The position numbers were made by a program, and so were the translations under genes. Source: a bacterium (lineage in GTDB: Bacteria; UBA8248). From it: a stretch of 64,000 bases of DNA. The stretch lies in the NCBI GenBank assembly GCA_965219955.1, contig OZ244799.1:3168001-3232000 (forward strand). Reading direction: 5' to 3'. Positions 1 to 64,000 of this stretch are shown here, piece by piece (positions within the stretch are counted from its first letter, which is position 1; every line of letters starts with the position of its first letter). The notes beneath the pieces were generated by a model that did not search any database, was not told the origin of the DNA, and saw only the letters and a list, made by a program, of their open reading frames with translations.

Positions 1-233
1 AAGCTCACCACGCCCCACACCTCCATGGGGGAGACCTCGAAAATCTCGGCCACATGCTGCATCACAGCACTTGTGATGAAGCCCTCCTGCTCCTGGGCCA
101 GTTGAAGCGCGGGGATGAGGGCCGAGCGTTTTACCGGATACTTGGCGATGATGCGCTCCAGTTCCGCGCGGTTCTCGGGCGTGAACTCGAAGCGCTCTTC
201 CTGTCCGGAATGGGGAAACCGTATCAACGCCAA
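1..233 (-). CDS. nuoE: NADH-quinone oxidoreductase subunit E, N-terminal part (runs off window start)
   Basis: Not in the ORF track. Manual translation from TTG at 233 gives ...ELERIIAKYPVKRSALIPALQLAQEQEGFITSAVMQHVAEIFEVSPMEVWGVVSF, a typical NuoE N-terminus, directly after nuoD. Confidence 0.9.
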   Translation of the reverse strand, partial: MALIRFPHSGQEERFEFTPENRAELERIIAKYPVKRSALIPALQLAQEQEGFITSAVMQHVAEIFEVSPMEVWGVVS

Positions 234-257
234 AACAATACCACCCTCTGTTTCACT

Positions 258-1481
258 CTAGCGATCTATCTCGCCCAGCACGATGTCGATGCTGCCGATG
301 GCCGCCACGACGTCGCCCATCAGCCCGCCCCGGGTGATCTCGGAGAGCGCGTGGAGGTTCGCGAAACTCGGTGCGCGCACCTTCACCTTGTAAGGACCCG
401 GGCTGCCGTCGCTGATCATGTAATAGCCGAGTTCCCCCCGTGGGGATTCGATGGCCTGGTACACCTCGCCCTCGGGCACGCTGTAGCCTTCGGTGAATAT
501 CTTGAAATGGTGGATCAGCGCTTCCATGTCGTGGGCCAGCTGTTCCTTGGGCGGCGGCACCACCTTGGGGTTGTCCGCCATGAGCGGCCCCTCGGGCATG
601 CCTTCTAACGCCTGCATGGCGATGCGCCGGGACTCGCGCATCTCGGCGATCCGAACCAGATACCTGTCCAGAATGTCGCCCCGCTCGCCCACGGGAACCT
701 CGAAGTCGAATTCCTCGTAACCCGAGTAGGGCTCGTTCTTGCGGATGTCATAAGGGACGCCGCAGGCCCGGAGCAGCGGCCCCGTGATGCCGAGCGCATA
801 GGCCTGCTCCGCCGTCATGGCGCAAACGCCCTCCGCGCGCCTCAGGTAGATGGGGTTGTTCGTGAGCAGTTCCTCATACTCGTCCACGCGGTCTGAGAAG
901 GGTTCCAGAAAATCCCGGCAATCCTCGTAAAACGTCGGGTAGGGTTCGCGCGCGACGCCGCCCACCCGGAAATAGCTGGTCATCATGCGGACGCCCGAGA
1001 CTTTCTCGAAAATCTTCAAGAGCTGCTCGCGCTCCCTGAAGCAATAGAGAAAGACCGTCATCGCACCCAGATCGAGCGCGTGTGTGCCGAGCCAGACCAG
1101 GTGGCTGTTCAGCCGCGTCATCTCGGCGAGCAGCACGCGCAGGTACTTGCAACGCCGGGGAACCTCCATGTCCAGGAGTTTCTCCACGGCCAGGACGAAG
1201 CCCAGGTTGTTCGACATGGGCGCCAGGTAGTCCATGCGGTCGGTCATGGGGAGGGCCTTGTTGTAGGTTTTCTCCTCCATGTTCTTCTCGATGCCGGTAT
1301 GCAGGTAGCCGATGACGGGCTTGCAGGTGAGCACCGTCTCGCCGTCGAGTTCGAGCACCACGCGCAAGACCCCGTGGGTGCTCGGGTGCTGCGGCCCCAT
1401 GTTGAGCGTCATCGTCTCGGTCTGGATGGGACCGAGCATGTCGCTGTCGAGTGGGTCCGTCTGCCGGGTATCCGTTACCAT
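258..1481 (-). CDS. nuoD: NADH-quinone oxidoreductase subunit D
   Basis: LNMGPQHPSTHGVLR, GYLHTGIEK, DRMDYL, ESPRGELG and C-terminal IDIVLGEIDR motifs. Confidence 0.98.
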   Translation of the reverse strand: MVTDTRQTDPLDSDMLGPIQTETMTLNMGPQHPSTHGVLRVVLELDGETVLTCKPVIGYLHTGIEKNMEEKTYNKALPMTDRMDYLAPMSNNLGFVLAVEKLLDMEVPRRCKYLRVLLAEMTRLNSHLVWLGTHALDLGAMTVFLYCFREREQLLKIFEKVSGVRMMTSYFRVGGVAREPYPTFYEDCRDFLEPFSDRVDEYEELLTNNPIYLRRAEGVCAMTAEQAYALGITGPLLRACGVPYDIRKNEPYSGYEEFDFEVPVGERGDILDRYLVRIAEMRESRRIAMQALEGMPEGPLMADNPKVVPPPKEQLAHDMEALIHHFKIFTEGYSVPEGEVYQAIESPRGELGYYMISDGSPGPYKVKVRAPSFANLHALSEITRGGLMGDVVAAIGSIDIVLGEIDR

Positions 1482-1499
1482 AACCAGCTCCCGTAGTCC

Positions 1500-2060
1500 T
1501 TATTCCGCCGCCTTCGGCTTGCCCGCGGGGGTATCCCGGAACGTAAACGCCACTGGCTCGGAGGAGATGTCGAAATCCTTTCGGTGGGGATGGCCCTCGA
1601 ACCCCTCGGGCGTCAGGATACGCTCGAGTTCGGGATGTCCCTCGAAGGTGATTCCCAGAAGGTCGTACGCCTCGCTCTCATGGAGTCTCGCGCCCGGCCA
1701 TATCCCGCAGACGCTGGGCATCGCCGGTTCGAGATCGTCCGCGCAGGGGGCTTCGATGCGCAGACGCCGCGATTTCTCGGGATTCAGGAGCGAATACGTC
1801 ACCTTGAAACGGTAGGAAACCGGCAACTCCAGACAATCCACCCCGCAGACGAAGCTCAGCAGCTTGTAGCCTCTCTCGTCGCGCAGAAAGCGCGCCGCAT
1901 CGAGCAGGGCGGCCGGCGCGACCTGCGCGGAAATCTGGCCGCGATGTTCCGTCGCCCCGAGAAAGCCTCCCCCGATTTTCGCCTGAAGCAAAACGAGGTC
2001 GGGGTCTTTCTTCTCGATCGGCTCCTCGGCCTCGGCTTGTTCCCGCTCCTCTTCATTCAA
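1500..2060 (-). CDS. nuoC: NADH-quinone oxidoreductase subunit C
   Basis: ESEAYDLLGITFEGHPELERIL...GHPHRKDF motif; lies between nuoB and nuoD; TTG start. Confidence 0.95.
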   Translation of the reverse strand: MNEEEREQAEAEEPIEKKDPDLVLLQAKIGGGFLGATEHRGQISAQVAPAALLDAARFLRDERGYKLLSFVCGVDCLELPVSYRFKVTYSLLNPEKSRRLRIEAPCADDLEPAMPSVCGIWPGARLHESEAYDLLGITFEGHPELERILTPEGFEGHPHRKDFDISSEPVAFTFRDTPAGKPKAAE

Positions 2061-2170
2061 CGGCTCAATCCTTTATTTTTCAAATGTTTGTTTCACTTTA
2101 CGAACAAGCCCGCATCCTGTATTCGCACCGGTTTTCAACTCAGGTGGCGTGGGGGGCTTTCGCGCATCTT

Positions 2171-2668
2171 CTAAAGCGAGGTGACGCCGGAATCCTCTCG
2201 GTAGAGCGTTTCATCCGCAATCTTCGCCTGGAGCTTCATGATCCCGTCGATGAGCGTCTCGGGACGCGGCGGGCAGCCCGGCACGTAGATATCGACGGGC
2301 ACGACTTCGTCCACGCCCTGCACGAGGGCGTAGTTGTTGAATATCCCGCCCGTGGACGCGCACGCGCCCATCGAGATCACCCATTTCGGTTCGGGCATCT
2401 GATCGTATATCTGCCGGAGCACGGGCGCCATCTTCCGCGACACCCGGCCCGCCACGATCATCAAATCCGCCTGGCGGGGCGACGCGCGGAACACCTCGGC
2501 GCCGAAGCGCGAAATGTCGTATTTCGCCGCCGAGGTCGACATCATCTCGATAGCGCAGCACGCCAGCCCGAAAAGCGCGGGCCACAGGCTGTTCTTGCGC
2601 GCCCATTTGATGACGTCGGTCGCGCGGCCCAGCACCACCTGGCCTTCGAGTTGTTGTTCTAGTCCCAT
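2171..2668 (-). CDS. nuoB: NADH-quinone oxidoreductase subunit B
   Basis: [38 protein letters not shown]; start set at ATG 2668, which overlaps the nuoA end. Confidence 0.97.
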
Positions 2669-3015
2669 TCGAGCGCTCCCCGGCGCCATTCGTATATCAG
2701 ACTGGCCACCAGCAAAGCCATGAAAGGCAGAATCGCGACGAACCCGTATACGCCCAGGCTCTTCAGGTTCACCGCCCACGGAAACAGGAAGATGGTCTCC
2801 ACGTCGAAGACGATGAACAGGATCGCCACCAGAAAGAATTTCACGCTGAAGCGCCCGCGCGCGTTCGATTGGGGCACGATGCCGCACTCATAGGCGACGT
2901 CCTTCTCCACCGTGGACTTGCGCCTGCCCAGGAGAAACGTCACGCCCAGGTTCACGATGGCGAACCCGACCGCCAGCGCCAGCAGAATCAATATGGGTAA
3001 ATACTCTTCCGGCAT
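2659..3015 (-). CDS. nuoA: NADH-quinone oxidoreductase subunit A
   Basis: [29 protein letters not shown]; start MPEEYLP at 3015. Confidence 0.97.
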
Positions 3016-3082
3016 TTCCCGCCCCCACGGCGCTCGGACACGCGCCTTTTTCTCATGCCACATGGGATGTCAAATCGAGCGC

Positions 3083-3111
3083 ATCTTACGGCTGGCATCC
3101 CGTGGTGTCAA
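3083..3111 (-). promoter_or_regulatory. sigma70-type promoter of the nuo operon
   Basis: Minus strand reads TTGACA-17 nt-TAAGAT about 70 bp upstream of nuoA. Confidence 0.7.
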
Positions 3112-3324
3112 CAATTCGCCGCCGCATACTCCATAAACCAAAAACCAACCCAAACTCCATACAACCCCTGCTCTATATTGTTGCTCACGCACAGGAATTT
3201 TACCGTTTTCTCTCTCTTGAAAATAGGGTATTTTGTTCTTGCCGCCATCTACCGCCCGGGAGAATGGCGCGCCTGTACGAATACCCGTGACGTTCTCCCG
3301 CGCGCGGGCATGAGGGTTTGAGCC

Positions 3325-4455
3325 ATGAACGAACCGAATCCACTCACCAGGGCGCATCTCGACGCCTTGAAACGCGAATTCGAGGAACTGGCGCAGCGGC
3401 AGGTGGGCTATCCCTGCAACCAGAGTTTCGATTATTCGGAGTTGACGCCCTTTCTGGAATACACCCTCAACAACGTGGGCGACCCCTTTCACGACAGCAA
3501 TTTCCGCAGCAACACGCACGAGATCGAGCGCGAGGTCATCGCCCGGTTCGCCTCCCTGATGCACCTGGAACAGGAGCAGGCCTGGGGCTACGTCACCTCC
3601 GGCGGAACCGAGGGGAACATGTACGGCATCTATATGGGGCGCGAGCTGTTCCCGGACGGGGTGGTGTATTTCTCGCAGGACACGCACTACAGCGTCCTCA
3701 AGATCCTGCGCGTGCTGAACGTGCGCAACATCATGATCAAGAGTCAGGAAAACGGAGAAATCGACTACGAGGACCTCCGCGAGACCATCCGCATCCACCG
3801 CGACGCGCCGGTCATCTTCATGGCGAACATCGGCTCCACGATGAAAGGCGCCGTGGACGACGTGAGCAGGGTGCGCGGCATCCTCGACGACCTGGCCGTC
3901 ACGAACGCCTACATCCACGCGGACGCCGCCCTGAGCGGCATGATCCTGCCCTTCGTCGATGAGCCGCAGCCCTACGGCTTCGACGCCGGTTTCGACAGCG
4001 TCTCCATCAGCGGGCACAAGCTCATCGGCTGTCCGCTGCCCTGTGGCGTCGTGCTGACGAAACGCGATTACGTGGCGCGCATCGCGCGTTCGATAGAATA
4101 CGTGGGCGTGCTCGACACCACGCTGCCCGGCTCGCGCAACGCGCTGACGCCGCTCATGCTCTGGTACGCCTTCGAGCGCCTGGGGATGGAGGGATTCCGG
4201 GAGCTGGTGGCGGAAATGCTGGCGGTCGCCGAGTACGCGGTCGAGCGCTTCGGCGAGTTCGGCGTCCCCGCGTGGCGCCACAAGAACTCGGTGACGGTCG
4301 TTTTCCCGAGACCCCCGGGCGAGGTGTCGCGCAAGTGGCAGATCGCGCCGCTGGGCGACATCGCCCACATCATCACCATGCCGCACGTCACGCGCGAGAT
4401 GGTGAACGAGTTCGTCGACGACTGCGTGAAGCAAAAACACAGGCAAACGGCCTGA
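3325..4455 (+). CDS. hdcA: PLP-dependent group II decarboxylase (histidine/serine decarboxylase family)
   Basis: WGYVTSGGTEGN, DTHYSV, HADAALSG, SGHK (PLP lysine), GSRN; length matches bacterial HDC. Confidence 0.85.
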   Translation: MNEPNPLTRAHLDALKREFEELAQRQVGYPCNQSFDYSELTPFLEYTLNNVGDPFHDSNFRSNTHEIEREVIARFASLMHLEQEQAWGYVTSGGTEGNMYGIYMGRELFPDGVVYFSQDTHYSVLKILRVLNVRNIMIKSQENGEIDYEDLRETIRIHRDAPVIFMANIGSTMKGAVDDVSRVRGILDDLAVTNAYIHADAALSGMILPFVDEPQPYGFDAGFDSVSISGHKLIGCPLPCGVVLTKRDYVARIARSIEYVGVLDTTLPGSRNALTPLMLWYAFERLGMEGFRELVAEMLAVAEYAVERFGEFGVPAWRHKNSVTVVFPRPPGEVSRKWQIAPLGDIAHIITMPHVTREMVNEFVDDCVKQKHRQTA

Positions 4456-4467
4456 GGAGGATTCCGG

Positions 4468-4860
4468 ATGAACCGAATCATCATCACGGTGCGCGACGAG
4501 GTCGGCGTCATCGCGGACATCAGCAAGGCGCTCGCCGATGAGAACATCAACATCGAAGCCCTGAACACCGAGGTCGCAGGCGAGAAGGGCGTCGTCATCC
4601 TGACCACGAACGAGTCCGACCGCGCCCTGCGCGTGCTCATGAACGCGGGCTTCCGGGCGATCTCGGACGAGGCGATGATCATCAGGCTGCGCGACGAGCC
4701 GGGCGCCCTCGCCAAGGTGGCGGAGAAATTCAAGATCGCGGGCGTGAACATCCAGAGCATGCACATCCTGAACCGCCACGCCGGCTACGCGAACGTCGCC
4801 CTGACCGCGGACGACGAGGCGAAGGCCAAGGTGCTGTTAGAGGGCGAGGACGTGCTCTAA
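4468..4860 (+). CDS. Tandem ACT-domain amino-acid-binding protein
   Basis: Two ACT repeats (DEVGVIADISKALADENINIE; DEPGALAKVAEKFKIAGVNIQS); RBS GAGGAGG. Confidence 0.85.
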   Translation: MNRIIITVRDEVGVIADISKALADENINIEALNTEVAGEKGVVILTTNESDRALRVLMNAGFRAISDEAMIIRLRDEPGALAKVAEKFKIAGVNIQSMHILNRHAGYANVALTADDEAKAKVLLEGEDVL

Positions 4861-4888
4861 AAATTCCCGTAAGAGTCATTCCCGGTTT

Positions 4889-5361
4889 TGTAGTCGGTCA
4901 GGCCCCTGTGCCTGTTCGATGGAGGACAACCACAGGGGGTTGTCCCTACGGTCTCCGAATTCACCATCGGCCAGACTGCAAGTTGCCGTCATTCCGGGGC
5001 ATGCCGGAATCCAGTGGCTTCGCTTTTGTATTTGTCTTTTCTCTTTATCGTTTTTCTTGGCCCTCCTGCGATTCGGTATCCCCGTCTGCTCTGGATTCCG
5101 GCATGCGCCGGAATGACGACCAAAAACGAACGAAGGGGCAGGCATAAATCCACCCCTGTGGATGCGCACCGCTTTTGTAGGGACAGGTCGCGACCTGTCC
5201 CTGCGAGCAACAACCACGGGGGGCAGAGTGGGAAAACCGACCCAAAAGGGAAGAACACTCAAAGCGCGGCCTCAATAATTACTCTCCCCTTGAGGGGTCG
5301 AGCTTGCCGAGGATGGAAATTTGCGATGGATTTGTAGGGGCCGCTCGCGAACGGCCCCTAC
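4889..5361. repeat. Intergenic REP cluster (GTAG-type palindromes, a CGTC-type doublet at 4987-5118, a MITE end fragment at about 5280)
   Basis: CGTCATTCCGG..GCCGGAATCCA and its inverse TGGATTCCGG..CCGGAATGACG; GTAGGGGCCGCTCGCGAACGGCCCCTAC; the same families recur elsewhere in the window. Confidence 0.8.
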
Positions 5362-5385
5362 GGGCGGTATCTCCTGGCGGACGGC

Positions 5386-6255
5386 TCACCCCGCCAGGAT
5401 CAGCAACACGATTCCCGCCAGGATCACCACGCCGCCCAGCAGCGTCTCGCGGACGCGCTCGCGCTCCTTGAAGAAGACGTAGCCGATCCCGACCGCCAGG
5501 AGAATCTCGACCTGTTTCACCGATTCCACATAAGAAGTGAGCGTGAGGCGGTAGGCCTCCGCCTGGGCCAGGCTCGTGATGAAGGCGAACAGCCCCAGGG
5601 AGACGAAGCCTTTCCAGAGTTTGGGCGCGTCCTTGAAGTGCTCGGCGGATTTCCACAACGTCAGGGGCAGCACGACGAGCGACGCCGCCGCATAAGTCAT
5701 GAACGTCCCGAAAGTCGCGTCCGAGAGCACCGCCGCTTGCTTGAACGTGATCACCGAAGGCGCGTACAGCAGCGAGGCGAGCACGGTGTAGCGCATCCCC
5801 TTGTCGGTGAACAGCGCGCGGACGGGCTCGAACCAGCCGATTTTTGCGCGCGAGACGTTCAGTCCGTAGACGCCCGCGAGGGTGACGAGGATGCCCACGA
5901 GCCCCCAGGCGGAGGGCGTCTCGCCCAGCGTGATGAAAGCGAGCACCACCAGCCAGATGGTCGCGAGCTTCCACAGCGAGGTCACCACGCCCATCGAACC
6001 GTAGAGGAGCGCCTTCGAGAGCGAGAGCGTGGCCGCCGTCTGCAGGAAGCCGAAGAGGACGCAATACCACCAGAAGCCGGGCTGTATCTCGGGCATGCCC
6101 CGCATCCACACCGCGGCGGCCGCGAAGGGGAGCAGGAACGCGAACCGCCCCAGCACGTTGATGTACTCATCGAGCTTGTGGCCGATGGATTTCATCGCCG
6201 CGTTTCTGAGCACCTGCGCGAGGGCCGCTATGACGGCGAGCGTCACCCAGTCCAT
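5386..6255 (-). CDS. EamA/DMT family transporter
   Basis: About 10 hydrophobic segments in two repeats (LGETPS..., FFKER...); start MDWVTL after GGAGCAGGAC. Confidence 0.85.
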   Translation of the reverse strand: MDWVTLAVIAALAQVLRNAAMKSIGHKLDEYINVLGRFAFLLPFAAAAVWMRGMPEIQPGFWWYCVLFGFLQTAATLSLSKALLYGSMGVVTSLWKLATIWLVVLAFITLGETPSAWGLVGILVTLAGVYGLNVSRAKIGWFEPVRALFTDKGMRYTVLASLLYAPSVITFKQAAVLSDATFGTFMTYAAASLVVLPLTLWKSAEHFKDAPKLWKGFVSLGLFAFITSLAQAEAYRLTLTSYVESVKQVEILLAVGIGYVFFKERERVRETLLGGVVILAGIVLLILAG

Positions 6256-6465
6256 GTCCTGCTCCTCTGCCCCTTCCCGCGTGAAAAAACCAGGGCCATT
6301 TCTACGCGCACTTTGGGTGTAAGTCCAATAGCAGCCATGTTTCGCGAGGCCGCGCACCCAAAGCCCTCCCAAAGCGAAGCGAAATCCCTCTCCCATCTGA
6401 CACGTCGGCGCGCCGTGTGATAATCTGGCGATTGTGATTCGTTCCCCTGAAAGGAGTTTCGTCTC

Positions 6466-7494
6466 ATGATTCGCGACGACGTATTCGTATTCGACAACGT
6501 GGTGCACATGTACGACTACTCGGATGAGAACCTCGTCTCCGAGAAAAGCGAATACGACCGCCACTACCACGTGAGCAAGGTGCTCGGCAGGAGGCGGACG
6601 GCGCCCACGGACGTCTACGCGAACTGGCACCCGGTGGAGGGCTTCAAGCGCCGCTGGAGCGTGGAGGACATGGGCCGCCTCGTCTTTGAGGATTCGGGCA
6701 CCGACATGGCGATGGCGCAGGCCGTGCCCCTGTTCGATCTTTATAAAGACGGCTTCGCTCCCGTGAAGGCGCAGTACGCCTTCGCCCAGGCCTATCCCGA
6801 ACGCTGCCTGTTCTGCGGGGCCGTGGACCCGATGTACCCGAGCGTGGCCGCCGCGTGCGAGGAGATGGAGCGCCAGGTGAAGGAGTGGGGGGCCAAATCC
6901 ATCAAAATCTACAACGCCCACGTGGACGGGAAATCCTGGGCGTGCGACGACCCCGAAATCGCCTATCCCCTCTATGAGAAAGGACGCGAGCTGGGTATCG
7001 AGGTATTCCAGTTCCACAAGGGAAACCCCATCACGCGGGCGAAGCTGCGCGACCTCTCACCGCTCGACATCGAGGGCGCGGCCCTCGATTTTCCCGATCT
7101 GCTCTTCGGCGTCCACCACCTGGCGGTGCCCTATTTCGAAGAGGTCGTCTGGATGGCCAACCGCTACGAGAACGTCTTCCTCGTGCTCTCGGGCATCGGC
7201 CACACGCCGATGATCGCGCCCAGGACCTTCACCGAATGGATGGGCAGACTGCTGCGCGACGTGGGCTCCGAGCGAGTGCTCTGGGGTTCGGAGATGGCGC
7301 TCCTTGGAAACGCGAAGCCCGTCATCGAGTGGATATGGGAGATGGAGATCCCCGAATCCATGCAGGACGACTACGGCTATCCGCAGATCACCGAGCAGGA
7401 CAAGCGCAACATCCTGGGTCTCAACCAGGCGCGCATCTTCGGCGTGGACGTGGAGGCCAAGAAACGAGAGCTCTGGAACGGAGCGGCGCGATGA
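6466..7494 (+). CDS. Amidohydrolase_2 family metal-dependent hydrolase
   Basis: TIM-barrel motifs DNVVH, GAVDP, IKIY, FHKG, VHHL, WGSE, KRNILGLNQARIFG; RBS AAGGAG. Confidence 0.85.
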   Translation: MIRDDVFVFDNVVHMYDYSDENLVSEKSEYDRHYHVSKVLGRRRTAPTDVYANWHPVEGFKRRWSVEDMGRLVFEDSGTDMAMAQAVPLFDLYKDGFAPVKAQYAFAQAYPERCLFCGAVDPMYPSVAAACEEMERQVKEWGAKSIKIYNAHVDGKSWACDDPEIAYPLYEKGRELGIEVFQFHKGNPITRAKLRDLSPLDIEGAALDFPDLLFGVHHLAVPYFEEVVWMANRYENVFLVLSGIGHTPMIAPRTFTEWMGRLLRDVGSERVLWGSEMALLGNAKPVIEWIWEMEIPESMQDDYGYPQITEQDKRNILGLNQARIFGVDVEAKKRELWNGAAR

Positions 7495-7829
7495 ACGACC
7501 ACGAAGCCCTCATCACCGACGTCGAGGACATCATCGAGACGCAGATTCGCCCGCTTCTCAAGATTCACGGCGGGGGCATCACGCTCGAGCGCGTGAGCGA
7601 GAAGGGAGAAGTTTCGCTTCGCTTCGAGGGCGCGTGCCGGGGCTGCATGCTCAAGAGCGTCACCTACGCCCTGGGCGTGCGCCAGAAGCTCATGCAGCAT
7701 CCCGGCGTTACGGACGTCGCCGTCGAGGGCGTGCGCATCTCCGATCACGCCATCAAGCGGGTGGAGAAATTCTACTCCGGCTATTCGTTTTGGGTGGGGC
7801 ATCCGCTCAAAGACCAATCACCGTCTTGA
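7491..7829 (+). CDS. NifU/NfuA C-terminal domain protein (CxxC)
   Basis: IRPLLKIHGGGITL...FEGACRGC motif; ATG overlaps the amidohydrolase stop (ATGA). Confidence 0.85.
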   Translation: MNDHEALITDVEDIIETQIRPLLKIHGGGITLERVSEKGEVSLRFEGACRGCMLKSVTYALGVRQKLMQHPGVTDVAVEGVRISDHAIKRVEKFYSGYSFWVGHPLKDQSPS

Positions 7830-9115
7830 TCGCATCGCGCTACCAGACACGAAAAGACCTGCGCCTGTGGTACGGGTGGGTGATCCTCCTGGCCGTCTTC
7901 ATCATCATGACGGTGGTCATCGGCATCAGAAACTCCATCGGCGTTTTCTTCAAGGAGATATCGGGCGAGTTCGGCTGGAACCGCGCGCAGACGGCCGGCG
8001 CCTTCACCATGGGCATGCTCGGCCAGGGGCTGGTGGCTCCTTTCGCGGGATGGGTGCTCGAACGCTTCAACATGCGCTGGGTGATCGGGGCGGGAATTCT
8101 CGTGAACGGGGCGGCGCTCATCATCGGCGCCTACATCGACGCGCTCTGGCATTTTTACGCCATGTATTTTCTGCTCTCGCTCGGCTTCGCCTTCACGGCC
8201 AATCTGCCCCAGGTGCAACTGCTCGCCAACTGGTTCGTCCTGAAGCGCGGATTGGCGATGGGGTTTTCGCACGCCGCCCAGGGGCTGGCGCCCATCGTGA
8301 ACATCTTCACGCCCCTGCTCATCGCGGGCCTCGGCTGGCGGGGGAGCTACCTGGCGCTGGCGGGGATTGTTCTCCTTTTCGTATTACCATTCGCCGTGGC
8401 GCTGCTGCGCGAGCACCCCAGAGAGAAACGCACCGCGCCCGACGCGCCCTTTCTCACGTCCGAGGAGTTCTCCCGAGCGCGCGCGAGGAGCGCCGTCATC
8501 ATTCCTGTGGATAAAGAGAAAGAGACCGCCTCATTCTCTTTTTTCTTCACCCGCAGGTTCATGCTGATCGGAGGCATCTACGGCAGCATCGCCTACATCT
8601 TTACCGCCGTCCTGGTGCACCTGATCCCCCACGCGACGGACCAGGGCTTCTCCACCTCGGGGGGCGCCGCGCTATTCGCCCTCTACGGAGCGGCCCTCGT
8701 CGTGGGAAACGGGCTGAGCGCGGTATCGGACCGCATCGGGAGGCTCCCCACCTTCATGGTGGGGGTGGTGTGCGGGTTGGCCGCATGTTACCTCCTGGCC
8801 GCCTTCACGCAGGCGTCTGCCGAGTGGCGGATATACGCGGGCGCCATGGGGGTGGGCTTCGCCCTGGGATTCGTCCGGCCCACGGCGTCCTCTCTTCTGG
8901 CGGATCATTTCGCGGGGCCGGGCTTCGGCCTCGTGAACGGGTGCGCGATGATGGTCTTCTCCATCCTGGGCGCTCTCGGCCCCCTCGTGACGGGGATGCT
9001 CTTCGATGCGAGCGGGAACTATTATTCGGGTTTCCTCCTCGTGGGCTGCATGTTCATCACGGGCGCGATTTTCGTCGTGAGCCTCTCGCGCATGCCGCGG
9101 GAAGAACGCGGCTAG
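7826..9115 (+). CDS. MFS transporter (OFA/MCT-like)
   Basis: WYGWVIL, FGWNRAQT, NWFVLKRGLA, SDRIGR, about 12 TM segments; TTG start overlaps the NifU stop. Confidence 0.9.
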   Translation: MIASRYQTRKDLRLWYGWVILLAVFIIMTVVIGIRNSIGVFFKEISGEFGWNRAQTAGAFTMGMLGQGLVAPFAGWVLERFNMRWVIGAGILVNGAALIIGAYIDALWHFYAMYFLLSLGFAFTANLPQVQLLANWFVLKRGLAMGFSHAAQGLAPIVNIFTPLLIAGLGWRGSYLALAGIVLLFVLPFAVALLREHPREKRTAPDAPFLTSEEFSRARARSAVIIPVDKEKETASFSFFFTRRFMLIGGIYGSIAYIFTAVLVHLIPHATDQGFSTSGGAALFALYGAALVVGNGLSAVSDRIGRLPTFMVGVVCGLAACYLLAAFTQASAEWRIYAGAMGVGFALGFVRPTASSLLADHFAGPGFGLVNGCAMMVFSILGALGPLVTGMLFDASGNYYSGFLLVGCMFITGAIFVVSLSRMPREERG

Positions 9116-9119
9116 GACC

Positions 9120-10388
9120 ATGAACGTCATGCGGGACGAATCGCGCCTCTGGTACGGCTGGGTGGTTCTGGCCGTGGTCTTTCTCGTCATGATCTCGCTC
9201 ATCGCATTCCGCGCCACCATCGGGCCCTTCTTCAAGGAAATCTCGGGCGAGCTGGGCTGGAGCCGGGGAGCGACGGCGGCGGCTTTTTCCATCGGCATGC
9301 TGGCCCAGGCGCTCGTCTCGCCGCTGGCGGGCATCTTTTCCGATCGCTGGAGCATCCGGGCGTCGATGTCGGCGGGCGTTGTGGTGTTCGGCCTCTCCTT
9401 GCTCATCGGGAGCCAAATCACATCGCTCTGGCATTTTTACCTGATGTACATCGGCCTGTGCGCGGGCTTCGCCGCGAGCACGTGGATCGCCCAGGTGCCC
9501 ACGCTCTCGAACTGGTTCGTGAAAAAACGAGGCCTGGCCTTAGGCATTTCCAACACCTGCCAGGGCGGGGCCTTCTGCCTGAACATCGCTACGCCCTACC
9601 TCATCGCGGCCCTGGGATGGCGGATGAGCTATCTGGCGCTTGCGGGCGTGACGCTGCTCATCGTGCTCCCCGTCTGCATCATTTTTCACAGGGACCACCC
9701 ATCCGAGAAAGGCACCATCGCCGACGCTCCCTTCGTCCGCAACCTCCCGGAAGAAGGAACGCCGAAACCACAGCCTCCATCCGCCGACGAGCCGCCTGTC
9801 TCCATGTACAACCTGCCGTTTTTCTTCTTCCTGGGCTCGTTCCTGCCCATGGCCTACGCCTTCGCGGGCATGCTCGTGCATCTGGTGCCCCACGCCACCG
9901 ACCAGGGTTTCTCGCTCAAGACCGCGAGCGTGCTGTTCGCCATCTGGGGGCTCTGCCAGGTGGCGGCGAACCTCGTAAGCCCGGTCTCGGACCGGCTGGG
10001 ACGGGTGCCGACGTACCTCATCGGCAACGCGCTCGGAATCGCCTCCGCCCTCATTCTCGCCACCTACGAGAAGGGAGACCCGGAGGTCCGCTTCTACATC
10101 GGTACGATAACCAACGGCTTCGCCCTGGGCCTCATACGGCCCACCGGTTCGGCCATCCTCGCGGATTACTTCGAAGGCCCCGGCTTCGGGCGCGTGAACG
10201 GGGTGGCGATGATGGCCTTCGCCCTCTGGGGCTCGGCGGGGCCGTGGACGACGGGCGCATTGTTCGACCTGCACGGCTCCTACCTGTGGGGGCTTTCGGC
10301 CTTCGCGCTCATGTTCTTTCTCTGCGGCTTCTTCGCCGTGTTGCTCGGCTGGACGAAAAGAGATAAGAGAGGGGCATCCCCCGCCTGA
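9120..10388 (+). CDS. MFS transporter, paralogue of the upstream gene
   Basis: WYGWVVL, NWFVKKRGLA, HLVPHATDQG, SDRLGR, GPGFG shared with the upstream MFS. Confidence 0.9.
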   Translation: MNVMRDESRLWYGWVVLAVVFLVMISLIAFRATIGPFFKEISGELGWSRGATAAAFSIGMLAQALVSPLAGIFSDRWSIRASMSAGVVVFGLSLLIGSQITSLWHFYLMYIGLCAGFAASTWIAQVPTLSNWFVKKRGLALGISNTCQGGAFCLNIATPYLIAALGWRMSYLALAGVTLLIVLPVCIIFHRDHPSEKGTIADAPFVRNLPEEGTPKPQPPSADEPPVSMYNLPFFFFLGSFLPMAYAFAGMLVHLVPHATDQGFSLKTASVLFAIWGLCQVAANLVSPVSDRLGRVPTYLIGNALGIASALILATYEKGDPEVRFYIGTITNGFALGLIRPTGSAILADYFEGPGFGRVNGVAMMAFALWGSAGPWTTGALFDLHGSYLWGLSAFALMFFLCGFFAVLLGWTKRDKRGASPA

Positions 10389-10411
10389 ATCATGGAACCA
10401 CGAATTCGAGG

Positions 10412-11323
10412 ATGAGCATGGCCGTAGAAAGAGTCGACGGATTCTATTTTCACCCCACATCGCGCGAGCGCGTCCTGGCGCAGCGCCACGCGGACCCGGC
10501 CAAAACGCCCTGGACGCCGATGGCGAAACCGCTCGCCGAATGCAAGGTCACACTCGTCTCCACGGCCGGCATCTTCATGAAGGACGACGTTTCTTTCGAC
10601 TACGAAAGAGAGCGCCGCGAGGGCACCTGGGGCGACCCCACCCACCGGGAGATCCCCAAAACGGCGGGCCAGGACGACGTAGCGTATTCGCATCTGCACG
10701 TCGACACCTCGTTCATGGCCGAGGACAGGAACGTGGCCTGGCCGGTCGACATTTTCCTCGATTTCGAGAGGGAGGGAAAAATCGGCGCGCTGGCCGATAC
10801 GCTCTACTCCATCATGGGCTACATCCCGAACTTCAACCCGCTGGTGAAGCGCACGGCGCCGCTTATGATCGAGAAGATGAAAAAAGAGGGCGTGGACGCG
10901 GCCTTCCTCTACCCGGTCTGACCGCTCTGCAACCGGTCCGGCGGACTGCTTCAGCGCGAGATCGAAAAGGCGGGTATCCCCACCGTCATCATCTCCAACG
11001 TGCCCGAGACCACCGAGCGCGTCTGTGTGCCGAGAGCCGTCTTCGTCCAATACCCCTTCGGGCGGCAGTTGGGCCTCGTGAGTGACTACGCGGGCCAGCG
11101 AAAGATTTGCGAGGACATGGCCGCATTGCTCGATGAGGCGCAAGCCCCCAACGCCTACCGGCATTTGCCGTATGAGTGGCCAGAGCCGCCCGAGACCACC
11201 AAATGGCGTCCCGACGTTCCCCCGCCCATCTTCTCCGTCCGGCAGGGACAAGAGGGCGGACACAACCTGCTGGACGATTTCAAGGACGAAGAACGCGCCG
11301 CATATACGGACTCGGGGCGTTAG
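10412..11323 (+). CDS. Selenoprotein of the glycine/sarcosine/betaine/D-proline reductase B (GrdB/PrdB) family; UGA at 10919-10921 read as Sec
   Basis: Track ORFs 10412-10921 and 11000-11323 are in the same frame. Read-through gives FLYPV-U-PLCNRSGGLLQREIEKAGIPTV...VPRAV..PFG, the family's UxxC motif. N-terminal KPLAECKVTLVSTAG and DRNVAWPVD also fit. Confidence 0.88.
10923..10958 (+). promoter_or_regulatory. Putative bacterial SECIS hairpin
   Basis: Stem CGGTCC/GGACTG with a GGC loop starting at +19 after UGA; lower stem CGC.CTG.AA / TT.CAG.GCG. Confidence 0.6.
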
Positions 11324-11487
11324 CTGCGCGTTCGAGACACGCCTGCCGCCCTCCGCGCGACGTCTATAACGGGGTTGTAGAAAAGCCTCGCTTCGCTTGA
11401 GATTAACCTTCGCCTTTGCTCGTCATTCTGAGGTCAGACCTGACCAATGCGGGCCTGTTAAAAAAATCCTTGCGGGTCGGGCCAAAT

Positions 11488-11671
11488 CACTCCCCCCTTG
11501 AGGGGGAGTCGAAGAGCTAAGGGCGTAAGCCCGCAAGCGATTCGGTGGGGGGTATAATTCGGACTGGCGATAAAACGCATTTTACCCCCCACCGATTCAG
11601 CCTTCGCACAAATCGCTCGGCTTCATCGTCTGGCTTTCCCCTCGGGAAGCCAGACCCTCAAGGGGGGAGTG
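11488..11671. mobile_element. MITE-like element family A, copy 1
   Basis: Terminal inverted repeats CACTCCCCCCTTGAGGG / CCCTCAAGGGGGGAGTG with a conserved interior; carries an extra hairpin at 11629-11654. Confidence 0.8.
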
Positions 11672-11714
11672 GTTCATTCCGACGCACACGGGGTTTATCA
11701 ACAACCCAATTAAA

Positions 11715-13124
11715 CTACGCCTTCTCCAGCTTGGCGAAGTTGAGATAAAACCGCCCGTCCGCCTCCGCCCGCGAGAGCGTCTGCGCGAAGTCTTTCGATT
11801 CCACCCGGTAGATTCGCTCCTCTCCTCGCGCTCTCGAAAAATTCGTAAGCGCCTCCCCATCGAGGCCTTCGGGAGACTCTTTCCCCATCAGGGAGAGGAT
11901 GGTGGGAGCCAGGTCGATGTTGCCCGTCGGCGCGTCCATCTGCGCGCCCGCCGGGAAGGCGGGGCCTTGCGCAATCAGGAAGTTGCATAACTCATACGGA
12001 CTGCACGAACCGTGCGTTCCGCCGCTTCCCTTGTTGTTGGCCGATGAATACCCCCAGCCCGGGAGCGCGCCCTCGCGGTTCTCGCCTGCCAGGAAACCAT
12101 CGCCCCACTGAAAGCCCATGAGCAAATCCGGCGCGCGGGGTCCGCCGCAACCCGTAAGCCCCAGAGACATCGTACCCGGAAGCGCACCCTCCGCTCCTTC
12201 CCCATTTTTCGAGAACAATGGCCCCGCCCAGTCTTTCGTCCTCAAGAACGAGACCAGTTCCAGAAGTGTTTTATCCGACTCGGCGTAGAAAAGAGCGGCC
12301 CCCTCGCTGTGCGCCGCCTGCCAACTCTCCCCGCGGCCAGGGAGATCGCCAAGTTCCGCTTCCAGGTCGATCATGCCCGCCGTCGCCACGACCCCGTGGT
12401 CCGAGAACAGGAGAAGGTTCGTCTGCCTCCAGTCATCGTGTTCCGCCTGAAACCTCTCCCAAAACGCGCCGAACAGCCTGTCCACTCCTTCGAGCGCTTC
12501 GCGGTGAACCGCGCCTGCGGCGCCCTGGTGATGCTGCGTGCTGTCCGGCTCGCTCAGGTGAACCACGAGCACGGCGGGCGCGAGTTTCGGGATCGCGTAA
12601 TCGAGCGCCAGGTCGAGCGCCCACGCGCAGCGATCCAGATCGGGCTCGCCGGCAGAGGGAATTTCTCCATGTTCCTCGATTTTTTCGCGCTCCCCGGCAG
12701 GATACGCCGCAACGGGGTGAATCAGGCATGCGGCGCGGCTGGCGTTCCAGAGCCAGGCGGAGCCGCTCGACGCCGCGCTGATGATGACGCCGCCCCCGAC
12801 CGCCTCGAAAAAGGTATCCCTTAACAGCAGGCGTCCGCCCATGGCGCGCTGCCAGTCAATGAGATTCTCGTAGCTGCCCGTCGTGATGGTTTCGCCCAGT
12901 TCGCGCGAGAAGAGCGCATTGCCCGGAAGGCCGTGCTTGTCGGGGTAGACGCCGGTGGCGAGGCTCGAGACGCAAACTCTCGTCGAGGTGGGAAACGTGC
13001 TGCGGTGGTTCCGAAACCACGCGCCCCGCTTCGCCGCCGCCAGCAGATTCGGCGTTCTCTCCTCACTCAGGGCGTCCGCGCGCAGACCGTCGAACTGTAT
13101 CGCGATGACGCGAGGCGAGGGCAT
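11715..13124 (-). CDS. Alkaline phosphatase superfamily (nucleotide pyrophosphatase/phosphodiesterase-like) protein
   Basis: FDGLRAD, FPTST (Thr nucleophile), TGVYPDKHG, EPDSTQH, SDHG, THGS, NIDLAPT. Confidence 0.88.
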   Translation of the reverse strand: MPSPRVIAIQFDGLRADALSEERTPNLLAAAKRGAWFRNHRSTFPTSTRVCVSSLATGVYPDKHGLPGNALFSRELGETITTGSYENLIDWQRAMGGRLLLRDTFFEAVGGGVIISAASSGSAWLWNASRAACLIHPVAAYPAGEREKIEEHGEIPSAGEPDLDRCAWALDLALDYAIPKLAPAVLVVHLSEPDSTQHHQGAAGAVHREALEGVDRLFGAFWERFQAEHDDWRQTNLLLFSDHGVVATAGMIDLEAELGDLPGRGESWQAAHSEGAALFYAESDKTLLELVSFLRTKDWAGPLFSKNGEGAEGALPGTMSLGLTGCGGPRAPDLLMGFQWGDGFLAGENREGALPGWGYSSANNKGSGGTHGSCSPYELCNFLIAQGPAFPAGAQMDAPTGNIDLAPTILSLMGKESPEGLDGEALTNFSRARGEERIYRVESKDFAQTLSRAEADGRFYLNFAKLEKA

Positions 13125-13138
13125 TCGTTCTCATCCCG

Positions 13139-13171
13139 AAAAAAAGCGGCGGGAGCTTCCACCCCCGCCGC
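13139..13171 (-). terminator. Intrinsic terminator downstream of the nitrile-hydratase-like genes
   Basis: Minus strand GCGGCGGG..loop..CCCGCCGC followed by a T run. Confidence 0.55.
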
Positions 13172-13172
13172 G

Positions 13173-13326
13173 GGGGTTGTTGAAAAACCCTCATCAATCG
13201 TGTTCGACACGTAGGGGCGGACCTGCGTGTCCGCCCGATCGATCGGACGAGAACACGGAAAAACGGGAGCACACACGGGTGCTCCCCTACGCCCAACTAT
13301 TCAATCAGGGCTTTTTCAACAATCTC
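13173..13326. repeat. Inverted-repeat shell enclosing a GTAG REP doublet (13211-13290)
   Basis: GGGGTTGTTGAAAAA...GGGCTTTTTCAACAATC around GTAGGGGCGGACC...GCTCCCCTAC. Confidence 0.8.
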
Positions 13327-13350
13327 CGCGTGGAGAGATTGAGACTGTGA

Positions 13351-14133
13351 TCAGCTGGCCTGCCCCGACGCCTGCACGGCTTCTTCGAGCTGCTCGGGCG
13401 TCAGGGGGTCGCCCACGCCGATCATCGAATCGCGCGTCACGAGCTGGAAGAGCTGCGCTTCCGTCCAGTCCTCGGTTCCCGCCGGACGCTGGGGGATGAT
13501 GAGATAGCGGCAATCCGCGTTCGAGTCGATGACGATGAGCTCCACGTCGTCGGGCGCATCGAAACCCATGTCCTTCAAGGTGCCCCTCGGGTCCGTCACG
13601 GCTTTCGAGCGATAGGGGAAACTCTTATACCAGGTGGGGGGCTGGCCGAGGATTTGCCTCGGGTAGCACGAGCAAAGCGTGCACACCACCATGTAGCGGG
13701 TCGTGTCGGTATTCTCGAGGGCCACCACGCGGTTGATGCCCGTGGTGTCAACGCCCATCTCGCCGCAGGCGGCGTCCGCGTCCGCCAGGAGCCTCTCCTT
13801 GAAGCCCTCATCCACCCAGGCGCGCGCGATGATGCGCGAACCGATGGCGGGGCTCTGGCCGTAGATCTCCTCCACCGCGCGCCGCATCTCGTCCGTCGTG
13901 AGAAGTCCCTTCTCGCGGAGGACGTTCATCAGCGCCATCATGCGCACCTGGTAGTAGTCCAGATCGTGCTCGACCTGGGCCACGGCTCCTTCGCGGTAGG
14001 CGTCGTCGGACTGCATCCGCGCGTTGTGCGCAGAAGGGTCCTGACTGTAGGTGTGGGGATGGTCGCCGTGGTGGTGAACATGTCCGCCGTTGTGGTGATC
14101 GTGAGAGTGCGCCATGGTGTGCTCCTCGCTCAC
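13351..14133 (-). CDS. Nitrile hydratase alpha / thiocyanate hydrolase gamma subunit (cobalt type)
   Basis: VVCTLCSCYPR metal-binding motif, ARAWVD..FK, RP.GTE.W, VTRDSMIGV; His-rich N-terminus. Confidence 0.92.
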   Translation of the reverse strand: MSEEHTMAHSHDHHNGGHVHHHGDHPHTYSQDPSAHNARMQSDDAYREGAVAQVEHDLDYYQVRMMALMNVLREKGLLTTDEMRRAVEEIYGQSPAIGSRIIARAWVDEGFKERLLADADAACGEMGVDTTGINRVVALENTDTTRYMVVCTLCSCYPRQILGQPPTWYKSFPYRSKAVTDPRGTLKDMGFDAPDDVELIVIDSNADCRYLIIPQRPAGTEDWTEAQLFQLVTRDSMIGVGDPLTPEQLEEAVQASGQAS

Positions 14134-14154
14134 AGGGGAGCCGGCGGATTCGTC

Positions 14155-14442
14155 CTAGACCGGCTCCAGCCAATGTTCATAAATTTCGATATAGAGTTTG
14201 TCCTGTTTTTTGCCCGCCTCGTGATCCCACAGATCGTTGATGTCGAACTCCACCCAGTAGAGTTCCCTGAGCGGCAGGCCGTCGCCGCCGTAAGCGAGAT
14301 TCTCAGGATTCTTGTATTTGCCGAAATATCGGTTGATGACGCCCGTTTTTCCCTTCACGAAATACGTCGTTCGGTGATGACCGTCGGGGTACATCTCCTT
14401 GACGCGCACCCTGTCGCCCATATGGAACCGGGTTTCCTCCAT
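14155..14442 (-). CDS. Nitrile hydratase beta C-terminal SH3-like domain (thiocyanate hydrolase alpha-like)
   Basis: RFHMGDRVRV, GHHRT..FVKGKTG, LY.V.F...DLW, EIYEHWLEP; only 95 aa. Confidence 0.88.
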   Translation of the reverse strand: MEETRFHMGDRVRVKEMYPDGHHRTTYFVKGKTGVINRYFGKYKNPENLAYGGDGLPLRELYWVEFDINDLWDHEAGKKQDKLYIEIYEHWLEPV

Positions 14443-14525
14443 CGGAACATCCCCTTTGCAGTTGAATCGACTCGAACTGGAACACTTGCCTGAATTTTAC
14501 ACCCGGAAGGCGCTTTGTCCAGCCC

Positions 14526-15542
14526 CTATACCGAAAGGCGGTACACGCGCCTGGCGTTGGTCGTGAGGATCATCTCCTGCTCGGATTCGGAGAGACGATT
14601 CAGGCCCGGAATATCCCGCGCGGGCTGGTGATATCCCATGTCCGCCGGATAGTCCGTGCCGTAGAGAATCCGCTCCGCCCCCAGCGTCTTCGCCGCGAAC
14701 TCGAAGCAGTCCGCGTTGTGGATGATGGTGTCGTAATAGAAGCGGCCGAAATACTGTTCGGGGTCTTTCGCACCGTGCATCCTGGGCTCCCTGCGCTCGC
14801 CGTAGCCGTGCTGCCAGCGGCCCCTGATCCAGGGCACGAAGCCGCCCACGTGGGAGAGATAGAACCGAAGCCCCGGGAACCTGTCCATCACGCCGCCGAA
14901 GATAAGGCACGCGACCGCAACTGTGGTGTCGAGCGGGTTGCCGATAAAATTCCTCAGGTAGAAATCCTGGAGGCGGTCGCCTCCGCCCAGCACGTTCGTG
15001 GGATGCACGAACACGGGCATATCGAGCGCCTCCGCCTTCGCCCAGAAGACGTCCAGACCCGGATCGTCGAGGTTCCTGCCCGCCACGTTCGAGGCGATCA
15101 TCACGCCCAGGTGGCCGTTCGCGCACGCGCGTTCGAGTTCCGCCGCCGCGGCTTCGGGCGCCTGGAGGGGAACGGTGGCCATGCAGGAGAATTTGTCGGG
15201 ATACTCCCTCGCCAGCGCGCTCAGGCCGTCGTTCAGCGAGGCGGCCAGTTCCCTGTTCGCCTCCGCCTCGAGCGTATAGAGCGTCATGGCGGGGCCGATG
15301 GAGAGCACCTGGTGCGCGACGCCCATCCGCTCCATGTCGGCGAAGCGGGGTTCCAACTCATAGTAAAGAGGCGTGAGCTTGTTCCTGAGTTCCGAGTCGC
15401 GCCCCAGAACCTTTCCGCGCGTGATGAGCCACTCGCCGTGCTCGTCGGCCTCTATCGACGCCGTGCGTCCGAAGCGGCCCGCGCGCACGTCCGCAATGAA
15501 CTGCTCGGGATAGATATGGGTGTGGGGATCGATCGCCGCCAT
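14526..15542 (-). CDS. Amidohydrolase_2 family (ACMSD-like decarboxylase/hydratase)
   Basis: IDPHTH, FVHP, GNPLDTT, SHVGG, YYDT, GTDYP. Confidence 0.88.
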   Translation of the reverse strand: MAAIDPHTHIYPEQFIADVRAGRFGRTASIEADEHGEWLITRGKVLGRDSELRNKLTPLYYELEPRFADMERMGVAHQVLSIGPAMTLYTLEAEANRELAASLNDGLSALAREYPDKFSCMATVPLQAPEAAAAELERACANGHLGVMIASNVAGRNLDDPGLDVFWAKAEALDMPVFVHPTNVLGGGDRLQDFYLRNFIGNPLDTTVAVACLIFGGVMDRFPGLRFYLSHVGGFVPWIRGRWQHGYGERREPRMHGAKDPEQYFGRFYYDTIIHNADCFEFAAKTLGAERILYGTDYPADMGYHQPARDIPGLNRLSESEQEMILTTNARRVYRLSV

Positions 15543-15621
15543 ATTCTTCTCTTATCTATAAAGGGAGGAGGCCCTCCCGGGCCCCCTCGCCGAAACTATC
15601 GAGCGTTTCGTCGCCGAAGCC

Positions 15622-16638
15622 TTACACGTCCAGCTTGTAGAGCTTCTTCACGTTCCCGTAGAGCATCTGTTCCTGCTCTTCCGCCGAGAAGCGCGAAAGG
15701 CCGGGAATCTCCTTCGCCCCGGCCAGATAGCCCATGTCGAAGGGATAGTCCGTACCGTAGAGAATCCTGTCCACGCCGAGCGTTTTCACGGCGAACTCGA
15801 ACGAATCCGCGTTGTGGATGATGGTGTCGTAATAAATCTTGCCGAAATACTGCTCGGGGTCCTTCGCGCCGTGCACCTTGGGCTCCCTGCGTTCGCCGTA
15901 GCCGTGCTGCCAGCGGCCCCGGATCCAGGGCACGAAGCCGCCCACGTGCGAAACCAGGAACTTGATGTTCGGGAAGCGGTCGAACACGCCGCCGAAGATG
16001 AGGCAGGCGATGGATATCGTCGTGTCCAGCGGGTTGCCGATGAAGTTTCTCAGGTAATAGTCCTTGAGCCTGTCGTTGACGCCCATGACGTCCACCGGGT
16101 GAATGAAGATCGGCACGTCGTGCTCGCACGCCTTGGCCCAGACAGCGTCGAGCGCCGGGTCGTCCAGGTTCTTGCCCGCGACGTTCGAGCCGATCTGGCA
16201 GCCAAGATGGCCGTTTTTCACCGCGCGGTCGAGTTCGGCCGCCGCGGCTTCGGGGTCCTGGAGCGGAATCTGCGCCATGCACAGGAAGCGCTCGGGATGC
16301 TCTTTCGTGAGCGCGGTGAGCGCGTCGTTCAGCGACGCGGAGAGTTCCCTGTTCAGCCCTGCGTCGAGCGCGTAGTGCGTCATGGGCGGAACGACGGAGA
16401 GAATCTGTATGTCCACGTTCTGGTTGTTGTCCATGTCGCTCAGGCGCATCTCGACGTCATAGGTTTCCTTCGGCAGCGGGTTCTTGTGAATCCGCTCCTC
16501 ACCGAGCACGGTGTTTTTCGTAACGAGTTGTTCCCAAGGGTCGCCCGCCTCGATGGTGACGGCGTCGCCGAAACGGCCCTGGCGTACGTCTTCGATGAAA
16601 CTCTCGGGAGCGATGTGGGCATGGGGGTCGATGATCAC
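15622..16638 (-). CDS. Amidohydrolase_2 family (ACMSD-like), tandem paralogue
   Basis: IDPHAH, FIHP, GNPLDTT, SHVGG, GTDYPFDMG; same length (338 aa) as its neighbour. Confidence 0.88.
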   Translation of the reverse strand: MIIDPHAHIAPESFIEDVRQGRFGDAVTIEAGDPWEQLVTKNTVLGEERIHKNPLPKETYDVEMRLSDMDNNQNVDIQILSVVPPMTHYALDAGLNRELSASLNDALTALTKEHPERFLCMAQIPLQDPEAAAAELDRAVKNGHLGCQIGSNVAGKNLDDPALDAVWAKACEHDVPIFIHPVDVMGVNDRLKDYYLRNFIGNPLDTTISIACLIFGGVFDRFPNIKFLVSHVGGFVPWIRGRWQHGYGERREPKVHGAKDPEQYFGKIYYDTIIHNADSFEFAVKTLGVDRILYGTDYPFDMGYLAGAKEIPGLSRFSAEEQEQMLYGNVKKLYKLDV

Positions 16639-16836
16639 CTGGACTTCTCCTTATCGGTACGTGGATGAGGTAAAACCTAATTTCGCTCAGAAATAGATTC
16701 TCGGAATTTTCGAGGGCCGATTATGCACACTTTGCCGCCGCCGCGCCAGAGCGCGCGGCCATCGACTCGATTGTTATAAAGCGTAAACGAGACGACGCGC
16801 ATCCCGGTCAGCGGAAGCGCTACGGTCCAAGCCTTA

Positions 16837-18069
16837 TTAAAACGCCTTGTCGATCACGATGCGCACGTTCTTCTCCCCCACTCTTACCGGCTGGGCCGTG
16901 CGGCCCTCGAGATCGCCCGCGCTTGCTGGTCCCGCCGAGCCGTCCGCGTCGAGGCGGGCCGAGAGCGAAACCATCCCCTCGAACGGGACGCCGGGGATCA
17001 TCACGTTCCGCTTCGATATCTCGAACGCCAGCGGGAAGCGGGGGCTCGCCACCCGCACGACCGCCAGCGGAGGACCTCCGCCGCCCTTGCGCGCGATCAG
17101 GAACAAGACGGGCTTGCCCCGTGCCTTGGCCTGCAAGTCGGAGGCAATCTCTATCGTGCCCGAAATCACATCTCCCGCCCCTTGCGTAGGTGCGGGCTGT
17201 TGCGCCGCTGCGCCCTTCGCCTCCTGCGAGAGAACGATCTCCACGCCGCGCGCGCCCACCTGCACCGGCCCGCGCGCGCCGCCGAAAATATCGCCCGGCT
17301 GCGTCCCGACTTTCCCGTCGGCGTCCAGCTTGGCGATGAGGCTGACCTCACCCGCGAACGCCATCCCCTGCATCATCACGTTCTGCTCGCCCATGGTGAA
17401 CTCCAGGGGAAAGCGGGGGTTGAGTATCCGCATGACCGCAAGCGGCGGGCCGGGCTGTTTCCCGCGCGCGATGATGAAAATCGCCGCTTTCCCCTTCGCT
17501 TTTTCCGCAAGGGCTGGCGCGACTCGAACCACGCCGCGAATCGTTTTGCCCCCTTCCGCCGCCGGTGGAGGCGTCTTTGGTGGCGGAGCGGGCTTCGGGG
17601 GGGATTTCTTCGCCATCTTCGGTGGAGGCGCGGTTCCGATCCGGTCGATCACCACGTCCACGTTCTTGGCTCCCACGGCGACCAGGCCCGACGCCCTCCC
17701 CTCGAAATCACCCTTGACCAGCGGCCCCGGAACGCCGTCCGCATCGAGGCGGGCGCGCACGCGGACGCGGCCTGCGAACTTCTGCCCGCGAATCATCATG
17801 TCGTCTTTCGTGATGACGTATCGGTAGGGAAAGCGCGTCTCCACCAGGCGCTGCACGGCCAGCGGCGGGCCGCCTCCCTCGCGCTCCAGAATGATGAAGA
17901 GCGTGCGCGTGCGCCACGCCTTCACGGGAAGATTCGCGCTCATCCGGATAACGCCCGAGACGGAATCTTTCGGTGGGCCGAGTTCAGGCAGCAGATCGCA
18001 GCCGCCCAGAATCAGAGAGAAACAAACCACCGCGAGGGCGGCGCAAGATTTTTCGAATATGCGCTTCAT
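16837..18069 (-). CDS. Lipoprotein with three CcmI/CycH C-terminal-like domains
   Basis: Lipobox LGGC; three repeats of LFII.R..GPPLAV.R....RFP...ARLDADG...GD..G; Pro-rich linker. Confidence 0.7.
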   Translation of the reverse strand: MKRIFEKSCAALAVVCFSLILGGCDLLPELGPPKDSVSGVIRMSANLPVKAWRTRTLFIILEREGGGPPLAVQRLVETRFPYRYVITKDDMMIRGQKFAGRVRVRARLDADGVPGPLVKGDFEGRASGLVAVGAKNVDVVIDRIGTAPPPKMAKKSPPKPAPPPKTPPPAAEGGKTIRGVVRVAPALAEKAKGKAAIFIIARGKQPGPPLAVMRILNPRFPLEFTMGEQNVMMQGMAFAGEVSLIAKLDADGKVGTQPGDIFGGARGPVQVGARGVEIVLSQEAKGAAAQQPAPTQGAGDVISGTIEIASDLQAKARGKPVLFLIARKGGGGPPLAVVRVASPRFPLAFEISKRNVMIPGVPFEGMVSLSARLDADGSAGPASAGDLEGRTAQPVRVGEKNVRIVIDKAF

Positions 18070-19001
18070 GGGCTTTCCCGTGGTGAATTCGCCCGCAGAA
18101 AGGCTTCCACCTCGCTCAGGCGGGGGAGTGCGGCCCTTCCCCCGAGGGCGGTACAGTTCATCGCGGCGACCGCGTTTGCGAAGCGCAACGTATCCTCAAG
18201 GCCCATCTTGCGCAATACGCCGTACAGGAATCCGCCATGAAACGCATCGCCCGCTCCCGTGGTGTCGAGAACGTCGACATGAAAGCCCGGCGATTCGTAA
18301 AACCGCGTCCCGTCGTATGCGAGCGCGCCGCGCGCGCCCAGGGTGACGCCCACCACCCCGGGACCCATCGCGTGGAGCATGCGCAAGGCTTCGCGGTGAT
18401 CGGAAACGCCGGTGAGCAGAACGGGAAAATCCTCCGCCGCGATCAGGTAATCCGTGAGTCCGATGAGGTCCTCGATTCCCTCGGGCGCTCGCTCGGCATC
18501 CAGGAACACGGGCGAATCCTCCTCGCGCGCCCACCGCGCGGCTGCGATTTCCGCCTCGACGTGGTGGCCATCCAGATGAAGGGCGCGGCCCGCGCGAACG
18601 ATCTCCTCGCGCACGTCTCCTGGAGCCAGAGAAACCTCACGCCGCCACAGGATCGTCCGCGAACCCTTTTCCTCCCCGTCGCCTTCCCGCTGCACGATGA
18701 TGAGGGCGAACTGGCTCGCGCGTCCTCGCTGCGTGACGACGCCTTCCACGTTCACGCCTTCCGTCTCCAGACTCGCAAGAGAAAACGCGCCCGCCTCGTC
18801 GTCGCCCACCGCGCCGATGTAGGCCGCACGCAAACCCAGGCGCGCCAGCGACGCCATGGCCGTCGCCGCCTGGCCGCCGCCTTCGCGCGCCATCTCCAGA
18901 ATGCCGCTCTTGGTATTCCGTCTCGGATATTCGCGCACGACGCAGAACTGATCCACGGAGTTCAGGCCGATTCCCACGGCGTCGAATTTTTTCTGCGGCA
19001 T
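18066..19001 (-). CDS. PfkB family carbohydrate kinase
   Basis: GGQAATA..LARLG, GAVGDD, VTLGARG, DTTGAGDAFHGG. Confidence 0.92.
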   Translation of the reverse strand: MPQKKFDAVGIGLNSVDQFCVVREYPRRNTKSGILEMAREGGGQAATAMASLARLGLRAAYIGAVGDDEAGAFSLASLETEGVNVEGVVTQRGRASQFALIIVQREGDGEEKGSRTILWRREVSLAPGDVREEIVRAGRALHLDGHHVEAEIAAARWAREEDSPVFLDAERAPEGIEDLIGLTDYLIAAEDFPVLLTGVSDHREALRMLHAMGPGVVGVTLGARGALAYDGTRFYESPGFHVDVLDTTGAGDAFHGGFLYGVLRKMGLEDTLRFANAVAAMNCTALGGRAALPRLSEVEAFLRANSPRESP

Positions 19002-19018
19002 GAAAGGAAGTTTCCGCT

Positions 19019-19771
19019 TCAGATGAATTCAAGCAGGCGAACGCCTTCGGGGTCTGCGGCGTGGAGTGCTGTGCGCTCGGCATCCGTGGGTTCGGGCGTG
19101 ATGGGCGCGGACTCCAGATCGCCCGGGTCGAACCCCGTGGCCGCGCGCAAGTCATCCGGCGCGACGCCCCGGTGAATCGACTTCACCCGCAGTCGTCCCT
19201 CCGCCTTCTCGAAAATGCACAAGGGGGTCACCACCGCATCCACGTTGCCCGAAGCCGTCACGAAGTCGCAGCGCTCGGGAAAGCTCTTCGCGTCGTGAGC
19301 CGTCCGCCACAGCACGGTTCGCCTGGCCGTGGGCAGAATGTGCGCGCTGCCCGCGCCGCCCGGCAGACGCACCTTGGGCGCAGCGGGGTCCCCGATGAAG
19401 GAGAGGTTCATGTCGCCCCGCGCGTCGATTTGCGCGCCTCCCAGAAACGCGAGCCCCAGCTTGCCCCGGGCGGAGAGATCGAAAATTTCCGTGAGGGTGA
19501 AATACGAAAGCGCGCCCTCCATGAGCTGCCGCGCCACGGTGGAGCCGGGAAGAAAAGAGGGCCTGGGGTCCACGCCGCCCGGTATGTTCAGGTAGGTCAG
19601 GTTCGGCGCATGGGTGTTCCGCGCCATGACGATCGCCGCCATCGGCAGCGGCGAGGCCACGCCATGGAACACGAGTTCCCCGTCGCGAATGAATCTGGAG
19701 AGAAAAACCGCCATCCTGTCCGCAGTGGCGCGCACTTTTTCGGACGCGCCTTCGCGCAAGGCGACGCTCAT
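19019..19771 (-). CDS. Family I CoA-transferase subunit B (glutaconate CoA-transferase-like)
   Basis: FLGGAQID..G.MN, RLPGGAGS, VVTPLCIF, ATGF; ATG at 19771 overlaps the subunit A stop. Confidence 0.85.
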   Translation of the reverse strand: MSVALREGASEKVRATADRMAVFLSRFIRDGELVFHGVASPLPMAAIVMARNTHAPNLTYLNIPGGVDPRPSFLPGSTVARQLMEGALSYFTLTEIFDLSARGKLGLAFLGGAQIDARGDMNLSFIGDPAAPKVRLPGGAGSAHILPTARRTVLWRTAHDAKSFPERCDFVTASGNVDAVVTPLCIFEKAEGRLRVKSIHRGVAPDDLRAATGFDPGDLESAPITPEPTDAERTALHAADPEGVRLLEFI

Positions 19772-20613
19772 GCAACGTCCCCGGAGGAGACCGACGCGCT
19801 TCCCGCGTAATCGCGCTCCTCCCAGGAGTCCAGGTGAGCGCGCAGGGGTTCCGCGCCGGACGCCGAATCGAGATACGCGCCCACGGCGTCCTCGTCGATA
19901 TCGTAGAATGGATGGCATCCCCCGGGCCGGGCGCCTCCCGGCGCGTGTACGACCGCCTGCACCATGAAGGCGGGAACCGCCGTTCTGTCGGGTTTCTCCA
20001 CGAAAAACGCGGTCTCCTCGATACGCTCCGCCGTGAGAATCACCGACTCGGCCGCTCTGGACATCAATACGTCCTCGAACGCGCCGCCCTCAATCCGCGC
20101 GTTCCCCTCCGCATCGGCATACGTCACATGGAGAATGGCGAACTTCGGCCTGATTCCGGGAACCATGTAGACCGACTCGACCGTGTAGGGGTCTTTCACC
20201 TGCCGGAAACCCGTATGCGCCGCCACGTCGCTCCCCTCCAGGCCCGCCACGGGCTGGCTCGGCAGACCGTAGGCGGAGGCCCTGAGACCCGCGATGACCG
20301 TGGAGCAGGCGTGTTCGACCGCCTGCACGCGGCCTTCCTCCACGCCCCGGCGGTAGGAGGGAGCGAGACCGAAGAGGTTCTCGAAGCCCACGTAGCCCGT
20401 CTGCACCTGCGCCACGGCCCCCGCCGCACACAGCAGGTCGACGTCATAGGCGCCGGCCGTCTTCACCAGACGCAAACCCTCCCGCCGCCGGCGGGCGAGT
20501 TCCCGGACGAAGGCGGCGGGAATTCTCGTAAGCGCGTTTCCGCCCAGGGCGAGCAAATCCCCATCCTGCACCAGGGCCGCCGCTTCCGTGAGAGACATGA
20601 TTTTGCCTGCCAT
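19768..20613 (-). CDS. Family I CoA-transferase subunit A (glutaconate CoA-transferase-like)
   Basis: KIMSLTEAAALVQDGD, GLRASAYGLP, ADAEGN, ILTAERI, PGGARP.GC..FYD.D. Confidence 0.85.
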   Translation of the reverse strand: MAGKIMSLTEAAALVQDGDLLALGGNALTRIPAAFVRELARRRREGLRLVKTAGAYDVDLLCAAGAVAQVQTGYVGFENLFGLAPSYRRGVEEGRVQAVEHACSTVIAGLRASAYGLPSQPVAGLEGSDVAAHTGFRQVKDPYTVESVYMVPGIRPKFAILHVTYADAEGNARIEGGAFEDVLMSRAAESVILTAERIEETAFFVEKPDRTAVPAFMVQAVVHAPGGARPGGCHPFYDIDEDAVGAYLDSASGAEPLRAHLDSWEERDYAGSASVSSGDVA

Positions 20614-20748
20614 TGATTCTTCCTCGCTTGGATAATCGCAAACCCGATTATCCCCCAGAGGCGCGCGCCCCTCAAGGCGGACGAGCCGACGCGCCCTGAA
20701 ATTCATCCATAACGGATTGAATTTCCTGAAAAACCCGATTTTATGCAT

Positions 20749-20777
20749 TTGACAAGATCATCCATCTTTCCTAGGCT
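20749..20777 (+). promoter_or_regulatory. sigma70-type promoter for scpAB
   Basis: TTGACA-17 nt-TAGGCT upstream of scpA. Confidence 0.6.
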
Positions 20778-20871
20778 TGTGAGCAACTTCAGGGCGATGG
20801 AGAGCCTCACCGCCCGTGGGCTCGTGAAATCGCCCGGAAAAGACCGCTCGGTCCGCCCATCCGGGGTGAGC

Positions 20872-21801
20872 ATGAATCCCCAAGAAAATACACCACCGCC
20901 AGAGGGCGTGGTTGCGCCTTCAGAGGCGACCGACTTCGCCGATCTGCCCTGGGGCAGTGACATGTCCGCGGGAAACCCCGATAACTGGGAAATCCTGGAG
21001 ACGGCGCGCACGCCCGAGTCAGGCCACACCAAGGGCCAGGAAACCGCTACCGGGGCTTCCGATGATTCCGAACGATTCAACGTCAAAATCGACGTCTTCG
21101 AAGGGCCGCTCGAACTGCTGCTCCACCTGGTGCGCGAGCACAAGCTGGACATCCACGATATTCCTGTCGCCTTCATCACGGATCAATACCTGAAATACGT
21201 GGAGCTGCTCAAAAAGCTGAACATCAACCTGGCGTCGGAATACCTCGTCATGGCCTCCTACCTGGTCTACATCAAGAGCAGAACGCTTCTGCCCCGGACC
21301 GAGGACGACGCGGAAGAGGAAGACCCCGAAGTCCTGCGCCAGGAACTCCAGCGTCAACTCATCGAGTACCAGAAATTCAAGAAAATCAGCCAGGTGTTCC
21401 GCCATGCCGAGGAGGAGCAATCCTGGCTCTATACGCGGGGCGCCGACCCTCTCCTGCTGGAGGATGACGAGGAAGAAGAAGCGCCCGAGCTGCAAGTCAC
21501 GGTGTTCGACCTCATCAGCGCCATGCAGCACCTCATCGAGTCCATCGGGGAAGAGGGCATCCATCTCGTGGACATCGATGAGCTCGAAGTCGCCGACATG
21601 AGAACAAAGCTGCTGGATACCCTCGAAGACGCAGGGAAAGAGGGTATCTTTTTTCATTCATTGTTCCAGACGAGGCGCATACTGGAAGTGGTGGCGATAT
21701 TCCTGGCGCTCCTCGAACTCATCAAGGGAAATCTCGTCGTGGCGCAACAGGCGTCCAATTTCGGTGAAATCCGAATTACAAAGGCGGTGCGTGATGAATG
21801 A
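20872..21801 (+). CDS. scpA: Segregation and condensation protein A (kleisin)
   Basis: FEGPLELLLHLV, ITDQYL.Y, ASEYLVMA, IKSRTLLP, FLALLELIK; start codon uncertain (20797, 20872 or 20962). Confidence 0.93.
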   Translation: MNPQENTPPPEGVVAPSEATDFADLPWGSDMSAGNPDNWEILETARTPESGHTKGQETATGASDDSERFNVKIDVFEGPLELLLHLVREHKLDIHDIPVAFITDQYLKYVELLKKLNINLASEYLVMASYLVYIKSRTLLPRTEDDAEEEDPEVLRQELQRQLIEYQKFKKISQVFRHAEEEQSWLYTRGADPLLLEDDEEEEAPELQVTVFDLISAMQHLIESIGEEGIHLVDIDELEVADMRTKLLDTLEDAGKEGIFFHSLFQTRRILEVVAIFLALLELIKGNLVVAQQASNFGEIRITKAVRDE

Positions 21802-22816
21802 TCCACAACCGGAAATCCAGGAAACAGCGCAGGTGGAAACCGGCGTTCCCTACGAACTCGAGGAAGATGAGGCGTCAGCCCCGGACGCCGCGGCCAGGGC
21901 TCTGGCGGAGCATCAGATGGAAGCCATGGAGGAGCCTCGCCAGCATACGCTCTTCGAGATCGATGAGTCGCAAGAGCACGCCGGGATGGCCGAAGATGCG
22001 TCCGAAGATGATGACGCCGGAGAAGTCGACAAGGACGCGCCTCTCGTCATGGACCCGGACGAGGCGAAAAAAATCATCGAATCCGTTCTCTTCGTCGCGA
22101 GCGAACCGCTCAGGCCGCGGGACATCTCTTTCCTGTTCAAGGGCGTCTCCAACGTGAACGCTAAAGTCGTCCGAAAACTCCTGGGCGAACTGGTCGAGGA
22201 ATACCGGGAAAAAACCCTGCAGATCATCGAAGTGGCCGAGGGTTTCCGCCTGTGCACGCGCGCGGAATTCTCACCCTGGGTCAAGCGGTTCCTGAAAACG
22301 GCGAAAAAAACCAAACTGTCCCAGGCGGCGCTCGAAACCCTGGCCATCCTTGCCTACAAGCAGCCCATGACCAAAGCGGAAATCGAAGAGGTCCGGCGGG
22401 TGGATTGCGGCGGCGTACTGAACACCCTGCTCGAGCGCGGCCTCATCCGCATCCTGGGACGACGCGACGTCGTGGGCCGGCCCATCGTCTACGGCACCAC
22501 GCCGCAGTTCCTGGAGCATTTCGGCTTCAAGAGCCTCTCGGACATGCCGAAGCCCGAGGAGTTCGAAATGACCGAGCGGATCGACTGGGGGCCGGCGGAA
22601 GGCCAGGAAGAGATAATCGCGCTAGAAGCCGAGGCGGAGACGCCGCCGTCGAACGGCCATGCAAACGGTCACTCGAACGGACATACGAATGGCCACGCAA
22701 ACGGCCATGCGGACGAGGGGGCCGAGCGGGATGACGCCCCGGCGCAAGCGGAGGCATCGCCATCGAACGGCCAGGCGGATAAAGACCCCGAAAAGGAGGC
22801 GGAGACCACCTCCTGA
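21794..22816 (+). CDS. scpB: Segregation and condensation protein B
   Basis: IESVLFVASEPL, LSQAALETLAILAYKQPMTKAEIEEVRRV, GRPIVYGTT..FLEHFG; long acidic tails at both ends. Confidence 0.95.
   Translation: MNDPQPEIQETAQVETGVPYELEEDEASAPDAAARALAEHQMEAMEEPRQHTLFEIDESQEHAGMAEDASEDDDAGEVDKDAPLVMDPDEAKKIIESVLFVASEPLRPRDISFLFKGVSNVNAKVVRKLLGELVEEYREKTLQIIEVAEGFRLCTRAEFSPWVKRFLKTAKKTKLSQAALETLAILAYKQPMTKAEIEEVRRVDCGGVLNTLLERGLIRILGRRDVVGRPIVYGTTPQFLEHFGFKSLSDMPKPEEFEMTERIDWGPAEGQEEIIALEAEAETPPSNGHANGHSNGHTNGHANGHADEGAERDDAPAQAEASPSNGQADKDPEKEAETTS
22652..22711 (+). repeat. Five degenerate 12-bp tandem units encoding (NGHx)5 in the ScpB tail
   Basis: aacggccatgca aacggtcactcg aacggacatacg aatggccacgca aacggccatgcg. 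Confidence 0.85.
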
Positions 22817-22842
22817 CGAAAACCCCGGGATTCTGGTACAAC

Positions 22843-22881
22843 AAAAGGAGGAGAGCCTGGGCTTTCCTCCTTTTTCTTTTT
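22843..22881 (+). terminator. Intrinsic terminator after scpB
   Basis: GGAGGAGAGC-CTGG-GCTTTCCTCC followed by TTTTTCTTTTT. Confidence 0.7.
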
Positions 22882-22923
22882 CCATGCACGGCGGGAACCG
22901 AGTCTTTCCAGGAAGGATGGAAC

Positions 22924-23868
22924 ATGCGTTTCGGAATCATGGCGACAGGGGGCGTGGGCGGCTATTTCGGCGCCATGTTGGCGAGGGGCGGCAAGGACGT
23001 CGCCTTCATCGCGCGCGGAGAACACCTCGAAGCCATGCGGAAAGAGGGACTCCGCGTGGAAAGCGTCGTGCCCGGAGAATTCAGCGTGCGTGATGGGGTG
23101 TTTACGGACTCGCCTGCGGAAGCGGGCGTCTGCGACGTCATCCTCTATTGCGTGAAAACGACCGCCGACGGCGTCGCCGTTCCCGCCATCGCGCCCATGG
23201 TCGGTCCGGACACCGCCATCATCAACCTGCAAAACGGCGTGGGGGGTGAAGAGAAACTGGCGGCCGTCTACGGTGCTGAGCGCGTGATGGGCGGGGCAGC
23301 CTACATATTCACCTCCATCGCGGGGCCGGGCCTCATCCGGCAAATCGGGGGGCCGAGGCGCATGGTTTTCGGCGAGATGGGCGGCGGCGCGAGCGGGCGC
23401 GGCGATGGGATATTCGCCGAACTGAAAGACGCTGAGATCAACGCGGTATATTCAGAAGACATCGAGGCGGAGCTTTGGACGAAGTTCATCTTCATCTGCG
23501 CGGTCGGCGGAATGACGGCGCTCACGCGCTCCACCCTCGGCGAGATCATGGCCTACGAGGGCACGCGAAACATGATGCGCGAGACGATGCGCGAGGTCTT
23601 TCTGGTGGGCCGGGCGAAGGGCGTGAACCTCCCCGAGGGGGCGGACGAGGGACGCTACCGCTTCATCGACGAGCAGAACCCGGCCAGCAAGGGCAGCCTG
23701 TGTCATGACCTCGAAGCCGGCAGACGCCTCGAGATCGACGCGCTGTGCGGAACCGTCTCGCGCATCGGGGCGGAGGTGGGCGTCGAGACGCCGTGCAACG
23801 ATTTCATCTCACACACCCTGAAACTCGCCGACCTTCAAATCGCGGGCGAGGTGAAACCTCCATCATAA
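22924..23868 (+). CDS. panE: Ketopantoate reductase family
   Basis: GGVGGYFG, IARGEHL, LQNG, LWTKF, SL..DL.AGR.LEIDAL.G. Confidence 0.9.
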   Translation: MRFGIMATGGVGGYFGAMLARGGKDVAFIARGEHLEAMRKEGLRVESVVPGEFSVRDGVFTDSPAEAGVCDVILYCVKTTADGVAVPAIAPMVGPDTAIINLQNGVGGEEKLAAVYGAERVMGGAAYIFTSIAGPGLIRQIGGPRRMVFGEMGGGASGRGDGIFAELKDAEINAVYSEDIEAELWTKFIFICAVGGMTALTRSTLGEIMAYEGTRNMMRETMREVFLVGRAKGVNLPEGADEGRYRFIDEQNPASKGSLCHDLEAGRRLEIDALCGTVSRIGAEVGVETPCNDFISHTLKLADLQIAGEVKPPS

Positions 23869-23964
23869 GCGCGCCGCTCTCTCATATTTCACCATCTGCC
23901 GCGACGTGGTAGTCTTGCCGGAACCCGGATTTCATTCGCAACAACACATGGAGATGCGCTTTCG

Positions 23965-24432
23965 ATGGCACGAAAATACTGGCTCATGAAGAGCGAACCG
24001 GACGCTTATTCGTTCGACGACCTCATGGCGGAGCCCGAGCAGACCGCCTGCTGGGACGGCATCCGGAACTACCAGGCCAGAAATTTCATGATGGAGATGA
24101 AGGTGGGCGACTACGTGCTCTTCTACCATTCGAACGCGAAGCCGCCCCACGTGGCGGGCACCGCCCGGGTGGCGCGGGAGTCCTACCCCGATCACACCCA
24201 GTACGACAAGAAATCCAAGTACTACGACCCGAAAGCCCCCGCCGACGCCCCGCGCTGGCAGATGGTGGATTTGCAGGCGATGGAAAAACTCCCCCGGCCC
24301 GTCTCGCTGAACGAGCTCAAGGAGAACCCCAAGCTGGCCGAAATGCGCGTCACCCAGAAAGGGCAGCGCCTGAGCGTTCAGCCCGTGACCAGAAAGGAAT
24401 TCGACGAAGTGCTGCGAATGGCGAAGAAGTAG
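23965..24432 (+). CDS. EVE domain protein
   Basis: YWLMKSEP, WDGIRNYQARN, FYHSN, YYDPK, RLSVQPV. Confidence 0.95.
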   Translation: MARKYWLMKSEPDAYSFDDLMAEPEQTACWDGIRNYQARNFMMEMKVGDYVLFYHSNAKPPHVAGTARVARESYPDHTQYDKKSKYYDPKAPADAPRWQMVDLQAMEKLPRPVSLNELKENPKLAEMRVTQKGQRLSVQPVTRKEFDEVLRMAKK

Positions 24433-24464
24433 CGTCTAAGAAAACATTTTTGAGCAGGGAATCC

Positions 24465-24899
24465 TTACTTTTTCTTGAGTCTGGCTGCGGAGTTACCCGG
24501 GCCCGCATAAAGTAAATAACGCGTACCTTTGGGCGCATCGTCCAATTCATACAGCTTTTCCCTTACGTCTAAAATCGCACACGCCTTCTCCAACTGCTCT
24601 TTATTGTGAAGTTTTCCACTTATCAATATATGAGTAATGCCATTCTCCCTGCACACAATAGGCAAGGGCGTTCCCTTTCTTCGACTACCAGAACCTCTGT
24701 CAGCAGAGATAACTATCCAACCTTCACCAGCCAGTCTCGGCACCCAGGACTCATCCCGCAAACCTTCTCCAGAATAATCAGCAATCAGGTGCGCAGTTTC
24801 TATATTTCTGGTTTTCGAGAGTTTCAATAAAGCTGAAAGCGCTCTGTAAAGGCGCGCGCCTATATTCTCATCGAAAAACAATTTGAGGGAGTTTCTCAC
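24465..24899 (-). CDS. PIN-like domain toxin (VapC45-type)
   Basis: KLFFDENI, D..WV......GWIVIS.D; GTG start overlaps the upstream stop; AT-rich. Confidence 0.75.
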   Translation of the reverse strand: MRNSLKLFFDENIGARLYRALSALLKLSKTRNIETAHLIADYSGEGLRDESWVPRLAGEGWIVISADRGSGSRRKGTPLPIVCRENGITHILISGKLHNKEQLEKACAILDVREKLYELDDAPKGTRYLLYAGPGNSAARLKKK

Positions 24900-25630
24900 G
24901 CGGCTATATGGTGTGCTGTCGATGGTGTTAAGTGATCAATATATCTACAGGCAATATCCACATCTTCAGGCTCAACCTCATACATATCGGCTGCAGCTTC
25001 GATGCTTCCTTCCGTGATACTGGCTTCATACAGCGTTTGTGGTGTGATCCCACACGACTCCACTAACGGCTCACCAAATCTCTTTTCTGGATGCAAAACA
25101 ATCTTCTTGACCTTATTTTTATAAGGTCGACTAAATGCAGTATAGAACTCTACCAATCCATCGGGTTTGAATTTCAGGTCCTGCATATAAACTTCGACAA
25201 CCCGCCTCAAAGCAAATTGACCTTTAGAGTTGCCGGATACAGCAGTGTAAAAATTGTCCTCGGATTCATCCTGTTGGCGAATATAAAGGGTCTTTTGAAA
25301 CAGGTAGGCCACATGCTCACGCGCAAAAGGATGACCGATTCCGTATCTATCCTGAAACTCTTTGATGCCATCACGGATATTCTGCAGCGGAACTTTATAC
25401 TTGTAACGCAATTCCCGAACGGCCAGCATTTGAACGAAATCAAGAAATGAAATTACCCGCTCGTCTTTCAATTCCAATTCGGGAGAAAATATTTTTTCAC
25501 CCTGCTTGTTCCCGAAAAACCATCTATTGATGAGACGCGTCTGGACACGCGCATAAAATGCGGCTTCGGCGGGTGTGTAAATTCCCCTGCCAACCAACTT
25601 ACATGGAGATTCATTTCCCATAGGCGCCAC
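24896..25630 (-). CDS. DUF433-containing antitoxin (VapB45-type)
   Basis: N-terminal YTPAEAA HTH, SFLDFV, C-terminal P.KRFGEP.V..GI...AA..YEV...DV..A DUF433 pattern. Confidence 0.8.
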   Translation of the reverse strand: MAPMGNESPCKLVGRGIYTPAEAAFYARVQTRLINRWFFGNKQGEKIFSPELELKDERVISFLDFVQMLAVRELRYKYKVPLQNIRDGIKEFQDRYGIGHPFAREHVAYLFQKTLYIRQQDESEDNFYTAVSGNSKGQFALRRVVEVYMQDLKFKPDGLVEFYTAFSRPYKNKVKKIVLHPEKRFGEPLVESCGITPQTLYEASITEGSIEAAADMYEVEPEDVDIACRYIDHLTPSTAHHIAA

Positions 25631-25792
25631 CTAAGTTCCTTGAAGTTCAAATGAACTCCTGAATGATATTTCAACGACTGCGAAAAGACAATGGTAGCGC
25701 CGGACTAACACGATCAAACAACGAAATACCTGCGCGATTGCGCAACATGATTCTTGATTTTCATTTTTTGAGTGCTGTAATTGTTCCTGAGC

Positions 25793-27211
25793 CTAGCTCG
25801 CCAATTGTTGTTTCATCGCCTCGAAATCGGCTTCGTAGAAGAACTCCTTCTCTCCGAAGGCCGGCTTGAGGCCGGTGAGCCAGGTGGCGTTTTCGTCGTA
25901 CTCGGCGAAGAAGACGCGGCCCAGCCACTCGGGGTTTCTCGCCTGGAGGAACTGAAGCGCGATGATGCGCTCGCCGCGGATCTCCTCTATCCCCAGGACC
26001 TGCACCTTGCCGGGCGCCGCGCTCATCGAGGGCCCCCGCGCGGTGCGCGCCAGACCGGACACCTGGGAGTACGCCTTCCGGTAGATCGCGTGAGCCTCCA
26101 CCAGGGGCAATTCGAAGTAGCGCTTGGCGCCCGTGTCCCTCTCGACGAACATGTAATAGGGGATCAGGCCCAGCCGCACCTGCTCCTTCCACATGCGCGC
26201 CCACATGTCCGCGTCGTCGTTGATGTGCTTGAGAAGCGGCGCCTGCGTCCTGATGACGGCGCCCGTATCCCGCACCCTTCTGATGGCCTCGCGCACCATC
26301 GGGGTCGAGACCTCACGCTCGTGATTGAAGTGCGCCATGATGGCGATGTGCTTGCCGCCCTTCACCATCTTCTCGAAAAGGCGAAGCGCATCGTCCGCGT
26401 CGGCGTCCGAGGTGAAGCGATACGGCCAGAAGGTCAGCGCCTTCGTGCCGATGCGTATGTCGCGGATGTGCGCGAAGCGCGAATCATCCAGCAGGGGCTC
26501 CATATAGCCCTCGAGCGCCTTGGTCTTCATGATCATGGGGTCGCCGCCGGTGAAGAGGACGTCCGTCACCTCCTTATGCTCGGCGAGATACCTGTGCAGG
26601 ATGTCCGCATCCGTGGAGATGAAGCGAAGTTCCTTGTCGCCCACGAACTGCGCCCAGCGGAAACAGAACGTGCAGTAGGCGTGGCACGTCTGTCCCTGGC
26701 CGGGGAAGAAGAGCACCGTCTCGTGGTATTTGTGCTGCATGCCCTCTACGTGTTCTTCGTCGAGGACGGGCACGTTAAGCGTCTGCTGCCCGGCGGGGTG
26801 GGGGTTCAGGCCGGCCCTGATCTCGTGGATGGCGGCGTTGAGTTGCTCCTTGGGCGCGTCCCGCCTCAAGAGGTCCGCCACGGAATCGAAATCCTCTTTC
26901 GAGATCATCCCCTCCTGGGGAAAAGAGAGCTGGAACAGGGGATCCTCGGGCACGTTGTCCCAGTCGATGAGGTTCTCCACCATGTAGCGGTTCGTGCGGA
27001 AGGGCAGCACGTGCCCCACCACCTTCATGCTGAAGCGAATGTCATCGGGGAGGCTCTGCAACTCGGGGACTTTGTCGATTTGCTGGACCACGATCGGCTT
27101 GTAGCGTGGCGGGTCGATGGACAGCAGGTTCTGGCCGTTCGGACCGCCGTTCTGGGCTTTTGGCGTCCCCGCCTCGGCAGGAACGGGATTCTCTGAAGAA
27201 GATGTGTTCAT
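25793..27211 (-). CDS. kamA: KamA-family radical SAM aminomutase (lysine 2,3-aminomutase-like)
   Basis: HKY..TVL, CHAYCTFCFR, LFTGGDPM, RIGTK, HFNH, PYYMF, PGKV (PLP lysine). Confidence 0.88.
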   Translation of the reverse strand: MNTSSSENPVPAEAGTPKAQNGGPNGQNLLSIDPPRYKPIVVQQIDKVPELQSLPDDIRFSMKVVGHVLPFRTNRYMVENLIDWDNVPEDPLFQLSFPQEGMISKEDFDSVADLLRRDAPKEQLNAAIHEIRAGLNPHPAGQQTLNVPVLDEEHVEGMQHKYHETVLFFPGQGQTCHAYCTFCFRWAQFVGDKELRFISTDADILHRYLAEHKEVTDVLFTGGDPMIMKTKALEGYMEPLLDDSRFAHIRDIRIGTKALTFWPYRFTSDADADDALRLFEKMVKGGKHIAIMAHFNHEREVSTPMVREAIRRVRDTGAVIRTQAPLLKHINDDADMWARMWKEQVRLGLIPYYMFVERDTGAKRYFELPLVEAHAIYRKAYSQVSGLARTARGPSMSAAPGKVQVLGIEEIRGERIIALQFLQARNPEWLGRVFFAEYDENATWLTGLKPAFGEKEFFYEADFEAMKQQLAS

Positions 27212-27604
27212 TTTCTGGCCCTCCAGGCTATGTCCAACGGGACTCGAGACAGGATTCGAAATTTCTCCGTGGGCGTCATGTCGATAAATCGCCGGCCATC
27301 GATGTCATGCCGTCATCAATGCACCGGATTCTTCCTTCTCTATAATAGATGATACCCCCGACTTTGAAAACATGCCACAAATTATGCTCCGTCTTTTCTT
27401 GGGAAAACCGGTATTTTCTGAAAAAATGAAAGCGTATCGAAAAATATGAGCAGAAAACCCCCGCCCATCCCTCATCCGGCGAAGAGGTGGTGTCTTTTCG
27501 CTCCTTCAGGGGCGGTTGAAAAAGTCCTGGTTTCGTGATTCCACGTACCGAGCCGACCATGGAGGGATGAAACATTACTCCCCCCTTGCAGAGCGCCAAT
27601 CAAT

Positions 27605-27767
27605 CACTCCCCCCTTGAGGGGGAGTCGAAGAGCTAAGGGCGTAAGCCCTCAAGCGATTCGGTGGGGGGTATAATTCGGAATGGCAATAAAACGCGATTC
27701 ACCCCCCACCGATTCAGCCTTCGCACAAACCGCTCGGCTTCATCGACTCCCCCTCAAGGGGGGAGTG
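27605..27767. mobile_element. MITE-like element family A, copy 2
   Basis: TIRs CACTCCCCCCTTGAGGGGGAGTCGA / TCGACTCCCCCTCAAGGGGGGAGTG; lies inside a shell spanning about 27508-27846. Confidence 0.85.
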
Positions 27768-27847
27768 AATCTTACTCTTTCATTGGTCGCGTCAAATCCT
27801 CGTTAATCGGGGTTTTCCCTTGGCAAGGGCTTTCTCACCAGCCCCCT

Positions 27848-28588
27848 TTAGTGCGGCATGTGGGCGGGGTTCCAGAACTCGCCCGTGCGAATCGTGTGGG
27901 CCTGCTTGTCCCCGCCGGGGTCCCAGCTCTCCTCGTTCTTGCGCGCCTGCTCCTCGAAATCATACTCGACGCGGTGAATCTCCCCCTCCCAGTTCCCGCC
28001 TCCCTGGTATTCGAGCAGGACGTAGGCGGGGCGGTTGTCCCCGTCCCAGTTCACCGCGGCGGAGGCGGCGCATACGAGCGTCTGGTTCCCGACCTGGCGG
28101 ATGTAGGGGCCGTGACACTGCCCGAAGGCCACGACTTCCGATTTCTCCCCCGCGAGGCGTTCGAGTATCTCCTCGTCGGTGAGCCTGAGCGGGAGCGCGC
28201 CCTCGTCGTTCCCCGGCGAGCCGTGGAAGATGCGGAGGTCGTGCCCGGGCTCTGGCGTAAGCGTCATCTCGCGGGGCAGCCCCCGCAGCCAGTCGAGCTG
28301 GTCTTCGCTCAAGTGCTCGCGCGTCAGGCGGGAGCTCTCGTTTCGCGCCGGGAAATCGTTTTCCCCCTCGTCGACGTGGTCGATGACCCAGCGGTCGAAG
28401 TTCCCCAGTATGGGCAGGCAGTTCTTGCGGGAACGCAGGCGGTCCACCACCTCGCCCGGCTCCGGGCCGCCCATCACGTGATCCCCGGGCACGATCTCCC
28501 AGTGCACGTCGTGCTTGTCGACTTCCGCCAGAACGGCGTCCAGAGGTGCGAGTTGGGCATGAATATCGGAATAAAGCGCCAGTCTCAT
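27848..28588 (-). CDS. Calcineurin-like metallophosphoesterase (YfcE-like)
   Basis: SDIH, GD, GNFD, FHGSP, RVEYD. Confidence 0.85.
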   Translation of the reverse strand: MRLALYSDIHAQLAPLDAVLAEVDKHDVHWEIVPGDHVMGGPEPGEVVDRLRSRKNCLPILGNFDRWVIDHVDEGENDFPARNESSRLTREHLSEDQLDWLRGLPREMTLTPEPGHDLRIFHGSPGNDEGALPLRLTDEEILERLAGEKSEVVAFGQCHGPYIRQVGNQTLVCAASAAVNWDGDNRPAYVLLEYQGGGNWEGEIHRVEYDFEEQARKNEESWDPGGDKQAHTIRTGEFWNPAHMPH

Positions 28589-28643
28589 TTTCTTTCTCCA
28601 AAATTGATGATGTATGGATTACAAAAAAATGCCGATGAGCGCG

Positions 28644-29978
28644 CTAGTGTAGCAATCTCCTCCCCGATTCCGCCAACGACTCCATCTTCTCCCGCAGTCG
28701 GGGATAGACCAATTCACCGTTTTTCTTCACGACCTTTCCGGCCACGAACACCGTGTCCACGTTGGCGAACGACGCCTGGAAAACAGCCGTCTCGAGCGGG
28801 TCGTTCACGGGATAGAGGTTCAGGTCGGTCTTTCTGATCAGGATGAGGTCCGCCTGTTTGCCAAGCTTGAGCGTGCCCGACTTGAATCCGAGCCCCAAGG
28901 CGTTGGCGCCGTCTATCGTCGCCCACTCCAGCGCGCGCCTCGCGGGAATCGCGATTTGCGCCGGGGAGGTTCTCCCGTCGAGAATCTTCTGGTTCTCCTG
29001 TGCGCGGGCGAACTGAAGCCCCGCCCGCATCATGGTGAACATGTCGCCGCTGATGTTCGATTCCACGTCGATCCCCAGCGTCGGCCTGCCACCCAGGGCC
29101 AGCACGCGCCCGATGACGGGCTCGCCGTGGCCCATCTGCATCTCCACCTCGGGGCAGGAGGTGACCGAGCAGCCCGAGTCGACGAGTATCCGCAATTCCT
29201 CCCCGCTCAACTGGTTCGCGTGCACGGCGTTGAAATCGGGCCCCAGAAGCCCCTTCCGCGCCAAATCCCTGATTCCGTCGGGCGTCACCCGGTAGAACCC
29301 GCCGCCGATGTGCGCGCTCCAGAGCAAATCGTACTCGCGGGCCAGGCAGATATCGTGCACACACATATCGAGCGTGGAGAGATCGGGGCCTCTCGTGGCC
29401 AGGGCCAGCTTGATGAGACCGCCGTCCGAAGCCAGCCGCCCCGAGCGCAAACGCCTGACCTCATCGGGGGGATGCGGCCTGTGGCTGAGCGGCGTCTCGC
29501 TCTCCGCGATTTTGGGCTTAGGGGTTCCATGGCCGAATACCGCGCGGATACCCGCTTCCTCCAGGCCGTCCAAGCCCGCGTCGGTGTGCTCGGGCGTGGG
29601 GTTGTTGTGACACCAGTCGAACAGCGTCGTAACGCCCCCGTTGAGCTGGTTCAGCGCGCCCACCAGGTTCGCGAGATATATATCTTCTGGCTGAAACCTC
29701 GGGCCGAAACCCTCGTGCATCTGGCGGACATATTCCACCAGTGTCCAGTCGCCCGCCACCCCTCGGATGCCCGTCTGCCAGGTATGCTGATGGGCGTTCA
29801 CGAAACCCGGCATGACGATGAAATCGCTCGCATCGACGCTTTCGGCCTCAGGCGCAAGAATGTTCCGGCCGACTTCCCTTATCTCATCGTCCTCGATGAG
29901 CAGGTCGCCGCCCTCGATATCGCCGAGCACGGGGTCGAGCGTGAGGATGCTGCCTCCGCGCAGGAGCGTCATTCCCAT
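28644..29978 (-). CDS. Amidohydrolase family (MTA/SAH deaminase / chlorohydrolase-like)
   Basis: PGFVNAHQH, GVTT, SAH, VHAN, LGID, ATIDGA, GKQAD, VFVAG. Confidence 0.88.
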   Translation of the reverse strand: MGMTLLRGGSILTLDPVLGDIEGGDLLIEDDEIREVGRNILAPEAESVDASDFIVMPGFVNAHQHTWQTGIRGVAGDWTLVEYVRQMHEGFGPRFQPEDIYLANLVGALNQLNGGVTTLFDWCHNNPTPEHTDAGLDGLEEAGIRAVFGHGTPKPKIAESETPLSHRPHPPDEVRRLRSGRLASDGGLIKLALATRGPDLSTLDMCVHDICLAREYDLLWSAHIGGGFYRVTPDGIRDLARKGLLGPDFNAVHANQLSGEELRILVDSGCSVTSCPEVEMQMGHGEPVIGRVLALGGRPTLGIDVESNISGDMFTMMRAGLQFARAQENQKILDGRTSPAQIAIPARRALEWATIDGANALGLGFKSGTLKLGKQADLILIRKTDLNLYPVNDPLETAVFQASFANVDTVFVAGKVVKKNGELVYPRLREKMESLAESGRRLLH

Positions 29979-31087
29979 TACAAAGAGCCTCCCACCGGCG
30001 GCGCGAACTCCCGGAGCGCCTCTTCTTTCCATTCCAGCCCGAGTCCGGGCTTGTCGGTGAGCACCAGATTCCCGTCCCTGAACTCCATCGGCTCCTTGAT
30101 GATGCACTCCCACCAGGGCATGTTCTCGCACCAGACGCCGTGTTCCTCAGCACTCAGAAGATGCGCCGATACCTCGTGGAACAGGTGCGGGGTCACCGGC
30201 TTTCCGAACTCCTTCGCCATTGCCGCGGCGCGGCGCCAGCCCGTGACGCCCGAGCAGCGCTCCAGATCGGGCATGAGAATATCGGCTGCGCCCGCGACGA
30301 GCAGGTGGCGCATCCCGCGCGGGTTGTAGTTCGTCTCCCCGGTGCAGATGGGGATATTGCTGGCCTTGGCGACCTCCGCGCACCCCCTGATGTCCTCGTG
30401 ATCGACCGGCTCCTCCACCCAGTAGAGGCCGAAGGGTTCGAACGCCCTGCACGCCTGCTTGGCGGTTTCCACGTCCCAGGCCTGATTGGCGTCCACCATG
30501 AGCGCGACCTCATCGCCAATCGCCTCGCGCACCGCGCGGATCCGCTCGACGTCGTCATTCACCTCTCCGCCCACGCGGAGTTTCATGGCCCTGAAGCCGC
30601 GCGCCTTGAGCGCTGTGGCTTCTTCTACGAGTTCGTCTATCGTGAGATTCAGCCAAAGGCCCTCGCTCGCGTAGCAGGGAATCTCGCGCTTATCGCCGCC
30701 CAGGTACTTCCAGAGCGGCTGGCCCGCCGCCTGGGCGGCGAGGTCCCAGCAGGCGGTGTCGAGCGCTGACATCGCCAGGGCGCTGATGCCGTCTCGGCCC
30801 ACGAAGCTCACCGCCTTGCGCATCGCCTCCCAGTTCGTATCCGTGTCCGCCGGGTCCTTGCCCAGCAGGTTGGCGAACAGGTCGCGCACCATCGCTATCA
30901 TGGCGCGGGTGCGCTCGGGCCCGAAGGCGAAGCACCAGCCGTGGCCCTTGAGACCCTCTTTCGTTCGGAGGGTGACGCAGCAGGTGTCGACGGCGTGCAC
31001 CTCGAAAGTGGCCACCTTGAGCGGCCGCTCCAGCGGCACGCAAACGTGCGCCGGCGTCATGCTGATGATGGTTTGAGAAGACGGCAA
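29978..31087 (-). CDS. Mandelate racemase/muconate lactonizing enzyme family
   Basis: SALDTACWDL, KLR, LMVDANQAW, WVEEP, TGE, TPH, PGLG; TTG start after AGGAGG. Confidence 0.92.
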   Translation of the reverse strand: MPSSQTIISMTPAHVCVPLERPLKVATFEVHAVDTCCVTLRTKEGLKGHGWCFAFGPERTRAMIAMVRDLFANLLGKDPADTDTNWEAMRKAVSFVGRDGISALAMSALDTACWDLAAQAAGQPLWKYLGGDKREIPCYASEGLWLNLTIDELVEEATALKARGFRAMKLRVGGEVNDDVERIRAVREAIGDEVALMVDANQAWDVETAKQACRAFEPFGLYWVEEPVDHEDIRGCAEVAKASNIPICTGETNYNPRGMRHLLVAGAADILMPDLERCSGVTGWRRAAAMAKEFGKPVTPHLFHEVSAHLLSAEEHGVWCENMPWWECIIKEPMEFRDGNLVLTDKPGLGLEWKEEALREFAPPVGGSL

Positions 31088-31229
31088 AACGGACCTCCTT
31101 CGCAAAGAGTGTGGGACGTCGCCCTGTCCTTCATGCGCTTTGCGCGACAGGTTACCCTGATCGGCCCTGTATGGCTATAATCGCGTGGCTCGTAATTGTC
31201 GTAGAACAGGCCAGGGAGAAAAACAAAAA

Positions 31230-32099
31230 ATGTCCGCTATCCGGCTCCAGAAAATCATCGCCCAGGCAGGCCTCGCCTCGCGCCGGGAGGCGGAGCGCCT
31301 GATCGCGGAGGGCCGCGTCCAGGTGAATGGAGAGCGCGTGCTCACCCTCGGAGCCAAGGCGGATCCGCTGGCCGATTCCGTCAAGGTGGACGGCAAGCTC
31401 ATCACGAAAAAAGAACTTCCGGTCTATCTGGTGCTGAACAAACCGAAGAACGTGCTCACCACCATGCGCGACGAGGAGGGCAAGGACAGGCCCACGGTGG
31501 CGGACCTGCTGCCCCAGGGTCTTCGGCGCGTATTTCCCGTGGGCAGGCTCGATTTCGACGTCGAGGGCGTCTTGCTCCTGACCAACGACGGCGAGATGGC
31601 GAACCGCCTCGCCCACCCGAGATACGAAATACCCCGCGTATACGAGGCGAAGGTGAAGGGCATGCCCACCGAGGCCGCCCTCGCCCGGATGGCGGATGGG
31701 TCATGGATGCGCGGGCGAGGCAGGAAAGCCCAGCCTGCCGGCGTGCGGGTCATCCGAAAAAAGACGGAGAAGAACGCATGGCTCAGAATCGAACTCCGCG
31801 AGGGCAGGCAGCACCAGGTCAAGAAAATGTGCGAGGCCGTGGGGCACCCCGTCATCAAGCTCGTCCGGCGCGCATACGGGGGAATCACGGCCAGGGGTCT
31901 TCCCGGCGCCAAGGTGAGGACCCTCACCCGCGATGAGGTCGAAAAACTGAAAATTATGACGAACATCAGTCCCAACGCATCCAGGCGCCCACCTTCCAGG
32001 GCAGGCTGGGCCAAAGCCAGGGCGAACCCGAAACGCGCCGCGCGCAAAGGGTCCGCGAAACAGAATACGAAAGAGCCCGGGAAATCCCGCCCTTCGTGA
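31230..32099 (+). CDS. rluB: rRNA pseudouridine synthase (RluB/RsuA family)
   Basis: S4 domain RLQKIIAQAGLASRREAE, LNKP, PVGRLD, LLTNDG, EGR.HQVKKM. Confidence 0.92.
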   Translation: MSAIRLQKIIAQAGLASRREAERLIAEGRVQVNGERVLTLGAKADPLADSVKVDGKLITKKELPVYLVLNKPKNVLTTMRDEEGKDRPTVADLLPQGLRRVFPVGRLDFDVEGVLLLTNDGEMANRLAHPRYEIPRVYEAKVKGMPTEAALARMADGSWMRGRGRKAQPAGVRVIRKKTEKNAWLRIELREGRQHQVKKMCEAVGHPVIKLVRRAYGGITARGLPGAKVRTLTRDEVEKLKIMTNISPNASRRPPSRAGWAKARANPKRAARKGSAKQNTKEPGKSRPS

Positions 32100-32199
32100 A
32101 GCACATGCTCGATGAACGGACCGGACAAGGGAAACCACGAGGCTTCGTGTGTTATGATTCGGCAACACATTTAAGGGAAGTAAAAAGGCCGCTTAAAAG

Positions 32200-32805
32200 A
32201 TGAGCGCAACAGCTTCAAACAAATTAACGCTGGCGACCAAGATCACGCTGGTGCGGGTTTTCCTGATCCCCGTTTTCGTGATGTGCCTCGCCTACAAGAA
32301 GCCGGGAATCGCCTTGGCCGTCTTCATCATCGCGGGCGTGGCGGACGGCGTCGACGGCTATATCGCGAGACGGCGCGGCGAGATGACGGAACTGGGCGCC
32401 ATGCTCGACCCCATTGCGGACAAACTGCTCATGTTCACCGCATACATGATGATGGGGATCTCGGGACAAATCCCGATCTGGCTGGCCGTCTCCGTGGTAA
32501 GCCGGGATTTGCTGCTGTCCATCGGCTGCCTGATGTTGTTCATGTCCGTGGGCTTCCAGGCGCCGTCTCCATCCATGCTGGGGAAAACGACGACGACCGC
32601 CCAGATGGTCACCGCGGGCGCCGCACTTCTGGCGGCGGCGCTGGCGGCGGAGACGAACATCGTGCTGCTGTCCATGTACCTGATCACCTGCGCCCTGACG
32701 CTCGCCTCGGGGGTTCATTATCTCTTCTTCGTGGGCACCCGGATGATTTACGAGAAACCGGACGACGACCAGACGGAAGAATCCACCCCTGCGGCCCGGA
32801 ACTGA
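32200..32805 (+). CDS. pgsA: CDP-alcohol phosphatidyltransferase
   Basis: DGVDGYIARR...LGAMLDPIADK signature. Confidence 0.88.
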   Translation: MSATASNKLTLATKITLVRVFLIPVFVMCLAYKKPGIALAVFIIAGVADGVDGYIARRRGEMTELGAMLDPIADKLLMFTAYMMMGISGQIPIWLAVSVVSRDLLLSIGCLMLFMSVGFQAPSPSMLGKTTTTAQMVTAGAALLAAALAAETNIVLLSMYLITCALTLASGVHYLFFVGTRMIYEKPDDDQTEESTPAARN

Positions 32806-32821
32806 GGCCAGGCGACCCGAC

Positions 32822-33868
32822 ATGGACAACCAAACCCAAATCCTCACGTGGAAGCGAATCTGGCTGATTCTCATACTCATCGCCGCCGTCTGGCTCTTGG
32901 TGAGCGCCCGGGCGGCGCTGGTCCCCCTGGCGGCTTCGTTCATCCTCGCCTATCTCCTCCAGCCGCTGGTCGATGCGCTGGAGAGATGGAAGATACCGCG
33001 GCCCCTCGCCGTCCTGATCCCCCTGCTGGGGCTGGGGCTGGGACTGTTCATCCTGTGGGTCAGCATATCGCCCGTGGTGCAGGAGCAGGTGACGGCGTTC
33101 GCCCAACAACTCCCCGGCTACATCACCGTCGCTCAGTCTTGGCTCATCGCCACGCTCGACAGGTTCGAACTCCCCCAGACCGCCGAACTCAAGAAATACT
33201 TCACCGAAAACCTCTCCCTGCTGGGGCAGTTTCCCGTTACCGCGCTCAGGTTTCTGCTGAGAACGACCAGCGGCATCTTTTCCATCGCCATCGGTATCAT
33301 CTATCTCATCCTCATCCCCGTGATGACGTTCTATATTCTGAGGGACTGGAAAGAGCTATGGGCGGGGTTTTTCGCCTACGTGCACCGCGACTACCGCAAA
33401 GAGGTGGAGAAAAGGGTCTTCCGTCTCGACGAGCTCCTCGGTTCGTTCATCAAGGGGCAGTTGCTGATCGCCCTCATCCTCTCCGCCTTGTACGTGCTGG
33501 GCTTCTTCATCGTGGGGATGCCGCTGTGGCTGGTGATGGGCATCTTCACGGGTATCGCCTGCATGTTCCCCTACGTGGAATGGATTATCGCCCTGCCGAT
33601 CGCCCTGCTTCTCTCGGGGCTCGCGCATCAGGACTGGATACACCCGCTGGGAACGCTGGCCGTGTTCGGAGTCATCTCGCCCATCGCGGGCATGACGCTC
33701 GTTCCCCGCATCCTGGGCAACCGCATCGGGCTTCACCCCGTGGTGGTGCTCGCTTCCATCATGATAGGGGGCGAGTTGATGGGATTCGCGGGAATCCTCC
33801 TCGCCGTTCCGCTCGCGGCGGCCATCAAGGTGGCCCTCGAGGCCATCAGCGACTACTACCTCGCGTAG
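32822..33868 (+). CDS. AI-2E family transporter
   Basis: LAYLLQPLV, FY.L.D, KGQL, PRILG..IGLHP, GFAGILLAVP. Confidence 0.9.
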   Translation: MDNQTQILTWKRIWLILILIAAVWLLVSARAALVPLAASFILAYLLQPLVDALERWKIPRPLAVLIPLLGLGLGLFILWVSISPVVQEQVTAFAQQLPGYITVAQSWLIATLDRFELPQTAELKKYFTENLSLLGQFPVTALRFLLRTTSGIFSIAIGIIYLILIPVMTFYILRDWKELWAGFFAYVHRDYRKEVEKRVFRLDELLGSFIKGQLLIALILSALYVLGFFIVGMPLWLVMGIFTGIACMFPYVEWIIALPIALLLSGLAHQDWIHPLGTLAVFGVISPIAGMTLVPRILGNRIGLHPVVVLASIMIGGELMGFAGILLAVPLAAAIKVALEAISDYYLA

Positions 33869-33955
33869 TTTCTATTTGCCGCTCTCTCGGGAGGGGCGAA
33901 CCGCCGCTTACGGGGCTGTTGAAGAAGTCCCGATTTCGTGATTTTGGGAATTTAA

Positions 33956-35690
33956 CCCGGATATTTCACCGAGGCTTTGGAACGGCCTGATTTGAAGTCG
34001 TGGACGGCTTGATTCGGGAGGCGGCCTTCTTCGTCGGCGCGATACGATGACGCACGGCGCCCGAGCGGCGCTTTTTCGTCGATTTCGAAGGCTTTCGGGG
34101 AGTGCCGGCCGACGCGCAGGCGCAGGTTTCCCGCTGCGGCAACCTATGTCGCTCCGATTCTACGCTCAGTCACTCTCCCCCGCCGTCGGCCAGGGCGGGT
34201 GCGTACGCAGGTTGTTCACTACCTTTTCGAAGAGCGCCGCATGGGGCCAGGCCTCGGAGATAGACAGCCGGACCTTGCGCACGCTGACCCTCACGCGGGC
34301 GCCGATCTTGAGCAGTTTCAGCCGGATCGTTGCGCACTGGGCCCTGGCGCATGTCGTGCCCGCCAGCCCCAGGCGCCGGAGTCCGTGCATCAGGACGTAG
34401 GCGAAGGAGGCGAAGTAGAGCCGCAACTGATTGGCCCTCATGGTGGCGCTGCTGGTGCGGTCGGCGAACAGGCCGAGTTGCTGTTCCTTGATGCGGTTCT
34501 CCATCTCTCCCCGGGCGCAGTAGAGTTCTTCGTAGAGGCGTCTGGCGCCGGCCCGCCGGGGGCGGAGATTGGTGACCACGAACCGCGGGTTCGCCCCCCT
34601 GGGCAGGTATTGCGCCTTGCCCACCACCCGGCGGGTTCTGGACCAGCTCTTGCGCGTTCGATAGCGGAAGTCGCGATACCGGCGCGCCGGCTCACCCGTG
34701 CGGCGACAGACGACCTCGGCCCGGTAGAGGTCCCGGCCAATCGCCCGCACCAGCCGCGCGTTGCGCGCCATGCCGAACACGTAGCCGACGCCGTTCTCCT
34801 CGCACCAGCGCATCAACGGCTCGCGGCAAAAACCCGAGTCGCCGCGAACCACGACCCGCGTACGCGGCCAGCGCCTGCGGACCTGCGCCACGATCCGCGC
34901 CAACTCCTCCTCGCTGCCGGCCGAGGCGTCGACGTTCGAGCGGCGCAGCCGCGCGCACAGCAGATGCGCGCCGCAGAAGACGTAGAGCGGCAGATAACAG
35001 TAGCGGCCGTAATAGCCGTGGAAGAAGCGCCCCTCCTGGCGACCGTGCAGGGGGTCGTCCGTGGCGTCGAGGTCCAGCCATATCTCTTCGGGCGGTTCGG
35101 CGTAAGACTCCATGAACACGTCCACCAGCAGGCGGTCCATCGCCTCGAAGTCCGCAGCGATGCGCTTGTAGCGATCCGTCGCCGCCTCGGCGCCGCCCAA
35201 CTCCAGGCGGTTCAGCGTACTCGATGCGGCCAGCGGAGAGCCGCGGTCCCGAAGGCGAACCCGCCCGGCTCCCGTCAGGTCCCGCTTGCCCACCAGCAGC
35301 GCCAGCAACCTGTCGCGGCGCAAATCCTCGTGGTCGTTCAGGTCCTCGTAGCCCAGCGCCAGCGCGTACACCCGCTGCGCCGCCAGCGAGCGCACCGGGT
35401 GCTCCACGCTGCCGGGCTTGCGGCAATCACGAAAACACCGCGCCAGACGAGCCATCAGACCCAGGCGGAGATCCGTCTCGCGAAGCAGCACCCCGCCGGC
35501 GTCCGACGTGATCCGTCCGCCGTCGAATCGGGCGATGACCTCGCGTCTTCCGTGGGGGTGAAAGTGAAGTTGTTCCGGTGTACAATGCGTATCCATGGGG
35601 CCTCTCTGTCGGACGGGTGTAAGTTATTGAGACAACTCACATTATCCGACATTCAGAGGCCCCATGCCATTTGTCGGTGAAATATCCGGG
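33956..35690 (-). mobile_element. IS1380 family insertion sequence
   Basis: Perfect 17-bp TIRs CCCGGATATTTCACCGA (33956-33972) / TCGGTGAAATATCCGGG (35674-35690); TTAA target. Confidence 0.92.
34166..35596 (-). CDS. IS1380 family DDE transposase
   Basis: FDGGRITSDAG, GYEDLNDH, LDLDATDD..HG.QEG..F.GYY, RGDSGF, YCARGEMENRIKE. Confidence 0.95.
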   Translation of the reverse strand: MDTHCTPEQLHFHPHGRREVIARFDGGRITSDAGGVLLRETDLRLGLMARLARCFRDCRKPGSVEHPVRSLAAQRVYALALGYEDLNDHEDLRRDRLLALLVGKRDLTGAGRVRLRDRGSPLAASSTLNRLELGGAEAATDRYKRIAADFEAMDRLLVDVFMESYAEPPEEIWLDLDATDDPLHGRQEGRFFHGYYGRYCYLPLYVFCGAHLLCARLRRSNVDASAGSEEELARIVAQVRRRWPRTRVVVRGDSGFCREPLMRWCEENGVGYVFGMARNARLVRAIGRDLYRAEVVCRRTGEPARRYRDFRYRTRKSWSRTRRVVGKAQYLPRGANPRFVVTNLRPRRAGARRLYEELYCARGEMENRIKEQQLGLFADRTSSATMRANQLRLYFASFAYVLMHGLRRLGLAGTTCARAQCATIRLKLLKIGARVRVSVRKVRLSISEAWPHAALFEKVVNNLRTHPPWPTAGESD

Positions 35691-35693
35691 TTA

Positions 35694-37310
35694 GCAGCCT
35701 GTCGGACTTAGGCCCTACCTTTTATAATATGTCGTTCTCGCGAGGTATTTTTAAGGGAGGGGATTGGGGTGGCGAAGTTTGTAGATTGTAATCAGTCGCA
35801 GTTGTATCTTCTTCCTGTGGACATGCGGGAGTGGTTGCCGGAGGACGATCTGGCGCACTTCGTAGTGGAGGCGGTGGAACGGGTGCCTCTGGGGTCATTC
35901 CGCGTGAACGAGCGCGGCACGGGTTCAGCGCAGTACCATCCCCGGATGATGCTGGCGCTGCTGATTTACTGCTACGCGAACGGGATATTCGGTTCGCGCC
36001 GGATCGAGCGCGCGACGTACCGGGATATCGGGGTTCGATACGTGGCGTCGAACACACACCCGGACCACGACACGATCTGCGCGTTCCGTCGCGATAACTT
36101 CGAGGCGATAGCGGAGACGTTCGAGCAGGTTTTGCTGCTGGCGAAGGAGTTGAAGTTGTTGCGGGTCGGGACGGTGAGCGTGGACGGGACGAAGGTGGAC
36201 GCGAACGCGAGCAAGCACAACAACGTCCGGTATGACCGTGCGCAGGCGTTGGGCTCTCAATTGCGCGGAGAGGTCGAGGAGTTGCTGGAGCGTGCGGAGA
36301 GCGAAGATGCGCAGGAGGTAGGGGATCCGCAGGCGCTGCCGGAGGAGTTGGCGCGTCGCGAGGAGTTGAAGTCGAAGCTGGATGCGGCGTGCGCGGAACT
36401 GGAGCGCCGCGCGAAGAGGTCGGCCGAGGCGGGTCGGGCGGAATATGAACGCAAGGCGGCGTCTCGGGAGCGCCGTTCAGGTCGGAGGAAGGGTCCGCGC
36501 ATCAAGCCCCCTCGGGAGAAGCCCGAAGAGGGGCGGCAGATCAACCTGACGGATGGGGACAGCGCCTTGATGCGCAAGAGCAAGCGTCACGAGTATCGCC
36601 AGGCGTACAACGCGCAGGCGGTGGTGGATGCCGAAGGCAGCCAGTTGGTGCTGGGAGCGCGTGTGAGCAACAACGCGAGCGACCGCGGGGAACTGGTGGC
36701 GGACGTGGAGGCGATTCCGCCTTCGGTTGCCGCGCCGGCGCGTGTGTTGGCGGACAGCGGCTACGCGACGGGCAGCGAAGTGGAAGAACTCGAGAGACGG
36801 GGCGTCGAGGTTCTGGTGGCCACGCAAGCCGAAGGGGGGCGCCGTCGGCACGACTTCCGGCCACCGGTGGCTTCCCGGCCAGGTCCGGAAGTTCGAGCGG
36901 AGTGGATTGCGGCGATGCGCGCGAAGATGGCGAAGCCGGAAGAGCGCGCCCGTTATCGCCTGCGGCGGCAGACGGTGGAGCCGGTGTTCGGCATCGTCAA
37001 GCAGGCGATGGGCTTCCGGCAGTTCCTCTTGCGCGGTCTCGAGAAGGTGCAGGGCGAGTGGGTCCTGGTGATGCTGGCTTATAACTGCAAGCGTCTGCAC
37101 AACCTGAAGTCGGCGTGATCGGAGGATAAACGCCCTCGTCCCGTGGCCTGTTGCCGGCCGCTATGACTCCCACCGGGCCTGTGAGGGCCGATCATGGCTC
37201 CTGACACCGAATCGCCGGCCAACAAGAATCGATTACCGAGAAGAACCCCGAAAATCACTCCCACGATTGGTGCTTCGAACTCCTTGGCAGGCCAAAGCCC
37301 GACAGGCTGT
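35694..37310 (+). mobile_element. IS1182 family insertion sequence
   Basis: TIRs CAGCCTGTCGGACTT (35695-35709) / AAGCCCGACAGGCTG (37295-37309), one mismatch; TA (or TTA) duplication. Confidence 0.88.
35769..37118 (+). CDS. IS1182 family transposase
   Basis: YHPRMMLALLIY, SRRIERA, PDHDTI..FR, VDGTK..ANAS, YNAQ, ADSGY, VEPVFG.VK. Confidence 0.95.
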   Translation: MAKFVDCNQSQLYLLPVDMREWLPEDDLAHFVVEAVERVPLGSFRVNERGTGSAQYHPRMMLALLIYCYANGIFGSRRIERATYRDIGVRYVASNTHPDHDTICAFRRDNFEAIAETFEQVLLLAKELKLLRVGTVSVDGTKVDANASKHNNVRYDRAQALGSQLRGEVEELLERAESEDAQEVGDPQALPEELARREELKSKLDAACAELERRAKRSAEAGRAEYERKAASRERRSGRRKGPRIKPPREKPEEGRQINLTDGDSALMRKSKRHEYRQAYNAQAVVDAEGSQLVLGARVSNNASDRGELVADVEAIPPSVAAPARVLADSGYATGSEVEELERRGVEVLVATQAEGGRRRHDFRPPVASRPGPEVRAEWIAAMRAKMAKPEERARYRLRRQTVEPVFGIVKQAMGFRQFLLRGLEKVQGEWVLVMLAYNCKRLHNLKSA

Positions 37311-37336
37311 TAAGCAACTGACGAGAGAGAAGGAAC

Positions 37337-37829
37337 CACTCCCCCCTTGAGGGGGGCCGTTGAAAAAGCCCGGCAAAGCCGAGATTGCCGTCATTCCGGC
37401 GAAAGCCGGAATCCATTTTCAAGTGGAATGACAATACGCCGGCTTTTTATCTCCCCGTCATTGGCGGGGTCCCAACAAGAAAAAAACAAAGGCAAAACAA
37501 ATGGATTCCGGCTTTCGCCGGAATGACGAACAAAAGCGCATTCGCCCGTAGGGGCAGGCCCCCGTGCCCGCCCGATTCTGGTTGTTCGTCAACCTGCCCG
37601 TAGGGGTCGTTCGCGAACGACCCCTACAGGAACACACGCCATCCACCCTGGTTCGTCATTCCGACCGGGGAGGGGGTTTTCAAGGGAATCCCCCCCTTGT
37701 CAGGGGGGCAAGAAAAAGCAAAACCCCCTCAGTCCGGCGGGGGCGCATCGCCTTTTTTACCCCCCTGACAAGGGGGGGTAGGGGGGGTTGCCTTTATCCC
37801 CTGAGGAGGGACGCTTTTTCAACGGCCGC
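37337..37829. repeat. REP cluster: MITE-A end fragment, shell, CGTC doublet (37389-37528), GTAG palindromes, family B doublet (37688-37790)
   Basis: GCCGTTGAAAAA...TTTTTCAACGGC enclosing several palindromic families seen elsewhere. Confidence 0.8.
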
Positions 37830-38354
37830 TCAGGCGGGCACTTCCACGCCCCGGTCCACGGCGCGGGCCATGAGGAAGAGGAGGTCGGAGACGCGGTTGA
37901 GATATACGAGCAGGTCGGGGTTGTCGATGTAGCCTTCGTCCCGCAGCTTCACAGACCATCGCTCGCCCCGGCGGATGATGGTGAGCGCCATGTCCAGGGC
38001 GGCGCCGCAGGACGAATCGCCGGAGATCACCCAGTCGGTGATCTGAATCTCCTTTTCATAGCGCGCCACCTGCGCGTCAGCCCACGCGACCTGCTCCGCG
38101 CCCACGCGCTCTCCCAGCCTGCCGAGCTTGCCCCGCAGCGTCGCCAGGTCGCTGCTCACGAGGTAGAGGTCTTTCTGGATTTTGAGGATTTCGGGCTTCA
38201 GCCATTCGGGCGCGGTCGAGCGGGCGAGGCCGAGCGCCGCCTTCGCCTCGTCGAGCGCGCCGTAGGCCTGCACCTGGGGATGATACTTGGGAACCCTGTC
38301 GGCGAACCACAAATCGGTGTTCCCGTCGTCTCCCCTTCTCGTGACGATGGACAT
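37830..38354 (-). CDS. pduO: PduO-type cob(I)alamin adenosyltransferase
   Basis: IVTRRGDDGNT, YGALDE, RRGER, YLNRVSDLLFLMAR. Confidence 0.92.
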   Translation of the reverse strand: MSIVTRRGDDGNTDLWFADRVPKYHPQVQAYGALDEAKAALGLARSTAPEWLKPEILKIQKDLYLVSSDLATLRGKLGRLGERVGAEQVAWADAQVARYEKEIQITDWVISGDSSCGAALDMALTIIRRGERWSVKLRDEGYIDNPDLLVYLNRVSDLLFLMARAVDRGVEVPA

Positions 38355-38371
38355 CGCGTCACTCCTTCAGG

Positions 38372-39433
38372 CTAGAGTCTCTTGATGACGTCGGTGGCGA
38401 CGGAGCGCGTCGTCCCGGTTCCGCCCAGGTCCGCCGTCCGGTTGCCCCCGGCCAGATGCGCGCGGACCGCGCCGTCGAGACGCTTCGCCGCGCGCTCCTC
38501 GCCCAGGTAATCGAGCATCAGGGCGGCGGAGATGAGCGCGGCCACCGGGTTGGCGATCCCCTTGCCCATGATGTCGGGGGCGGAGCCGTGCACGGGCTCG
38601 AACAGGCCGGGCGCGTCCCCTTTGGGATTCGTGTTGGCGCTCGCGGCGACCCCCAGCCCGCCGACGATGGCGGCGCCCAGGTCCGTCAGGATGTCGCCGA
38701 AGAGGTTCGTCGAGACCACGACGTCGAAATGCTCGGGCCTCCTCACGAACTCGAGCGCGGCGGCGTCGACGAGATATTTGGCCGTCTCGACTTTCCTGTA
38801 GCGGGGCCTGGCCGCGACTTCCTCGAAAATCTCATCCCACATCACCAGCGTATGGCCCTGCGCGTTCGATTTGGTGACGTTCGTGACGTGCTTTTTCCGC
38901 TTGAGCGACGCCTCGAACGCCGCCTCGATGATGCGCTCACAGCCCATGCGCGTGAAAACCGTTATCTGGGCCGCCATCTGCGACGGATGCCCCTCGTAGT
39001 GCCTGCCGCCGATGGGGCTGTACTCCCCCTCGGTGTTCTCGCGGAAGAAGAGCATGTCGATGTCGCCCGGCTCATAGCCGCGCAGCGGCGATTCCAGCCC
39101 CTCGTACAGGATGATGGGTCGCATGTTGACGTAGAGGTCGAACCCCCTGCGCAGCGGCAGCAGAAGCTGGTTGAGCGTGATGTGGTCGGGAATGTCGGGC
39201 CGGCCCACCGCGCCGAGCAGAATCGCGTCGTGTTTTCTCACGCGGTTCAGGAAATTCTCCGGACACATCCGGCCCGTCTCGTGATAGAAATCGCTCCCCC
39301 AGGGGTATTTCGTGAAAGAAAACTGGAGGCCCCGCTCGCTCTTCGCCAGCGCGCGCAGGACGCGCACCGCCTGGGTAACGACTTCCGGTCCGATGCCGTC
39401 CGCGGGTATCAAACCAATGCTGTGCTTCGCCAT
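38372..39433 (-). CDS. Tartrate/isopropylmalate dehydrogenase family (beta-decarboxylating dehydrogenase)
   Basis: DGIGPEV, RENTEGEY, TKSNA, NLFGDILTDL, FEPVHGSAPDI.GKGIANP. Confidence 0.92.
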   Translation of the reverse strand: MAKHSIGLIPADGIGPEVVTQAVRVLRALAKSERGLQFSFTKYPWGSDFYHETGRMCPENFLNRVRKHDAILLGAVGRPDIPDHITLNQLLLPLRRGFDLYVNMRPIILYEGLESPLRGYEPGDIDMLFFRENTEGEYSPIGGRHYEGHPSQMAAQITVFTRMGCERIIEAAFEASLKRKKHVTNVTKSNAQGHTLVMWDEIFEEVAARPRYRKVETAKYLVDAAALEFVRRPEHFDVVVSTNLFGDILTDLGAAIVGGLGVAASANTNPKGDAPGLFEPVHGSAPDIMGKGIANPVAALISAALMLDYLGEERAAKRLDGAVRAHLAGGNRTADLGGTGTTRSVATDVIKRL

Positions 39434-39494
39434 CGCTTCTCCTTTATCACTCCGTGCGCGGCGGGTGCGTTGATCACATCCACGCCGCGAAGAA

Positions 39495-41093
39495 TTAGAG
39501 TCCCCTTTCGATGAGATACTCCACCGGATTGTAGTCGTCCGTCAAAACCGGGCCGTAGAGGCGCGCGCCAGGCGGCGCCACGCGAGCGCGCGCGGCGAAC
39601 GCGAACCTGGTCTCCCGGCGCATCGCCTCGCTCACGCGGCGGAAGCGGTCCGCATCCTCGTCCCGGAACGCGAAGAACAGAATATTCTGCGCAACATAGG
39701 GATTCGCGGGGTCTGTGCTGTAGATGAATATCTCCGGGAACACGCTTTTCATGGTCCGGTAGACGGATGCGTATATCGCGCCGCCGGGACCGGCGCGGTA
39801 GCCGATCAGGTTCAGCATGAAGGCGCCGCCGGGCGCAAGACGCTCTCGCGCCTCTTCGAAAAACTCCTTCGTGACCAGGTGCGGCGGTATGTTCCGCAAG
39901 CCCCGGTAGGCGTCGCCCACGATGAAATCGTATTTTTCGCCGGATGACCGCAGGATGCGCCTGCCGTCTCCCACCAGGGTCTTGATCTTCGGGAACTTCG
40001 CGAGCCTGAAAAACCTGCGTCCCGCATCGACCACTTCCTCGTCGAGTTCGGCCACTTCGATGGATACCTCCGGCTTCATGAGATGCAGCGCCTTGGGCAT
40101 CGTGAAGGCGCCGCCGCCGATGAAGATCGCGCGCTTCATGTGGGGAACGAACAGCGGCCCGAGTTCCAGGAAGCGGGTGTATTCATAGAAAAACTTCCTG
40201 TCGTCTCCCACCACCATCGCCCCTTCGGGCTGGTGATCCAGATACATCTCGCGCACCCGCGCGCCGTCCGCCTCCTCTCTCTCGAATATGCGGATCATGT
40301 GGTACATGTTCTCGCGCACCCACACCGTATCCTTATCCACGCCGGGGATGACGCCCAGCCACGCGGCGCCCGCCCCCATCGAAGCGAGGAGAAACGCCGC
40401 GAGAAGCAGGTTCGCCCGCGCTTTTCGCTTCGAGAACAAACCGGCGAGGTCGCCGCAGAGGTAGAGCCCCAGCGTCGCCGTGAGCGTAAGCGCCGCCGCC
40501 GTCGTCAGGAAGATGCCGTTCAGGCCGAAAAAGGGAATGAAGACGAAGCCCGTCGCGAACGTGCCGAGGATGCTCCCGATGGTGGACCAGGTGAAGAGGT
40601 TGCCCGTCACCGCTCCGAGGCTCCCCTCTCCTCTTGCGGCGAGCTTCACCGCGAAGGGCGTGAGCGTGGCGAGCACGCAACCCGGAGCGGCGAAGAGCAG
40701 AAGACCGGCGATCACGGGTCCCGATTGCAGGCTCAGGCTCTCTTCCATCGTGGGCAGCAGGAGCCCCCGCAGGGCGGGCACAAGGGCGACCAGGCCCGCG
40801 CCGCCCAGCATGAGGGAGAAAAACAGCCTGCTCGACGGGTTCCTGTCCGCGAGCCTTCCCCCTATGGAATAGCCGAGGCTGAGAGCGGCCAGGATGATGC
40901 CGATCATCGAGGTCCAGGTGTAGAGCGTGTTGCCGAAGTGGGGGGCGAGCACGCGCCCCGCCGCGATCTCCATGACGAGAATCGAGCCGCCGGAGAGAAA
41001 GACCGAGAAATAGAGGTACAGGCCCACCACGCTCTTCCCTGTAACCTGCGGTTCTTTGGCCTGCGGCGTTCGCCTGGGCTGCCTGGCCACCAC
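39495..41093 (-). CDS. Fused membrane (MFS-like)/spermidine synthase-like SAM-binding protein
   Basis: N-terminal TM block (MEI...R.LAPHFG, GG.LADR, STIGSILG); C-terminal IGGGAF, ELD..V, GDGR, DAY, P.HL.T.EF, LTDDYNP. Confidence 0.88.
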   Translation of the reverse strand: MVARQPRRTPQAKEPQVTGKSVVGLYLYFSVFLSGGSILVMEIAAGRVLAPHFGNTLYTWTSMIGIILAALSLGYSIGGRLADRNPSSRLFFSLMLGGAGLVALVPALRGLLLPTMEESLSLQSGPVIAGLLLFAAPGCVLATLTPFAVKLAARGEGSLGAVTGNLFTWSTIGSILGTFATGFVFIPFFGLNGIFLTTAAALTLTATLGLYLCGDLAGLFSKRKARANLLLAAFLLASMGAGAAWLGVIPGVDKDTVWVRENMYHMIRIFEREEADGARVREMYLDHQPEGAMVVGDDRKFFYEYTRFLELGPLFVPHMKRAIFIGGGAFTMPKALHLMKPEVSIEVAELDEEVVDAGRRFFRLAKFPKIKTLVGDGRRILRSSGEKYDFIVGDAYRGLRNIPPHLVTKEFFEEARERLAPGGAFMLNLIGYRAGPGGAIYASVYRTMKSVFPEIFIYSTDPANPYVAQNILFFAFRDEDADRFRRVSEAMRRETRFAFAARARVAPPGARLYGPVLTDDYNPVEYLIERGL

Positions 41094-41273
41094 GCGCTCC
41101 TCGAAAAAAAGAAAACCACACCCTGCAAAAATGAATCCGCACTCTATGGCACTGAAAGGCCTGAGGCAAGCCGGGGTGCGTCTGGATTTTTTCGGGTCGA
41201 TGCCTCATAAATAGAATGAAATTCACCCGGAATCATGCTGCATGGATTTTTCCTCAATAAAGAGAACGACGAG

Positions 41274-41963
41274 TTGACCTCCGACAAGGTGTATCCATCA
41301 TCCAGAGCCGCCATCGCCGACATACCCGACGGCGCCACCATTCTGCTGGGCGGGTTCGGCGGCGCGGGCATCCCGGAAAACCTCCTGGTCGCCATGGCCG
41401 ACCACCCCGCGCGCGACCTGACCGTCGTCACGAACCACGCGGGTTTCGGCGAGCGCGGCCTCGCCGTGCTGCTCAGACAGGGGAAGGTGAAGAAAATCAT
41501 CTGCAGCTACGCCTTCCACAGGAGCGCGTTCGTGTTCAGAGAACTTTATCTCGAGGGGAAAATCGAACTCGAACAACTCCCCCAGGGGACCATGGCCGAG
41601 AGGATCCGCGCGGCGGGCGCAGGCGTTTCCGCCTTCTACACGCCCACCGGCGTCGGCACGCAGGCGGCCGAGGGCAAGGAGACCCGCACGATCAACGGTC
41701 GCGACGTCGTGCTCGAATACCCCCTGCCCGGCGACGTGGCCGTCATCAAGGCGCACCGGGCCGACGCGATGGGGAACCTCACCTACCGGGGCACGGCGGC
41801 GAACTTCAACCCCGTCATGGCGACGGCGGCGCCGCTCACCATCGCCGAAGTGGAGGAAATCGTGGAACCCGGCGTCATCGCGCCCGAGAGCGTGCACACG
41901 CCCTCGATTTACGTGCAAAGAGTCGTCAGAGGAGAAGACCTTGGCCTCCGATCCGAAACTTGA
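41274..41963 (+). CDS. 3-oxoacid CoA-transferase subunit A
   Basis: GGFGGAGIPENL, PQGTMAERIRAAGAG, FYTPTGVGT, AD.MGNL, NFNPVMA; start uncertain. Confidence 0.92.
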   Translation: MTSDKVYPSSRAAIADIPDGATILLGGFGGAGIPENLLVAMADHPARDLTVVTNHAGFGERGLAVLLRQGKVKKIICSYAFHRSAFVFRELYLEGKIELEQLPQGTMAERIRAAGAGVSAFYTPTGVGTQAAEGKETRTINGRDVVLEYPLPGDVAVIKAHRADAMGNLTYRGTAANFNPVMATAAPLTIAEVEEIVEPGVIAPESVHTPSIYVQRVVRGEDLGLRSET

Positions 41964-42636
41964 AAGCTGCGCCCTCAAGCCGGCCGACATCGCCCGGCGC
42001 GTGGCGGCGGAACTGCCAGGCGGCGCGGTGGTGAACTTAGGGATAGGCATCCCCACGCTGGTGGGCAATTACGTGGAAGCCGAACGCGGCGTGTTGTTCA
42101 TGGCGGAAAACGGAATCATCGGCGCAGGCCCCAGGCCGCAGGAGGGCCAGGAGGACAAGGACTACATCAACGCGTCCCGAGAACCCATCACCACCCTTCC
42201 GGGGGCTTCGGTGTTCGGGCACGCCGACGCCTTCGCCATGATACGCGGCGGCCACATCGACATCGCCGTCATGGGCGCGCTGCAGGTTTCCGCCCGTGGC
42301 GACCTCGCCAACTGGACGGTGCCGGGGCTGGGCAAGGGCGGTATCGGCGGCGCGATGGACCTGGCGGCGGGCGCGCGCGAGGTCTACGCCATCATGACCC
42401 ACACCATGAAGGACGGCGGCCTCAAGCTCCTGGAAGATTGCAGCTATCCCCTCACCGCCCGCAGAGTCGTCACCAAGTTGTTCACCGACATCGCGTTCAT
42501 CGAAATGACTCCGGACGGCCCTATCTTGAGGGAAGTGGCGGAAGGCTTAACGGCCGAGGACGTGCAGGCGGTGAGCGAGCCGAAACTCCTCACGAACGGA
42601 ACGCCCGGTGTTCTGCCGCGCGAGGAATCTCCATGA
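41941..42636 (+). CDS. 3-oxoacid CoA-transferase subunit B
   Basis: VNLGIGIPT, AENG (catalytic Glu), FAMIRGGH.D, GDLANW, GGAMDL. Confidence 0.92.
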   Translation: MASDPKLESCALKPADIARRVAAELPGGAVVNLGIGIPTLVGNYVEAERGVLFMAENGIIGAGPRPQEGQEDKDYINASREPITTLPGASVFGHADAFAMIRGGHIDIAVMGALQVSARGDLANWTVPGLGKGGIGGAMDLAAGAREVYAIMTHTMKDGGLKLLEDCSYPLTARRVVTKLFTDIAFIEMTPDGPILREVAEGLTAEDVQAVSEPKLLTNGTPGVLPREESP

Positions 42637-43853
42637 CGCGCGCGGGCAGCGGCTTATCCGCGAATCCCGATTCCGCAGCAGCCGCTCGTGAAACGATTGA
42701 AGAGGCCATGGCGGAGGCTAAGCTCGACGCCGCCTCCCTCGTCTTCCTGTTCGCGACACCCGCACACCTGCAACGATGGCCCGAGGTGGTCGCCGCCGTG
42801 GCGGAGGGAACGGGCGGCGCGCGAATCGTCGGCTGCACCGGCTTCGGCGTCCTGACGGCGCAGGGTGAAATCGAGCGGACGCCTGGAATCTCGGTTCTGG
42901 CGGTGGGCGGCGACGCCCCGCCCGCAGCGCCTTTTCTGGTCGAGGGTCTCGCCGACGCACCGGCGGAATGCGGGCGCGCCATCGGCCGGACGGCGAAAAA
43001 AGAGCTGGCGGACGCGCTCTCGCAGGAGAACCCGCCCCTGGTCGTCATCATGCCCGACAGCTACCACCTCCAGGCCGAAGCGCTCTTCGAGGGGATTCAC
43101 GAGGAACTGGGCGAGGAGGCTATCATCGTGGGGGGCGGCGCCGCTGAGGACGGCTCGGCGGGGAGAACCTTCCAGTTCCTGGACGGGCAGGTGCAGACGG
43201 GCGCCGTCTCGGGCGTCGTGTTCGCGGGCGCGCCGAACCGGTTCATCGGAATATCCCAGGCCTATCTGCCGGTGGGCGAGCCCCGGCTCATCACCCGGGC
43301 GGAGGAGAACGTGGTCTGGGAGATCTCGGGCGAGCGCGCGTATGACGCCTACGCCGAGGCGGCGGGCCCCGAATGGATGGAGAACATCCGCTTCGCCGCC
43401 ATGAACCTGTTCATCGGCATTCCGGGGGACCCGGACAAGGTCACCCTCGACCACGGCGAGTACATCGTGCGGCCCATCGTGGGCGCGGACGAGGAGCGGG
43501 GGGTCATCGCGCTGCCGACGCCGGTCAAGACCGGTCAGGCCATCACCTTCGCCAAGCGCGACGGGTCGCGCGCGCGTGAGGACCTCCGCACCATGCTCGA
43601 AAAAGGAGCGCGCCGTTTCGGCGCTTCAGAGGATGCGGACGCAAGCGCGTTCGGCCTGTATTTCAACTGCGCGGGCCGGGGCAGCTCCCTCTACGGGGAG
43701 ATGGAGGTGGACGCAGGCGCGATACGGGAGAAGATGCGCGGGCTGCCCGTCGCGGGGTTCTTCACGGGTTCCGAGATCGCGCCCATCGGAAAAATCGACC
43801 ATCTCCACCAGTATTCCGGCGTCCTCGTTCTGCTGGGAGAGGACACGGCTTAA
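42633..43853 (+). CDS. FIST N/C domain signal transduction protein
   Basis: VGCTG.GV, GGGA, IT.AE.N...EI.G, YFNCAGRG, GFF..EIAP. Confidence 0.88.
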   Translation: MTRAGSGLSANPDSAAAARETIEEAMAEAKLDAASLVFLFATPAHLQRWPEVVAAVAEGTGGARIVGCTGFGVLTAQGEIERTPGISVLAVGGDAPPAAPFLVEGLADAPAECGRAIGRTAKKELADALSQENPPLVVIMPDSYHLQAEALFEGIHEELGEEAIIVGGGAAEDGSAGRTFQFLDGQVQTGAVSGVVFAGAPNRFIGISQAYLPVGEPRLITRAEENVVWEISGERAYDAYAEAAGPEWMENIRFAAMNLFIGIPGDPDKVTLDHGEYIVRPIVGADEERGVIALPTPVKTGQAITFAKRDGSRAREDLRTMLEKGARRFGASEDADASAFGLYFNCAGRGSSLYGEMEVDAGAIREKMRGLPVAGFFTGSEIAPIGKIDHLHQYSGVLVLLGEDTA

Positions 43854-43887
43854 GGAAAATTTCTCATCAACCACGGGAGTGCGTCTT

Positions 43888-44316
43888 ATGGGATACAGCA
43901 CGGGAAGCATCATCGTCACGACCCTTCATGTACTGAGCGCGATTCTGGCGGTCGGCGGCGTGGCCTTTCTTCGCTTCGTGGTCATACCCACGGCGGCGGA
44001 CCTGCCCGAAGCGGAGCGCGGGCCGTTCATGGCGAAAATCCAGAAACGGTTCATCCCGATTCTCCACGGCTCGTTCCTGATCCTGTTGCTGACGGGGCTT
44101 CATCACATCACCCGCCTCGTGCGGAGCGGCCTCGCGGTTCCGGGGTCGCTGATCGTGAAGATCGTCCTGGCGCTCGTCATCATCTTCGTAGGCGTCGCCC
44201 TCACCATTCCGAGGGGCTTCGGGGGCATGAAGGCGCAGCGCAAGACGTGGCTTCTTTTCAACCTCATCCTCGCCCTCATCGTCGTCTACCTGGGCGTTTC
44301 GTTCACCCACGGGTAA
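43888..44316 (+). CDS. Small 4-TM membrane protein (CopD/DUF2269-like)
   Basis: LHVLSA...VGG, LL.TG, K..LAL pattern with His residues in TM helices. Confidence 0.6.
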   Translation: MGYSTGSIIVTTLHVLSAILAVGGVAFLRFVVIPTAADLPEAERGPFMAKIQKRFIPILHGSFLILLLTGLHHITRLVRSGLAVPGSLIVKIVLALVIIFVGVALTIPRGFGGMKAQRKTWLLFNLILALIVVYLGVSFTHG

Positions 44317-44337
44317 GGCGGGCAAAGGAGAACGCAA

Positions 44338-45342
44338 GTGATGCGGGCGGGCTGGTATGAGAGCAAGGGCGGGGCGCGCGAGGTGGTCGAAGTCGGCGAG
44401 ATGGCGGCGCCCGAACCCGGTCCCGGCGAAATCAGGGTGCGGCTCCATGCGTCGGGCGTGAACCCCACGGACTGCAAGCGCCGCGGGGGACAGGGGTCCG
44501 AGGATTGGGGCTATTTCGAGCATTTTCCTGATTTCCCGAGAATCATCCCCCACAACGACGGCGCGGGCGTCGTGGACAAGCTCGGCCCGGACGCGGGCGG
44601 CCATGAAGCCAGCGACCGCGTATGGGTCTACAACGCGCGCTACAAACGCGCGTTCGGCACCTCGGCGCAGTACGTCTGCCTGCCCGAGAAGTTTCTCGTC
44701 CGCCTGCCCCAAGGAACAACCTTCGCAGAGGGCGCGTGCCTCGGCATTCCCGCCATGACGGCCCACCGGTGCCTGTTCGCGGACGGGACGATCCAAGGCA
44801 AAACGGTGCTCGTGACGGGAGGTGCCGGCCGCGTGGGCGTCTACGCCGTGCAACTGGCGAAATGGGCGGGAGCGGAAGTCATCGCCACGGTGAGCTCAGA
44901 CGCCAAGGCGGCGCGGGCGGAATCCGCCGATCACATCATCAACTACCGAGAAGAGGACGTCTTCGAGAGAGTCATGGAGGTGACGGATGGCGCGGGCGTG
45001 GACCGCGTGGTGGACGTGAACCTGGGCGTGAACTGGGAGACGAACTACAAAATCCTGAAAATCGGCGGCGTCATCACTTCCTATTCCTCCATGGGGGATC
45101 GAACGCCCCCCTTCCCCCACTACGAACTCATGCTGAACAACATCACCATCCGCCTCGTGATGGTCCACTGCTGCCCGCCGGAAGCCCTGCTCCATGCGGC
45201 GGCGGACATCACCCGCGCCCTGGACGCAGGCGCGCTCACCCACCACATCGCGGAGCGTTTCCCGCTCGATGAACTCGCCGGCGCGCACGAGGCCGTGGAA
45301 GCGGGTGAGGCGGTGGGCAACGTGATCGTGGAAATCGACTAG
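44338..45342 (+). CDS. NADPH:quinone reductase (MDR superfamily)
   Basis: SGVNPTD, PHNDGAG, GIPAMTA, GGAGRVG, AHEAVE.G...G. Confidence 0.9.
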   Translation: MMRAGWYESKGGAREVVEVGEMAAPEPGPGEIRVRLHASGVNPTDCKRRGGQGSEDWGYFEHFPDFPRIIPHNDGAGVVDKLGPDAGGHEASDRVWVYNARYKRAFGTSAQYVCLPEKFLVRLPQGTTFAEGACLGIPAMTAHRCLFADGTIQGKTVLVTGGAGRVGVYAVQLAKWAGAEVIATVSSDAKAARAESADHIINYREEDVFERVMEVTDGAGVDRVVDVNLGVNWETNYKILKIGGVITSYSSMGDRTPPFPHYELMLNNITIRLVMVHCCPPEALLHAAADITRALDAGALTHHIAERFPLDELAGAHEAVEAGEAVGNVIVEID

Positions 45343-45365
45343 CTGAAATCAGGCAGAGCCTGGGA

Positions 45366-45937
45366 GGGTTGTTGAAAAACCCCTCGTCGGGGGACATTGC
45401 TTTTAGCGGTATAGCCGCTTTCGCGCGAACCCCCGACCTCCCTCTTTGAAACCAACCCCCCCCTACCCCCCCTTGTCAGGGGGGTATAAAAAGGCGATGC
45501 GCCCCCTCCGGGCCGAGGGGGTTTTGCTTTTTCTTGCCCCCCTGACAAGGGGGGGTAGGGGGGGTTGCTTTTATGGGATTTCGCTTTCAAGGGGGTTGGC
45601 ATTACCCTCTCAAGGGGTTTTTCAACAAGCCCGAGAAAGGAGCGTTTGTATCGAAGGGCGCTCCCCCTTCGAAGGGCTAAGGAAGGACTTCCGATGCGTT
45701 CCGGCGCTCCCTCGATACGGCGCGCAGGCGCGCCTACTCGGGATGAAGGAGATCGGACCCGACCGATGCGGGATTGTTGAAAAACCTTCGTGATGGTTTT
45801 GTAGCAGGACAACCTAAAAGGGTTGTCCTGCCCTCCGTGGTTGTCCTTTGTCAGGACAGGCACGGAGGCCTGTCCCTACGATGAACAATCCGATGATCGG
45901 GATTCTCTCCCCTCAAGGGGGTTTTCAACAACCCCCG
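45366..45937. repeat. Two adjacent shells with a family B doublet (45449-45568), a TATCGAAG-type doublet and GTAG REPs
   Basis: GTTGTTGAAAAA...TTTTCAACAA occurs twice; CCCCCTACCCCCCTTGTCAGGGG and its inverse. Confidence 0.8.
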
Positions 45938-47157
45938 GGAGCAAGGCCGAGCTTCTTGAGTCCCGACTCGAGAGCGTCGAGCGTCCGGTCGATCTGCGCT
46001 TCGGTGTGCGTCGCCATCAGGGTGGCCCGGAGCCTGCTCGTTCCTTCGGGCACCGTGGGCGGGCGGATGGCGAGCAGATATATGCCCGCCTCCATCAGGT
46101 ATTCCGCGAGCGCCAGCGTTTTCTCCGTGTCCCTGATGATGATGGGGAAAATCGGTATCTCGGCCCCCGGCGGCGGATCACCCACGCGAACACCGACGTA
46201 GCGAAGCCCGGCGCGAAAGCGCGCGCACAGGTTCGCCAGATTCTCCCGTCGGCGCTCCCCCTCGGCTCCCAGGGCGACCCGGACGGCTGCGCGGGAGGCG
46301 GCGGCCACGGCGGGCGGGGGACTCGTCGAATAGATATAGGGCCGCGCCTTGTTGATGAGGTAATCCACGACCTCCGATTCCGCGCAGGCGAACGCGCCGT
46401 AAGAGGCGAGCGCCTTGCCCAGCGTGCCCATCGAGACCGAAACGCCGTCTTCCACCCCGAAATACGCGCCGCTCCCCCTGCCGCCCTCGCCGATGACCCC
46501 CGTGCCATGCGCGTCGTCCACCACGAGCATCGCATCGTATTTATCCGCGAGTTCGCAGATTCCGGGCAGAGGCGCCAAATCCCCGTCCATGCTGAACACC
46601 CCGTCCGTCACGATGAGCTTCCGGCGGGCTTGGGAATTCCTGAGAGCGTCTTCCAGGTAATTCACGTTTCGGTGCGGGTAGATGTGCACCTGCGCCCTGG
46701 ATAGCCGGCAGCCGTCCACGATGCTCGCGTGGTTGAGCGCGTCGCTGAAAACGGCGTCGCCCTCGCCCGTCAGCGCCGTGATGAGGCCTAAGTTCGCCAG
46801 AAAGCCCGAGCCGAAGACGAGCGCTGCGTCCTTTCGCTTGAAGGCGGCCAGCGCGCGCGCCAACTCCTCGTGGGCGCTCATGTGGCCCGAGATAAGCGGG
46901 GAGGCCGCCCCGCTCGCGCCCGCGGTTCTGGCCGCCTCGACGGACGCCTCGATGATGGCGGAATAGCCCGCGAGACCCAAGTAGTTGTTGCTCGAAAGAT
47001 TGACGAGGGTCCTCCCGCCATAGCGCATGGTGGGGCCCTGCATCCCCTCGACGATGCGCAACCCCCGGCGCAGGTTGGCTTCGGTGAGTCCGCGCAACTC
47101 GGCGCCCAGCTGCGCCTTCCAGTCCATTTGGCTGCTACTCACGCTTGTCTCATCCAT
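45925..47157 (-). CDS. bioF: 8-amino-7-oxononanoate synthase
   Basis: SSNNYLGL, SGF.AN, DALNHASIVDG, DGVFSMDGD, DDAHG, GTLGKA, IRPPTVP. Confidence 0.95.
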   Translation of the reverse strand: MDETSVSSSQMDWKAQLGAELRGLTEANLRRGLRIVEGMQGPTMRYGGRTLVNLSSNNYLGLAGYSAIIEASVEAARTAGASGAASPLISGHMSAHEELARALAAFKRKDAALVFGSGFLANLGLITALTGEGDAVFSDALNHASIVDGCRLSRAQVHIYPHRNVNYLEDALRNSQARRKLIVTDGVFSMDGDLAPLPGICELADKYDAMLVVDDAHGTGVIGEGGRGSGAYFGVEDGVSVSMGTLGKALASYGAFACAESEVVDYLINKARPYIYSTSPPPAVAAASRAAVRVALGAEGERRRENLANLCARFRAGLRYVGVRVGDPPPGAEIPIFPIIIRDTEKTLALAEYLMEAGIYLLAIRPPTVPEGTSRLRATLMATHTEAQIDRTLDALESGLKKLGLAPGGC

Positions 47158-47287
47158 CCGCTCATTTTAGAGAACGAGAGCGCGCCCGAAAAGCGAGGGA
47201 CGGCGAAACTATTGCGCGCGTGACGCAATGATGTCATTTTCGGGAGACCAAGGCAGTGCGGATTCATCTTTATCCAGGGAGTCTCGC

Positions 47288-47662
47288 TTGAACTGGCTTT
47301 TGGTGGCGGGCGGCGGCGCAATCGGCAGCGCGCTGCGCTACGGACTGGCGCTTTTCGTGCAGCGATCGCTGGGCGCAGGCTGGCCCTTCGGCACCCTGGC
47401 GGCCAACGTCATCGGCTCGTTCATCATCGGGTGCGCCTACGAGTTGCTCGTCGCGAGGGAGGTGTTCAGCGAAGAGGTCCGCCTGTTCACGATGATAGGA
47501 CTGCTCGGCGGGTTCACCACCTTCTCCGCCTTCAGCCTCGAGACCCTCCTCATGTTCCAGGAGGGCGACTGGCTTCTCGCGGCGTTATACGTGGCGCTCT
47601 CCGTCGCCGGGTGTCTCCTCGCCGTATGGGCGGGGTTTCAACTCACCGCCGCGCTGACATAA
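47288..47662 (+). CDS. crcB: Fluoride channel Fluc
   Basis: GGAIGSALRY, P.GTLAANVIG, GLLGGFTTFSAFSLE; TTG start after AGGGAG. Confidence 0.95.
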   Translation: MNWLLVAGGGAIGSALRYGLALFVQRSLGAGWPFGTLAANVIGSFIIGCAYELLVAREVFSEEVRLFTMIGLLGGFTTFSAFSLETLLMFQEGDWLLAALYVALSVAGCLLAVWAGFQLTAALT

Positions 47663-47692
47663 CGCATCCAAAACTTCCCCGGCGAGATTTCC

Positions 47693-48190
47693 TTATCTTC
47701 TGGTCGGGCAGACGGCCTTGTTGCGATTGTCATGCCACGGATCGTACCAGAGCACCTCAAACATCTGACCGGCTCTGATTCCATACAGCCTTTCCCTGGA
47801 ATTGATCCGCAATGACACGATTGTCTCGATGTCGTCTTCTTCGATGTCTTTGAGTCTTTTCTTTGCGGTCGAGGAAAGTTTCGAAACGAGGATCGGATGA
47901 TGGTTGGTGCCTCGCCTTCTGCCGCCGCTCGCCCGATACAACTCGGCCCAGGTCATGGTTTCCCAGTTTGAAATTGTTTCGTCGACGAGCCGCCTGAAAT
48001 CGATATTCCTGCAAGCCCTCATGCCCCACGGACCATCCCAGTCGATCTTGCCCACGTGCCAGCAAATCACCAAATGATCGTGAGATTCGCTTATTTCCTG
48101 ACGAACTTCCTTGATGGATTCCCTGCTTGAGGGACTGGATTGTTGGGGAATTGTTTTTCGCCGCCTACCCCTATTCCTGGAGGGAGCCAT
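47693..48190 (-). CDS. Putative toxin partner of the Panacea antitoxin (hypothetical protein)
   Basis: Overlaps the end of the antitoxin gene; basic protein ending SLRI...RLYG....FEVLWYDP.H..VCP, reminiscent of RelE-like folds. Confidence 0.55.
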   Translation of the reverse strand: MAPSRNRGRRRKTIPQQSSPSSRESIKEVRQEISESHDHLVICWHVGKIDWDGPWGMRACRNIDFRRLVDETISNWETMTWAELYRASGGRRRGTNHHPILVSKLSSTAKKRLKDIEEDDIETIVSLRINSRERLYGIRAGQMFEVLWYDPWHDNRNKAVCPTRR

Positions 48191-48602
48191 AATATTCCGC
48201 CAGTGATTCATGTGAAATAACCTGATTGCCTCTTTCTCTGGTCGGAATACCCTTCCTTGCGTTCATCCATGGGGGTTCGGAATGCGTGAGATCGCTCAGT
48301 TGCTGACCGCTGTATTCCCCGTAATGAGCCACCACGACATCAACGGTTTCACACTCGCTCTCGGACAATGCGTCGGCATTCGACCGGACCGTAGAGACAT
48401 GGAAAAACCCTTGATGCCTCTTGTATAAATCGGGACACACCGGACCATTCGCCCACGCCTGAATCTCTTCGGGGAACAAAGGCTCTTCATCCCAAACGAG
48501 ATGCCAAACCTGCGCGTAGTAAACGAGCTTTTGAAGTTTCCACGTCGTGATCCTGCCGGTTTTCGATAGAATATATTCCGCGACATCATAAACCGACGTC
48601 AT
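48171..48602 (-). CDS. Panacea/SocA (DUF4065) antitoxin
   Basis: DVAEYIL, KLQKLVYYAQ, LF.E.IQAW.NGPV...LY, L...TH.E.PW. Confidence 0.9.
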   Translation of the reverse strand: MTSVYDVAEYILSKTGRITTWKLQKLVYYAQVWHLVWDEEPLFPEEIQAWANGPVCPDLYKRHQGFFHVSTVRSNADALSESECETVDVVVAHYGEYSGQQLSDLTHSEPPWMNARKGIPTRERGNQVISHESLAEYYGSLQE

Positions 48603-48823
48603 GCCTCGCTCCCCTTTCGCCTTTCTCTATTTACCCATTCTGGACGTGAACATTCAAAATTTCAATACACGAATAAATAACGATAATACCACAAAAATGT
48701 TCCGGTGAACACCTCAAAAAAATTCCCCGCGCCGCAGGGCAACGGGGACTACCAAGGAGTTGTTGAAAAAGCCAGTTTACAACCTTTACGGAGATATCTC
48801 CCCACCAAGGAGAATTTCAAATC

Positions 48824-48984
48824 CACTCCCCCCTTGAGGGGGAGTCGAAGAGGCCGAGCGGTTTATGCGAAGGCCGATTCGGTGGGGGGTAAAATGCGTT
48901 TTTGCTCACTCCGATTTATCCCCCCACCAGTTCGCTTTCGGGCTTGCGCCCTCACCTCACTGACTCCCCCTCAAGGGGGGAGTG
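48824..48984. mobile_element. MITE-like element family A, copy 3 (opposite orientation, more diverged)
   Basis: Same TIRs; the interior matches the reverse complement of copies 1, 2 and 4. Confidence 0.8.
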
Positions 48985-49106
48985 AAACTTCTCTCTCACC
49001 GGTAGGTAAAATACACTGAATCTCGAAATAATGACTTTTACAACATCCCCTTGATGGGATTGTTGTAAAACCCCTCCCCGCTCGACAAACCTGCCCGCAT
49101 GACCCC

Positions 49107-49892
49107 TCAGATCGAATGCATCTCTCCCCCGTCGACCTGCAGGGCCGCGCCGGTGATGTAGCTCGCCCGCTCGCTGGCGAGGAAGGCCACCGCCGCCGCG
49201 AATTCCTCCGCTTCTCCGAGGCGACCGATGGCGATGTCCTTCGTCACCTCGGCGTAGACTTCCTCTTCGGTGCGACCGCTCTCCGCGGCCATCTTCGCGA
49301 TGCGCTCGGGCCAGTGGGTGTTGAAACGCCCCGGGTTCACGACGTTGACGAGAATCCCGTCGCGCACGAACTCGCCGGCGAGTGATTTCGTGAAGTTGAG
49401 CAGCGCGGCCTTGGACGCGTTCGAGACCACGCGGCGGGGCCGGGGCTGGCGGCTGCTCGTGGAGCCGGTCATGATGATGCGGCCCCACTTCTGCTTCTGC
49501 ATGTGGGGGATCACCAGGCGGCTGAACTCGGCCGCCGCGAAGAGAATGCTGCGCATCGAGTAATCCCAGTCGGCGCGCTCCACATCGAGAAAATCCTTCG
49601 TTGTGCTGACGCCCGCGTTGCTTACGAGAATATGGACCGTCCCGAAAAGGGCGACCGTCTCCTCCACCACGGCGGCGATGTCTTCCGCCACGCTCACGTC
49701 GCAGCGCATCGCGCGCACCACGCCTTCCGAGACCGACTGGATTTCCCGTTTCGCCGCCGACAGGCGCTCCTCGTTCCGCGCGCAGATGCAGACGTCGCAG
49801 CCCTCACGCGCGAGTTCCCTGGCGACCGCGAGGCCGAGCCCCGAGTTCCCGCCGGTGACGATGGCGGCTTTTCCGTGGAGTCCCAAATCCAT
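49107..49892 (-). CDS. Short-chain dehydrogenase/reductase
   Basis: TGGNSGLG, SNAG, WGRII, SNASK at the catalytic YxxxK position, YITG..LQVDGG. Confidence 0.92.
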   Translation of the reverse strand: MDLGLHGKAAIVTGGNSGLGLAVARELAREGCDVCICARNEERLSAAKREIQSVSEGVVRAMRCDVSVAEDIAAVVEETVALFGTVHILVSNAGVSTTKDFLDVERADWDYSMRSILFAAAEFSRLVIPHMQKQKWGRIIMTGSTSSRQPRPRRVVSNASKAALLNFTKSLAGEFVRDGILVNVVNPGRFNTHWPERIAKMAAESGRTEEEVYAEVTKDIAIGRLGEAEEFAAAVAFLASERASYITGAALQVDGGEMHSI

Positions 49893-49968
49893 ATTTTATC
49901 CTCTTGTAATGTACAAATCCGCTTACTCTGTCGCGACGTTTTACCCGGCTGATCAAAGAGAGAATACC

Positions 49969-50058
49969 GTAGGGGCGGACCTGTGTGTCCGCCCTGGTTT
50001 ATGTTTTCACCCAGCATGTTTTGACAGGATGCGGGCGGACACATAGGTCCGCCCCTAC
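49969..50058. repeat. GTAG REP doublet
   Basis: GTAGGGGCGGACCTGTGTGTCCGCCC ... GGGCGGACACATAGGTCCGCCCCTAC. Confidence 0.85.
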
Positions 50059-50112
50059 AACACATGAGCATCTCTTTGCGCCCTTATCGCATTTCACAGC
50101 ATCCCCTGGCGA

Positions 50113-50141
50113 TTGAGAATGCGCATACGCCCCCTTATAAT
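50113..50141 (+). promoter_or_regulatory. sigma70-type promoter for the AhpD-like selenoprotein gene
   Basis: TTGAGA-17 nt-TATAAT, followed by RBS GAGGAG and ATG at 50180. Confidence 0.65.
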
Positions 50142-50179
50142 CCACCGATTCCGCCGTTCGCCACCCGAGGAGAGAAAAT

Positions 50180-50452
50180 ATGACCGAGCGCGCCGATTTC
50201 CGCCAGTTCTACCGCGACGCCCATAAAGTGGATCTGCTCACCGACCGCGAGAAAATCCTGATGGGCCTGGCCATCGCCATCGTGCGCAACTGCCAGCCGT
50301 GAGTGGACCGCCGCCTGGCGGACGCCGGGAAAGCGGGCCTCTCCGAAGAGACGCTCGACGCCGCATTCGACTTGACCGCCGCCGTCATGGCGGGGGTCGC
50401 CCAGAGCATGAACCAGCGCTACAAGGCTTCTCTGAAACAGAGCGACTCCTAG
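50180..50452 (+). CDS. AhpD/carboxymuconolactone decarboxylase-like selenoprotein (CxxU; UGA at 50300-50302)
   Basis: Missing from the ORF track. Translation: MTERADFRQFYRDAHKVDLLTDREKILMGLAIAIVRNCQP-U-VDRRLADAGKAGLSEETLDAAFDLTAAVMAGVAQSMNQRYKASLKQSDS. The AhpD pattern continues across the UGA; promoter, RBS and hairpin are present. Confidence 0.82.
50311..50336 (+). promoter_or_regulatory. Putative bacterial SECIS hairpin
   Basis: Stem CCTGGC/GCCGGG with a GGAC loop starting at +18 after UGA; lower stem CCG/CGG. Confidence 0.55.
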
Positions 50453-50463
50453 AGACTCAGCGT

Positions 50464-51015
50464 ATGAAAGACTGGTTCAGGAGATTCACGGATTTCGACG
50501 ATCCGAACAAGCTGATGCCCTGGAAGGACAAAAGCCCCGAACCCCAGGGGGAGACGCCGGAGGATCATCCCCATATCCCCATCAAGCCGGTCTGGTATTT
50601 CGCCATGTATTTCATCATGGGCGTGGGGTTCGACACCCTGTTCCCCACCTACGCTTTTCCCGAGAACGTGCGCTTCACGCTCGGGGCGGGGCTGGTGCTC
50701 CTGGGCGCCGTGATGAACTCGACCTCCCTCGTCTGCTACAGAAACGCCCGCACGAACCACGAGACGGACAAGCCTGCGCACGCCCTCATCACGGAGGGGC
50801 CCTATCGCTTCTCGCGCAACCCCATCTACCTCGGCTACATATGCCTCTTCCTGGGGCTCGGGATTTTCCTCAACAACCTGTGGATATTCGTCCTGGGCGC
50901 GCCGCTCCTCGCCACGGTGCAGGTGGCCATCGTCGCGCGCGAGGAGGATTACCTCGCGGAGAAATTCGGCGGGGAATACGGCGAATACTGCCAGAGCGTG
51001 CGCCGCTGGCTGTAG
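50464..51015 (+). CDS. Isoprenylcysteine carboxyl methyltransferase (ICMT/PEMT) family membrane protein
   Basis: LITEGPYRFSRNPIYLG, REE.YL..KFG.EY..Y...VRRWL. Confidence 0.9.
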   Translation: MKDWFRRFTDFDDPNKLMPWKDKSPEPQGETPEDHPHIPIKPVWYFAMYFIMGVGFDTLFPTYAFPENVRFTLGAGLVLLGAVMNSTSLVCYRNARTNHETDKPAHALITEGPYRFSRNPIYLGYICLFLGLGIFLNNLWIFVLGAPLLATVQVAIVAREEDYLAEKFGGEYGEYCQSVRRWL

Positions 51016-51029
51016 GGCGGCGGTGGGGG

Positions 51030-51516
51030 GTAACCCGCAGGGACAACCCCTCCTCGGGGTTGTCCTGCCCTCCATGGTTGTCCTTCGTCGGGGTGTCGGA
51101 CAGGCACGGAGGCCTGTCCCTGCGCCTCGTATCGAACGCGGCATCTCGTAGGGGTCAGACATATATGTCTGACGATGTGTCCGCCCTTGTCATCGGTTTG
51201 AAAGGCAACCCCCCCTACCCCCCTTGTCAGGGTTGTTGAAACAGTCCGAGGAGAGAGGAATCACTCCCCCCTTGAGGGGGAGTCGAAGAGCTGAGGGCGT
51301 AAGCCCGAAAGCGATTCGGTGGGGGGTATAACTCAGAATGGCAATAAAACGCATTTTACCCCCCACCGATTCAGCCTTCGCACAAACCGCTCGGCTTCAT
51401 CGACTCCCCCTCAAGGGGGGAGTGGTTAGTACCCTGCAAGGGAGGAGTAAAGTTTCATCCCTCCATAGTCGGCTCTATAAGTGGAATCACAAAATTGGGT
51501 CATTTTTCAACAACCC
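51030..51516. repeat. REP cluster and shell (51230-51516) enclosing MITE family A copy 4 (51262-51424)
   Basis: GTAG/GCAG palindromes, a family B half-site, and GGGTTGTTGAAA...TTTTTCAACAACCC. Confidence 0.82.
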
Positions 51517-51535
51517 ATCTAACGCACCTCACTCG

Positions 51536-51571
51536 AAAAAAAGAGGCCGCCCCCGGCGGAGCGGCCCCTTT
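51536..51571 (-). terminator. Intrinsic terminator after the DUF296 gene
   Basis: Minus strand GGGGCCGCTCC..GGGGCGGCCTC followed by TTTTTTT. Confidence 0.7.
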
Positions 51572-51600
51572 AAGATGAATCCGGTTGATCCCCGATAAGA

Positions 51601-52206
51601 CTAACGCACCCCCTTGGGCTTGGGGCGCGCCTTGCGCCTGGTGATCTCTTTCTTGATCGCGGCGTCGGATTTCCCGTTCGTCTCGATGCCGAAGACCTCG
51701 CCGACGCGGGTGTGCTTGTCCATCAGGCGCATGAAGGAGATGTCCGACAATTCCGCGATCACCATCTCACAGGTGCTGAAGATGGTGCAGCCCTCCACGA
51801 GGTGGCCACCGAAGCACGTCGCCTCGGGCCGGCCCATCGAGATGGTGACGTGGGCGTGGAGGTAGGGCTCGCCCGCCTCGGTCTGGGTGATGTTGCCGCT
51901 CATCTGCAGGAGTTCGAGCGGGCCGTTGATCGGCGTGAAGATGCGGCAATCGTCGTTGATGGGGAACGGGTTGGGGAACTGCCAGACGTTTCTGAGGACC
52001 GCCTTTTGAAGGCTCGCCGCCACGCTCAGGATGACGCCCGCCTTCACGCCCTTCTCCTGGCAAATCTTGAGCGTGGTGCCGAACAGATCGTCGCCGGGCG
52101 CCATGCGGATGGCCAGGACGCGGCCGATGCCCGCCTCGGCCACGTCGTAGCGGGCCTTGCGGGTCTTCCAGTTGGAATTATCGAAACTCGTCAGTTTTCT
52201 CGCCAT
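51601..52206 (-). CDS. PPC domain (DUF296) protein
   Basis: RM.PG.DL, ELLQMSGNI, HAHVTI, FGGHL.EG, T.E.V. Confidence 0.88.
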   Translation of the reverse strand: MARKLTSFDNSNWKTRKARYDVAEAGIGRVLAIRMAPGDDLFGTTLKICQEKGVKAGVILSVAASLQKAVLRNVWQFPNPFPINDDCRIFTPINGPLELLQMSGNITQTEAGEPYLHAHVTISMGRPEATCFGGHLVEGCTIFSTCEMVIAELSDISFMRLMDKHTRVGEVFGIETNGKSDAAIKKEITRRKARPKPKGVR

Positions 52207-52337
52207 GGATACTCATTCTCCCTGAGAGGCGTCCCGCCTCGTATGTGAAAAGATACGTTGAACGCGAAATTTTCGGGGTTATACCACACCGGATGCGCGC
52301 GCGCATTCCGGGTCTGGATACGCGCGGCGAAACCGCC

Positions 52338-53612
52338 TCAAGCGCTCGGCGCTTCGTAGCGGACCTCCCCGTTCGTGACGGTGCAGACGACGAACGCGTC
52401 CTCATCGAACACGTCGCCCAGGTGCAAACCGCCCAAGCCGCGCGGCGGGCAGACGACGCAGAAATCCGCCGCGCCGCCGGGCTTCAGGACGCCCAGGCCC
52501 TCGAAGCCGAGCGCCTCGGCGCCCGAGCGGGTGCACATCTCGAGCAGTTCGGCGTCGCTTATCTCCGCATCCGCCTCCCTGAGCGCGCGGGCCTCATCCA
52601 GGAGCGAGAGCGAGGGGCTGCTCGCCAGGCTGTCGGTTCCCAGGCAAAGCTCCAGACCCGCCTCGCGCATGCGCGCCGCATCGGCGAAGGGATGATCGAA
52701 AAAACGCGCCGACCGCGGACAAAGGCAAACGCGCACCCCGTTCTTCCTCAAGAGCGTCCAGTCCTCCGCGTTCGTCTGGTTCGCGTGAACGGCGAGGGCG
52801 AGGCCGCCCAGCGCGCCCGCCAGATCGAGATGGGCGGCGGGCCGAAGCCCCGAGGGCCTGAAGCCGTCCAGCGCGCCGTTCAGCGCCCGGTGGACCCTCG
52901 CAAGCGCGCCGCCGCCGTCTTGCAGGAATTCGACCTCCTCAGCGCTCTCGCCCAGGTGCGTCGCCACGGGCCAGCCCCTCGCCCTCGCTTCAACGAGTAC
53001 CGCGCGGTAGAGGGCGAGCGATGCGCTATAGGGCGCATGGGGGCTCAGGCCGTGCCGCACGGCGCCCGGTATGGGGCCTTCGTATTCGGGGAAGAGGTCG
53101 CAGGCCTTCATTTTTTCCGCCAGAATCTCGTCGGCCCGCTCAGGGTCCAGCCCGAGCACCTCGTGGAACACCACCCCGCGCATCCCTCCGCCCGCCATCG
53201 CCGTGGCGCTCTCGCCAGAGGCCGATACGTCGCCGGCGCAGGTGACGCCCGCCGCGAGGCTCGCGGCGGCGCCGATTTGGGCCGAGGACAGGAACAGATG
53301 CGCGGGCCAGCCTCTCATCTCGCGCACGAGGGAGACGATCCACTCCTCCATCGGCCCGGGCTCGCGCTTGAGACCCGAGAGTTCGAGGTGCGTATGCGCG
53401 TTCACGAGGCCGGGAATCAGGATGGCGCGCCCGAAATCGCGCTCCCCGGCCACGGGTTCGGCGGGACGAACGAAGGCCTCCTCGCCCACCGCCAGAACGC
53501 GGCCCCCGGAAGTCAGTATCGCCCCGCGCCGGATGGGCGGCCCGTCCACCGGACAGACCAGGTCCGCCAGCCAAAGCTCCATCTTCTGCGCCTGGGGAGG
53601 TTCCGTCGTCAC
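52338..53612 (-). CDS. Amidohydrolase, probable aminofutalosine deaminase
   Basis: PGLVNAHTHLELS, SPHAPYS, THLGES..E, CPRS, LGTDSLAS; directly downstream of mqnC. Confidence 0.75.
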   Translation of the reverse strand: MTTEPPQAQKMELWLADLVCPVDGPPIRRGAILTSGGRVLAVGEEAFVRPAEPVAGERDFGRAILIPGLVNAHTHLELSGLKREPGPMEEWIVSLVREMRGWPAHLFLSSAQIGAAASLAAGVTCAGDVSASGESATAMAGGGMRGVVFHEVLGLDPERADEILAEKMKACDLFPEYEGPIPGAVRHGLSPHAPYSASLALYRAVLVEARARGWPVATHLGESAEEVEFLQDGGGALARVHRALNGALDGFRPSGLRPAAHLDLAGALGGLALAVHANQTNAEDWTLLRKNGVRVCLCPRSARFFDHPFADAARMREAGLELCLGTDSLASSPSLSLLDEARALREADAEISDAELLEMCTRSGAEALGFEGLGVLKPGGAADFCVVCPPRGLGGLHLGDVFDEDAFVVCTVTNGEVRYEAPSA

Positions 53613-53624
53613 GGGAGAGCGTTG

Positions 53625-54704
53625 CTAGATCAATTCGTAGAAGAAATTGCGCCGCCTGGGCGTAAAGCCCGCGTTCCGCGCCATGCGGTGGAGGTCGTCC
53701 TCGTTCAAAGCATAGGTCGTGCCGGCGGCGCTCACCACGTTTTCCTCCAGCATGGTGGAGCCCATGTCGTTGCAGCCGTAGTGCAGCGAAATCTCGCCTA
53801 TCTTCATCCCCTGCGTCACCCAGGAGGACTGGAAGTTCGCGATGTTGTCCAGATACAGACGGCTGATCGCCAGCATCCTCAAATACTCGCTGCTGCCCAC
53901 CGTCTGCGCCTTGAGCGGCGCCGCGCCGTCGTTCTGGAATGTCCAGCAGATATAGGCCGTGAAGCCGCCCGTCTCGTCCTGTAGCTCGCGCAGGCGGTGT
54001 AAATGCTCGACCCGTTCGGCATCCGTCTCCACGTGGCCGAACATCATCGTGGCGCTGGAGCGGATGCCCAGGTTGTGGGCGACGCGCATGACCTCGAGCC
54101 AGCCCTCGGTATCGACTTTGAGCCTCGAAATCTTCTCCCGCACGCGGTCGACGAGAATCTCGCCGCCGCCGCCCGGCACGGAATCGAGGCCCGCCGTGCG
54201 CAGGCGCGTGAGCACCACCTCATAGGGCATGTCTTCCAGCCTCGCGATGTGGTGAATCTCCGGCGGACTGAGCGCATGGAGATGGAGGTCGGGGAATTCC
54301 CCCTTTATCCAGGAGAAGAGCTCCTCGTACCACTCGATTCGGAGGTCCGGATGGTGGCCCCCCTGGAGCAGGATCTGTCTGCCGCCGACGGCGTAGAGTT
54401 CGTCGAGTTTCTGCCGAATCTCCTCGCGCGTGCGGATGTAGGCCTCGGGATGATCGCCCGGCGGGCGGTAGAACGCGCAGAAAGTGCAGTAGACGTCGCA
54501 CACGTTCGTGTAGTTGATGTTCCTGTCCACGCAGTAGGTGGCGTAGCCCTCGGGATGAAGGCGCGCGCGAACGTCATCCGCCGCGGCGCCGAGCGCGACC
54601 AGGTCGTCGCCTTCGAGCAGGGCGAGCCCCTCCTCGAAAGAGAGCCGCTCGCCTCCCGCCGCCTTTTCGATCGCATCGTAGAACGCCGTCGTCGCCGTGG
54701 TCAT
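53625..54704 (-). CDS. mqnC: Cyclic dehypoxanthine futalosine synthase (radical SAM)
   Basis: DRNINYTNVCDVYCTFCAF, LLQGGHHP, PGGGGEIL, QSSWVTQG, D.GSTMLEENVVSAAG. Confidence 0.93.
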   Translation of the reverse strand: MTTATTAFYDAIEKAAGGERLSFEEGLALLEGDDLVALGAAADDVRARLHPEGYATYCVDRNINYTNVCDVYCTFCAFYRPPGDHPEAYIRTREEIRQKLDELYAVGGRQILLQGGHHPDLRIEWYEELFSWIKGEFPDLHLHALSPPEIHHIARLEDMPYEVVLTRLRTAGLDSVPGGGGEILVDRVREKISRLKVDTEGWLEVMRVAHNLGIRSSATMMFGHVETDAERVEHLHRLRELQDETGGFTAYICWTFQNDGAAPLKAQTVGSSEYLRMLAISRLYLDNIANFQSSWVTQGMKIGEISLHYGCNDMGSTMLEENVVSAAGTTYALNEDDLHRMARNAGFTPRRRNFFYELI

Positions 54705-54789
54705 GGATTTCCTCGGATGTAGTTCCAAGCCTCCCGAATAATGCGCGAGAGACTTGAGCAGGTCAACAGATGAAACCGGCGGGGAGAAT

Positions 54790-55112
54790 GGGGGTGTTGG
54801 ACAAGTCCTGTCCGCCCTTGGAGATTATTCGCCGTAGGGACAGGCCCCCGTGCCTGTCCGTGGCCCTCGCGCCCTCGCTGTATCGGAGTGAATACGACCG
54901 ACGGGCGGCCACAGGGGGCCGCCCCTACGAACCCCCCCTACCCCCCTTGTCAGGGGTCAAACGCGAGTGATGAACGAGCGTTTGCATGAGCCATTAACGA
55001 GAAACACATCGTCTTGCAAAACCTCCCTCTTCGGTCGGTTTTGACCCCTGACAAGGGGGGGTAGGGGGGGTTGCTTTTATCCCCTGAGGAGGGGGGCTTT
55101 TTCAATAGTCCC
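54790..55112. repeat. Shell enclosing a GTAG doublet and a family B doublet (54930-55073)
   Basis: GGGGTGTTGGACAA...GGGCTTTTTCAATAGTCCC; overlaps the cyclase stop codon. Confidence 0.78.
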
Positions 55113-56826
55113 GACTCGTTCTCCGCTCCGGCGCCACGTCGCGGGGATTCTCGACCGCGCGGATGGTGAGGGGCGCTGCGCGGTTTCTTACCTCGATCTG
55201 GTGCGCGGGAAAGGCGGAGACGTCCGCGCCCGCGCGCTCGGCCACCTGGGCGGAGATGACGAGCCTGCAACCGTATTCCTTGGTCAGGTCCTGTAAGCGG
55301 CTGGCCGTGTTCACCGTATCGCCCACCGCCGTGAGATACTTCGCCACGCCGCGGCCCATGTGGCCCACCACGGTGGGGCCGGTGTGTATGCCGACCCCGA
55401 CGCGGAGGGGTTCCTCCAGTTCATCGGCAAGCGTCTCGCTCATCTCCTCGATCGCTTCCACGATGGCGCAGGCGGCCGCCAGGGCCTGCCTGCATCCCTC
55501 CTCGGGGCCTCCTTCCACGCCGAAGAGCGCCATGACGCCGTCTCCCACGAACTGGTTGATGAGACCCCCCTCCTTCGTGATCGCCTCGCCCATCACGTCG
55601 AAGTAGCAATTGAGGAAGAACACGACGTCGTAGGGGAGTTTCTTCTCCGCGATGCGGGTGAAGCCCCTGAGATCCGCGAAGAGGACGGCCACGCCGCGCT
55701 CCTGGCCTGCGGCGTAGCCCTTTTGCGCGAAACCCTGCGCCGCGTCCGCGCCTGCGGGCAGCAGGAGCAGCACCGAGAGGTCCGCCCCCGGCCGCAACTG
55801 GCACGCCAGGCGAACGTCGGGCGCGGCCTTGATGCGCTCCAGAACGCGCTGCTCCTCGGGCTGTGCGGGTGGTATGGCATCCGCCCCGCCCAGCAGTTTC
55901 ACCCGGCAGGTGGAGCACCGCCCGCGCCCCCCGCATACGGAGGCATGCGGTATATCTGCGGCCCGGCTCGCCTCCAGCACGGTGGAGCCCACCGGCGCGA
56001 CGGCCTCGCGCCCGCCCGCATAGGCGACGCGGAACGTCTTTCGCATCCGCTCCCGCGCACTGCGCGCTCCCCTGGCTGCGAACACCAGCGCAATCAGGCC
56101 CAGATAGCCCCACCAGAGCGTGTCGCGCGCGAGGTGGAGTTCTCCCCTCTGGGCGCGGTTCGGCATCCCGGTGCGGCTGAGCATCGCGCGCCGCCACTCC
56201 GCGTCCACCGAGAGCCTCGCCGCCTCGCGACCGCCCTGGCTGAAGCCCGCCAGCGAAAGAGCGGCGATGAGCACCATGACGGACAGACACGCCGGGAACC
56301 ACTTGGAGTACCAGGGCTTGAGCCTCAGCCAGTAGTGGAGGCCCACGCAGGCGTGCGCCCAGGCGATGAGCAGAAAAATCGACTGCTTGAGGCCCACGTC
56401 CGGAGAGCGCTCCCAGTAGAGGTACATCAGGCGCTCGTAGGTATCGATCGTGCCGAACCACTCATGGGCCAGGCGCGTGCCCACGACGTGCGAGATCATG
56501 AACAGGGGGATGGACAGACCCAAAATGATCTGGACGGCTTCCCACAGCGGCATCCTGAGGCTGCGGCGGTTGAACAGGCCGTACATCGCAAGCGCCGTAT
56601 GCAGGATGAGCGAACTGTAAAAGAGCACCGAACCCGGAACGCTCCGCCAGAACCCCAGAAACCAGTATCTGCCCGCGTCCATCGCGGCGAGCGAGGCCAG
56701 ACCCAGGGCGTGGTTCAGAAGATGGGTGATGAGAAAGAGGAAAAGGACGCAGCCGGTCGCGAGACTCATGCGTCTGCGCCAGTGTTCGATTTTCGAGGCG
56801 GCGGCAGACGCTTCCGTGGTCATCAA
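55102..56826 (-). CDS. Class III nucleotide cyclase with His-containing membrane domain and 2Fe-2S ferredoxin domain (CyaC-like)
   Basis: TM helices with His (THLLNH, ILH, SHV, AH..GLH); CGGRGRCSTC...RLACQ; FADLRGFT, GDGVMALFG, GDTVNTASRL. Confidence 0.9.
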   Translation of the reverse strand: MMTTEASAAASKIEHWRRRMSLATGCVLFLFLITHLLNHALGLASLAAMDAGRYWFLGFWRSVPGSVLFYSSLILHTALAMYGLFNRRSLRMPLWEAVQIILGLSIPLFMISHVVGTRLAHEWFGTIDTYERLMYLYWERSPDVGLKQSIFLLIAWAHACVGLHYWLRLKPWYSKWFPACLSVMVLIAALSLAGFSQGGREAARLSVDAEWRRAMLSRTGMPNRAQRGELHLARDTLWWGYLGLIALVFAARGARSARERMRKTFRVAYAGGREAVAPVGSTVLEASRAADIPHASVCGGRGRCSTCRVKLLGGADAIPPAQPEEQRVLERIKAAPDVRLACQLRPGADLSVLLLLPAGADAAQGFAQKGYAAGQERGVAVLFADLRGFTRIAEKKLPYDVVFFLNCYFDVMGEAITKEGGLINQFVGDGVMALFGVEGGPEEGCRQALAAACAIVEAIEEMSETLADELEEPLRVGVGIHTGPTVVGHMGRGVAKYLTAVGDTVNTASRLQDLTKEYGCRLVISAQVAERAGADVSAFPAHQIEVRNRAAPLTIRAVENPRDVAPERRTSRDY

Positions 56827-56837
56827 ACCAACCTCCA

Positions 56838-57217
56838 GGGGGTTGTTGAAAAAACCCCGTTTCGGGAGCGGGCGGTCGGCTCACGCGGCGGCGGAGAGGG
56901 AACCCAATCGACGAAAGAGGCCGCGATGTTGGCGCCGACGGCGTTTTCGGGCGGCGCAGGCTCTCGCCTTGAAAACCAACCCCCTACCCCCCCCTTGTCG
57001 GGCCTGATGAAAAAGCCTGGTCTGCCCCTCCGCAAACCGCCAACACCTCTTTCCTCACCCTGAGTAGCCGCCGAAGGCGGCGTATCGAAGGGCGCGGAGA
57101 GTCGAACGCCTCGCGCCGGGTGAGGGCAAACACTCATTCATCAATCGCATTTGACCTTCGATACGCGGCTCCGCCGCTACTCAGGATGAAGCGGAAGGGG
57201 GTTTTTCAACAGTCCCC
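56838..57217. repeat. Shell(s) enclosing a family B half-site and a CTGAGTAG..TATCGAAG doublet (57053-57189)
   Basis: GGGGGTTGTTGAAAAAA...GGGGGTTTTTCAACAGTCCCC. Confidence 0.78.
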
Positions 57218-57228
57218 CAAAAGACGAA

Positions 57229-58020
57229 TCAGAGTGGGTTGTTCTCCAGAAACTTTTCCATCTCCGCGATGAAGGCCTCGGGCTGATCCCAGAAGGAGCT
57301 GTGGCCCGCATCGGGGATGATCGAAGTCGTGCAATCGGGCACGTGCTTCGCGTACACTTCGCTGAAATCGATGGGGCCGGCGTCGTTCTCCCCGTGGCAC
57401 ACCCAGGTGGGGACGGAGATTCTGTGCAGTTCGTCTCTTAAAACCGGTATCGTGAACAGCGCGTGCGCGGTATCGGCGAACGTCTGCGGCGTGTTCTTGA
57501 GGAAATTCTCTCTATACTCCGCCGCCAGGGGTCCCTCGCGCATTCCCTCGGGGACTTCGTCGCGGCGCAGCTTGAATTCGTGCAACGCTTCCATCCCTTC
57601 GGCTTCGGCCACCTTCAGGTGCTCCTCGAACATCTGCCGGTACGCGCCCGAGGGCGGGCCTGCGGACGAGGCGGAGAGCATGAGGCGGCTCAGTCGCCCG
57701 GAATGCTGGATACCCACCATGGTGCCCGTGCGCCCGCCCATGCTGTGGCCGAGATAATCCACCCGCTCGATGCCGAGCGCGTCCAGAAAGCCCACGACGT
57801 CATCCGCGAAGGCCTGGATGGTGTAGGGGCCGCGCGGCTTGTCCGAATCGCCGTGTCCGCGCAGGTCGAGCGCGTAGACGCGGAAGCGCTCCGAGAGCCA
57901 GTCGAAGAGAGGGGTAAAGCTGAAGTGCGAGTTCTGGAACCCGTGCACCGCAAGGAGCGGCGTTCCTTCGCCTCGTTCGATGTAATGGATGTCGATTCCG
58001 TTCACGCGCGCTTTCGGCAA
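57229..58020 (-). CDS. Alpha/beta hydrolase
   Basis: HGF, DLRGHGDS, GHSMGG nucleophile elbow, GEND, DAGH. Confidence 0.92.
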   Translation of the reverse strand: MPKARVNGIDIHYIERGEGTPLLAVHGFQNSHFSFTPLFDWLSERFRVYALDLRGHGDSDKPRGPYTIQAFADDVVGFLDALGIERVDYLGHSMGGRTGTMVGIQHSGRLSRLMLSASSAGPPSGAYRQMFEEHLKVAEAEGMEALHEFKLRRDEVPEGMREGPLAAEYRENFLKNTPQTFADTAHALFTIPVLRDELHRISVPTWVCHGENDAGPIDFSEVYAKHVPDCTTSIIPDAGHSSFWDQPEAFIAEMEKFLENNPL

Positions 58021-58091
58021 GGTTTTTCTCCTTATATTTCGCCACGTCTCATCAATAATCGACGCTGTCGTTCTTTAGACGCTTCAAAGTT

Positions 58092-60341
58092 TCACGCCTC
58101 TACAGGAGGCCGTTCGTTCCTGAGTTCGGGCGTGGCTTCCTCATAGGCGTGCGCGGCGCGCAGGACGTCCGCCTCGCGCCAGGGGCCGCCCGCGATCTGG
58201 AGCGACATCGGCATCCCTTCCGAGTTCCGGCCCATCGGGGTGACGAGCGCCGGGAAGCCCGTGGCGTTGTGCGGCGCCAGGAACGGCCTGTGGATGTTCT
58301 TATAAGATACGTCGCGCCCGTTCATCCGCGCGGTGAGCGTCGCAATCGGCGGGGCGACGCAGGGCATGGCGGGCTGGATGAGGGCGTCGGCGCCCTCAAA
58401 GAACGCGGCGACCTCGCGCTGCGCGAGTACGCGTTCTCTGAGCGCGCGCACGTAATCATCAGGCTTAATCTCGAACGACCACTCAATGCGCTCGCGCACG
58501 TCCTCCCCGTAGCCATCCGGGTCTTGCTCGAAATACGGTCTGTGGAACTCGCTGAATTCCGGCCCCGAGATGAGGGGGAAGAAATCCATCAGCCTCTTAT
58601 GGTGCGCGAAGGAGACCTCTTCCACCTCGGCGCCCAAGCCGCGGAACACCTCCACCGCCGCCTCGAACGCCGCCGTGATCTCCGAATCCACCTCGGCGCC
58701 CCCGTGAAAATCGGGACACACGAGAATGCGGCTGCCGCGCACGCCGTCCTCTATTCCCGCGGTGTAGTCGGGGACGGGGACGTTCTGCGATTTCGAATCC
58801 TTGGCGTCATAGCCCGCCACTGCCTGGAGCATGAGGCCTGCGTCGCGCGCGGTGCGCGTCATGGGGCCCGCGTGGTCCAGGCTCAGGGCGTTGGGGCAGA
58901 TGCCCCGAATGCTCACCCGGCCGTAGGTGGCCTTCAACCCCACGCCCCCGCACAGGGAAGCGGGATTGCGGATGGAGCCGCCCGTATCCGTGCCGATGGC
59001 GCAAGGCGCCAGGCCCGCCGCACAGGCCGCGCCCGAGCCGCCGCTCGAGCCGCCGACGATGCGCTCGGTATCCCAGGGGTTCCGCACCGTGCCGTAGTGG
59101 GGGTTGATGCTCACCGCCGCAGCCGCGAACTCGTGCGTGACCGTCTTGCCGAGCATCACCGCGCCCGCGTCCTTGAGACGCCTGATGATCTCCGCGTCCG
59201 CACGCGGCACGTTGTCGCGGTGAAAGGAGGAACCGTGCGTGGTGAGCACGCCCGCCGTCTCGACGATGTCCTTGGCGCCGTAAGGAATCCCGTGCATGGG
59301 ACCCCGCCACCCGCCGCTCATGATCTCGGCCTCAGCGGCGCGCGCCGCTTCCAAGGCGAGTTCCGCCGTCACCGTCTGGTAGGCGAACAGCTTCGGGTTC
59401 ACCGCCTCGATGCGGCGCAGGTGGGCTTCCGCCACCTCGACGGGGGAGATTTCCTTCTTGCGGATCATCGTCGCCAGGTCGTGAATGCTCGCGAAGCAAA
59501 GGTCGTCGCTCATGTCGTCCTCCCCGGATGTCGTGTTATTCACCACTTCCACGCGGGCGCCTGCCTCATCGACGAGGCGAGGCTCCCAGCCCTCGGACGC
59601 CAGGCCGTCCCCGACGAGCAGCTCATAATAGCGCCCCAGGCCTTCGAGTTCCTCATCGCCCACATCGTAGCGGATGCACTCGGTGAGATAACACCACGCC
59701 GTGTTCCTGTCGACGCCGGGCGGAAGCGGGCCGTTCACGATCTCCTCAATCCGTCCCACGCCCTCTTTCTTCGCGTTCTGAAGCAGCGCGGCGGCCTCCG
59801 CGTCTCCCGCTCCCGGTCGGAACACCCAGAGCGCGTAGACGAAGGGAAGCCCGGTGAAATTCTGCCACTCCTCGCCCAGGTCGAGCACGTAGTGATCGCC
59901 CGGCGGCTCCCTGAGCGCGTTGTCGCCGATGAGCAAGAAGGCGTCGAGCGACTCGTCATCACGCGGGGGGCGCGTCGGGTCGATGGGCACGAACTCGGGC
60001 TCCGCCCCCCAGCGGTGCTTGAGATAGACGCGCGCCATGTTCGTCGCGGCGAGCGACCAGCTGTCCAGCCCCACGCGGCGCAGCGAATCCGCGGGCTTCC
60101 GGCAATAGAGCCTGATGCTCTCCACCGGGCCTTTGCTCGCGATGCCGACGCCGGGTGCGAAGCGCGCGCCGCGCATCCCGAAAAGGGCGAACGAGGAGAC
60201 GAGCGCGCCGTCCAGTTCTCCGCGCTCCAGCATTTCCGCCAGCTTCGAGGGGGGTTCGACGATGAGTTCGACCGCCGGGTTCCCCTCCAGCGCAATCGTG
60301 AGGGGTCTGGCGTTCAGGAAGGGAACGGTGCCGAGCTTCAT
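58092..60341 (-). CDS. mqnA: Chorismate dehydratase MqnA fused in frame to an amidase-signature enzyme
   Basis: N-terminal FLNARPL, IAS.GPV.SI, LLIGDNAL, DLGEEW..FTGLPFVYALW; C-terminal HGIPYGAKD, GKT..HEFA, GGSSGGS, GTDTGGSIR.PA; no stop between the two domains. Confidence 0.88.
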   Translation of the reverse strand: MKLGTVPFLNARPLTIALEGNPAVELIVEPPSKLAEMLERGELDGALVSSFALFGMRGARFAPGVGIASKGPVESIRLYCRKPADSLRRVGLDSWSLAATNMARVYLKHRWGAEPEFVPIDPTRPPRDDESLDAFLLIGDNALREPPGDHYVLDLGEEWQNFTGLPFVYALWVFRPGAGDAEAAALLQNAKKEGVGRIEEIVNGPLPPGVDRNTAWCYLTECIRYDVGDEELEGLGRYYELLVGDGLASEGWEPRLVDEAGARVEVVNNTTSGEDDMSDDLCFASIHDLATMIRKKEISPVEVAEAHLRRIEAVNPKLFAYQTVTAELALEAARAAEAEIMSGGWRGPMHGIPYGAKDIVETAGVLTTHGSSFHRDNVPRADAEIIRRLKDAGAVMLGKTVTHEFAAAAVSINPHYGTVRNPWDTERIVGGSSGGSGAACAAGLAPCAIGTDTGGSIRNPASLCGGVGLKATYGRVSIRGICPNALSLDHAGPMTRTARDAGLMLQAVAGYDAKDSKSQNVPVPDYTAGIEDGVRGSRILVCPDFHGGAEVDSEITAAFEAAVEVFRGLGAEVEEVSFAHHKRLMDFFPLISGPEFSEFHRPYFEQDPDGYGEDVRERIEWSFEIKPDDYVRALRERVLAQREVAAFFEGADALIQPAMPCVAPPIATLTARMNGRDVSYKNIHRPFLAPHNATGFPALVTPMGRNSEGMPMSLQIAGGPWREADVLRAAHAYEEATPELRNERPPVEA

Positions 60342-60349
60342 GGGGACGC

Positions 60350-61489
60350 TCAGGCGTGAACTGCCCATTGATCTCCCTGGCGCGTGACTTCCCGGTAGAG
60401 CGTGTCGCGCTCGACGGGCTCGCGCCCCGCCTCACGGATGAGGCGGCGGATGTCGTTCACGGTGAGTTCGTGCGGCGTCTTGGCGCCCGCCATGTGGTAG
60501 ATCTTCTCCTGCACGACGGTGCCGTCCAGGTCGTCCACGCCGAAGCGCTGCGAGATCTGCGCGACAGGCTGCCCCACCATGATCCAGTAGGCCTTGATGT
60601 GGGGAATGTTGTCGAGCAGGAGGCGGCCGACGGCGTAGTTTCTGACGTCGAGCATCCCGCCCGTGGGGGGGATGTCGTCCATCTGCGTGTTCTCGGGATG
60701 GAACGCGAGCGGGATGAAGGTGGTGAACCCGCCCGTCTCGTCCTGCAACTCCCGGAGCCTGAGCATGTGGTCCACGCGGTCCTCGTTCGATTCCACGTGG
60801 CCGTAGAGCATGGTGCAGGTGCTGCGGATGCCCTTGTTGTGGGCGATCCGGTGGATTTCGAGCCAGTCCTCGCCCGAGTGCTTGCCCTTGCAGATCTTGG
60901 AGCGCGTGGGTTCGGCGAAAATCTCGGCGCCTCCGCCCGTGAGGGAGCCGAGGCCTGAGCGCACCAGATGATCCAGCGTCTCCTCCACGCTCATCTTCGC
61001 CACGTGATCGGCGAGAAAGCGGATCTCCGTCGCCGTGAAGACCTTGAGATGAAGCTGGGGGTGAATCTCCTTGATGCCCTGGATCATTTCCAGATAATAA
61101 TCGAAGGGCAGATCGGGATGCAGGCCGCCCACCATGTGGAACTCGGTGCGGCCCCGGCCCAGCGTCTCCGCCATCTTGAAGATTTCCTCGAGCGAATACG
61201 CATAGGCGTCCTGCTGGCCTTCCTTCTTGCCGAACGCGCAGAACTTGCACGCCTTCCACAGCACGCAGATGTTCGAATAGTTGATGTGGCTGTTCACGTT
61301 GTAGTAGGTGCGGTTCCCGTGGAGGCGCTCGCGGGCGATGTTCGCCAGGTAGCCGACGGCGTTGATGTCTTCGGCCTCGTAGAGGCGCACGCCCTCCTCG
61401 AAAGTGAGGCGCAGCCCCGCCTCGACTTTTTCGAGGATATCGCCCAGAGGGCCGCCCTGGACGCGCGAGCGCATGAAGTCCCGGCTCAT
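60350..61489 (-). CDS. mqnE: Aminofutalosine synthase (radical SAM)
   Basis: HINYSNIC....CKFCAF, FHMVGGLHP, GGGAEIF, TMLYGHVE, IPHIKAYW, DGTVVQEKIYHMAGA. Confidence 0.93.
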   Translation of the reverse strand: MSRDFMRSRVQGGPLGDILEKVEAGLRLTFEEGVRLYEAEDINAVGYLANIARERLHGNRTYYNVNSHINYSNICVLWKACKFCAFGKKEGQQDAYAYSLEEIFKMAETLGRGRTEFHMVGGLHPDLPFDYYLEMIQGIKEIHPQLHLKVFTATEIRFLADHVAKMSVEETLDHLVRSGLGSLTGGGAEIFAEPTRSKICKGKHSGEDWLEIHRIAHNKGIRSTCTMLYGHVESNEDRVDHMLRLRELQDETGGFTTFIPLAFHPENTQMDDIPPTGGMLDVRNYAVGRLLLDNIPHIKAYWIMVGQPVAQISQRFGVDDLDGTVVQEKIYHMAGAKTPHELTVNDIRRLIREAGREPVERDTLYREVTRQGDQWAVHA

Positions 61490-61604
61490 GGTTCACCTTC
61501 CGTTTTTTCGTATCACCCGAGAATCGACCTGCCCGGTGACGCAGGAGCGCATTCTGGCGGCTGGATGGAGGGATGTCAACGCGGGGGAGGGGTGGGGAAG
61601 GCTT

Positions 61605-61799
61605 GGTGTTGGAAAACCACGGGGGAGTGTTTCAAGCAGGATCTGTTCGGGGCTGTTCAAAAACCCCTCGTCGGGAGCGTCGCATGTGCCCCCTGACAAG
61701 GGGAGTTGGGGGTTCCGTAGGGGCCGCATATATGCGGCCCCTACAAAACCATCGCCTTTGGAAACCATCCCCCTCCTCAAGGGGCTTTTTCAACTGCCC
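61605..61799. repeat. Shell with a family B half-site and a GTAG palindrome
   Basis: GGGGCTGTTCAAAAA...GGGGCTTTTTCAACTGCCC; GTAGGGGCCGCATATATGCGGCCCCTAC. Confidence 0.75.
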
Positions 61800-62590
61800 A
61801 TTGAGGCGACGCTTGTACAAGACCAATCTTCGTGGCCCTTATCGTAGGTTTCTCGCGCAATCTCTCCCACTCGTCGTTTCTGCTCACTGCTCAGGAGTGC
61901 AAATGGTTTCTGGGCTGCCTGACCGAATATGAACAATGACGGATCACCCATTATCTCGTACCATCTGGCACAAACCGGGTAGGGACGTCTTCTTCGCTCC
62001 CCGTCCTTCGTCCTTTTGAACTCATGAATCGTCCGCCAGCCGTTCAATGCCGGAAATTCGATACGCTCCATGTGTTTCCGCGCGACGCTCAGCAGTACCA
62101 TTTGCGGTTTCAAAACCTTCAGCAACTGGTGCCATATGAGGCCGCCTTTTTCTTGCAATGCACTACACTCCGATTCTCCAAGGTCTTTCCACGTCGGATC
62201 TGTGGCAACGGGCGAAGCAATGTCCGTATGCAACGCAGTCGATGGTTTGCCGGGATAGTAACTGGCCTCCGCTCCACCAAGAACGGTATCGTAGAAACCA
62301 AACCAATTATAGGGATCCTCGCGGAAGTAGGAACACAAACCATCCAGGTAGCGCTCGCCATCGGCAGCCGTGATTTCCCCGCACTCGGGAAACCGCTTGA
62401 ATCGTGAATCTTCAGGAAATTCTTTCCGTGAAGGATTCAGTCCGACCGTCACCACTCGAAACGGCGACGCAAAATACGCATCGAGATCGCCGAAGAACAA
62501 AATCGGCACGGAGGGACGGACGCGGGAATCGGCGCATTCGTACGCCTTCCACGCCTCTTCCACCACCGAAATCAAACCGGCGCATTTCAC
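61790..62590 (-). CDS. Hypothetical protein, possible uracil-DNA glycosylase superfamily fold
   Basis: GTG start after GAGGGGG; VVTVGLNPS resembles UDG motif A and LKPQMVLL the conserved core strand; lower GC than flanking genes. Confidence 0.55.
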   Translation of the reverse strand: MKCAGLISVVEEAWKAYECADSRVRPSVPILFFGDLDAYFASPFRVVTVGLNPSRKEFPEDSRFKRFPECGEITAADGERYLDGLCSYFREDPYNWFGFYDTVLGGAEASYYPGKPSTALHTDIASPVATDPTWKDLGESECSALQEKGGLIWHQLLKVLKPQMVLLSVARKHMERIEFPALNGWRTIHEFKRTKDGERRRRPYPVCARWYEIMGDPSLFIFGQAAQKPFALLSSEQKRRVGEIARETYDKGHEDWSCTSVASMGS

Positions 62591-62606
62591 AATCGAACCC
62601 CCTCGT

Positions 62607-62683
62607 AGTTGTTGAAAAAGCCCTCGGAGGGCGGTCCCCCTCCCAATCCCCCTTGTCGGGGGGGGGGCTTTTTCAACAACCTC
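62607..62683. repeat. Minimal shell enclosing a single family B half-site
   Basis: AGTTGTTGAAAAAGCCC...GGGCTTTTTCAACAACC. Confidence 0.8.
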
Positions 62684-62709
62684 CTTCTCGGGAAACTTGA
62701 TACCCCCCA

Positions 62710-63588
62710 TCACTCCCCGAAGAAATACTTCACGCCGAACATCACCGACCAGTGGTTCATTCCGCCGATCGTGGTGAAGTTGGAAATGCCGGCGACCGGG
62801 TGGAAGTCGTAGCCGCCTTTGACGTCCTCCATGTCGCCCACCATGGCGTAGGAGAGCTTGAGGCCAAGCTGCACCTTCTCGCTCATGTTGTAGTCGAGGC
62901 CGGCGTGCAGATGCGCGGACAAGACGGTGTCGGTCAAGTCCTCGTACTGGCGGCTGTTGTACTGCTCCGGCATCTCGCAGTCCGCCGCGGGGTTCCTGCA
63001 CGAGTACCACGACTGAAAATACACGCCCGAGAGTTCGACGAAGGAAACGCCCGCGCCCGCACCCAGGTAGGGCGTGAAGCGGCTGCCCGCGATGGAGAAG
63101 TCGTAATAGGCGTTCAGCGAGAGGGTGCGCGTCGTCAGTTCGTCGACGCCGCCCGAGCTTCTGCTCTCGTAGTTGCTGTCCTGGGCGGGCATGCTGCGGG
63201 AGCCGTCCAGATAGGTGATGTCCTTGAATTTCTGTTCGAGGTCGTTCTTGCGCTGGGCCAGCGCCAGTTCCAGGCGGAATGCGCCCACCGTGCGGCCGAC
63301 CGAAATCTCGAACGCGGCGCCGTCGTCCGCATCCAGATCGTAGGACCACCGGTAGCCTTCCGGCGCGCCGCCTGCGAGGTGGCTACAGTCGTCTTCGGGG
63401 TAGCAGATGTTGTCGCGGTTGTGGCCCGCCTGTTCGACCCCCGTGGTCTTGTTGATCCCGAGGCTCGCGCCCACGTACCAGCCGGTGGGCTTCGCCTCCT
63501 GGGCGTCGCTCGCTCCCGCCGTGCTCAAGAATGCGCATACCGCCAGCGCCGCCGTGATGACACACTGTTTCTTTGATAAAAATCGCAT
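62710..63588 (-). CDS. Outer membrane beta-barrel protein (opacity/OmpA-like)
   Basis: Signal peptide, GWYVGASLG, FRLEL, NAYYDF, FTPYLGAGAG, C-terminal FGVKYFF. Confidence 0.85.
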   Translation of the reverse strand: MRFLSKKQCVITAALAVCAFLSTAGASDAQEAKPTGWYVGASLGINKTTGVEQAGHNRDNICYPEDDCSHLAGGAPEGYRWSYDLDADDGAAFEISVGRTVGAFRLELALAQRKNDLEQKFKDITYLDGSRSMPAQDSNYESRSSGGVDELTTRTLSLNAYYDFSIAGSRFTPYLGAGAGVSFVELSGVYFQSWYSCRNPAADCEMPEQYNSRQYEDLTDTVLSAHLHAGLDYNMSEKVQLGLKLSYAMVGDMEDVKGGYDFHPVAGISNFTTIGGMNHWSVMFGVKYFFGE

Positions 63589-63672
63589 TTTCTCCTCCAC
63601 TCGACGATTCGATGATTCGACGCGGAAACCTGAATGGGCGAATCTTCGGCGCGCGGCCACGGCGCGTCAGAA

Positions 63673-63790
63673 AACCAACCCCCCCTACCCCCCCTTGTCA
63701 GGGGGGCAAGAAAAAGCAAAACCCCCCTCAACCCGGCAAAGGCGCATCGCCTTTTTATACCCCCCTGTCAAGGGGGGGTAGGGGGGGTTG
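63673..63790. repeat. Family B REP doublet
   Basis: AACCAACCCCCCTACCCCCCTTGTCAGGGGGG...CCCCCTGTCAAGGGGGGGTAGGGGGGGTTG; interior nearly identical to the 37688 and 45449 copies. Confidence 0.85.
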
Positions 63791-63878
63791 CCTTTTCAGT
63801 CAAGAGAGGTGTCTCCTCCTCTCCGGTTGACTCCCTGCACCGAACCACTGTGTCGAGACTTTTCCACCGCCCCGTGCG

Positions 63879-64000
63879 TCAGTCCCGATCACCCGCCTGC
63901 CGCTCGATTCTCACCTCGGTTTCGAGCTTCGAGCCGCCGTTTCCGCGGAACACGCCCCGGCTCGGGGGCACGTCGGCGTAGTCGCGGCCCACCGCCACGC
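63879..64000 (-). CDS. Transglutaminase-family protein, C-terminal end (partial)
   Basis: Manual translation VAVGRDYADVPPSRGVFRG...LETEVRI...stop; GRDYxDVxP is typical of this family. Confidence 0.75.
   Translation of the reverse strand, partial: VAVGRDYADVPPSRGVFRGNGGSKLETEVRIERQAGDRD

Follow-up and report, generated by a model that had tools for sequence, protein, structure and literature searches.

Five genes on the plus strand at positions 6466-11323 of the window, as the whole analysed stretch of 64,000 nucleotides (3.168-3.232 Mb of the genome) is called here, are best explained as a composite, genus-specific operon of three layers: a core pair of amidohydrolase and NifU-like protein, an MFS carrier, and an appended selenoprotein related to PrdB and GrdB. 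We assign this reading a probability of roughly 0.55. The selenoprotein was added late to an amidohydrolase and NifU-like pair that is older and widespread. A preliminary description had presented the block as a candidate new selenium-dependent operon; the tight, conserved block and the stand-alone PrdB-like gene have stood, while the combination proved limited to one genus and the NifU-like gene was found to follow the amidohydrolase.

Gene block and encoded proteins

The block opens with the gene of a variant Amidohydro_2 amidohydrolase (6466-7494, + strand), identified from its open reading frame and translation. The start of the NifU-like gene (7491-7829, +) overlaps the amidohydrolase stop codon (ATGA), and the first MFS transporter gene, MFS1 (7826-9115, +), begins with TTG in a TTGA overlap with the NifU stop. 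After a 4-nt spacer follows MFS2 (9120-10388, +) and then the PrdB-like selenoprotein gene (10412-11323, +; 303 aa). The spacer before the latter is 23 nt, or 29 nt if translation starts at the ATG at 10418, the probable start, which is better placed behind a GAGG. The open reading frames and translations of this region agree with the five co-oriented genes and the junctions described earlier. The arrangement is beyond chance, with the same order in 21 loci of related genomes, and the five genes form a tight block that is probably co-transcribed.

A sigma-70-like promoter candidate (6397-6424, +; CTGACA, 16 nt, TG-GATAAT) lies about 40 nt 5' of the amidohydrolase gene and is the sole promoter-like site in 4700-11900; its position fits, but one such site against 1.1 expected by chance is not significant as a count alone. 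Sponge metatranscriptome contigs from one run span the amidohydrolase/NifU, NifU/MFS1 and MFS2/PrdB-like junctions, in an RNA library that may contain DNA and with contigs that cannot prove a single transcript. Co-transcription is not universal, because in two related loci (L065 and L070) three minus-strand genes, for a glyoxalase, a polysaccharide deacetylase and a CMD protein, are inserted between MFS2 and the PrdB-like gene. In these two loci and in L066 the PrdB-like frame is interrupted by 1-nt deletions at homopolymer runs, which may be long-read errors or decay.

The amidohydrolase (342 aa) matches PF04909 (Amidohydro_2) in Pfam with 99.2 bits, above the cut-off. The canonical metal ligands of Amidohydro_2 enzymes are a strand-1 HxH and a strand-8 Asp; the window protein has D10-x3-H14 instead of HxH and E276 instead of the usual Asp. 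In an alignment, the two canonical paralogues encoded in the window read DPHTHI and GTDYP where this subfamily reads FDNVVHMYD and WGSE. Residues D10, H14, C117, C160, D161, D162, H184, H217, H218 and E276 do not vary among 20 homologues. The AF2 model (pLDDT 91.3) is a TIM-barrel, for which Foldseek gives the uncharacterised protein BB4693 (3irs) as the best PDB match, followed by decarboxylases and hydratases. Gamma-resorcylate and 5-carboxyvanillate decarboxylases, the LigJ hydratase, LigY and BB4693, all Amidohydro_2 (PF04909/COG2159), share the fold with E-values of 1e-12 to 1e-9 (TM 0.81 on target 3irs). The window protein differs from them in its low identity of 13-18%, in the two ligand replacements and in being encoded, nearly always, directly ahead of a NifU-like gene.

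The NifU-like protein (112 aa) carries the Nfu/NifU C-terminal domain (PF01106, 58.7 bits, above the Pfam cut-off) with a GACxGC motif whose CxxC cysteines, C49 and C52, recur in each of 20 homologues, and a conserved YxGYSFWV tail. Domain and motif are shared with Fe-S carriers such as NfuA, from which the window protein departs in scoring 43.9 bits against cut-offs of 268-269, in standing alone, and in being tied to an amidohydrolase gene, not to Fe-S assembly genes.

MFS1 and MFS2 (48% identity) match the Pfam MFS_1 domain with 132 and 140 bits. L-lactate, monocarboxylate and oxalate:formate carriers are the top NCBIfam names for MFS1, each under its cut-off: the two proteins pass the general MFS_1 domain only and stay below the curated cut-offs of TIGR00890, TIGR00892 and NF049980, the last with best scores of 95.7 and 111.1 bits against 320. 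MFS1 is an extra paralogue, missing or fragmentary in 3 of 21 related loci (L020, L022, L023). The single MFS of a sister genus (L131-L133) is 48-50% identical to MFS2 and 40-41% identical to MFS1, and by these identities MFS2 is its counterpart.

The last gene has an in-frame UGA at 10919-10921 (+), read as V-U-P-L-C, and the selenocysteine codon in a UxxC motif claimed for it is genuine. An in-frame TGA followed by an open frame occurs in 65 distinct PrdB-like sequences, the motif U/C-P-x-C-x-R-S is present in every PrdB-like locus read through, and Cys replaces Sec at this position in four deltaproteobacterial loci. A SECIS-like hairpin (10933-10949, +), a 7-bp stem capped by a G-first triloop, begins 14 nt after the UGA. 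RNAalifold on 25 diverse sequences finds it conserved, with compensatory, pair-keeping changes in three of its seven pairs (GC/CG in 10 and 9 sequences; CG to AU and GC to AU in 2 each). The single-sequence fold reaches -29 kcal/mol, but its z-score is no more extreme than -1.4, and Rfam gave no match within the window at gathering thresholds. The genome encodes the complete Sec machinery (tRNA-Sec, SelA, SelB and SelD). With UGA, downstream hairpin and machinery, this is a bacterial selenoprotein gene. In the AF2 model of the protein (pLDDT 89.8), Sec170 and Cys173 of the UPLC motif lie at the turn from a strand (163-167) to a helix (173-186). Solved structures offered nothing similar beyond a generic Rossmann-like fold, so the chemistry proposed below is drawn from analogy.

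Conservation of the core pair and of the selenoprotein gene

Homologues of the amidohydrolase were followed in 80 metagenome loci spanning 48-97% identity. In 73 of them the amidohydrolase gene is immediately followed, on its own strand, by a NifU-like gene, and four of the seven loci without it end within 132 nt. A PrdB-like gene is present in only 2 of the 80, so that 71 of the 73 pair loci have none. The pair also occurs on replicons of Shinella (annotated, with a 4-nt overlap) and Ensifer, and in Thermomicrobium an FeS_assembly_P protein gene overlaps that of the amidohydrolase. The MFS carrier joins the pair at the level of the bacterial family: in the sister genus (36% GC) the amidohydrolase, NifU-like and MFS genes precede the same convergent NHase/Amidohydro_2 genes, and no PrdB-like gene lies at this syntenic locus. 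Compared with it, the PrdB-like gene and a phosphodiesterase gene fill exactly the gap between two convergent sets of conserved genes. A full-text literature search found no description of the amidohydrolase/NifU-like pairing, and the module is apparently undescribed.

Seen from the selenoprotein, the picture is different. All partner families are found in 21 of 80 PrdB-like loci, which are every locus with at least 84% identity and all belong to the window's genus, whereas the other 59 have neither amidohydrolase nor NifU-like gene and unrelated neighbours. The neighbourhood check proposed earlier thus finds a conserved five-gene set whose conservation ends at the genus border. An amidohydrolase orthologue (at least 90% identity) is present in 21 of the 22 other genomes of the genus, and a PrdB-like gene of the window's type (W-type) in the same 21 and in none of 28 genomes outside it; these 21 genomes are not independent, because conservation within a genus reflects shared ancestry as much as selection. 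Adjacency of amidohydrolase and PrdB-like genes is confined to this genus. The most widely conserved neighbour of the PrdB-like family is a DinB/MDMPI_N + SCP2 protein (27 loci, 35-70% GC). The tree places the W clade within a set of clades that have the DinB/MDMPI-type gene as upstream neighbour, and its sisters are located behind SDR and ADH genes, or behind creatininase, alpha/beta-hydrolase and cyclase genes. Further contexts include MBL, deaminase, rhodanese, AFOR, DUF1847 and DUF362 genes.

These patterns bear on two alternatives. The first takes the five genes as one integrated Sec-dependent pathway of import, hydrolysis and reductive cleavage, in which the NifU-like protein would be the redox or Fe-S partner of the selenoprotein. 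The tight junctions, the strict co-occurrence of amidohydrolase orthologue and W-type gene in the genus, and the position of sister PrdB-like copies at the end of hydrolase or oxidoreductase operons speak for it, as does the precedent of the farACEB operon, which, in the part of the report available (PMC10838667), unites an oxalate:formate-type MFS carrier with a protein-B selenoprotein. We nevertheless consider it unlikely: the NifU-like gene goes with the amidohydrolase and almost never with a PrdB-like gene, which speaks against the partnership originally suggested; the sister genus retains module and synteny without the Sec gene; the majority of PrdB-like loci have neither core gene; and the three-gene insertion of L065 and L070 separates the Sec gene from the rest.

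According to the second, the PrdB-like protein would be an unrelated passenger, a general Sec-containing thiol or redox protein located in the convergent gap behind the MFS genes and expressed by read-through transcription, with its true partner, if any, a DinB/MDMPI-type thiol-dependent enzyme like that of the older paralogue. The breadth of the DinB/MDMPI_N + SCP2 association, the exact occupation of the convergent gap together with the phosphodiesterase gene and the great diversity of family contexts agree with such a role. Its position, the 23-29 nt spacer, which has no room for an own promoter, and a Sec codon kept in nearly all genomes of the genus argue against it, and this explanation is improbable too. 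On the composite-operon reading, adjacency at genus level makes it possible that the Sec protein and the hydrolase module are functionally linked, and a true metabolic link with the operon has a chance of about one in three.

Relation to selenoprotein reductases

The PrdB-like protein matches GRDB (PF07355) in Pfam with 39.1 bits, above the gathering threshold of 22, in a partial match to profile positions 215-344 of 347, i.e. the C-terminal part only. Two closer assignments were rejected. As a D-proline reductase PrdB equivalog it has the UxxC motif but scores 129.6 bits against a cut-off of 300 (TIGR04483, NCBIfam; model positions 18-234 of 238) and has no PrdA partner. As selenoprotein B of glycine/sarcosine/betaine reductase it is too short and scores 59.4 bits, below the subfamily cut-off of 65.45 (TIGR01918), and GrdA was not found in six carriers of the gene. 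It is homologous to PrdB of Clostridium sticklandii and Clostridioides difficile over the whole PrdB length, including Sec in UxxC, and differs from it in about 31 extra N-terminal and 47 extra C-terminal residues and in the absence of prd neighbours; the gene of the pyruvoyl proprotein PrdA normally adjoins prdB. Protein B of glycine, sarcosine and betaine reductase works with GrdA and GrdC; compared with GrdB, the window protein is without the N-terminal two thirds, about 215 residues.

A grd cluster 1.9 Mb away from the window comprises grdC-beta, grdA (with TGA), a GrdE/G-like proprotein gene and the genome's true GrdB-family gene (338.7 bits). The only genome matches of PF09338 and PF04723 lie there, at 1.27 Mb, which is consistent with the earlier statement that PrdA, GrdE and GrdA are missing from the window. 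The single PF09338 match, at 1.2745 Mb and next to grdB, is the GrdE-like gene; the GrdE-like protein scores 27.4 bits with the PrdA model TIGR04480 against a cut-off of 700. By this score and the PF09338 profile search the genome has no PrdA, and the window protein is the stand-alone PrdB/GrdB relative that it had been taken for.

Of the 22 other genomes of the genus, 7 gave no match to GrdA (PF04723), and six of these 7 carry the W-type gene. The grd cluster does not explain the PrdB-like gene, because four of these carriers are 98-100% complete (G023, G025, G033, G034); a complete prd or grd system elsewhere, which the preliminary description had named as a possible explanation of the selenoprotein, is thus not the answer. 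Judged from gene content, the PrdB-like protein appears to need neither GrdA nor PrdA, and the textbook Stickland roles would therefore be ruled out.

The protein fits a family catalogued since 2005. The surveys of Zhang, Fomenko and Gladyshev (2005) and Zhang and Gladyshev (2008), as far as their accessible text goes, name it 'proline reductase PrdB' and count 42 such selenoprotein genes against 1 GrdA in Sargasso Sea data (PMC1088965) and 235 genes in GOS (PMC2398784). By the features tabulated in the accessible parts of both, the window protein belongs to this orphan family: a pfam07355-type domain, UxxC, mostly Sec and no Prd partners. The parts available give no gene context, whereas the window gene stands in a genus-specific amidohydrolase/NifU-like/MFS operon.

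The farACEB fluoroacetate reductase operon of Cloacibacillus porcorum, according to the part of the report available, likewise combines an oxalate:formate-type MFS carrier with a protein-B-family selenoprotein, and Sec is proposed to attack the carboxylate-adjacent carbon with no Schiff base required (PMC10838667). It differs in having the GrdE-like FarE, a radical SAM protein and a GrdB-like FarB of full length, and in depending on the glycine reductase system; the window operon has no GrdE-like or radical SAM gene, encodes a short protein B relative and appears able to dispense with GrdA.

That the short protein is a substrate-specific protein B module passing a Se-bound intermediate to GrdA/GrdC at 1.27 Mb is very improbable and already weakened: the clustered grd genes of this genome and the several protein B sets per reductase described in the available part of one report (PMC10838667) would allow it, but the gene persists in the GrdA-less genomes, 'PrdB' far outnumbers GrdA in the Sargasso Sea counts, and two thirds of GrdB are missing.

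Proposed mechanism and significance

The core of the composite operon is an old two-gene module of wide distribution, with overlapping or abutting genes for a variant Amidohydro_2 enzyme and an Nfu-type CxxC protein; we infer that the latter serves the enzyme as a dedicated partner, be it as a subunit or as a metal or Fe-S maturation factor. A carrier of the oxalate:formate/monocarboxylate type was probably acquired in this bacterial family and duplicated in this genus. Together, core and carrier would most likely take up a small organic acid that is then hydrolysed, decarboxylated or hydrated. The orphan 'PrdB' gene would have been duplicated, and one copy would have inserted 23-29 nt downstream of the last carrier gene in the ancestor of the genus and would now be co-expressed. 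Its product may be a stand-alone Sec/Cys (UxxC) redox enzyme, independent of PrdA/GrdE and GrdA. By analogy with protein B of the glycine, proline and fluoroacetate reductases, the target of Sec170 would be an activated carbon or an S/Se bond, possibly in the operon's own compound; Cys173 would resolve the adduct and a thiol system would re-reduce the selenenyl-sulfide.

A bolder and doubtful proposal is that orphan 'PrdB' proteins are self-sufficient reductases cleaving a carboxylate-adjacent carbon-heteroatom bond without pyruvoyl partner or GrdA, and that duplicates came to supply the final step in three or more different catabolic operons of the phylum, here for an imported organic acid and a two-component amidohydrolase/NifU-like enzyme.

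New here are the genus-specific context of the PrdB-like gene and the amidohydrolase-NifU module. The pair ranges from Nitrospinota-like sponge symbionts through rhizobia to soil metagenomes, and it would be unusual, if true, for a TIM-barrel enzyme of a hydrolase family to have an Nfu-type protein as its dedicated partner. Orphan 'PrdB' was counted in 2005 and 2008 among the most abundant marine selenoproteins. To the question of its function the locus contributes contexts, not the solution: in the window's genus the gene is fixed behind genes for uptake and hydrolysis, sister copies follow creatininase/hydrolase or SDR/ADH genes, and an older copy is fixed next to the gene of a DinB/MDMPI-type thiol-dependent enzyme.

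Gene layout, flanking regions and transcription

The genome consists of one contig of 4.28 Mb with about 62% G+C, and the majority of sequencing runs with words in common with the window are labelled as sponge, coral or marine metagenomes. The preliminary description had listed five co-oriented genes with overlapping or very short junctions, and ORFs, translations, junctions and family scans bear out every detail of this layout, which lies on the + strand; the gene names match the family scans of all five proteins. The first gene (6466-7494, + strand), identified by ORF and family scan, encodes an Amidohydro_2 protein and is followed by the gene of a NifU-domain protein of 112 aa (7491-7829, +) with an ATGA overlap, by the carrier gene MFS1 (7826-9115, +), whose TTG start lies inside a TTGA overlap, by MFS2 (9120-10388, +) after a spacer of 4 nt, and by a PrdB-like gene of 303 aa (10412-11323, +) in which a TGA at 10919-10921 is in frame. 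The N-terminus M-[AP]-x-x-[KR]-V-D is common to homologues of the PrdB-like protein, and in the window's gene a GAGG is located 6 nt 5' of the second ATG. Because of these N-termini and the GAGG placement the start is probably at 10418, giving a spacer to MFS2 of 29 nt versus 23 nt from 10412.

A promoter-like site at 6397-6424 (10 of 12 matches, extended -10) precedes the operon, in the stretch of 140-180 nt that separates its first gene from a divergent EamA transporter gene; no such site was found inside the five-gene block. In one sponge metatranscriptome run, RNA contigs map to the amidohydrolase gene, bridge the junctions at 7491 (7428-7550) and 7826 (7787-7922) and span the 10388/10412 junction (10311-10473), with none over 6200-6561; contigs of this kind are no proof of one continuous transcript, and they may include DNA carry-over. 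Uncovered stretches (e.g. 8915-10181) were given no evidential weight.

A regulator was suspected in the 1.6-kb upstream 'gap' (4860-6466), and this candidate was rejected as the region holds the divergent EamA-type transporter gene. In this EamA/DMT gene (5386-6329, - strand) approximately the first 25 residues are matched in another frame than those after them, hence an apparent frameshift near 6258-6285. Genes for a PLP-dependent decarboxylase and an ACT-domain protein are located further upstream (3325-4860, + strand) and are kept in 12 and 10 related loci, respectively. A repeat of about 190 bp (11484-11680) lies between the PrdB-like gene and a phosphodiesterase gene; it occurs in approximately 150-170 copies in the genome and reaches a depth of 3788 in a sponge metagenome run, versus roughly 80 on genes. 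Convergent to the operon are nitrile-hydratase-like alpha (VCTLCSC motif, His-rich N-terminus) and beta subunit genes (13351-16638, - strand), adjoining two canonical Amidohydro_2 genes; this order is kept at 53-82% identity in a sister genus of the same family with 36% G+C (L131-L133).

Selenocysteine in the PrdB-like protein

The selenocysteine of the PrdB-like protein is real. The TGA of the window's gene stands in the context V-U-P-L-C. A scan with one genome per species listed 80 PrdB-like loci, among which 65 distinct sequences have the TGA and an open frame beyond it, every locus that is readable through keeps the motif U/C-P-x-C-x-R-S, and cysteine replaces selenocysteine in four deltaproteobacterial loci. 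A hairpin with a 7-bp stem begins 14 nt 3' of the UGA, and three of its pairs vary on both sides yet stay paired across an alignment of 25 diverse sequences; since the hairpin lies within coding sequence, the protein accounts for some of this conservation. No Rfam family matched in the whole 64-kb window at gathering thresholds, so the SECIS element was judged from our own alignment. The genome encodes tRNA-Sec, SelA, SelB and SelD; the SelD gene (G000:C1:2942487-2943449 in the window's genome and contig) has its own in-frame TGA, therefore SelD contains selenocysteine as well. In three long-read loci (L065, L066 and L070), 1-nt deletions at homopolymer runs in PrdB-like codons 158, 190 and 196 break the frame, which may be assembly error or gene decay.

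The AlphaFold model (pLDDT 89.8) has Sec170 in the turn that joins strand 163-167 to helix 173-186, whose first turn contains Cys173. Strand-turn-helix geometry of this kind is typical of redox-active CxxC/UxxC sites. No solved relative was found: PDB sequences gave no match at E <= 0.01, a Foldseek search of the PDB returned nothing at E <= 0.001, and the rows from VIA-align were all generic ones of Rossmann/SDR/LacI-like type (best Z 7.8).

The orphan UxxC 'PrdB' selenoprotein belongs to a long-catalogued, abundant family (PMC1088965, PMC2398784), and two recent reviews enter it simply as D-proline reductase. A literature search for PrdB-like and GrdB-like proteins gave matches solely on fluoroacetate reduction. 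The nearest described operon logic is that of farACEB of Cloacibacillus, which combines an oxalate:formate-type MFS with protein-B-type selenocysteine chemistry on fluoroacetate, but also includes FarE together with a radical SAM protein and leans on the Grd system (PMC10838667).

Neighbours and origin of the PrdB-like gene

All four partner families are present upstream of the PrdB-like gene in 21 of the 80 loci listed, exactly those with 84-96% PrdB-like identity; three of them (L020, L022, L023) have a single intact MFS gene, and in L022 a DNA methylase-HNH gene is inserted between amidohydrolase and NifU. In L065 and L070, glyoxalase, polysaccharide deacetylase and CMD genes on the opposite strand split MFS2 from the PrdB-like gene. 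The other 59 loci listed lack both the amidohydrolase and the NifU-like gene. A protein with DinB/MDMPI_N and SCP2 domains is encoded directly upstream in 27 loci (35-70% G+C), SDR and Zn-ADH genes in one subgroup, and creatininase, alpha/beta-hydrolase and cyclase genes accompany L024 and L025; MBL, deaminase, rhodanese, AFOR, DUF1847 or DUF362 genes are the neighbours at others. Among the 51 genomes of the GTDB phylum in the collection, 21 of the 22 others of the window's genus carry the amidohydrolase orthologue (at least 90% identity), and the same 21 carry the genus-type (W-type) PrdB-like gene (at least 84%), the single exception being 79% complete. Outside the genus, none of 28 genomes has the W-type gene, and matches reach 74% at best. 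The gene set is thus conserved within the genus but not across PrdB-like loci.

The genome search for prdA, grdE and grdA proposed in the preliminary description located a grd-type cluster at 1.27 Mb (G000:C1:1271580-1277033) of this Nitrospinota-like genome. It comprises a cyclase-like gene, GrdC-beta (577 bits), grdA with a TGA, a GrdE/G-like proprotein and a GrdB-family gene; GrdD was not seen among the ORFs scanned there. PF09338 matches only this proprotein, hence there is no PrdA in the genome. Across the phylum, 35 of the 51 genomes have GrdA. It was not found in seven of the 22 other genus genomes, six of which carry the W-type gene (four of these 98-100% complete), and the Sargasso Sea survey counts 42 'PrdB' genes versus one GrdA (PMC1088965); for these reasons the cluster does not explain the W-type gene.

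The genome has two further short PrdB-like selenoprotein genes: a paralogue with 64% identity and a DinB-type neighbour, and a third gene (G000:C1:3398679-3399374, - strand) with 39-41% identity and a UGLC motif, some relatives of which have another in-frame TGA close to the C-terminus. In a FastTree phylogeny of 77 sequences, for which the C-terminal part of GrdB from this genome served as root, the W-type genes are monophyletic, with copies behind creatininase/hydrolase and SDR/ADH genes as sister group, and both are nested among clades with a DinB-type neighbour. Because of this nesting the W-type gene looks like a duplicate that has moved. The older paralogue (G000:C1:3740466-3741347), which is the one with the DinB-type neighbour, and its counterparts in 27 loci (e.g. 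L062:8156-8986) are always preceded by the DinB-type protein, which has 276-315 aa with DinB/MDMPI_N (TIGR03083) and SCP2 domains; the arrangement is kept from 35% to 70% G+C.

The amidohydrolase/NifU-like module

The sister genus, whose genomes measure about 2 Mb, has an amidohydrolase 75% identical to the window's, followed by the NifU-like gene (61-62%), one MFS gene (50% to MFS2) and the same convergent set (nitrile-hydratase-like alpha/beta, two Amidohydro_2, Ig_CycH and PfkB kinase genes); neither a PrdB-like nor a phosphodiesterase gene was found between MFS and this set. A genome of another family has amidohydrolase and NifU only. A metagenome scan with the amidohydrolase alignment listed 80 loci (48-97% identity), of which 73 have a NifU-like gene 3' on the same strand, at 0-146 nt in 72 and 882 nt in one; four of the other seven are cut within 132 nt, leaving three real misses in 76 assessable loci. 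A related MFS is present in seven of the 80, and a PrdB-like gene in two, which by their 97% identity belong to the window's genus. Other neighbours include SDR (16 loci), RidA (12), FAA-hydrolase (11), GntR/FCD regulators (10 and 8), sugar-type MFS (6) and HpcH aldolase (6), by flavour organic-acid catabolism. In Shinella zoogloeoides the annotation gives a 'NifU family protein' that overlaps an 'amidohydrolase family protein', tblastn detected the same pair in Ensifer, and in Thermomicrobium roseum an FeS_assembly_P protein gene overlaps the amidohydrolase. A 67%-identical paralogue of the amidohydrolase in the window's genome (G000:C1:2118033-2119040) is without a NifU-like gene by tblastn, and has a creatinase/M24 peptidase gene nearby.

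The amidohydrolase is modelled as a TIM barrel (pLDDT 91.3) closest to the uncharacterised BB4693 (3irs), followed by non-oxidative aromatic decarboxylases, LigJ hydratase and LigY, all at 13-18% identity. Its subfamily has D-x3-H in place of HxH and Glu in place of the strand-8 Asp, and is highly conserved, 64 alignment columns being invariant among 20 sequences whose identity goes down to 49%. None of the closer 20 homologues varies at C117 or C160; an Fe-S cluster in the amidohydrolase itself was considered and dropped because both are replaced in Shinella, which keeps the NifU partner, and C160 in Thermomicrobium. The NifU-like protein keeps GACxGC and a conserved YxGYSFWV tail. Complex prediction for the two proteins gave scores of 0.18 and 0.03 (mark 0.32) without controls and bears neither way on binding. 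The best-scoring models for the MFS carriers, all below cut-offs, are lactate/monocarboxylate and oxalate:formate.

Judged from gene neighbourhoods, the stable functional unit would be the amidohydrolase with its NifU-like protein, which an MFS carrier would have joined at the family level, MFS1 and the PrdB-like gene being probable additions at the genus level. The preliminary description was right in what it observed. Its reading of the five genes, a single selenium-dependent pathway, is unlikely (about 0.2), and both of the tests that it set itself weaken it. A full-text literature search found no description of the amidohydrolase-NifU pairing. New are this widely conserved module and the genus-specific placement of an orphan PrdB-like copy behind an uptake-plus-hydrolase unit; for the orphan selenoprotein family as a whole, the DinB-type protein is the most widely conserved partner candidate.
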